A DNA stretch of 29,985 nucleotides from a virus (IMGVR_UViG_3300045988_014270:1-29985); one strand, 5' to 3'; positions 1 to 29,985 are shown, counted from the stretch's first letter. The notes: a model not told the origin generated them from the sequence alone. A program made the numbers and translations.

Positions 1-55
1 CACTAGGACATGCATTAAGTCAGATCGGCCATGCCTCGCCGTTCGTCAAATACAC
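1..55. repeat. Terminal direct repeat copy A (identical to 29931..29985); contig-closure overlap
   Basis: Base-by-base identity of CACTAGGACATGCATTAAGTCAGATCGGCCATGCCTCGCCGTTCGTCAAATACAC at both window ends. The overlap runs into the 3' end of ORF 20..397(-). Confidence 0.95.
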
Positions 56-397
56 CGAATCCGCTTTCCCGCTGTCGAACTGGGCATTCAAAAGCCCGTC
101 CAGCATCGGCACCCCGCCGAGATTGTACGCCTCAACGAAGAATTCGAGGCGGTTCGGCTGATTGCCCTCAAGCACGTACATGGGGCGCGCCCACTCGGCC
201 TTCCCGCTACGTTCTTCATACTCTCGGAACGCTTGCTCGTACACGTCGGCGTCAACATACCCGTAGTCTCCGATACGCCATATCTCGTCCGTCTCGGTGT
301 ATGCGTCGAAGTCGCGGCATTCTGAAATCAGACTGGTGTCGATGCTGTGAATCATGTCGCGAACCTGACCGAGAGTGATTTCCGTGTGGTCTCCCAT
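20..397 (-). CDS. Hypothetical early protein, strongly acidic (125 aa)
   Basis: ORF track. SD AAGGAGGAA a few nt upstream of the ATG at 397. By my count about 25 D/E versus 9 K/R. No family recognised. Confidence 0.75.
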   Translation of the reverse strand: MGDHTEITLGQVRDMIHSIDTSLISECRDFDAYTETDEIWRIGDYGYVDADVYEQAFREYEERSGKAEWARPMYVLEGNQPNRLEFFVEAYNLGGVPMLDGLLNAQFDSGKADSVYLTNGEAWPI

Positions 398-443
398 TTC
401 TGTTCCTCCTTTGCTGTGTCAGATGGTGCGGTATTCGGTGCCG

Positions 444-839
444 TCAATGTTGACGAATACTTTTGCGACAGTGTGAATACTTTTGCGACAGTGTGAATAC
501 TTTTGCGACAGTGTGATGCTGTTCAGTCTGATATTCCTGCTCAAAGGTTTCGTGCAGCAGAGTGGAAAACTCCGTAAAGCTTCCACACTCCAGCATCTGT
601 GCGGCCATCTGCTCCAGAGTCAGGTAGCGGTTCTCGTAGCAGAGCCAAGCGTATTCCTCCCATGTTTCGTTCCGAGCTTCCCGGACCAGCTTGGACAGTT
701 TGGAGACCGGGATGTACCCGTAGAGTTCGTGATGGTAGTTGAAGCCGCACCGTGTGGGCTCCTGAGTCCAGTGGTCTTTGGCAAGGTGCATGACGCGCTG
801 GATGCCGCCTCGGATGGTCTGGATGTGGGTCTCGTTCAT
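444..839 (-). CDS. Hypothetical early protein (131 aa); C-terminus encoded by a 3x20-bp tandem repeat
   Basis: ORF track. SD AAGGAGGA upstream of the ATG at 839. First gene downstream of promoter/operator 877..915. The last ~20 codons lie inside repeat 455..514. Confidence 0.75.
   Translation of the reverse strand: MNETHIQTIRGGIQRVMHLAKDHWTQEPTRCGFNYHHELYGYIPVSKLSKLVREARNETWEEYAWLCYENRYLTLEQMAAQMLECGSFTEFSTLLHETFEQEYQTEQHHTVAKVFTLSQKYSHCRKSIRQH
455..514. repeat. Perfect tandem repeat, 3 x 20 bp (GAATACTTTTGCGACAGTGT)
   Basis: Units at 455..474, 475..494 and 495..514 are identical. The unit length is not a multiple of 3. Confidence 0.95.
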
Positions 840-876
840 TGTGTCCTCCTTATGGAATAGATCAAGCCCTATCGCT

Positions 877-915
877 TGATATACCCATTATATCACTATT
901 GGGTTGTCGGGTCAA
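877..915 (-). promoter_or_regulatory. Promoter P1 with palindromic operator (TTGACC-N17-TATAAT; TGATATA-N5-TATATCA at 877..895)
   Basis: On the minus strand, -35 is at 915..910 and -10 at 892..887 with a TGA extended -10. A 7-5-7 inverted repeat overlaps the -10. Leader palindrome ATCAAGC-N6-GCTTGAT sits at 861..880. Confidence 0.7.
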
Positions 916-1031
916 GTTAGGCGCGCCATCGCCGCCGTCATTGGAAAAGAACTCACGCTCCAGAGCCTCAACACCACCGGTGGCACCCCAATATGCACGC
1001 CCTTGAGAGTGATTTCTTTGGCGTTGTTCAT
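912..1031 (-). CDS. Small hypothetical ORF (39 aa, MNNAKEITLKGVHIGVPPVVLRLWSVSSFPMTAAMARLT)
   Basis: Below the ORF-track size cutoff and translated by hand. SD AGGGAGAA upstream of the ATG at 1031. Preceded by family promoter P2. Its stop TGA overlaps the -35 of P1. Confidence 0.45.
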   Translation of the reverse strand: MNNAKEITLKGVHIGVPPVVLRLWSVSSFPMTAAMARLT

Positions 1032-1076
1032 ATCTGGTTCTCCCTTCACTTGTAACTCTTCATAGGTATGCAATCA

Positions 1077-1105
1077 ATTATATCAAGTAACACGCCGACT
1101 TGCAC
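1077..1105 (-). promoter_or_regulatory. Promoter P2 (GTGCAA-N17-TATAAT, TGA extended -10) with a single TATATCA half-site
   Basis: Minus strand reads GTGCAAgtcggcgtgttactTGATATAAT. Only one operator half-site (1079..1085). Lies in the divergent region between ORF 912..1031(-) and 1167..1517(+). Confidence 0.5.
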
Positions 1106-1166
1106 AAAATGAGAGTGAGCGCCATCATATTAATTGTTGACAGCAAGTGAAAATCAGGAGGTCAGA

Positions 1167-1517
1167 ATGAGCGAGGAAATCCGAATCGCGAACCACGAGG
1201 AGCCGGGCAAGCCGCTAAAACGCAAGCCGTTAGCAGCGGGCCGCGGACGCAAACCGGCTCTACCGGTCAAGCCAGGCATGGATAAGGTCGCCAGAAAACT
1301 CACCAGCCAGGCACGCGCCCGACTACGCCGTGGCCACGTTCCGGACACCCAAGTGGGCCGCGCGGCCTCGGTCAACCGCATGACCATCCAATTATTCCGC
1401 ACCGGCGAGCCACGCAACGACATGAGCCTGAGCATGTTCCTCGCCGTATTCAACGAGACCGGCGGAGACCCCGCACAGGCCATCGCTAACGCGCTCGCCG
1501 ACAAGGAGGCGGACTGA
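1167..1517 (+). CDS. HTH DNA-binding protein with basic N-terminus (116 aa)
   Basis: SD CAGGAGG upstream of the ATG at 1167; the track ORF 1134.. begins at a non-ATG codon. The VGRAASVNRMTIQLFRTGE segment looks like a helix-turn-helix. The N-terminus has a GRGRKP AT-hook-like basic stretch. Confidence 0.7.
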   Translation: MSEEIRIANHEEPGKPLKRKPLAAGRGRKPALPVKPGMDKVARKLTSQARARLRRGHVPDTQVGRAASVNRMTIQLFRTGEPRNDMSLSMFLAVFNETGGDPAQAIANALADKEAD

Positions 1518-1609
1518 TTTGGCGTGTTTATATTAGAGACGTGTTATTATAGATATACGCCATGTTAGGCACTGCGCCCATCTAACAGGGCAATAGCTTA
1601 ACATGGAGT

Positions 1610-1664
1610 AATCCCGTTAATCAGGGCTATGGCGCAGATAGTCAGGGTTAGCGGGATTTTTATT
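1610..1664 (+). terminator. Long interrupted hairpin plus T-tract (putative intrinsic terminator/attenuator)
   Basis: AATCCCGTTAA (1610..1620) pairs with TTAGCGGGATT (1648..1658). Inner stem GGCTAT/ATAGTC at 1625..1630/1638..1643. Followed by TTTTTATT. A second hairpin, CCATGTTA/TAACATGG, lies at 1560..1606. Confidence 0.55.
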
Positions 1665-1682
1665 AGACTAGGAGCGATTGTA

Positions 1683-2477
1683 ATGAGTGCAGTCAAAGAC
1701 GAAAACTTTATTGCAATTCAAGGATGGATGCTAAATAAGCTCAATCTTAAAGGCAACGAGCTAATCGTATATGCGGTAATCTACGGATTCTCACAAGATG
1801 GTGAATCCCGATTTACAGGCTCAAGGCGATATCTTGCTGAATGGTGCGGTTGCACGCTGAAAACCGTAGACAATGCACTTTCGTCTCTTGTCGCCAAAGG
1901 GCTTATTGCCAAGCATGATAAAACGATCAATGGTGTCCACTTGTGTGACTACTCGATTACTCAGGTAGGGAAAAATTTACAGCAGGGTACTGTAAAAATT
2001 ACTACACAGGTAGGGAAAAATTTACAGCAGGGTACTGTAAAAATTACTCACCATAATATAGAAGATACTATAGATGTAGATACTATAGAAGATAAGATAG
2101 CTAACAAGGAAGAAAGAAAGCGTCATAGCTTCGACGCGATTATCGATGCCTATACGAATGATGCTGCGACTAGAGAGCTATTAGGCGAATGGCTCCAGAA
2201 TCGCAAGGCTAAGCGAGCAGCAATGACCGATAACGCCATCAAGCGCAACATCGACAAACTGGACGAATATGCGCGAGAAAGCAGCATGAGCGTTGACGAT
2301 TACCTTGCGGAAGTCGTGCGACGCGGCTGGACAGCCTTCTACCCGATCAAAAACTATCAACCATCGGCGTGGAACCGTTCGCAGGCCAACCAGAACGCGA
2401 ACGCGGCACTAATAGCCCACTACGCGGCCGAGGAAGCCGCCGAAAACCAATCACGGGAAGGAGTACTGAGATGCTGA
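1683..2477 (+). CDS. Replisome organizer / replication initiator (N-terminal winged HTH, C-terminal phage-organizer-like domain), 264 aa
   Basis: SD AGGAG upstream of the ATG at 1683. N-terminus NELIVYAVIYGF...RYLAEWCGCTLKTVDNALSSLVAKGLI is wHTH-like. C-terminus LLGEWLQNRKAKRAAMTDNAIKRNIDKL...VVRRGWTAFYP resembles the conserved DnaD/phage replisome-organizer C-terminus (from memory). Contains in-gene direct repeats. Confidence 0.7.
   Translation: MSAVKDENFIAIQGWMLNKLNLKGNELIVYAVIYGFSQDGESRFTGSRRYLAEWCGCTLKTVDNALSSLVAKGLIAKHDKTINGVHLCDYSITQVGKNLQQGTVKITTQVGKNLQQGTVKITHHNIEDTIDVDTIEDKIANKEERKRHSFDAIIDAYTNDAATRELLGEWLQNRKAKRAAMTDNAIKRNIDKLDEYARESSMSVDDYLAEVVRRGWTAFYPIKNYQPSAWNRSQANQNANAALIAHYAAEEAAENQSREGVLRC
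1962..2089. repeat. In-gene iteron-like direct repeats plus AT-rich tract (candidate ori)
   Basis: An identical 42-nt unit at 1962..2003 and 2007..2048 (45-bp period). AGATACTATAGA occurs at 2063..2074 and 2078..2089. The local sequence is visibly AT-rich relative to its surroundings. Confidence 0.6.
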
Positions 2478-2950
2478 CGCTCAAAGAAAGCACGCTCGTG
2501 CTGGCGAAGATTCGAGTCCACCACGGCAACGCGGCCATCACCGACTTGGAGGCTCGCACGTTCCACGAGGAGCTTCGCGCGGACATGACGCTGGGAGAGG
2601 CGTTGGAGGCGGTGAAGCGCTTCTACGCGGACAATAGCACGGGTTGCTGGTGCGGTTCCGGCGATGTGAACGCCATCGTGCGCAGGATGCGCAACGAGTC
2701 GAAGCCCTCTGAGGCGCAGATAGCGCGCGAATGCGAGGCGCGGGGCCTATCCGAGGACGAGGCGTGGATGTACCGCCGCCAGCGGATGCTCGGCAACGGC
2801 CCGGAGCAGGCGCAGCGGCAGGCGTTGACCATGCGCAACCCCCTCGAACTGCCCGCCGCGCAGCCGAAGTCACGTTCCACGGCCAGACGGTTCGCAGGTG
2901 CACAGAAGCTGGGTGCTGCCTCACTCGGCTCGATTCTGAGGGGCGCGTGA
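2471..2950 (+). CDS. Hypothetical protein (159 aa), replication-module position
   Basis: SD GAAGGAG upstream of the ATG at 2471. ATGCTGA overlap with the stop of the upstream gene. No motif recognised. Confidence 0.7.
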   Translation: MLTLKESTLVLAKIRVHHGNAAITDLEARTFHEELRADMTLGEALEAVKRFYADNSTGCWCGSGDVNAIVRRMRNESKPSEAQIARECEARGLSEDEAWMYRRQRMLGNGPEQAQRQALTMRNPLELPAAQPKSRSTARRFAGAQKLGAASLGSILRGA

Positions 2951-3007
2951 TGGCGGAAAAGTTCCCGTCTCTCGGGGAAGCGCTTACTTGTTTTTGCGTG
3001 CATATTT

Positions 3008-3036
3008 ATTATATATCACGACAACACCGCTTGCAA
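3008..3036 (-). promoter_or_regulatory. Promoter P3 (TTGCAA-N17-TATAAT) pointing antisense into gene 2471..2950
   Basis: Minus strand reads TTGCAAgcggtgttgtcgtgataTATAAT. TATATCA half-site at 3012..3018. The ATG at 3003 follows 4 nt after the -10. Confidence 0.5.
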
Positions 3037-3059
3037 TCAGGAACAATCTGATGTATATT
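3031..3059 (+). promoter_or_regulatory. Promoter (TTGCAA-N17-TATATT) for gene 3066; likely leaderless transcript
   Basis: -35 at 3031..3036 and -10 at 3054..3059. The ATG at 3066 is 6 nt after the -10 and has no SD. The -35 hexamer is palindromic and shared with P3. Confidence 0.55.
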
Positions 3060-3065
3060 TAAATC

Positions 3066-3248
3066 ATGTACGCTAAAGACTACACCGCAACGACGGAACA
3101 GTACGCGGAACGCTGGCACCTCAACGTCCAAACAGTACGCAGATACTGCCGTGAGAAACGACTGCCATACGTCAAGGTAGGCAACCGCTATTACTTCAAC
3201 ACCAACATCACACCACTACCCGTAGGAGAAACAATCAACGATGAATGA
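3066..3248 (+). CDS. MerR/excisionase-type HTH DNA-binding protein (60 aa)
   Basis: YAERWHLNVQTVRRYCREKRLPYVKVGNRYYF matches the excisionase-family helix-turn-helix pattern. Confidence 0.75.
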   Translation: MYAKDYTATTEQYAERWHLNVQTVRRYCREKRLPYVKVGNRYYFNTNITPLPVGETINDE

Positions 3249-3696
3249 CCCAAGAATCACGCTACCGCTCGCACGCTTGGCGGCAGACCCCGAACGCAAA
3301 CAGACCCGCAACGGCACCCCCTACATGCTTATCCGAGTCGCCGCCACAGGCGGACACATGGACAAAACCTCGAAACAATGGGTAGACCACGACACCATGT
3401 GGGCAACCATCTTCGAATATGACATGAGACTGGCGGAAACCTACGGACGCATGTTACGCAAGGGCACACCGGTACGGGTCGAGGGAGCCTTGAAATGGAA
3501 GACCGGCACCGACAATCATGGTCAGCCGCGCACAGACTTCACCATCGAACACGCGACCATCAGTCTCGCCATGCTCAAGGCGAAGACCCAGCAGACTCAG
3601 CAAGACCCGCAGGCTGGCAACCAGTGGCCGGGAACCGACACGTTCGGCCCGACCAACTCAACCAACCAGACCGACAACGAATGGGACGTGTTCTAA
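3241..3696 (+). CDS. ssb: Single-stranded DNA-binding protein
   Basis: OB-fold pattern (LARLAADPE...NGTPY..., RKGTPVRVEGALKWKT). Q/P/G/N-rich linker. Acidic/aromatic C-terminal tail DNEWDVF. Confidence 0.85.
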   Translation: MNDPRITLPLARLAADPERKQTRNGTPYMLIRVAATGGHMDKTSKQWVDHDTMWATIFEYDMRLAETYGRMLRKGTPVRVEGALKWKTGTDNHGQPRTDFTIEHATISLAMLKAKTQQTQQDPQAGNQWPGTDTFGPTNSTNQTDNEWDVF

Positions 3697-3930
3697 ATGG
3701 CAGTGAACGTCACCGAGAAAGACAAGACGCTCAACGAGATCATCGACTGGTGTGCCGACCTCGCCAACAAGCTCCGCAACGCACCGGAAGGCGACTTCTA
3801 CGCCAACGTTAACGTCAACAACGTGAAGGCAGACACATTGACATTGGTCATACGTCATTGCCGTCACCTGCTCGGCTACACCGGCAACATGCCCACGGAA
3901 GTATCGAATCAAAGCGAGGACACGAAATGA
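3697..3930 (+). CDS. Hypothetical protein (77 aa)
   Basis: ORF track. TAAATG junction with ssb. ATGA overlap with the next gene. Confidence 0.65.
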   Translation: MAVNVTEKDKTLNEIIDWCADLANKLRNAPEGDFYANVNVNNVKADTLTLVIRHCRHLLGYTGNMPTEVSNQSEDTK

Positions 3931-4412
3931 GCGCGTACCAACCTGTTCTTGACCTTGCTTGCGGCGGGCGAATGTTCTGGTTCGACAAGTCAGACAGCCG
4001 TGTGCTCTTCGGTGACGTGCGCGACGAAAGTTGGGAACTATGTGACCGACGCAGATTCGAGGTCAAGCCGGACATGCTGATGGACTACCGTGACCTGCCG
4101 TTCCCTGACGAGACATTCCGTATGGTCGTGCTCGATCCACCGCACTTGCGCAATGCGGGAGAGACGAGCTACATGGCGCAGAAATACGGATGCCTCGACC
4201 AAGAGACATGGCAAACAGATATCAAGACCATGTTCGGTGAGTGTTTCCGTGTCCTGAAAGAGCATGGCGTGTTGATTTTCAAATGGAATGAGACGCAGAT
4301 ACCGGTCTCGCAGATTCTCAAGCTCACCGACCATAAGCCACTCTTCGGCAACAAACAGCCGAACCGCACCGGAACACATTGGATCGTCTTCATTAAGGAT
4401 GATGCGAAATGA
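3927..4412 (+). CDS. Small SAM-dependent methyltransferase (putative orphan DNA MTase), 161 aa
   Basis: Motif I-like VLDLACGG and motif IV-like VLDPPH. ATG at 3927 overlaps the upstream stop. No restriction partner in the window. Confidence 0.6.
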   Translation: MSAYQPVLDLACGGRMFWFDKSDSRVLFGDVRDESWELCDRRRFEVKPDMLMDYRDLPFPDETFRMVVLDPPHLRNAGETSYMAQKYGCLDQETWQTDIKTMFGECFRVLKEHGVLIFKWNETQIPVSQILKLTDHKPLFGNKQPNRTGTHWIVFIKDDAK

Positions 4413-4954
4413 GCAGTCAATACAGGGTTTGCTCGCTGTTTTGGAACTACCACAAAAAACGCTACAGCTTAAGAAACGAGGCGAAGCTTGAAGATTTACT
4501 GAACGATGGTTGGAAGATTATACGGGTGGATACCATGTCGCCAACGAATTTTCCAGCTGGCGCATTCGGTGCCACGAACGTCTACGTTCTCGAAAAGCAA
4601 AGCGAGGAAAAGCAAAGCGAGGACACGAAAAAGAGCAGTGTGTCAGAACCCCTCCCGCATGACATGGGTCTACGTATGAAATTCCTCCCGCATGACATGG
4701 GTCTGTGCGTGGAACTCGATACGAGCGAAGTATATTACCTGAAAAGCGGATGGGCGGAACGCTGTGACGGTATCTACGGACTTGCTTGCGGATACGTGGA
4801 TTGTTCCGAAGATATTACGTGGTTTAAAGACCCGAGTCGCATCGCAATCATGAACAACCACGTAAAGCTAGCAGTTCCATGGGAGGGACCTGAAACCGAA
4901 ACCACCAAGCAAACCGAAGACACGAATGTGAGGGAGACGGGCTATGAGTCCTGA
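4409..4954 (+). CDS. Hypothetical protein with internal short repeats (181 aa)
   Basis: ATGA overlap at the start. The N-terminus (LEDLLNDGWKIIRVD...VYVLEK) is reminiscent of DUF4177-type small domains (from memory). EKQSE x2 and LPHDMGL x2 repeats. Confidence 0.65.
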   Translation: MSSQYRVCSLFWNYHKKRYSLRNEAKLEDLLNDGWKIIRVDTMSPTNFPAGAFGATNVYVLEKQSEEKQSEDTKKSSVSEPLPHDMGLRMKFLPHDMGLCVELDTSEVYYLKSGWAERCDGIYGLACGYVDCSEDITWFKDPSRIAIMNNHVKLAVPWEGPETETTKQTEDTNVRETGYES

Positions 4955-4998
4955 CGCGGAACGTATCCGCAAGCACTGTATGCGAAGGGCAAAGGGCG

Positions 4999-5238
4999 AT
5001 GAGCGGCTGGCGTGACAAGGCCGTTTGCCGTGACATGGACCCTGAACTGTTCTTCCCAGCCACACAGGTTGAGGAACGATTGGCCCTTAAAGCCTGCTCC
5101 ACATGCCCGGTGATACACGAATGCGAACGGTATGCTGCGGAACTTGCCGTGATAAACTGCTACCCGTTGCAAGGCATATGGGGCGGCAGAAACATAGGCA
5201 GAGAAAATAGCTCCAATAACAATGAAACGGAGATGTAG
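4999..5238 (+). CDS. whiB: WhiB-family Fe-S transcription factor
   Basis: Four Cys arranged C-X22-C-X2-C-X5-C (AVCRD...ACSTCPVIHEC) plus the GIWGG turn motif. Confidence 0.9.
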   Translation: MSGWRDKAVCRDMDPELFFPATQVEERLALKACSTCPVIHECERYAAELAVINCYPLQGIWGGRNIGRENSSNNNETEM

Positions 5239-5240
5239 AA

Positions 5241-5450
5241 ATGAGCATCATGCTTGACGAGGCGAACGCCTATGAGAGCAGCCGTGATTACGACTGCTCG
5301 GAAGGAGGTAAACGAATGAGCAAGACGATCCGATACGTGGAATGCGCCCACTGCGGAGAGGCTGTCGGCACATATTACGTGACCTGCCCCTACTGCGGAT
5401 ACAGGCTGGCCGTGCACAGTCAGCCACCAAGTGAGAAATGTACGGACTAA
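5241..5450 (+). CDS. Zinc-ribbon protein (69 aa; alternative start 5316 gives 44 aa)
   Basis: CAHCG...CPYCG double CxxC. GGAG lies 8 nt before ATG 5241. A strong internal SD GGAAGGAGG precedes ATG 5316, so the start is ambiguous. Confidence 0.6.
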   Translation: MSIMLDEANAYESSRDYDCSEGGKRMSKTIRYVECAHCGEAVGTYYVTCPYCGYRLAVHSQPPSEKCTD

Positions 5451-5481
5451 CCCAAGTCACCACCGATTGAAAAGAGTAACC

Positions 5482-6093
5482 ATGAAATTCACGAAACGTG
5501 CCTACGTCAAAGTGTGGCAGAACTGCCCCGAAGACGAACGCGAAGACACCACCATAACCCTCTATGAGTACGAGGATACGAACGAGCTCAACAGTATCCC
5601 GGTCGCCCTGCTCTATCTGCTGGAACGTTATGCGTTCGTCAACAGTATGGACGAATTCGACATCCTCGAACGCTGTCTCACCGCTGAATCATTCGACCTC
5701 ATAGGCTTCGTCAAAACTTACCGGGACATGCTCAGCAAAACCGGCGACTTCTGGACGCCCATGAAGTTCATCACCGCAAGCCCGAAACCCGTGGACGGTA
5801 TCCCACCCGTCTCGTACTGCCCACGTTGCGGAGCGTTGATCTGGCCGGACACCACACGGCGCTGCATCAACGGACAACCCGAATACGACGCCGAATATTA
5901 CCGACGAATCCTCGAAACCTACAAGAACAACCCTGACCCGCTGTTCTGCCACAATTGCGGTCAACGCTTCAAGTACGTCGGCCAAGACCAACTAGCATAC
6001 AAGCACCAAAGCAACCGCGCCGACATCCTACGCACACTCAAACTCAAGGCGGAAACGCAACCGACGTTCGATCTGGCGGAGTTCAACCAATGA
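5482..6093 (+). CDS. Hypothetical protein with zinc-ribbon (203 aa)
   Basis: CPRCG...CHNCG pair. The start was chosen at the first ATG after the upstream stop; the SD is weak. Confidence 0.6.
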   Translation: MKFTKRAYVKVWQNCPEDEREDTTITLYEYEDTNELNSIPVALLYLLERYAFVNSMDEFDILERCLTAESFDLIGFVKTYRDMLSKTGDFWTPMKFITASPKPVDGIPPVSYCPRCGALIWPDTTRRCINGQPEYDAEYYRRILETYKNNPDPLFCHNCGQRFKYVGQDQLAYKHQSNRADILRTLKLKAETQPTFDLAEFNQ

Positions 6094-6539
6094 TCGGCGA
6101 ACCGTTCTCGTTCAGCCTGTTCATTCCCGGTATCCCCGCCAGTAAAGGCTCCTACCGGCCAATCACCGGCAGGAGCCGAACCACAGGCAAACCCGTAACC
6201 CGCCTGATACCGATGGACAAAAAGGAACGCCCGTGGCGCGACCACGTGCGCGACACCATCCTAAACAACCACGCTCCCACCATCCCCCACGACTCATACG
6301 TGACAGTAGAAACAACGTTCTACCTTCCACGCCCCAAAACCATCCCACCCCACAAACGCAAACACCCCACAGTCAAACCCGATATAGACAAACTCCAACG
6401 CGCCCTATACGACGCAATAACCGAAACCCACATCTGGCATGATGATTGCCAGATCACCGACGTAATCAGCCACAAACGCTACGCCGACAACACACCCACC
6501 GGCGTATTCCTCACAATCTCATGGAAGCCGAACCAATGA
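6090..6539 (+). CDS. rusA: RusA-family Holliday junction resolvase
   Basis: PGIPASKGS N-terminal motif. KPDIDKLQRALYDAIT...WHDDCQI matches the RusA catalytic D-rich region. ATGA start overlap. Confidence 0.85.
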   Translation: MIGEPFSFSLFIPGIPASKGSYRPITGRSRTTGKPVTRLIPMDKKERPWRDHVRDTILNNHAPTIPHDSYVTVETTFYLPRPKTIPPHKRKHPTVKPDIDKLQRALYDAITETHIWHDDCQITDVISHKRYADNTPTGVFLTISWKPNQ

Positions 6540-6694
6540 AGAAACCAAGCGAATTCGACTACTTCCGCAACACCGCACCCGGCTACAAGCTAGGCCGCAT
6601 TCTCGGCGGGCTACTCATCACCCTAGCCGTACTCCTCATCACCACCGGCACTATCGCCCTACTCAAACTCCTGATAACCTACATCCTCGCCTAA
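6536..6694 (+). CDS. Small membrane protein (52 aa)
   Basis: ATGA overlap with the rusA stop. Single hydrophobic helix ILGGLLITLAVLLITTGTIALLKLLITYIL. Confidence 0.6.
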   Translation: MKKPSEFDYFRNTAPGYKLGRILGGLLITLAVLLITTGTIALLKLLITYILA

Positions 6695-6704
6695 AGGAAC
6701 CACC

Positions 6705-6860
6705 ATGCCCCTCAGCCAACGCAAAACAGAACTAGCCCTCCACTGGCACCGCAAACACTACCAACCCGAATACATCGCCCAACTACTCAACACCACCCCA
6801 GAAGAAATACAAACCATCATCAACCAACACCAACAACAAACTAAACACAAGAAAGCATAA
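6705..6860 (+). CDS. Small hypothetical protein (51 aa), possible HTH, upstream of terS
   Basis: Hand-translated: MPLSQRKTELALHWHRKHYQPEYIAQLLNTTPEEIQTIINQHQQQTKHKKA. AAAGGA upstream of the ATG at 6705. Fills an otherwise empty gap. Below the track size cutoff. Confidence 0.5.
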   Translation: MPLSQRKTELALHWHRKHYQPEYIAQLLNTTPEEIQTIINQHQQQTKHKKA

Positions 6861-6870
6861 AATACCCCTT

Positions 6871-7260
6871 ATGAGCAACGTAACCCGAGACGCGCACGGC
6901 AGAATCACCGGCGGCGTCAACAATCCAACCGGCAAAGGCGGCTTCCAAGAACGACCACAAGACCGAGGCACATGGACGAAAGACACCAGCCCAACCCGGT
7001 GGATACGCGAATACGGGAAACTCTCCGCAAAGGAATTCGCTGAGAAAGCGAAAGACCCCAGTTTGACCATGATCCAGCGTATCGCGGTCAAGCATATTGC
7101 TGACGCGGAGAAGAACCCGAAGGTCACTACCGATCTGATTGACCGTTTGGACGGGAAACCCCACCAGTCCACCGATGTGAACGTGACCGGCTACGAGCCG
7201 CCACGTATCGTGTTGGAACCGTTCGACGATAACCCCGAAAACAAGAAAGACGGTGAATGA
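6871..7260 (+). CDS. terS: Putative terminase small subunit
   Basis: Lies immediately upstream of terL. N-terminal NPTGKGGFQERPQDRG motif is typical of many small terminases (from memory). Confidence 0.6.
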   Translation: MSNVTRDAHGRITGGVNNPTGKGGFQERPQDRGTWTKDTSPTRWIREYGKLSAKEFAEKAKDPSLTMIQRIAVKHIADAEKNPKVTTDLIDRLDGKPHQSTDVNVTGYEPPRIVLEPFDDNPENKKDGE

Positions 7261-7329
7261 TGACTAAACCACGCTACCCGCTTATCACCCGCCATGTAAT
7301 CAAATGGGCGAAGACTCTAGACTAAGGGT

Positions 7330-8589
7330 ATGAAGATAGCTAAACCGTACCGTGATTTATGGTGGTGGCTCCACTCGGAGACGCCACCATACCGGTATTA
7401 CTGCTATTCCGGTGGCCGCGCTTCTGGAAAGAGTACGAGCGTGGCGCAGAGTCTCATACTTCGCGCCGCAACCCAACCCATCACCGTATTGTGCGCCCGA
7501 GAATTCCAGAACAGTATCACCGACTCAGTGCATAAGCTGCTGGCCGACATCATCGAATCGTTCGGTGTGAAGGGCTTCGAGGTAACGCGCGACGCAATCC
7601 GCCATATCAACGGCAGCATGTTCATCTTCCGAGGGTTGCACAATAATCTGGAATCGATCAAGAGCATCGAGGGCGTGGACGTGTGTTGGGTCGAGGAAGC
7701 GCAGACCATCAGCAAGGAAAGCCTGACCACGCTTATCCCGACGATACGCCGACCCAATTCCACGCTGATCTTCACTTGGAACCCGCTCACTTCACATGAC
7801 CCCGTGTGGACGTACTTCATCACGGGTGACTCGGAGGAACGCCGCCGCCAGACATGCCATTGGCATACCACCTACAACGACGTGCGCAGCCTGTTGAGCC
7901 AAGACGTGTTGGACATGATCCGCGCCGACCAACAGTCGGCGGACTTCGCACACATCTGGCTAGGCTTGCCATACTCCGACACTGATAACCAGCTAATCAG
8001 CGACACCATGATAAACGAAGCCGTCCAACGCGAACCATTAGACGGGCCGGTGACGTTCGGTGTGGACGTGGCACGCTATGGCAACGATCGCACGGCGCTC
8101 TGCATCAAACAAGGCAACCGAATCAGCATTCTGGAATCGTGGACGCACAGCAGTATCGTGGACACTGCGGAACGCATCAAACTCCGGGCAGACCAGTACA
8201 AGCCAGTCGCCATCCGCGTGGACGATACCGGCGTAGGCGGAGGCTTGACAGACCTGCTCAAAACAAACGGCCTGCCCGTTGACGCCATCAACTACGCCGG
8301 TAAGGCCAAAGACCAACGGTATCCGAATATTGCTAGCGAACTATGGTTCGACTTCGGCACCATGCTGCCATCATTGAGCATCAACCCTAATCTTGATGAC
8401 TTCGCCAAGCTCTCAAACGAACTGACCACGCGACGGTGGAAAATCACCAGCAGGAACCAACGCCAGATAGAAAGCAAGCAGGATTACAAAGACCGGGAGA
8501 ACTTGGGCAGCCCCGATCTAGCGGACGCCGTACTACTCGCCTGCTACGAACCACCGAAGCTACCCTCATGGGATGTAGCCGTTTGCTAG
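7330..8589 (+). CDS. terL: Terminase large subunit (PBSX/Terminase_3-like)
   Basis: Walker A SGGRASGKS near the N-terminus. Walker B-like VCWVEEAQ. C-terminal nuclease-like region (GVDVARYGNDRTAL...DDTGVGGG). Confidence 0.9.
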   Translation: MKIAKPYRDLWWWLHSETPPYRYYCYSGGRASGKSTSVAQSLILRAATQPITVLCAREFQNSITDSVHKLLADIIESFGVKGFEVTRDAIRHINGSMFIFRGLHNNLESIKSIEGVDVCWVEEAQTISKESLTTLIPTIRRPNSTLIFTWNPLTSHDPVWTYFITGDSEERRRQTCHWHTTYNDVRSLLSQDVLDMIRADQQSADFAHIWLGLPYSDTDNQLISDTMINEAVQREPLDGPVTFGVDVARYGNDRTALCIKQGNRISILESWTHSSIVDTAERIKLRADQYKPVAIRVDDTGVGGGLTDLLKTNGLPVDAINYAGKAKDQRYPNIASELWFDFGTMLPSLSINPNLDDFAKLSNELTTRRWKITSRNQRQIESKQDYKDRENLGSPDLADAVLLACYEPPKLPSWDVAVC

Positions 8590-8648
8590 GTTTAGGCCCT
8601 GCACCCGGTAGACTAGACACAGGGTCTTACGACGAATCGAGGAAAACC

Positions 8649-10742
8649 GTGAGCTTACTCAACAATCTTCGCGATGGGTTTATGAGCGCGTTCGACCGTA
8701 ACCATGCGCCCAGCATGTCCCCCACACCAATGGGCGGAAACATCTGGCAGCCAATGGGCGGCAACACCATCCCCATGCATGATACTTACGACAACGTGTT
8801 CCCCTACGTGAACGCCATCGCGCAAAGGTTCAGCACGATAATCCCATACGCCGTGAACTCGGATAACCAGCGTATCGACCCGGCTCCCGCACCCTTGGCC
8901 GCCCTTTACGCGCCAAACGACACCTATTCGTGCTTGGAGTTTTTAAAGATCGTTTGCGCCAGCATCCTCACCCAATCCCACTTGGATGTTCTTATCTGGA
9001 CAAGCAACGGGCCGGGCGGAGACATCACCCCAACGAACATCATCGGCTATACGCTGCTACCGTCGAACAGTCGCCAGTATAATTCCACGCGCTCCGACTG
9101 GTATCATCGCGTCACAATGGACTTGGGCGACGGCGAACAAGCCTATGAATTCTCCCGAGACGAAACCATCGCGCTCAGCTACAGCCAGCACCCCAACGAC
9201 CCGACGCGGGGCATTGCACCGGCAATGACCGTGAAGAAGTGGGCGAACGTGGACGATATGATCGCCGACTATGAGCGTGGTTTCTTCGGCAACAACGCCG
9301 TCCCCGCTGGAATGCTCGGCATCGTGTCGGAAAACACTGAGGACTTCCAGCGTAACCGCGACCGGTTGGAAAGCACGTTCCGAGGGGCTGGGAACAACAA
9401 CGGCATCGTGTACAACATGATTCCGGTTGACCCCATGACCCATAAACCCAGCACTACCAGCAAACTCGTATGGGTACCGTTTCAGAACGACAACGATACG
9501 CTGGACTTGCAGACCGTGAACGACGTGGTAAACAACCGACTGTCGAACGCGCTCGCCGTACCGGACATCATTCGAGGTATCGATAACGGACAAACCTACG
9601 CCAACGCCGAACAAGCCGAACGCGCGTTCATCGAAAACACCCTTAAACCGTTGTGTATGACGGTGTGGGATAAATGGCAGTTCGAGCTAGACCGCATCAC
9701 AGGCGGCTTAGGCTACGGCATCACGTTCGATCTCAACCTGCCGTCCCAAACCGACGTGGAAAAGGTGCAGGCCGACACACAGAAGGTACGTATCGACTCG
9801 CTGACCCAGCTTTTGAACATGGGGGCCAGTCTGGAGTCTGCCGTGGACGCGCTCGGCCTCCCCGACTCGTACAAGCGTCTTGGCCTGCACCAGTCGGCCC
9901 CGACACTAAGTATCCCAGTAACCGCGAAACGATATGCGCGTAATATCAAACCGCAGGAAACAGCAGTCGAAACCCGTATCCTCCCCGCCACGCGAACCTA
10001 CGTGAACCGCGTAATCCGCATGGCACGCCGCTCCCAGAACGGGCTACGCGATGATCTGGAGGATATCGGCGACCAGTGGATAAACGACGTGGAAAACGAG
10101 TTGATGAAGAACCTCGCCGCCTACGCACGCCGTACCGGCTACGAGCTGGAACAGGTCATAACCATGTGGGCGGAACTCCACCCCGAAAGCTCCATCGCCG
10201 TGGACATCGAGGGATACACCGCAGATGATTGGAGGCAACTCTACTTCTGGGCCGAACTCCCCGACACCGTGCGTGAAGCATACGTGGAACACTTGCGTAG
10301 CATCGCCAAGTCCACCAGCAAGACCATTACGAACGACGTGCTCGAACTGTTGAACCGTGCCGACGTGGAACAGTGGGACGCCGAACACTTGCGCGAAGCC
10401 CTCGAACGCATGGGCAATAATCACGCCGAACTGATCGCCCGGTGTGAGACGGTGCAATCCCAACGGCTCGGCAGCTTGTACAGCGCCCGCAATCTCAGCG
10501 AGACTCTTGGCGTCCGACTAGCCAAGGTTTGGCGTACCAGCGGCGACGAAAAAGTATGCGAATTCTGCAATCACATGGAAGGCACACGAATCGCATTGGA
10601 TGACACGTATATGGCCGAGAACGCAAGCGTCGAGATAGGCGACAGAACCTACGTGAACAATTTCGAGAGTATGCAAACCCCGAACGGACACCCCAACTGC
10701 CGGTGCTACGAAGACTACGAAGTAGTGGAGGACGAATCATGA
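8649..10742 (+). CDS. Portal protein fused to MuF/SPP1 gp7-like minor head protein domain (697 aa from GTG 8649)
   Basis: N-terminal two-thirds are portal-like (GFFGNNAVPAGMLG..., ESTFRGAGNNNGIV). The C-terminus has VCEFCNHMEG...GHPNCRC, typical of Phage_Mu_F. Start is uncertain: GTG 8649 with GAGGAA SD, or alternatively ATG 8568. Confidence 0.75.
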   Translation: MSLLNNLRDGFMSAFDRNHAPSMSPTPMGGNIWQPMGGNTIPMHDTYDNVFPYVNAIAQRFSTIIPYAVNSDNQRIDPAPAPLAALYAPNDTYSCLEFLKIVCASILTQSHLDVLIWTSNGPGGDITPTNIIGYTLLPSNSRQYNSTRSDWYHRVTMDLGDGEQAYEFSRDETIALSYSQHPNDPTRGIAPAMTVKKWANVDDMIADYERGFFGNNAVPAGMLGIVSENTEDFQRNRDRLESTFRGAGNNNGIVYNMIPVDPMTHKPSTTSKLVWVPFQNDNDTLDLQTVNDVVNNRLSNALAVPDIIRGIDNGQTYANAEQAERAFIENTLKPLCMTVWDKWQFELDRITGGLGYGITFDLNLPSQTDVEKVQADTQKVRIDSLTQLLNMGASLESAVDALGLPDSYKRLGLHQSAPTLSIPVTAKRYARNIKPQETAVETRILPATRTYVNRVIRMARRSQNGLRDDLEDIGDQWINDVENELMKNLAAYARRTGYELEQVITMWAELHPESSIAVDIEGYTADDWRQLYFWAELPDTVREAYVEHLRSIAKSTSKTITNDVLELLNRADVEQWDAEHLREALERMGNNHAELIARCETVQSQRLGSLYSARNLSETLGVRLAKVWRTSGDEKVCEFCNHMEGTRIALDDTYMAENASVEIGDRTYVNNFESMQTPNGHPNCRCYEDYEVVEDES

Positions 10743-10879
10743 CGTATGACATCCATTGCAAACGTTGCGGCCGCTACCTAGGCTCCTGCGCCCGCAACAC
10801 CACGGTCACGTTGAAATGCCCGAACTGCAAGGGCTTGGACACGTACCGCATCGTGCTACTATGGAGGACAGAACATTAA
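10739..10879 (+). CDS. Com-like zinc-ribbon protein (46 aa)
   Basis: Hand-translated: MTYDIHCKRCGRYLGSCARNTTVTLKCPNCKGLDTYRIVLLWRTEH. CxxC-X16-CxxC has the same spacing as phage Mu Com. ATGA overlap with the portal stop. Confidence 0.55.
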   Translation: MTYDIHCKRCGRYLGSCARNTTVTLKCPNCKGLDTYRIVLLWRTEH

Positions 10880-10933
10880 GCCCATTAAGGACGTTCGACC
10901 GCACCACTACCCCCACTATCTGAAAGGGCCAAG

Positions 10934-12793
10934 ATGAAGACTCGTAAGAGCTTCTTAAACAGCGGTGCCCTAGAAACTAATGGTCGTAACCTCACATTCC
11001 TCGCCAACAGCGGCAAAGTAATGAGTGACGGACTCACCGTAGACTTGAAGACACTGAAAGCGCCGTTAATCGACGGCACTCTGAAACTCGTGTCCGACCT
11101 CACCGAGTCCGACAAACTATCACTACCGTTGCTGATCGACCACACGCCCAGTATCGAATGCCAAGCAGGCGCAATCACCCGACTTTGGATGACCGACGCC
11201 GGACTAATGGCCGAAGCGAAACTCAGCGAGGTAGATCAAGGCGAACGTATCCGCCAGCTTGCCGCCGACGGATGCCTGACCAACAGTTTCAGCATCACCG
11301 TTGAATTCAACCAGCGTCCCGGCAAGGACGGTATCATCCATGATGGCGAACTACTGGAAATCAGCGTCGTATATCGTGGGGCCGACCCAAGGGCCGCTTT
11401 CACCGCAATCAACAGCCGCAACAACAACACGAATGGAGGCACCATGAACCAGGAACTCCTGAAGAAACTGGCGCGTACCATCGCCCAGTTCAAACTCACC
11501 CCGGACGAGGCGGAACAGCTCACCGCTTCCATCGGTGACATCATGCAGGGCGCTCTCGATGACATCACCAACGCCATCACCAACCAGAAGGAAGGCGAGG
11601 GCGAGGGCGAGGGCACCCCGGCACCGGAGGAACCCGTGCAGACTTCCAACAGCCGCCAGACCATCATCATCAACAAGGCCAACCACGCCGCCCACCAGTC
11701 GGGTACCGTGAAGTTCTCCCACGACCGTAAGACGTGGCTCGACTCCGATGACGCCATGATCGCGTTCGAGCGTGCCCTGATCGACACCGACAACAAGGGC
11801 GTCGAAGCGTTCCACCGTGAGTGGGCCGACACCGTGAACCGTAACATGTCGGACACCGCATCCTTCGACTCTAGCGCTGGCAATGTGAACGGCGTTGACG
11901 CTACCAACGTGAACAAGTTCATCCCGACCGAGGCCATCACCACGATCTCGGACGCGCTGAACACTCGCGGCTCCGGCCTGTGGAATCTGCTGCGCAAGAC
12001 CGGTCTTGACCGTCTGACCATCGGCGGCAATATCAACGGTCTGACTGATCAGACCCGTGCCCACGGCTACCCGGTGAGCGAGTACGGCACGGAGAAGACG
12101 AAACAGGTGCTTTCGTTCGTGAAGCGCGAGCTTCAGGCCGACTACACCTACAAGTACATCACCCTGAACAAGGGCGATATTCGCCGCACCCAGCGTCCGG
12201 GCGCTCTGCTCCGCTACGTGCTTCAGGAACTCCCGAACTATATTATCCAGACCATCGAACGCCAGATCACGCTCGGCGATTACACGGATATGGCGCACTT
12301 CCGTAGCGTTGTGACCGACGCGGAAGACAGTAAGTCCGAGTGGCGTGGCAACCGTTTCGCGCTCTCCTACACCATGACGAATGACGCCCCATTGATGGAC
12401 TTCGTTCGTGCCTCCCACATGGTTCGCGCTCAGGGAAACAAGGTGCTGCTCTGCAACGCTGATACTGTCGCTAATCTGCTGATGTCCGCGGACGCTAACG
12501 GAAATACGTATATCGCTCTCGGCGGTGACGATACTCTGGCCCGCGCTCTCAGTGTCCAGCAGATCATTACCCCGGAATGGTGGACTGAATCGGATGACAC
12601 CAATACTATGGGTATTATCATGTCCGCGTCCCACTACCCGGTGGTTGGCGATACGTCCATCGAGGCGTTCACTAACTTCGCGTTGTCCACGAACACCAAC
12701 GAGTATCTTCAGGAGATTTACGCTGGTGGCGGTTTGGACGCGGAGAAGTCAGCCGTGGTCATCAAGCCGAAGGCCAAGCGAGGTGCTGCCTGA
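10934..12793 (+). CDS. Prohead protease (S78/HK97 gp4-like) - scaffold linker - major capsid protein fusion (619 aa)
   Basis: N-terminus LLIDHTPS..., NSFSITVEF and LLEISVVYRGADPRA fit the HK97-type prohead protease. Coiled/EGEGEGEG linker. The ~370-aa C-terminal part is at the major capsid position. In-frame internal ATG 11444 has SD GGAGG. Confidence 0.75.
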   Translation: MKTRKSFLNSGALETNGRNLTFLANSGKVMSDGLTVDLKTLKAPLIDGTLKLVSDLTESDKLSLPLLIDHTPSIECQAGAITRLWMTDAGLMAEAKLSEVDQGERIRQLAADGCLTNSFSITVEFNQRPGKDGIIHDGELLEISVVYRGADPRAAFTAINSRNNNTNGGTMNQELLKKLARTIAQFKLTPDEAEQLTASIGDIMQGALDDITNAITNQKEGEGEGEGTPAPEEPVQTSNSRQTIIINKANHAAHQSGTVKFSHDRKTWLDSDDAMIAFERALIDTDNKGVEAFHREWADTVNRNMSDTASFDSSAGNVNGVDATNVNKFIPTEAITTISDALNTRGSGLWNLLRKTGLDRLTIGGNINGLTDQTRAHGYPVSEYGTEKTKQVLSFVKRELQADYTYKYITLNKGDIRRTQRPGALLRYVLQELPNYIIQTIERQITLGDYTDMAHFRSVVTDAEDSKSEWRGNRFALSYTMTNDAPLMDFVRASHMVRAQGNKVLLCNADTVANLLMSADANGNTYIALGGDDTLARALSVQQIITPEWWTESDDTNTMGIIMSASHYPVVGDTSIEAFTNFALSTNTNEYLQEIYAGGGLDAEKSAVVIKPKAKRGAA

Positions 12794-12993
12794 TGAACGA
12801 TGAGATGTACGCACAAGTCGGCGGCAAAGCACTGCCAAAACCAAAAGACAACATGAAGGCGGTTAAGGTCATCAACTTCGTCAACGAGGAGGGTCAGCCT
12901 GTCGGGAAGGCCGCTCACGTTGACCCGTCATCCGGCACAGTAACGCAAGTAGTGAACGCTCTGATCGCCGCTGGCTTGATGGCGTCCGCCTGA
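12793..12993 (+). CDS. Hypothetical head-associated protein (66 aa)
   Basis: ATGA overlap with the capsid stop. Followed by a terminator. Confidence 0.6.
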   Translation: MNDEMYAQVGGKALPKPKDNMKAVKVINFVNEEGQPVGKAAHVDPSSGTVTQVVNALIAAGLMASA

Positions 12994-13029
12994 CACGCTA
13001 CCCTAAACAGTAGCGGGACTGCACCGCAA

Positions 13030-13070
13030 GGCCCTATCTCCTACAATGGGAGGTAGGGCCTAACTTATTT
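13030..13070 (+). terminator. Intrinsic terminator after the head module
   Basis: GGCCCTATCTCC / GGAGGTAGGGCC is a 12-bp stem (one G.U) with loop TACAATG, followed by TAACTTATTT. A smaller hairpin, CGCTAC/GTAGCG, lies at 12996..13015. Confidence 0.65.
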
Positions 13071-13086
13071 CCCCGGAGGAGTGATC

Positions 13087-13749
13087 ATGGACATCGACGC
13101 AAGCGTAATCAACCAAGTTGGAGAAGCCGCCTATGCGCGGTGGAAGGATGCTGCGCTCGCAGACCTCGCCAACATTCTATGCCAAAAAACCCTATCCCAG
13201 CTTACGGATGATTACGTGGGAATCGTCGTAGGAGATGGCCGCCACATAGCCCTTTTGGCATGGTATTCGGAAGTAAGCAACGTAAAGACCACCGACGGGG
13301 TGAACCTCGATTATCGCGTGAACTATGATATGGGCGACGGGTGGACGCCCGAAACCAAGTACACGAACTGCATTACCATCACGGAACGGCTTAATGTCGG
13401 CACGGTAGTCACCGTGACAGGAACGCACGGGTTCGCCAAACTCCCAGCATCATTATCTTCGGTATTGGCGGCAATCATCGAGGCAGACCAGAACGTTCTT
13501 GACCAGACCGACATTATCACGTCCAAAAGCATCGAGGATGTGAGCGTGGGTTACTCAACGGTCAACGAGACGGCTATGGAACGTGCGTTGACCCCTTACC
13601 GGTCTCTTATCAGCCAGTGGAGCCTATGCCAAAACGGCGTTCAGACCGGTGGTATTCTCTCCATGCCTCGCAAGCATCATAATCTGCCGTGGTGGTCGAA
13701 CGCTCAGGATTATGTGGGGGGTGACTACGCTTATGGCAACGCTCTGTGA
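13087..13749 (+). CDS. Hypothetical structural protein (possible head-tail connector), 220 aa
   Basis: SD GGAGGAG 6 nt upstream of ATG 13087. Positioned between the capsid and tail modules. Confidence 0.6.
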   Translation: MDIDASVINQVGEAAYARWKDAALADLANILCQKTLSQLTDDYVGIVVGDGRHIALLAWYSEVSNVKTTDGVNLDYRVNYDMGDGWTPETKYTNCITITERLNVGTVVTVTGTHGFAKLPASLSSVLAAIIEADQNVLDQTDIITSKSIEDVSVGYSTVNETAMERALTPYRSLISQWSLCQNGVQTGGILSMPRKHHNLPWWSNAQDYVGGDYAYGNAL

Positions 13750-14104
13750 CCCGTTCCGCCTGTTCCCACACCAAGTCCAGACGGCGACGCTTTGGCGGTA
13801 CACGGCTCCCGGTCTGCCTAACGAACTCCTGGCCGACTTGCATGTGATTGTGAAGCACTCCACACAGTCCGACCAGCCCACCGAATACGGTTCGCGTATC
13901 AGCAGCCGACGCTTCCATATCGACCCCAGTACACTCCCATTCGCCTATGTGCAGGATATTGAGCTTCTGCCCGACCTTATGCTGGAGGTGGAGAACGGGC
14001 GCGTATACCAGATAACCGACGCGAGTCGTGGCGATGACATGACGATGGGCGAAACCCGGTTCATCACCGTGACTGGAACACCGTATGGAAGGGACAGCAT
14101 ATGA
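13733..14104 (+). CDS. Putative head-tail joining protein (123 aa)
   Basis: ATG 13733 preceded by GGGGGGTG. 17-nt overlap with the upstream gene. Call rests on position only. Confidence 0.5.
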   Translation: MATLCDPFRLFPHQVQTATLWRYTAPGLPNELLADLHVIVKHSTQSDQPTEYGSRISSRRFHIDPSTLPFAYVQDIELLPDLMLEVENGRVYQITDASRGDDMTMGETRFITVTGTPYGRDSI

Positions 14105-14424
14105 GCTACCGGTTACAGTTGTCCGCTGATTGGACGCGTAAACTCTCCACCCAACAGTTGAACAAGGGCGTCGTGAAAATGATGACCGACATCCTCAAGA
14201 TGGCACGTCAGAACGCTCCAGTACGCACCGGTGCTTTGCGTAACAGTGGTCGTTTCCAACAAGTCTCCACGCTCAAATGGCGTATCACGTTCGGCAATGG
14301 CCGTGTTCCTTACGCGCGTATCCGCGAACATACGAACCGGTTGCATCCGAACACGGTACGCTACCTCCAGCGGGCGCGGAACACCGCAGCTAGCCGTGTG
14401 AAATCGTATTTCAACCTAGGATAG
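14101..14424 (+). CDS. HK97 gp10-like head-tail connector component
   Basis: ARQNAPVRTGALRNSG matches the gp10-family signature (AP..TG.L..S). ATGA overlap at the start. Confidence 0.65.
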   Translation: MSYRLQLSADWTRKLSTQQLNKGVVKMMTDILKMARQNAPVRTGALRNSGRFQQVSTLKWRITFGNGRVPYARIREHTNRLHPNTVRYLQRARNTAASRVKSYFNLG

Positions 14425-14434
14425 GAGCGACATC

Positions 14435-14863
14435 ATGATTGATCTGGCCATGTGCATGACCCTACAAAACGAGGGTTTCGGCACTTACGGCAAAACACTG
14501 TTCTTCGGAACTAGTCCAGTATTGGACACGGGCAGCGTCACGAACGCCGAAGGCATCTGGGTCAACGCTAACACCGTGGACATCAACGGCGACCTATACA
14601 CCGACCAGCTCACAGTCAGCAGCCGATACTTCGACGTCATCGAACAAGGAAAGTTGATGCTCCGACTCCTGCACTTCATCAACAATCATCTGCATGACTA
14701 TTGCCAACTGACCTGCAACCCCATCGCTGATATTGACTTTGTATCAATCCGCGTGCATCCGGCGACCGCCATCGACATGGACGCCATCGACGGTGAAGGC
14801 CGCTGGGTGAAAAGCATCCGATTCAACGTGGACTACAAGCTCTCCAACGAAACGGTAGAATAG
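14435..14863 (+). CDS. Putative tail terminator/tail completion protein (142 aa)
   Basis: SD AGGAG. Lies immediately upstream of the major tail protein. Call rests on position only. Confidence 0.5.
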   Translation: MIDLAMCMTLQNEGFGTYGKTLFFGTSPVLDTGSVTNAEGIWVNANTVDINGDLYTDQLTVSSRYFDVIEQGKLMLRLLHFINNHLHDYCQLTCNPIADIDFVSIRVHPATAIDMDAIDGEGRWVKSIRFNVDYKLSNETVE

Positions 14864-14916
14864 GAACCGTCCATTAGTCGCGCGCGTGCAGTCCCGCCCG
14901 ACGAAAGGACATTACA

Positions 14917-15744
14917 ATGGCCTCCTACCCTCTGATTGGCAAAAAGACCGTATACATCGATGACCTCGTAATCAGCCCCGACTTCGTGCAGGATGAAGTG
15001 GGCACTATCACCCTGACTCCCGGCACGACCGAGGTTTCTTCGCAGTCCGGCACCATCAACGTGCCGAACGGCTCATATGAGGAAATGAGTTTCGAGATCA
15101 ACATCATCTGTCCGAGCGTTCGTTTCCTCGGTATGTTGTTCCCGGAGCTGTACCATAATGCGAAGTTCAAGCGGGTTATCTCCGGTTCGATGTCCGAGAC
15201 GGGTCAGGTACGTTTTGGTGGCAACGAATGCGTCTCGAACACCCCGAAGGACATCATCATCCATAATGTGTGTGATGGTCATTCGTCGGCACAGGACTTC
15301 CGTATCCCGCAGGCGCTAATCAGCGCGGGCGGCGAGTTCAAGGTGAGCCTGTCCGACCCGTTTGTGATCACACTTTCCGGCTCGATGACCTCCGGTGCAA
15401 ACGGTGCCGTGGTCATGGGCGAGCTTGATCTTGATAACCCGTCGTACTACGACGAAGATTCCGGCACTATCAAGACGGGTAATGTTCAGGTCACAGCGCT
15501 TACCGCGTCCCCGACGAACATTTCCGGCAAAGTCGACGATCATGTGACGGTCAATGTGGTGGCCTCCCCGAACGGTGCGACTGGCAGCATCACCGCCACG
15601 GTAGCCGACACCGGGAAGGCCACCGCCACGGACAACGGGGATGGCACTTGGGATATTCAGTTGAAGCAGGCCGGTGCGGGTACCGTCACGTTCAAGAGCG
15701 GTAGTGTGCAGACCGTGGTCAACTTCAACATCAAAAGTAATTGA
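14917..15744 (+). CDS. Major tail protein with C-terminal Ig-like domain
   Basis: Located before the chaperones and tape measure. The C-terminal ~85 aa (VTALTASPTNISGKVDDHVTVNVVASP...TVTFKSGSV) is Big_2-like. SD GAAAGGA. Confidence 0.7.
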   Translation: MASYPLIGKKTVYIDDLVISPDFVQDEVGTITLTPGTTEVSSQSGTINVPNGSYEEMSFEINIICPSVRFLGMLFPELYHNAKFKRVISGSMSETGQVRFGGNECVSNTPKDIIIHNVCDGHSSAQDFRIPQALISAGGEFKVSLSDPFVITLSGSMTSGANGAVVMGELDLDNPSYYDEDSGTIKTGNVQVTALTASPTNISGKVDDHVTVNVVASPNGATGSITATVADTGKATATDNGDGTWDIQLKQAGAGTVTFKSGSVQTVVNFNIKSN

Positions 15745-15754
15745 GCATAAGGAA

Positions 15755-15784
15755 CGCCCGCTACCAGAATTGTGGTGGCGGGCG
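15755..15784 (+). terminator. GC-rich hairpin after the major tail gene (terminator/attenuator candidate, no T-tract)
   Basis: CGCCCGCTACCA / TGGTGGCGGGCG is a 12-bp stem (one G.U) with loop GAATTG. It is followed by CAGGATGG rather than a U-run. Confidence 0.4.
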
Positions 15785-15845
15785 CAGGATGGAAAGGTTG
15801 CAAGAAAAGCAACATGATTCATGATACCACCCGATTGGAGCAATA

Positions 15846-16199
15846 ATGACTACCCCGGTTTTGAGCATCGACACCCGCGAAGCGTTCCGCACCCTCACCG
15901 TGAAGCTTGACGGCACCGTGTACACCATGCGACCGCTCGGCTCGAAAGACATGCTCACCATGTTGGATAACGCGGAGACTATCGACAAACTAAGCACTGG
16001 CGTTGCGAACCGTGAGACTTTGGAAACCGCCGAAAAGATCATCTTCCCACTGGCTGAAAGCCTTATGAGTCCCGCTGATAAGTTTTCCGACTGGAAGGTG
16101 AAGACGCGGGAGCGTAGCGACCTCGCCTATCAGCGTGCCATGACCGCGTTATGCGGGCTCATGGCGAAGAACATCACGGTTGACATCAAGGGCGAATAA
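15846..16199 (+). CDS. Tail assembly chaperone (G-like)
   Basis: Lies between the major tail gene and the tape measure. SD TTGGAG. Confidence 0.65.
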   Translation: MTTPVLSIDTREAFRTLTVKLDGTVYTMRPLGSKDMLTMLDNAETIDKLSTGVANRETLETAEKIIFPLAESLMSPADKFSDWKVKTRERSDLAYQRAMTALCGLMAKNITVDIKGE

Positions 16200-16529
16200 A
16201 TGAGGTCGTGGGATAGTCTGCTCACTCCCGCCGAACGGGAGGCGATGAAGGATTACAAACGGAAAGAGGCGTCCAGCAAACCGCTTCCGAGCGTTAACAT
16301 TCTCGCTGAATTGGGTGACGTGTATGGGTGGCAGGCTATCCGCGACGTGTTGGAAAACAAGGTTGACCCAGACCTTATGATGAGACTGCTTCGGGAGGGA
16401 CGCCGTATCAAACGGCGGCGATTGGCTGAACAATACCGGATGACGTTCAATTGCATCGCCGCCGCGCTATCCAAACATGGCGACCAGAAGATAACCAGTA
16501 TCATCAATAATCTTGTGAAGGACTTGTGA
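16200..16529 (+). CDS. Second tail assembly chaperone ORF (T-like), same frame as 15846..16199
   Basis: The ATG directly follows the TAA of the upstream ORF (TAAATG). 16200-15846 is divisible by 3. Its TGA overlaps the tape measure start. Confidence 0.55.
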   Translation: MRSWDSLLTPAEREAMKDYKRKEASSKPLPSVNILAELGDVYGWQAIRDVLENKVDPDLMMRLLREGRRIKRRRLAEQYRMTFNCIAAALSKHGDQKITSIINNLVKDL

Positions 16530-18757
16530 TGGCAGACTCGACACTGACCCTAGACGCCGAGATCAACACCGGCGATTGGAACGCTGGCGTCAAGGATATT
16601 GAATCGGGGAGCCGTCAAATCGAAACGTCGGCGCGGCAAGCTGATGGAGCGCTGGGTAACGTTGACAAGTCGGCTGGCAAATCTTCCAGCGGGTTCGGAA
16701 AGTTCGGTGTAGTCGCCGGTGCCGTTGGCGGTCTCGTATCCTCTGGTATCAGTATGGCGGTTGATGCGATTGGCGACCTTACCGGCGATATCGTGGAAGC
16801 ATCCGATTCGGCGAACAAGTTCAAAAGCACTCTGAACTTTGCCGGTCTGGATACCAGTACTATTGACGCGCTTACTGCAAGCACTCAGACATACGCCGAC
16901 CAGACCGTGTATTCCATCAGTGATATTCGCAACGTGACCGCCCAGCTTGCCGCGAACGGCGTACAGGGCTTCGACAAACTAGCTGAAGCCGCTGGTAATC
17001 TGAACGCTGTCGCCGGTGGTAACGCGGAAACTTTCAGCTCGGTCGGTATGGTGCTTACGCAGACCGCTGGCGCTGGCAAGCTCACCACGGAGAACTGGAA
17101 CCAGCTAGCCGACGCCATCCCCGGTGCTTCCGGAAAACTTCAGGAAGCCATGCTCAAGAACGGTGCTTATACCGGTAACTTCCGCAAAGCGATGGAAGAA
17201 GGCGAGATCAGCGCGGATGAATTCAATCAAGCCATAATGGACTTGGGTATGACGGACGCCGCTAAAGAGGCCGCGACCAGCACCAGCACCATTGAAGGTG
17301 CTATGGGCAACCTCGAAGCGTCCGTGGTCGGCGTGGGAACTACGATTCTTGACCAGTTTAAAGGCCCGCTGACATCCGGCATTAGTATTGTGGCTGAGAG
17401 AATCAGCGGGCTTAGTGGCGTGTTTATCGGACTGGTGCAGACCCTCGGCCCGATTGTCTCACAGATCGGCACAACGTTCCAGACCGCTTTTCAACCGGTT
17501 GTAGGAATCGTGCAATCTCAGTTGCTTCCGGCGTTCAAACCACTTATGAGCGCCCTACAGAATCTCGGCAATGCCATCATGCCTGTACTCCAGAGCATTG
17601 CACCAGTGTTGGGTACCGTAGCGAGCGACATCGTGCAAACTATGAGTAGTGTCGCAACTGCGGTAACGCCTGTGATTAATAACATCGCCTCGTCGATTAA
17701 GACGGTGCTCCCGGCGCTTCAACCGCTTATGGGTGCTTTGCAGAATCTCAACAATGCCGTTATGCCTGTCATCATGGCCGCGATTCAGAACATTGCACCC
17801 GTGTTGTCTACCATAGTGAACAACATCATGCAAACTATGAGCGTTGTCGCAACTGCGGTAACACCGGTGATTAATAACATCGCTACGTTGATTCAGGCCG
17901 TGCTACCCGCCATCCAATCAGCGTTCCAAATCTGGGGCACTTACATTCAGGGTGTTATTAACGCGGTTTTCCCCTACATCCAAACGGTTATCACGTCCGT
18001 CATGGATGTTATCAACGCGATAATCAACACAGTATTGGCCGCGATTAACGGCGACTGGTCTGGAGTGTGGGAGGGAATCAAGAATATCGTTTCCAGTGTT
18101 TGGAACGGTATCCAAAGTATCGTTTCCAGTGGCCTCAATGCAATGTCTGGAATCGTTTCAAGCGTCCTGAACGCCATCAGCGGTATTTTCGGCAATGTAT
18201 GGAACAGTATCAAGGGCGCGGTGAGCGCCGCGTGGAACGGCATCACAAGCGCTGTCAGCAGTGGCGTTAGTTCCATGATGAGCTTCATCACCAGTATTCC
18301 GAGCCGTATCATGGGCGTGTTCAGCGGAGCCGGATCATGGTTGCTGAGCGCTGGCCAGAACATTATTCAGGGTCTGGTTAACGGCATTAAGAACGCCATC
18401 GGCGGAGCCATTTCAGCGGTCAAGGATGCGGTCGGCAACGTTATCGACGCTGCCAAAAACATACTGGGCATCCACTCCCCGTCGAAGGTTTTCGACCGTG
18501 AGATTGGTCGGATGATTCCGGCTGGTCTTGGACGTGGCGTAACGGAGAACGAGCGTGCGGCCACTCGACCGGTGGAAGACATGGTGGACTCGCTTCTTCC
18601 ATCGTCCATTGTGACGCCCATGCCTGTCATGTCTAGCCCGGTGCCTGTGAATATGAACAGTGGCCCGCGTGTGAGCGCGCCTATCACGGTGAACGCTCTT
18701 GACCCGAACGCGGCTGCTCGGGAAACCGTGAGGGTGATTAATTTCCATTACGTGTGA
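16529..18757 (+). CDS. Tape measure protein
   Basis: 742 aa, Ala/Gly/Ser/Val-rich with internal repeats. Located downstream of the chaperones. Start is ATG 16529 (GTGATG; GTG 16526 is also possible). Confidence 0.85.
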   Translation: MADSTLTLDAEINTGDWNAGVKDIESGSRQIETSARQADGALGNVDKSAGKSSSGFGKFGVVAGAVGGLVSSGISMAVDAIGDLTGDIVEASDSANKFKSTLNFAGLDTSTIDALTASTQTYADQTVYSISDIRNVTAQLAANGVQGFDKLAEAAGNLNAVAGGNAETFSSVGMVLTQTAGAGKLTTENWNQLADAIPGASGKLQEAMLKNGAYTGNFRKAMEEGEISADEFNQAIMDLGMTDAAKEAATSTSTIEGAMGNLEASVVGVGTTILDQFKGPLTSGISIVAERISGLSGVFIGLVQTLGPIVSQIGTTFQTAFQPVVGIVQSQLLPAFKPLMSALQNLGNAIMPVLQSIAPVLGTVASDIVQTMSSVATAVTPVINNIASSIKTVLPALQPLMGALQNLNNAVMPVIMAAIQNIAPVLSTIVNNIMQTMSVVATAVTPVINNIATLIQAVLPAIQSAFQIWGTYIQGVINAVFPYIQTVITSVMDVINAIINTVLAAINGDWSGVWEGIKNIVSSVWNGIQSIVSSGLNAMSGIVSSVLNAISGIFGNVWNSIKGAVSAAWNGITSAVSSGVSSMMSFITSIPSRIMGVFSGAGSWLLSAGQNIIQGLVNGIKNAIGGAISAVKDAVGNVIDAAKNILGIHSPSKVFDREIGRMIPAGLGRGVTENERAATRPVEDMVDSLLPSSIVTPMPVMSSPVPVNMNSGPRVSAPITVNALDPNAAARETVRVINFHYV
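17525..17902 (+). repeat. Internal tandem duplication in the tape measure gene (~183 and ~195 bp units)
   Basis: LPAFKPLMSALQNLGNAIMPV...TAVTPVINNIASSIKTV is repeated as LPALQPLMGALQNLNNAVMPV...TAVTPVINNIATLIQAV. The DNA units start at 17525 and 17708. Confidence 0.8.
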
Positions 18758-18782
18758 CAAGCCGCGCGGGTAGACTGAGGGT

Positions 18783-19676
18783 ATGGCTATCTTTACCCTT
18801 GACCCGCGCGACGTTCGTATGACCCTGAACGGGTTCCCCTTGTATGGGACTGACTCATACGGGTGCGAGTGGCACGTGACGTTCCAGAACGTCTCAGGAT
18901 TGTTCGACGGCGTTGGCTCGACCTTGCAGACCAAGGAAAAAGCATGGTCGGACGGTTGGTTCAGCAATATTCCCGTGGCTCAGGGGCGTTCAATCGCCAT
19001 TGAGGGTCATATCATCGGCAGATGCACGGAAAACTGTATCAACGCTTGGGATGCGTTCAAACGGTCGTTTAACATCACCAGTCAGTCTCTTGTAGTGGAA
19101 TTGGGGAACATCAGCCGTCAGGTGCAGGTCATGCAATCGTCTTCCGCCCCATTGGTGGAGTGGGCTGGCGTCAACATCCTTAAATTCAGTGTCGGATTAA
19201 CAGCTTTGGACTCGTATCTTTACGATACGCAGTCGGTGAGCGGTAATACTGGTCTGCCAAACAGTCAGGGCGGTATGACGTTCCCCTATCATTTCGAGGA
19301 CATCAACACGCGCAATGGGTCTACGTGGGTCTGGTCTGAAACAACCGTGTCCGGTAGCGTGCGCCTCACGAATACGGGTAGCGCTCCTAGCCCGGTGACT
19401 ATTCGTATCGATGGGCCTGTAGTCAATCCGCAGGTTGAGCATAGTCCGAGCGGGCATATCATGGCGTTCGACATCAGTTTGGGTGAAGGTCACTACATTC
19501 TTATCAACGGTGCCACACATGAGATTCTTATTGATGGGACCGACCCGGCACGTGGCAGTGTGATCCGGCGTGAATGGAGTTACGCGGGAATCGGGGAGAA
19601 TGTTTGGATGTTCAGCGCCGAGGAACCATCGAGTAACGCGCGTATGACGGTCACGTTCAACCCGGCTTACATCTAA
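18783..19676 (+). CDS. Distal tail protein (Dit-like)
   Basis: First gene after the tape measure, about 300 aa. SD GAGGG. Confidence 0.6.
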   Translation: MAIFTLDPRDVRMTLNGFPLYGTDSYGCEWHVTFQNVSGLFDGVGSTLQTKEKAWSDGWFSNIPVAQGRSIAIEGHIIGRCTENCINAWDAFKRSFNITSQSLVVELGNISRQVQVMQSSSAPLVEWAGVNILKFSVGLTALDSYLYDTQSVSGNTGLPNSQGGMTFPYHFEDINTRNGSTWVWSETTVSGSVRLTNTGSAPSPVTIRIDGPVVNPQVEHSPSGHIMAFDISLGEGHYILINGATHEILIDGTDPARGSVIRREWSYAGIGENVWMFSAEEPSSNARMTVTFNPAYI

Positions 19677-19688
19677 AGGAGGTAGCGC

Positions 19689-20828
19689 ATGTCTTTTATC
19701 TCTAACCGATTGCCGCAGGCGAACGGATTATCCTCGGGCACGGAGCGTGTATTGTGGCAGCGTTCCGGCTTGCAGTTCGTGGCCGTCACATTGGATGACG
19801 GCACTGTGATAGCCGAACTCCCCGACCTCCAACTAACCCATGTGACGTATCGTTTCGAGGAAACGACCAGCGAAACGGCCACTCTCCCGTGGCGCAACGC
19901 TCCCCGCAACTGGGATGAAGCCACCACACCGTATCAGGCCGCCATACTACTGGTACGTGAATCTACCGTGTTGTGGGGCGGTATCGTGGTCAAACGCGAG
20001 CGTGCAATGCGCGGCGACGGATTGACGTTGACACTGGCAACCGTCGAACACTATCTCGATAACGTGTACGTGCAGGATCACACGTACACGAATCGAGACC
20101 AGTGCGAGATAGTGGAAGACCTCGTAACCACCACGCTTGCGAACCACCGGTTTAATCTCGTTGTCGAAGCGTCCCCGAGTAAGATCAAACGCGACCGCAC
20201 GTATGAGGCCGAAAGCGACAAAACACTGCTAAGCGTGTTGCAGGAGCTTGCCAACGTGTTGAACGGTCCTGAATGGTGTACATCATGGCGGGCCATCAAC
20301 GACGGCCATTATGAGCCGGTCATGACGGTAGCCGACCGTATCGGTTCCACCACGCCAAGCACCACGTTCGATGAAAGCGTCATGACCACGTTCACCCTGC
20401 TGGAGGATTACACTAACGGGTATGGTGCTAACGCGGTCATGGCAGTGAGTACGGCTGACGCGGGTGACCGTCCCCAGTCCGATTGGATGATCGCGGATCA
20501 GCCCCACCGGCCTCGGCTCGAATATGTGTTCCAACCGTCTACAAGCATCAAGAACAAGAGTACGTTGAACGAACATGCCAAGTCCTCGTTGTTGCAGATG
20601 CGGAACGGTATCCAGACCATCACAATGGGCTTGAGTCTGCTATCCGCTCCAATGGTGTACGAGGAGTGGAAGCCGGGCGACCTTATCTCATGGACTGTGG
20701 AGGAAGACGCCGAGCATTTCCCCGACTATAATCACGGTTCCGCCCGTATCATCGGCTACGAGATTGATTTCAGTCAGTCGTGGACTATCACGCCTACATT
20801 GCAACAGGAGGATAATAATGCCGAGTAA
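19689..20828 (+). CDS. Tail-associated/baseplate hub protein (Tal-like N-terminal domain only)
   Basis: Second gene after the tape measure. SD AAGGAGG. 379 aa with no recognisable lysin domain. Confidence 0.55.
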   Translation: MSFISNRLPQANGLSSGTERVLWQRSGLQFVAVTLDDGTVIAELPDLQLTHVTYRFEETTSETATLPWRNAPRNWDEATTPYQAAILLVRESTVLWGGIVVKRERAMRGDGLTLTLATVEHYLDNVYVQDHTYTNRDQCEIVEDLVTTTLANHRFNLVVEASPSKIKRDRTYEAESDKTLLSVLQELANVLNGPEWCTSWRAINDGHYEPVMTVADRIGSTTPSTTFDESVMTTFTLLEDYTNGYGANAVMAVSTADAGDRPQSDWMIADQPHRPRLEYVFQPSTSIKNKSTLNEHAKSSLLQMRNGIQTITMGLSLLSAPMVYEEWKPGDLISWTVEEDAEHFPDYNHGSARIIGYEIDFSQSWTITPTLQQEDNNAE

Positions 20829-21546
20829 ATTCAAGTTCAGTCTCGATAGCGCGGACGCGACCGCCCGCCAGTTTTCGGACATCAAACGCCAGTTGCAGGA
20901 ATTGCCGCCGAGCATCGTCAACAGCGTTAAGCCTATGGTCGATCAGATCACTCAAATGTTTGAGGAAGTGCAGACGTTGACGAACAATCTTGACCAGCGT
21001 GTGCAGGAAAGTATCACCCGCAACAGTTACACACGTTCCGAGATTGACGCTAAAACGCAGGAATGGAACTGGGGGGTATTGGCTCCGAATCGTGGTGGTA
21101 CTGGTACCGGCAACGCCTACAATAACTTGTTTACGTCCGGCCAATGGCGTGCCGCGTGGATATTGTCTAACGGCACTATGGGCACGGCGCAGTCGATTCG
21201 TGCGGTGAAGACCGATATCGTGGACGCCGACGATTACATTCCTGTTGATGCTCTCCGCAAGGTGAAGTGGTGCATCTATCGGATGAAGGATGACAAGAAC
21301 CTGAACCTTGATGACGCTCAACCAAGGGTAGGCATGATTGCCGACGATATGGACGAAAACGGTCTGGGTTTCTTCTGCGAATACAATGATGACGGTACTC
21401 TAACGGGTATCAATTATCCGATGTTGGGAGTGGCGGCGCTCAGGTTGGCTCAAATGGTGGCGGATGACTTGGACGCGCTCAAGGCCAAGGTTGAGACGCT
21501 ATCCAACGGCAAAGATAAAATGAGTGTAGACGATTCGGAGGAATGA
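20818..21546 (+). CDS. Tail fiber/spike protein with C-terminal intramolecular chaperone (Peptidase_S74-like) domain
   Basis: SD CAGGAGG upstream of ATG 20818. The C-terminus SIRAVKTDIVDADDYIPVDALRKVKWCIYRMKDD...PRVGMIADDMDENG...INYPMLGVAALRLAQMV...LKAKVETL fits the S74 auto-cleaving chaperone pattern. Confidence 0.7.
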   Translation: MPSKFKFSLDSADATARQFSDIKRQLQELPPSIVNSVKPMVDQITQMFEEVQTLTNNLDQRVQESITRNSYTRSEIDAKTQEWNWGVLAPNRGGTGTGNAYNNLFTSGQWRAAWILSNGTMGTAQSIRAVKTDIVDADDYIPVDALRKVKWCIYRMKDDKNLNLDDAQPRVGMIADDMDENGLGFFCEYNDDGTLTGINYPMLGVAALRLAQMVADDLDALKAKVETLSNGKDKMSVDDSEE

Positions 21547-21548
21547 TT

Positions 21549-22556
21549 ATGGCTATCATCATGCACCCGCTTACCGCGAAGAACGGTTCCCCACAGTATA
21601 CGGCGGATGATTACAGGCACGCCATCAATCCTCTGTTAGTCCCGTCTGATGGTACCGCGTTCAATGGTTTGTCTGGAATCCGCTACGGTTCCCCGAGTCC
21701 TCTGGTCACGGTGAGTGGTCTGACTGTTACGGTCAAGCCTCATTGCGGTACCATCAGCCCGTGGGATGGTTTGGGCGCGTACACTTACGCCATCACCACC
21801 AATACGACCGTGCAGTTGGCTAACTCAACCAACAATTACAAGATCGCGGTTACGGTGGAAGACCCGTCACAGTCGCACGGTACGACTCCGCGCGGCAAGA
21901 TCGAGGTGTTCACGGCTGGTACGCCTGACTCGAATATCAACGGTCTTGTTATTGCCAAGGTGAACGCCGGTGTCGCGTCGGATGTGGCCCCGATGATTCG
22001 TAATAACGCGGTTCTGATGGCGCGTGATCTTGCCCAGCTCAACACCATTGACGCGGTGGATGGGCAGGAGGCTGTGACTATTGCCGATAATGCCCATTAT
22101 GCCATGAACAATGGCGAATGGGGGTTGGACGTTCCACGCTACGTGAAAACGAGTTTTCGCAGGACTGACAACAGTCTCAACCTGAACAATAATGCGAGCA
22201 CGCTCATGAATCAGACGATTGTCGGCAACACTCTCGGAGCGACTATACGCCAGACCGGGAGCGGGCAGGCAATCACGTTGAAACGAGGACTGTATCTACT
22301 CATCGCACGCATCCAGATTCAGACTGCCTCGGCAAACCAATGGATGAATATTGGTCTTAACACTTCAGGCGTCAACGTGATAGGCCCCAATAGTGCGGAA
22401 GGCTCAACAAGTGGCTCGTCGGGTTATTCTGGTGTTCAGCTGACTTCTGCCCTTCTCGTGAACTCCAGCGACGCATATGTTTCCGTTAACGTAACGGTGT
22501 CCGGTAATTCGTCCATGCGAACTCCGGGAGAAATGTTAATCGTGGAACTGCGATAA
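21549..22556 (+). CDS. Putative receptor-binding/tail fiber protein (335 aa)
   Basis: Last structural gene. GGAGGA lies 6 nt before ATG 21549; ATG 21543 abuts the SD directly. No family recognised. Confidence 0.55.
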   Translation: MAIIMHPLTAKNGSPQYTADDYRHAINPLLVPSDGTAFNGLSGIRYGSPSPLVTVSGLTVTVKPHCGTISPWDGLGAYTYAITTNTTVQLANSTNNYKIAVTVEDPSQSHGTTPRGKIEVFTAGTPDSNINGLVIAKVNAGVASDVAPMIRNNAVLMARDLAQLNTIDAVDGQEAVTIADNAHYAMNNGEWGLDVPRYVKTSFRRTDNSLNLNNNASTLMNQTIVGNTLGATIRQTGSGQAITLKRGLYLLIARIQIQTASANQWMNIGLNTSGVNVIGPNSAEGSTSGSSGYSGVQLTSALLVNSSDAYVSVNVTVSGNSSMRTPGEMLIVELR

Positions 22557-22589
22557 TGGGCATTATAAGCTCGGTCTAAGATAAAGACT

Positions 22590-22958
22590 ATGACTGATAT
22601 TCTCACGGCAATCATCGGCGTAGGCGGCGTGGCCCTCGGAGGACTCATAACATGGGTAGCCAACCGACGGTCAGACCTGACCAGCGCATATCAGGCACTG
22701 GTCTCGGCGCAAGGGGATATGGAACGGCAGATCGATGCCCAAGACCAGAAGATAGACGCGCTAATCAAGAACCGGGGTGAGTTGCAATACACCATCGACT
22801 TGGAGACGGGTTATATTCGTGCGTTGGGGCACTGGTTATCACAATTCTGCGATATCATCGAACCTGAATTTTTGGAGAATCATCCTAAACCGTCGTTGCC
22901 CGATGATCTACGCGACCGTATCGCGTCCCTTGATGAACTGGCCGGAGATAATAAATAG
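22590..22958 (+). CDS. Membrane-anchored coiled-coil protein, lysis-cassette associated (122 aa)
   Basis: N-terminal TM ILTAIIGVGGVALGGLITWVA followed by a heptad-like region. Lies immediately upstream of the endolysin. Confidence 0.55.
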   Translation: MTDILTAIIGVGGVALGGLITWVANRRSDLTSAYQALVSAQGDMERQIDAQDQKIDALIKNRGELQYTIDLETGYIRALGHWLSQFCDIIEPEFLENHPKPSLPDDLRDRIASLDELAGDNK

Positions 22959-23020
22959 CCGAGCCTAATACGCATTATCGGTAATAATAATCTCGATTCG
23001 TTCGATGCTAAGATAATCCT

Positions 23021-23152
23021 ATGAGACGTTTCAAACGGTGCGTGATTCTTGTATTCTCGCTCGCCGCCGTCTCGTTGATAGTCCACGTCCTGATAACGAC
23101 CTACGCCGTTTTATGCATGGCGTGGCTGTTCTTCTACGCAATCAGTCTATAG
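23021..23152 (+). CDS. Small hydrophobic ORF (43 aa), possible holin/antiholin-like
   Basis: Hand-translated: [43 protein letters not shown]. No clear SD. Its stop lies 12 nt before the endolysin ATG. Confidence 0.3.
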
Positions 23153-23163
23153 GAGGAGTTGTA

Positions 23164-24315
23164 ATGGCTTTGAACGGTATCGACATCAGCAATTGGCAGG
23201 CTGGTATCGACCTGTCTGTTGTACCGTGTGATTTCGTCATCAGCAAAGCGACGGAGGGATGCTGGTACGTGTCAGCGGATTGCGCTCGGCAAGTGGAACA
23301 GGCGTTGAGTCTGGGAAAGTGTGTGGGCGTATACCATTACGCCAACGGCGGTGACGCTGTTTCCGAGGCTGACTATTTCGTGAACAATTGCGCGAATTGG
23401 GTCGGCAAGGTTGTATGGTGCTTGGACTGGGAGCAACAGGGTAACGGACTATTCGGGTCTGGCGCGCCTGCGCAACAGTGGATTAGATCGTTCTGTGATC
23501 GCGTGTACGAGCGTACAGGCTCCCAGCCTATCGTCTACACGGGCGCGTCCATGCTTAACGACGTGCAGAACATTGGAGACCGTGGCTTATGGGTAGCCCA
23601 GTATGCGAATATGGATGTTACGGGGTATCAGGATACGCCGTGGAACGAGGGCGCGTATGCGTGCGCTATCCGCCAGTATTCGGGTAATGGTCGTTTGCCC
23701 GGATATTCAGGTAGTCTTGACCTTGACAAGTTCTATGGTGATGTGAATGCTTGGAATGCGTATAAGGCTGGTCATTCGACTGTGACCAACGTGCCGACGC
23801 CTGCCGCTCCTGCCCCGTCTACTCCAGCGTCTGACACGTATATCGTGCGTTCCGGTGACACGTTGAGTGGTATCGCGTCGATGTATGGGACTAGCTGGCA
23901 GGTGTTGGCGCAGATCAATAATCTGTCTGACCCTAATATGATTTATCCGGGTCAGGTGCTGAAGATCAATGGCACTGCCAATACGGTTCAGCCCGGTAGC
24001 GGCACGTATACGGTTCAATCCGGTGACACGTTGAGTGGTATCGCCGCCCAGTACGGGGCTTCGTGGCAGACTCTCCAGCAGCTTAACGGTATTGCCGACC
24101 CGAATCTGATTTATCCGGGTCAAGTGTTGAAAGTGCCGGGCGGCGCACCGGCACCGGCACCGGCCCCGTCCGTCACAACGTACACTATCCAGCCCGGTGA
24201 CACGTTGAGTGGTATCGCCGCCCAGTACGGTACCAGTGTTTCCAGTCTGGTGGCGTTGAATGGTATCGCCAATCCTGATGTGATCTACGCGGGACAGACG
24301 ATTCGCGTCAAGTAG
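23164..24315 (+). CDS. Endolysin: GH25 muramidase + three LysM domains
   Basis: [18 protein letters not shown]...ISKATEG...VGVYHY is a GH25 signature. Three GDTLSGIA...YPGQ LysM repeats are separated by Pro/Ala linkers. Confidence 0.9.
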
Positions 24316-24337
24316 ACTATTCGATAGGAGGTTTGTT

Positions 24338-24613
24338 ATGAGTATTGATACTGGTGAACCGGTCAAGGATACCGCGATTCCCAACGAGGTGCCGGACGGT
24401 AATGATGATTACGTGCCGACGTTCAACGCCGCGACTCGCAAGTGGGCGTATCTGGTTTCCGGTCTGGTCGGTATCGCCGGTGCGGTGCTGAGTTTCGTGA
24501 GCGCCGTGCCGGACGTGCCGTCTTGGATGGCCGTGATGGGTGGCGCTTGCGCTCTGGTCGGTTCCGGCGTGGCTGGCATGTTCGGCGTCCACTACGCAGG
24601 CATCTCCAAGTGA
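24338..24613 (+). CDS. Holin (two-TM, 91 aa)
   Basis: SD AGGAGG. Two hydrophobic helices (WAYLVSGLVGIAGAVLSFVSAV and WMAVMGGACALVGSGVAGMFGV). Lies directly after the endolysin. Confidence 0.7.
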   Translation: MSIDTGEPVKDTAIPNEVPDGNDDYVPTFNAATRKWAYLVSGLVGIAGAVLSFVSAVPDVPSWMAVMGGACALVGSGVAGMFGVHYAGISK

Positions 24614-24663
24614 TACACTGGTGTTGCTCCTTTCGAGCGATGGTGTGATGACCAATTGAATTA

Positions 24664-24711
24664 GCCCGGCACTGGTCTTGATGACTGGTGTCGGGCTATT
24701 CTTTCTTTTTT
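24664..24711 (+). terminator. Intrinsic terminator at the convergence point of the two arms
   Basis: 14-bp stem GCCCGGCACTGGTC / GACTGGTGTCGGGC (3 G.U pairs in the plus-strand RNA) with loop TTGAT, followed by TATTCTTTCTTTTTT. The HNH stop codon (24710..24712) sits in the T-tract. Confidence 0.8.
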
Positions 24712-25051
24712 AGTTGTTCAAGAGGAAGTCTCGATTTCGGTATTCGCTGAAGACCGGGACGTCTTCCGGGTGGTCGTTGTAGGCGCTGACCAACCATCCC
24801 ATTGCGTATGATTCCTTTGGATGAGCGTGGATACGCCCGTGGCATCCCATTGTTCCCGACCCGCAGACGGTAATCAGGTTGCTGGGTAGGTTCAACCCGT
24901 CCCAAGCGTGGGAGCGCATACGCCTGTGATGCAGGTTGAAAGCGGAGGCGCTTAACGTTTTCCCGCAGATGAAGCATCTGCCGTGGTCTCGGTGGAACAC
25001 CTTCATGCGGGTTTCAGTATCCGGGTCTGTTTTGCTCACTTGGATACTCAT
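24710..25051 (-). CDS. HNH endonuclease
   Basis: CFICGK...NLHHRRMRSH...NLITVCGSGTMGCHGRIH is an HNH/zinc-binding pattern. ATGA coupling with the upstream gene. Confidence 0.85.
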   Translation of the reverse strand: MSIQVSKTDPDTETRMKVFHRDHGRCFICGKTLSASAFNLHHRRMRSHAWDGLNLPSNLITVCGSGTMGCHGRIHAHPKESYAMGWLVSAYNDHPEDVPVFSEYRNRDFLLNN

Positions 25052-25323
25052 TCGCAGTGGAAGAAGTACAAGGTTATCGGTGCGGTTAGTTTGAAGAAAT
25101 ATTGCCTATCGGTGTCTGTCTTGCATTCTCGGATGGCCGTGAGCTTGACGCCATCGACGCTGCTTAGGATGTCGTAGAGTTTGAGGAACGATACGGCGTC
25201 TTTAATGCCGATTTGTCCGAACGTGAGTTCCTGTCCTAGTCCTTGGTTGTCGATGATTTCCTGTGCTTGCGGGGCCTTCTGCAAGAGGTTGATGATCGAG
25301 GTCAGATAGTTGATGGTGTTCAT
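25048..25323 (-). CDS. Hypothetical protein (91 aa)
   Basis: SD AAAGGAG upstream of the ATG at 25323. No motif recognised. Confidence 0.65.
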   Translation of the reverse strand: MNTINYLTSIINLLQKAPQAQEIIDNQGLGQELTFGQIGIKDAVSFLKLYDILSSVDGVKLTAIRECKTDTDRQYFFKLTAPITLYFFHCE

Positions 25324-25370
25324 TGTTGCTCCTTTGGTGTGATGATGATTGGGGTTAATGGTGCAGACTT

Positions 25371-25700
25371 CTAGTCTTTCGCCAGAATGTCATAGCCGAG
25401 TTGTTCGGCCAGTCGCAACCGGTATTGTTTTTGTGGTTTGCGGCGTCCGTTTTCCCACATGGCTATCACGTTTGGGCCTGCGACGCCGATTCGTTCGGCT
25501 AGTTCCGCCTGTGAGTATCCGTGGCGTATCCTCCAGTATTTGATGCACTGGCCGATGGTCACGCTGTCGCTGATGGTCGCGTAGTCAATGGGAATGTTGC
25601 CGACGTTCTGTCGTGTGAAGAACTGGCCGGTCTGACTGTCCTGTTCCACGGTGACTTCTTGACCGTTGATTACGGTTTTGATCTTGTTTTGCTTATGCAT
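25371..25700 (-). CDS. XRE-family HTH regulator (HTH in the C-terminal half), 109 aa
   Basis: IRHGYSQAELAERIGVAGPNVIAMWENGRRKP is HTH_3-like. SD GGGAGGTG. Lies directly downstream of the longest operator palindrome. Confidence 0.8.
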   Translation of the reverse strand: MHKQNKIKTVINGQEVTVEQDSQTGQFFTRQNVGNIPIDYATISDSVTIGQCIKYWRIRHGYSQAELAERIGVAGPNVIAMWENGRRKPQKQYRLRLAEQLGYDILAKD

Positions 25701-25713
25701 GTTTCACCTCCCT

Positions 25714-25757
25714 ACAATGTGATATATATATTATATCACATTGTTTGTGTTTCGCAA
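25714..25757 (-). promoter_or_regulatory. Promoter P4 with perfect 13-5-13 palindromic operator
   Basis: ACAATGTGATATA-TATAT-TATATCACATTGT at 25714..25744. On the minus strand TTGCGA-N16-TATAAT (-35 at 25757..25752, -10 at 25735..25730). Overlaps the stop of gene 25736..26014. Confidence 0.75.
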
Positions 25758-26014
25758 AACAGTTCACTAATGGCTTCGCGCCCGTCGTCGGTCAGAGCGA
25801 ACCGCCAGCAATGACGGTGCCGACTGTTCACACCATCCCGATCGACACGGCACACATGACCGGAACGCTCAAGCTCGATCATGCGCGACCTCAAGCCCTG
25901 CGGAGTGTCGTCATATTTCGCCAAGACCGCCATGCGTTCGATTTCCTCGTGGGTAAGCGGTCGTTTCGCCATCCAAAGGATCAACAGCACATGAACCTGT
26001 TGCAGGCCGAACAT
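25736..26014 (-). CDS. Winged-helix DNA-binding protein (92 aa)
   Basis: VLLILWMAKRPLTHEEIERMAV...LRSRMIELERSGHVCRV is a wHTH (MarR/ArsR/PadR-like) pattern. TAATG coupling with the upstream gene. Confidence 0.65.
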   Translation of the reverse strand: MFGLQQVHVLLILWMAKRPLTHEEIERMAVLAKYDDTPQGLRSRMIELERSGHVCRVDRDGVNSRHRHCWRFALTDDGREAISELFCETQTM

Positions 26015-26379
26015 TACGCCACCGTCGTTTCAGCGGAGTGGCGTAGGAACGCGGCAATACTCGCCGCCACAATCCACCCGGCCACCCATTTGACTCCGAA
26101 ACGTACCCGGTTGATCTTGGCGGCCATCGCCCACACGGGGAGCGACGCCCAAGGGCTAAGACACCAACCGCAATAGGCGAGCTCACCGAGACTATCCGCG
26201 TAATTTTTGGCCCATGTGGGGAGCGAGCTGGGAAGGTTTTCGGTTTTTACGGTTAGCTTGCGGCGGAGCGAGGAAAACACGTAGCCGGGGCCGGGCGAGA
26301 GCTGTACGACGGTGGTCGCGTATCCGGCTGTGATTCCGGCGGAAAGCACGGCAGTCCACCAATTGCCATTAGTTTTCAT
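26014..26379 (-). CDS. Membrane protein (121 aa)
   Basis: SD AGGAAAGGAAAA upstream of the ATG at 26379. About 3 hydrophobic segments. CGWCLSPW motif is reminiscent of DUF1360-type proteins (from memory, unverified). The longer track ORF to 26613 overlaps a better upstream gene. Confidence 0.6.
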   Translation of the reverse strand: MKTNGNWWTAVLSAGITAGYATTVVQLSPGPGYVFSSLRRKLTVKTENLPSSLPTWAKNYADSLGELAYCGWCLSPWASLPVWAMAAKINRVRFGVKWVAGWIVAASIAAFLRHSAETTVA

Positions 26380-26707
26380 CGGTTTTCCTTTCCTCGTGGC
26401 GACGCCAGCAGTGATACCGCTTGTTGTAGTCCGCGTACAGGTCTTCGTATAGTTGTTTCGCCTCGTTGGTGGCTTCGTTGTAATCGTACCCGTGCTGTTG
26501 CAGGGCGTATCGAGCGGCACCGACCCAGATGGAGCGGCGCACGTGTTGATACCAACGGTCGAACAGTTTGCCGCACGCTTTGTCGTGCTTATCGTCTCCG
26601 AGGAAGTCGGCAACGCTTTCCATTACGAATTTTCTCAGACTGTTCGCGGTGATATGGTTACTGTCGAACAGTTCCAGCACATCGCTGGTTAAAGTGTTAT
26701 TCTTCAT
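26369..26707 (-). CDS. Hypothetical protein (112 aa)
   Basis: Strong SD GAGGAGGAA upstream of the ATG at 26707. Protein-like composition. Confidence 0.7.
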   Translation of the reverse strand: MKNNTLTSDVLELFDSNHITANSLRKFVMESVADFLGDDKHDKACGKLFDRWYQHVRRSIWVGAARYALQQHGYDYNEATNEAKQLYEDLYADYNKRYHCWRRHEERKTDEN

Positions 26708-27020
26708 TGGGTTCCTCCTCTTCTTCGGGTTCGTCTTCGTCTGCTAGGTAATCGTCAAGGCTGATGTCCTGCGGCTCGAAGTAAAACAATCCATCCAGCA
26801 AGATCATCGGATAGCGCACGGGTACCCCTTGGTCTTTGGCGATGGCGCGTATACCTCTGGCGGTGGGGCTTCCCGACAGCACGACACGGAGCCTACGACC
26901 CATCTGCTGTGCGTACACGTGGCACGTGCTCAGATAAGCGGCGTCCTTCCGGTTGCACGTGGGGCATCCGTCGAACAGGACGAACATGTCCGGGCTTTCC
27001 AAGATCGTTGCGGTTTTCAT
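26697..27020 (-). CDS. Glutaredoxin/NrdH-like thioredoxin-fold protein with acidic tail (107 aa)
   Basis: FVLFDGCPTC (CxxC after a beta strand) and VPVRYPMILLDG (cis-Pro-like motif). C-terminal EDEPEEEEEPNEE. TGATG coupling. Confidence 0.5.
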   Translation of the reverse strand: MKTATILESPDMFVLFDGCPTCNRKDAAYLSTCHVYAQQMGRRLRVVLSGSPTARGIRAIAKDQGVPVRYPMILLDGLFYFEPQDISLDDYLADEDEPEEEEEPNEE

Positions 27021-27928
27021 CAGAACGTCACCTCCAGAGCGTCGGCCAGCACGTCGGAGATATGGAGCGTGGCCAACTGGCCACGCTTATGCTCTTCGAT
27101 CTGTTTGGTGATGTCCTTGCGGTACACGGGAATGACCTGATGGTGTGCAGGTCCGACCACGCGCGGGTCGAACATCGAGAAATACAGGACTTCCAGCGAA
27201 TCGCACACCACGAAGTATTGGAGTACCTGCGCTTTGTACTGGTCGGGAATGAAATCGAAGCCGGTCGCTTTGGAGTCCAGAGTGTATCCGGGCAACACTT
27301 GTTCGATGGCCTCGACCAGTTCAGGTTTGAGGTTGGCGATATGAGACCTCATGGCGTCCGTGTGCATCATCCACGGTACTACCGTCTGCAAATGGTAGTC
27401 GGAGCCGAGCGACTTGCATTCGATGGCCCACGTCGGCTTCTCAGTGTTCTCGTAAGCGTCTGGACTGCAAGCGATACGGTCGTCGTCGTCACTCTCCCAG
27501 ATACCGCAGTCGGTGACGCAATCACTGGGGTTGAAGCCAAGCGTTTTGAGTGTGGTCTGGATGTTCTCGGGTTCGAGACGGTGGCCGCGTTCCATCGGAG
27601 GTTCGCCGTCCGCTGGTTCGGCCCACAGTTCCGCTAGGAACTTCCAGAAGTCAACGCCGACTTTCAGCCGCTTGTTCTTTGCTTCGGCTTCGATAATCTT
27701 GATGTCATACCCCTGAGCTTTGATGTAATACTCGCTAGACTTGTCGTACGTATTCGCTTTCTTCGCCTGTTCCAACGCCTTGTCTCGGTACTCTTTGAGT
27801 TTTTCCACGTCGGTCTGAGCGTAGTGTTCCAAGGCAAGTCCGCCGCTCTTGGTGCCTGTGATACGACCCACTCGTTCGTCGAGCCATGCTTCCGTTTCGG
27901 TGGCTTGCGATACATTGATGATCTTCAT
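27020..27928 (-). CDS. YqaJ/lambda-exonuclease-like recombination exonuclease (PD-(D/E)XK)
   Basis: EAWLDERVGRITGTKSGG N-terminal motif. ACSPDAY...WAIECKS gives the D...ExK motif. SD AAAGGA upstream of the ATG at 27928. Confidence 0.75.
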   Translation of the reverse strand: MKIINVSQATETEAWLDERVGRITGTKSGGLALEHYAQTDVEKLKEYRDKALEQAKKANTYDKSSEYYIKAQGYDIKIIEAEAKNKRLKVGVDFWKFLAELWAEPADGEPPMERGHRLEPENIQTTLKTLGFNPSDCVTDCGIWESDDDDRIACSPDAYENTEKPTWAIECKSLGSDYHLQTVVPWMMHTDAMRSHIANLKPELVEAIEQVLPGYTLDSKATGFDFIPDQYKAQVLQYFVVCDSLEVLYFSMFDPRVVGPAHHQVIPVYRKDITKQIEEHKRGQLATLHISDVLADALEVTF

Positions 27929-27951
27929 TGATGTTGTCCTTTCGGTTGGGT

Positions 27952-27977
27952 GTGGGCGGGTGACGAGTCCCGCCCAC
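27952..27977 (-). promoter_or_regulatory. Perfect 9-bp GC-rich intercistronic hairpin
   Basis: GTGGGCGGG-N8-CCCGCCCAC between genes 27987..28328 and 27020..27928. There is no U-tract on the minus strand. Confidence 0.5.
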
Positions 27978-27986
27978 AAGTATGTG

Positions 27987-28328
27987 TCATGCGAAGCGGG
28001 GAGCGTACTGCTTGATGATGGTGTTCATTTCGTTGAACAAATCACGCGCTGTGTTCTTGAACAGTGATTCATCGCAATCTACGGTGTCCAGCTTCTCGCT
28101 GTATTCCACGCATCCATCCGTATATATTGGTTCATCTTCCCAGAGCACGGAGAATAGGAAGCAGTGTTCTTCGGGTTGTACCGACACACTGCACTTGAGC
28201 TTGGTGCCAGCAAACTCGATGATTGCTGTGTCATTCGGTACGTATTCGGACGCCCAGTTGATTTCCGTTATCTCGCTGTATTCGCTGAGATAATCGTTGA
28301 TAACGGTGAAGATGTTGGCGTTTTTCAT
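27987..28328 (-). CDS. Hypothetical acidic early protein (113 aa from ATG 28328)
   Basis: SD GAAGGAG 5 nt before ATG 28328; the track start 28346 lacks an SD. About 21 D/E versus 8 K/R by my count. Confidence 0.7.
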   Translation of the reverse strand: MKNANIFTVINDYLSEYSEITEINWASEYVPNDTAIIEFAGTKLKCSVSVQPEEHCFLFSVLWEDEPIYTDGCVEYSEKLDTVDCDESLFKNTARDLFNEMNTIIKQYAPRFA

Positions 28329-28363
28329 TTCGACTCCTTCGGTCATATATCAAGCACCATGCC

Positions 28364-28402
28364 TGATATATATAATATATCACAATGTGGTGGGTTGAGC
28401 AA
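28364..28402 (-). promoter_or_regulatory. Promoter P5 with palindromic operator (TTGCTC-N17-TATATT)
   Basis: TGATATA-TATAA-TATATCA at 28364..28382. -35 at 28402..28397 and -10 at 28379..28374. An extra TATATCA half-site sits at 28346..28352. Confidence 0.7.
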
Positions 28403-28422
28403 CATGGCGTGTATCGGAAAAA

Positions 28423-28680
28423 TCACACACTCCCATTACTGGACTCTATGGCGTCAATCATGTTGATGACGCTGAGCATAACCACAATGGCCCCAATAAG
28501 CACCATGACCAGGGCTGGAAACACGATATTCCACGAACACCCCTGAGCCACGGAACAGACCACGCATCCTCCGAACCCGGCCCCTGACGTGAACAGCCCT
28601 ATCGCCGTGAACATCATGTATCGAATAGCGTTGATTACGCCGAAAGGCCTGTTCTTGCTGTTGTTCTTCTGTTGATTCAT
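28423..28680 (-). CDS. Small membrane protein (85 aa, 2 TM)
   Basis: ATGA coupling. SD TGGAGAA. Two hydrophobic helices. Confidence 0.65.
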   Translation of the reverse strand: MNQQKNNSKNRPFGVINAIRYMMFTAIGLFTSGAGFGGCVVCSVAQGCSWNIVFPALVMVLIGAIVVMLSVINMIDAIESSNGSV

Positions 28681-29171
28681 TTCAGATTCTCCAATTCCTT
28701 TTCGATCTCTTCGCCCATCTTCTCCGACATGGGTCGCGGGTCATCGATATACGCCTTGACGCACTTGCGCATGTGGTCGATGAGTATATGGGCAAAGTTG
28801 ACGTAATCCATGTTCGGAACGCATATGTTCAGATCACCTAGTTCGGTTCCGAATTGGAATATACCCACGATTCTATCGTCGTCATCCCTGTGCAATGGAG
28901 TAGGTTCCATGCTCATGACCAGTGCGCTGCAACCCGGCACTACCATGTCAGTTTGCCCTGATTCAGGGTAGAACTTGTGGATGTACTTGATGATGACCAG
29001 CTGGTCTTTAGCTACTGATTCCGGGATACTGTCCAGCACTTCGCTTGTGACACTGGTCTTGTTTCCGTCAAATGTGTAGTGGTTGATGAACAGCGGTTTG
29101 GCGTTCTCGGTGTCCTTGATGGTGTCGAGGACGATCTGCTGGTTGTCTGCCGCGTACAGTGTGATGTACAT
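28677..29171 (-). CDS. Hypothetical protein (164 aa; alternative start 29189)
   Basis: AAAGGAA upstream of ATG 29171. ATG 29189 lies 2 nt after the erf stop. The longer track ORF to 29282 overlaps erf. Confidence 0.65.
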   Translation of the reverse strand: MYITLYAADNQQIVLDTIKDTENAKPLFINHYTFDGNKTSVTSEVLDSIPESVAKDQLVIIKYIHKFYPESGQTDMVVPGCSALVMSMEPTPLHRDDDDRIVGIFQFGTELGDLNICVPNMDYVNFAHILIDHMRKCVKAYIDDPRPMSEKMGEEIEKELENLK

Positions 29172-29191
29172 TGGTTGTGTTCCTTTCATGT

Positions 29192-29815
29192 TCAGTTGGC
29201 TGAGTTCATCGGATTCTGTAAATCGGTTTCCGTGAGTCCGTCCATCAGATTCCGGAAATCGGTTTGCGTGAGTTCCTTCCATCCCCTGACCTGACGGTTC
29301 AGGGTGCTGTTGATGTACTCGCCGCGCGACTCGGACGGGATATTATGCGCGTTCATCGCCTGGACCAGATCGGCGTACTGGTTGACGCTGATGGTACGAT
29401 CCGCGGTCTCGTATCGTTGTTTGGCATACGCGCCGTCATCGTCCTTGTCCGGGAAGATGCCCAACACCGCGTAGAGACTGTAGCGGCGTGCGTAGGTGAT
29501 CGCGCTACCGACCTGCTGGGGATCGCCGGTCACGAAGAACGGGTAGGAGCAGGCCACCATCTGTTCTGCATCGTCGAAGATGATGGTCTCCACCGTTCCA
29601 ATGACCTGCCTTGCTTCTCCCGTGTTGTCGAACGTGACGCGCTGGCTGAATGCCAGACCGTGCTTCTCGAAAACCGGTTTGATGGTCTTGAGTATCGTGG
29701 CGAGGTTGAGGTACTTGTAAGTCCGGGTGCCTGCCTGCGCGGTTTCGTCGGTCACGAAGTTGGGGACTTCGTTGAGTACCCGCATGAACTTGTTGCTGAG
29801 GTTGTTGGTTGCCAT
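29192..29815 (-). CDS. erf: ERF-family single-strand annealing protein
   Basis: YKYLNLATILKTIKPVFEKHGL... and QQVGSAITYARRYSLYAVLGIFPDKDDDG match ERF signatures. SD AAAGGAA 7 nt before ATG 29815. Confidence 0.85.
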   Translation of the reverse strand: MATNNLSNKFMRVLNEVPNFVTDETAQAGTRTYKYLNLATILKTIKPVFEKHGLAFSQRVTFDNTGEARQVIGTVETIIFDDAEQMVACSYPFFVTGDPQQVGSAITYARRYSLYAVLGIFPDKDDDGAYAKQRYETADRTISVNQYADLVQAMNAHNIPSESRGEYINSTLNRQVRGWKELTQTDFRNLMDGLTETDLQNPMNSAN

Positions 29816-29841
29816 CACAAGGTTCCTTTCTGATAGTGCGA

Positions 29842-29880
29842 TGATATATAAAGTATATCACATGTTGTGGGGTTGGACAA
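29842..29880 (-). promoter_or_regulatory. Promoter P6 with palindromic operator (TTGTCC-N17-TATACT)
   Basis: TGATATA-TAAAG-TATATCA at 29842..29860. -35 at 29880..29875 and -10 at 29857..29852. Confidence 0.7.
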
Positions 29881-29930
29881 TCAGCGACACTTAGAGACAT
29901 GTCCCAGCGCCCTAGTAGGACGTGCTAGGA

Positions 29931-29985
29931 CACTAGGACATGCATTAAGTCAGATCGGCCATGCCTCGCCGTTCGTCAAATACAC
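29931..29985. repeat. Terminal direct repeat copy B (identical to 1..55)
   Basis: See copy A. Confidence 0.95.

Follow-up and report, generated by a model that had tools for sequence, protein, structure and literature searches.

The lambda Cro/CI system at PL and PR combines a small HTH_3 protein made from an early operon with palindromic operators that lie over several early promoter cores, the regulator's own included, and its outcome is a turn-down of early transcription. In lambda, the operators form tripartite OR and OL arrays, and the regulators work alongside a divergent repressor gene and an integrase. In the Streptomyces phage phiC31, one repressor (c) acts through the same inverted repeat at many early promoters; phiC31 is an actinobacterial, temperate phage with an integrase and an immunity function, and its early promoters are not of the -35/-10 type. 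C proteins of restriction-modification systems, such as C.AhdI, are small XRE-fold proteins whose dimers bind palindromes at their own promoters and provide feedback, serving one restriction-modification operon through paired C-boxes, first as activator and then as repressor. Cluster A mycobacteriophages carry stoperators: each is an asymmetric site to which a monomer binds, and many are situated within transcribed regions (PMC9283540). Stoperators lie mostly in such transcribed regions and block elongation (PMC9283540, PMC6550527).

The DNA analysed here, a viral stretch of 29,985 nucleotides that we call the window, resembles lambda in encoding a small HTH_3 protein in an early operon and in carrying palindromic operators over several early promoter cores, including that of the candidate regulator, with early turn-down as the expected result. 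It differs from the lambda arrays in having single 19-bp sites at four separate promoters (up to six in relatives), and it has no divergent repressor gene, integrase or prophage copies. Moreover, the HTH is C-terminal here, behind a small beta unit, and the left half-site coincides with an extended -10 element. The likeness to phiC31, by arrangement alone, lies in a multi-operon early regulon with a shared inverted repeat. With Cluster A phages, the arrangement shares a putative single repressor, many copies of a short site and an actinobacteriophage genome; unlike stoperators, however, the sites here are symmetric, are four in number and occupy promoter cores only. The XRE-family protein of the window resembles C.AhdI in its small XRE fold, but no restriction gene is present.

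Positions 1-55 of the window recur exactly at 29931-29985, so the assembly is circular or terminally redundant, with a unit of 29,930 bp. Since the ends join, the 6.3-kb minus-strand early arm is unbroken across them and runs from 1073 to 1 and then from 29930 to 24710. In order, it encodes two unknown proteins, an Erf annealing protein (29192-29818), a YqaJ-like exonuclease (27020-27979), several small unknown proteins, a 92-aa protein, the XRE-family protein (hereafter XRE), a 91-aa protein and an HNH endonuclease (24710-25051). Between the convergent arms, a GC-rich hairpin of 16 pairs followed by a T-run (24662..24698) is likely to be the terminator that closes the early arm. The plus strand carries a replication module (1134-2950), a small HTH_17 gene (3066-3248) followed by genes for SSB, a DNA methyltransferase and RusA, and genes for the large terminase, portal, head protease/capsid protein, tail, a GH25-LysM endolysin (23038-24315) and a probable holin. 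Four copies of AAGCAAAGCGAGGACACGAAA (at 3907, 4595, 4610 and 4907; 81-100% identical) lie near the ends of plus-strand genes and encode a QSEDTK-like peptide; the copies may indicate the borders at which gene modules recombine. In the replication module, the replication-initiator-like gene at 1629-2477 (HTH_36, with PHROG matches to O-like and DnaD-like proteins) contains two tandem 45-nt copies, 98% identical, at 1958-2047, which are candidate origin iterons as in lambda gene O.

No integrase was recognisable among the eight ORFs of at least 300 aa in the window. Seven of the eight fall into a structural, lysis or recombination family, either directly or via the homologue in a relative (the route by which the tape measure and the endolysin were assigned); ORF 21543-22556, located among the tail genes, had no PHROGs match. 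Searching one representative genome from each of 185,579 species returned no XRE relatives. Together, the lack of an integrase and of XRE relatives in these species means that nothing suggests a prophage form, and the features of temperate immunity (an integrase or maintenance function, prophage copies) are not seen; this small gut phage is probably lytic. Two related contigs, of 142 kb and 56 kb, were considered as integrated prophages and rejected, as they are not integrated copies. On the 142-kb contig, which holds two of the recovered loci (L026 and L140), homology to the window ends just after the HNH gene; in L026, two IS200/IS605 TnpB-like ORFs (11379-12620 and 16814-18031) and unrelated phage-like genes come next, and the contig is chimeric or composite, not an integrated prophage.

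The closest isolates are the Bifidobacterium asteroides phages BlindUri1 and BlindBasel1 (MT006234 and MT006235; the bee phages below), with a large terminase 50.7% identical to that of the window, and the best cellular relative of the endolysin is from Alloscardovia (Bifidobacteriaceae; 47%). This kinship and the endolysin match suggest that the host is probably a member of the Bifidobacteriaceae. No near-identical phages were found: nothing useful emerged when the early arm was compared with 50,697 phage records by megablast, and tblastn with XRE gave none. Our literature searches did not find the phage family or the motif described.

The first-pass annotation of the window had reported four copies of TGATATA-N5-TATATCA, a 13-5-13 palindrome upstream of the XRE gene and six minus-strand -35/-10 hexamer pairs; all of these are present at the coordinates given for them, and the four copies are exact. 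Operator A (877..895, minus strand) sits on promoter P_A (887..915; TTGACC, 17-nt spacer, TG-A-TATAAT), which heads ORFs 444-839 and 20-397. Operator B (25720..25738, minus strand) is the 7-5-7 part of the 13-5-13 palindrome at 25714-25744 and overlaps the -10 and the predicted +1 of the XRE promoter, P_xre (25730..25757, minus strand; TTGCGA, 16 nt, TG-A-TATAAT; 10 of 12 matches, with the TG present). The -35 and spacer of P_xre fall within the 3' end of the gene for the 92-aa protein, and the first three bases of operator B, TGA, are the stop codon of that gene. P_xre heads the last early operon, with XRE first, followed by 25048-25323 and the HNH gene. Operator C (28364..28382, minus strand) belongs to P_C (28374..28402; TTGCTC, 17 nt, TG-A-TATATT), which heads 27987-28346, the YqaJ gene, 26697-27020, 26369-26707, a membrane protein ORF and, as the last gene, that of the 92-aa protein. 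Operator D (29842..29860, minus strand) belongs to P_D (29852..29880; TTGTCC, 17 nt, TG-A-TATACT), which heads the Erf gene, 28677-29282 and 28423-28680. Each full site therefore heads its own minus-strand gene block, as had been proposed, and the promoters are one-directional and of the extended -10 type. As a separate observation, GAATACTTTTGCGACAGTGTGA occurs in three exact copies, in tandem and with a period of 20 nt, at the 3' end of ORF 444-839 (minus strand; 455-516); since this period is not a multiple of three, it suggests a DNA-level element (iteron-like or a packaging signal) and not a coding repeat.

The exact palindrome pattern has no match in 100 dinucleotide-preserving shuffles, and allowing 2 mismatches adds a single site to the window, an intragenic one at 14728. 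TGATATAnT occurs five times, on the minus strand only, against 0.37 expected. A plain -35/-10 scan is not enriched over shuffles (5 found with 5.1 expected, and 6 found with 2.9 expected), so that the significance rests on the extended motif and the palindrome. All four copies sit on a minus-strand TTGnnn-N14-TGATATAnT sequence with a -35 spacer of 16-17 bp, and thus have the features of extended -10 promoters for the housekeeping sigma factor (TGn, TAnnnT, and TTGnnn at 17 +/- 1 bp); TGTG precedes the -10 at these promoters, and all four sites lie 25-45 nt upstream of a start codon with its GGAGG-like ribosome-binding site. With a transcription start 7 nt past the -10, the palindrome would cover about -15 to +4. 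Its left arm, TGATATA, combines the TGn with bases one to four of the -10 hexamer. The mirror image of this arm, the right arm TATATCA, would span about -3 to +4 and is dispensable for the promoter. On the plus strand, the hexamers at the palindromes read TATACC or TATATA and lack the final T. The sites thus have the form of symmetric operators over promoter cores, that of the XRE gene included.

The remaining two hexamer pairs are different, and the proposed six-member promoter family is better described as four like promoters and two deviating ones. P1105 (1077..1105, minus strand; GTGCAA, 17 nt, TG-A-TATAAT), which precedes a small ORF at 912-1073, has a poor -35 and no operator, the position of the right arm being occupied by TTGCATA. 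P3036 (3000..3036, minus strand; TTGCAA, 17 nt, TATAAT) lacks the TG, and its degenerate 19-mer (3018..3000, TGATATATAATAAATATGC) has 3 mismatches in the right arm, i.e., it is a decayed operator. In the window, P3036 faces the 3' end of convergent plus-strand genes. The plus-strand module 1134-2950 (encoding the HTH-like p127, Rep282 and p193) is absent from all 72 of the related loci described below; in relatives such as L143, the early strand has another HTH_36 replication gene immediately after a P3036-type promoter, which in L143 is the same promoter as that of the window. The window P3036 could make an antisense RNA or be a relic. The TTGCAA at 3031-3036 is self-complementary and can serve as the -35 both of P3036 and of a promoter on the plus strand (TTGCAA-17-TATATT) with a -10 that ends 6 nt ahead of the HTH_17 ATG (3066); the HTH_17 transcript from it could be leaderless. 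The first-pass annotation had also placed the whole early arm under one dimeric regulator. Here, the early arm is only partly under the operator, because P1105 has none and that of P3036 is decayed, and the plus-strand early genes (replication, SSB) carry none; what favours a common regulator for the remaining promoters is the all-or-none right arm in more than 70 genomes and a mirrored change of the arms in a distant lineage.

The relatives are 72 IMG/VR loci recovered with the XRE protein (86-94% identity), on contigs of mostly ~30 kb and 1.19 Mb in total. They contain 224 copies of the exact palindrome, one to six per locus, all of them upstream of the XRE gene and confined to the early arm, with none in the structural half. 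Paired half-sites are separated by 5 nt in 224 of 228 cases, and ~80% of half-site occurrences are within full palindromes. The family logo comprises TTG (99/86/80%), a 17-bp spacer, TGTG and TATAnT with its final T at 99%. The right arm was also assessed at promoters defined independently of the palindrome, solely as TTG-N16-18-TGnTAnnnT: it is present with at most one mismatch in 239 of 287 (83%), and the distribution is bimodal, with either 0-1 or 4-7 mismatches. Most of the promoters that have no right arm belong to one class, located ahead of a tRNA-like sequence not present in the window. Many relatives (among L001-L141) have this tRNA-like sequence in the early arm (consensus TTGGAGGCCGATCAAAATGTGCTATTCTAATGACCGTTGCCATTCCGCCCCTAGCTCACCGGATAGAG), behind an extended -10 promoter, TGTGCTATTCT, that carries no operator; the window has no tRNA gene.

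In a second motif-independent test, regions were positioned by the start codon of the XRE or the Erf gene. Of all segments compared, the right arm ranks first in majority fraction in the XRE set (0.957) as well as in the Erf set (0.958). For XRE, this is well above the downstream leader (0.83), while for Erf the next 15 nt of the leader are nearly equal (0.954), making the difference slight. The site orthologous to operator B is found in 70 of the 72 relatives, with a nearly invariant right arm; in two relatives, the XRE gene lacks a promoter of its own and comes after that of the 92-aa protein in the operon upstream, which bears an operator. Arms of 10 bp occur at the most distal promoter in many relatives. 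The number of target promoters per genome is four in the window and reaches six among the relatives.

Beyond this family, a profile search of 1.8 billion representative proteins yielded a few full-length XRE homologues with the same architecture. One of these, P0174, led to a sister family of ~30-kb contigs (L330-L353), in which identity to the window is 41-49% for XRE, 45-53% for the 92-aa protein and ~70% for Erf. These loci carry TGATAT-N7-ATATCA at 2-4 promoters each. The site before the YqaJ gene, when read directly in L344, is a forward promoter; on the basis of this reading, the orientation flag is unreliable in the sister family, and its apparent reverse sites were not trusted. Throughout the sister family, the XRE gene stands directly behind that of the 92-aa protein and has no promoter of its own. 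Because XRE is read from an upstream operator-bearing operon both here and in the two relatives mentioned above, feedback would be kept. Two other distant XRE homologues, P0163 and P0171, had no IMG/VR loci.

The two bee phages share with the window the genome plan, the Erf, YqaJ and HNH genes, and palindromes on extended -10 promoters of the minus arm, but their half-site is TGTTA/TAACA and not TGATA/TATCA; in their records, nearly all genes are hypothetical and regulatory sites are unannotated. In BlindUri1, TGTTA-N9-TAACA occurs 3 times (0.01 expected), solely at minus-arm promoters of the form TTGACA/TTGCAA, N13-14, TGTTAnnnT, and TAACA lies at the same distance as the right arm of the window; none of the three sites is directly before the XRE-like gene. 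Relative to the window, the palindrome has T in place of A at position 3 and A in place of T at position 17. The promoter leaves position 3 free, since it corresponds to the n of TGn, and the paired change, which represents one evolutionary event, is what recognition by a symmetric dimer would predict. Searches for intermediate lineages recovered only the window's own family (YqaJ alignment) or chance single matches (the bee-type promoter pattern in IMG/VR). Since the promoter-dispensable right arm is kept in an all-or-none way and the arms have changed in a mirrored way, we read the sites as promoter-operator modules for a symmetric dimer.

Both proteins proposed in the first-pass annotation as binders of these sites have DNA-binding folds. 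XRE (25371..25700, minus strand; 109 aa) matches HTH_3 above the Pfam cut-off (E 1.3e-10), and its model (pLDDT 70.5) has an N-terminal four-stranded beta unit (residues 7-38) and a C-terminal Cro/C1-type HTH (about residues 49-101); this domain matches SinR, P22 c2, HigA, C.AhdI and lambda repressor in structure. XRE is thus a phage-encoded protein of the Cro/C1 HTH type. The second candidate, the 92-aa protein (25736..26014, minus strand), matches no Pfam family even at E <= 1, the PadR model included, but its structural model (pLDDT 78.9) is that of a PadR/MarR-like winged-helix protein, with three helices, a two-stranded wing and a C-terminal helix (76-86); TM scores to RosR, PadR, MepR and MecI are 0.6-0.73, and one relative is named 'putative PadR-family' in nr. 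A third HTH-like protein, p127 (1134-1517), was rejected as regulator: it is absent from all 72 operator-keeping relatives and has no family match.

XRE is present in 72 of the 72 loci and the winged-helix protein in 71, and both occur in the sister family as well; being adjacent and co-conserved, they cannot be separated by presence and absence in the human-gut families. Covariation was equally uninformative, as the operator is constant when compared with XRE residues 71-80 and the winged-helix recognition region, and the two proteins were not separated. In the bee phages, the HNH gene adjoins a gene for an XRE-like protein (137-147 aa) whose HTH is C-terminal and follows an N-terminal extension; the recognition helix of this protein reads TAQAIRYW, versus GPNVIAMW in XRE of the window. 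In BlindUri1, the gene lies at MT006234 8200-8613. Because a homologue holds the same place in all three lineages, we lean towards XRE as the predicted binder. Two points count against it. The recognition helix varies at its start (residues 75-76: SP, GP, GH, SQ and GY) while the operator is constant. In addition, 14 bp separate the centres of the conserved outer 5-bp segments of the two arms, and this spacing is rather wide for a Cro/CI-type dimer.

The main alternative is that the winged-helix protein binds the same promoter-operator modules as a dimer, alone or with XRE. Palindromes of 16-20 bp are typical targets of PadR/MarR-like dimers, the winged helix with its C-terminal helix is as in small PadR proteins, the gene belongs to the core of both families, and its stop codon lies inside operator B. 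On the other hand, besides having no Pfam match, the protein has no homologue detectable by sequence in BlindUri1 and BlindBasel1, which do have the analogous palindromic promoters, and its gene is truncated in one relative, L042, though on a rearranged contig. The case for XRE leans on this one distant lineage, and a short, fast-evolving winged-helix protein could escape sequence detection. We regard a winged-helix binder as unlikely but as deserving serious attention.

Overall, we consider it reasonably probable that the XRE/Cro-like protein of the phage binds the four operators and serves negative feedback and early shut-off, and not prophage immunity. Host RNA polymerase would start the separate early operons from the four near-consensus extended -10 promoters. 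As XRE (or the winged-helix protein) accumulates, it would bind the 19-bp sites over -15 to +4 as a dimer, and the bound dimer would block RNA polymerase at all four promoters together. The regulator would in this way turn down its own operon and the other three, a Cro-like feedback in a phage that lacks lysogeny functions. Affinity may be graded, as the extended arms of the XRE promoter, and of the most distal promoter in many relatives, suggest. What we observed is the motif with its statistics, geometry and conservation, together with the modelled folds of the candidate proteins; the start position, the binding, its sign (repression versus activation) and the identity of the binder are inferred.

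It is also conceivable that a host transcription factor occupies the sites, or that the bound protein activates instead of represses, given that the sequence does not name the binder and that phages do borrow host regulators. We think this quite improbable: the stretch from -15 to +4 is a classic position for repression, the half-site differs between lineages that each have their own diverged XRE, and the motif is restricted to the early arm.

Somewhat less probable still is a palindrome that is intrinsic to the promoter and has no dedicated regulator, either as a symmetric, bidirectional -10 or as a start-site sequence that tunes initiation. The left arm is exactly the extended -10, the region of melting and start is covered by an AT-rich right arm, and the promoters at 1105 and 3036 carry the left arm alone, all of which would fit. 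However, among the unique sites of the family, the combination of a TTG -35 and a -7 T is one-stranded, being found on the early-gene strand in 282 of 294 cases and on the opposite strand in 0 of 291. The spacer bases vary freely apart from the T that closes the -10, and the mirror position of this -7 T is not conserved, so the element does not behave as a bidirectional -10. Seven exact bases, kept all-or-none, also exceed what a start-site preference needs, and the unconstrained position 3 changes together with position 17 in the bee phages.

Finally, it is highly improbable that the element works as an RNA hairpin in read-through transcripts (as a processing site, stabiliser or attenuator), and it is plausible for site B alone, which folds at -20.5 kcal/mol (z = -6.5). 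The right arm at sites A and C does pair with a downstream GCTTGAT(A/C)TAT, giving a hairpin where the transcript is predicted to begin. The palindromes of sites C and D, however, do not surpass shuffled sequence in folding (z of -1.4 and -0.4, with a D stem of about -5 kcal/mol), promoter-initiated RNA would lack the left arm because the predicted start is inside the palindrome, no T-run follows on the minus strand, and the window has no Rfam match.

The leaders behind sites A and C (845-880 and 28335-28370, minus strand) contain a second inverted repeat, ATCAAGC...GCTTGAT or ATATATCA...TGATATAT, which is also present in the same promoter classes of L001-L072. The prediction for this repeat is a hairpin with which the mRNA would begin, and it may be a stabiliser or other feature of the mRNA, or else serve as a third half-site; the right arm of the XRE and Erf promoters is not accounted for by it.

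Returning to the promoter-operator modules, we raise the speculative idea, to which we give rather little credence, that the extended -10 itself is the half-site of the regulator, so that the operator amounts to the promoter element plus its mirror image and the n of TGn sets lineage specificity. If true, seven bases added downstream could suffice to place any strong TGnTATA promoter under control, and the choice of base by lineage (T in the bee phages, A in the human-gut families) would amount to an immunity or exclusion code that is compact and evolvable. Such a code might support a carrier or pseudolysogenic state in Bifidobacteriaceae for phages that have no integrase.

The arrangement is most simply viewed as a classic repressor-operator circuit with one neat feature, namely that the left half-site is the extended -10 itself. 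As this is conceptually ordinary, the value of the finding is practical and not one of surprise. The phage belongs to a large, unstudied metagenome family of ~30-kb genomes, some of them from the human gut, whose nearest cultured relatives infect Bifidobacterium; besides the 72 loci of the window's own family in IMG/VR, some of the protein clusters have more than 1,000 member sequences. This family gains a concrete candidate circuit, consisting of a 19-bp site, four to six promoters per genome and two candidate proteins of ~100 residues, and TGTTA/TAACA provides a natural specificity variant. Compact, strong promoters that would be repressible in this way may serve as genetic tools in Bifidobacteriaceae.
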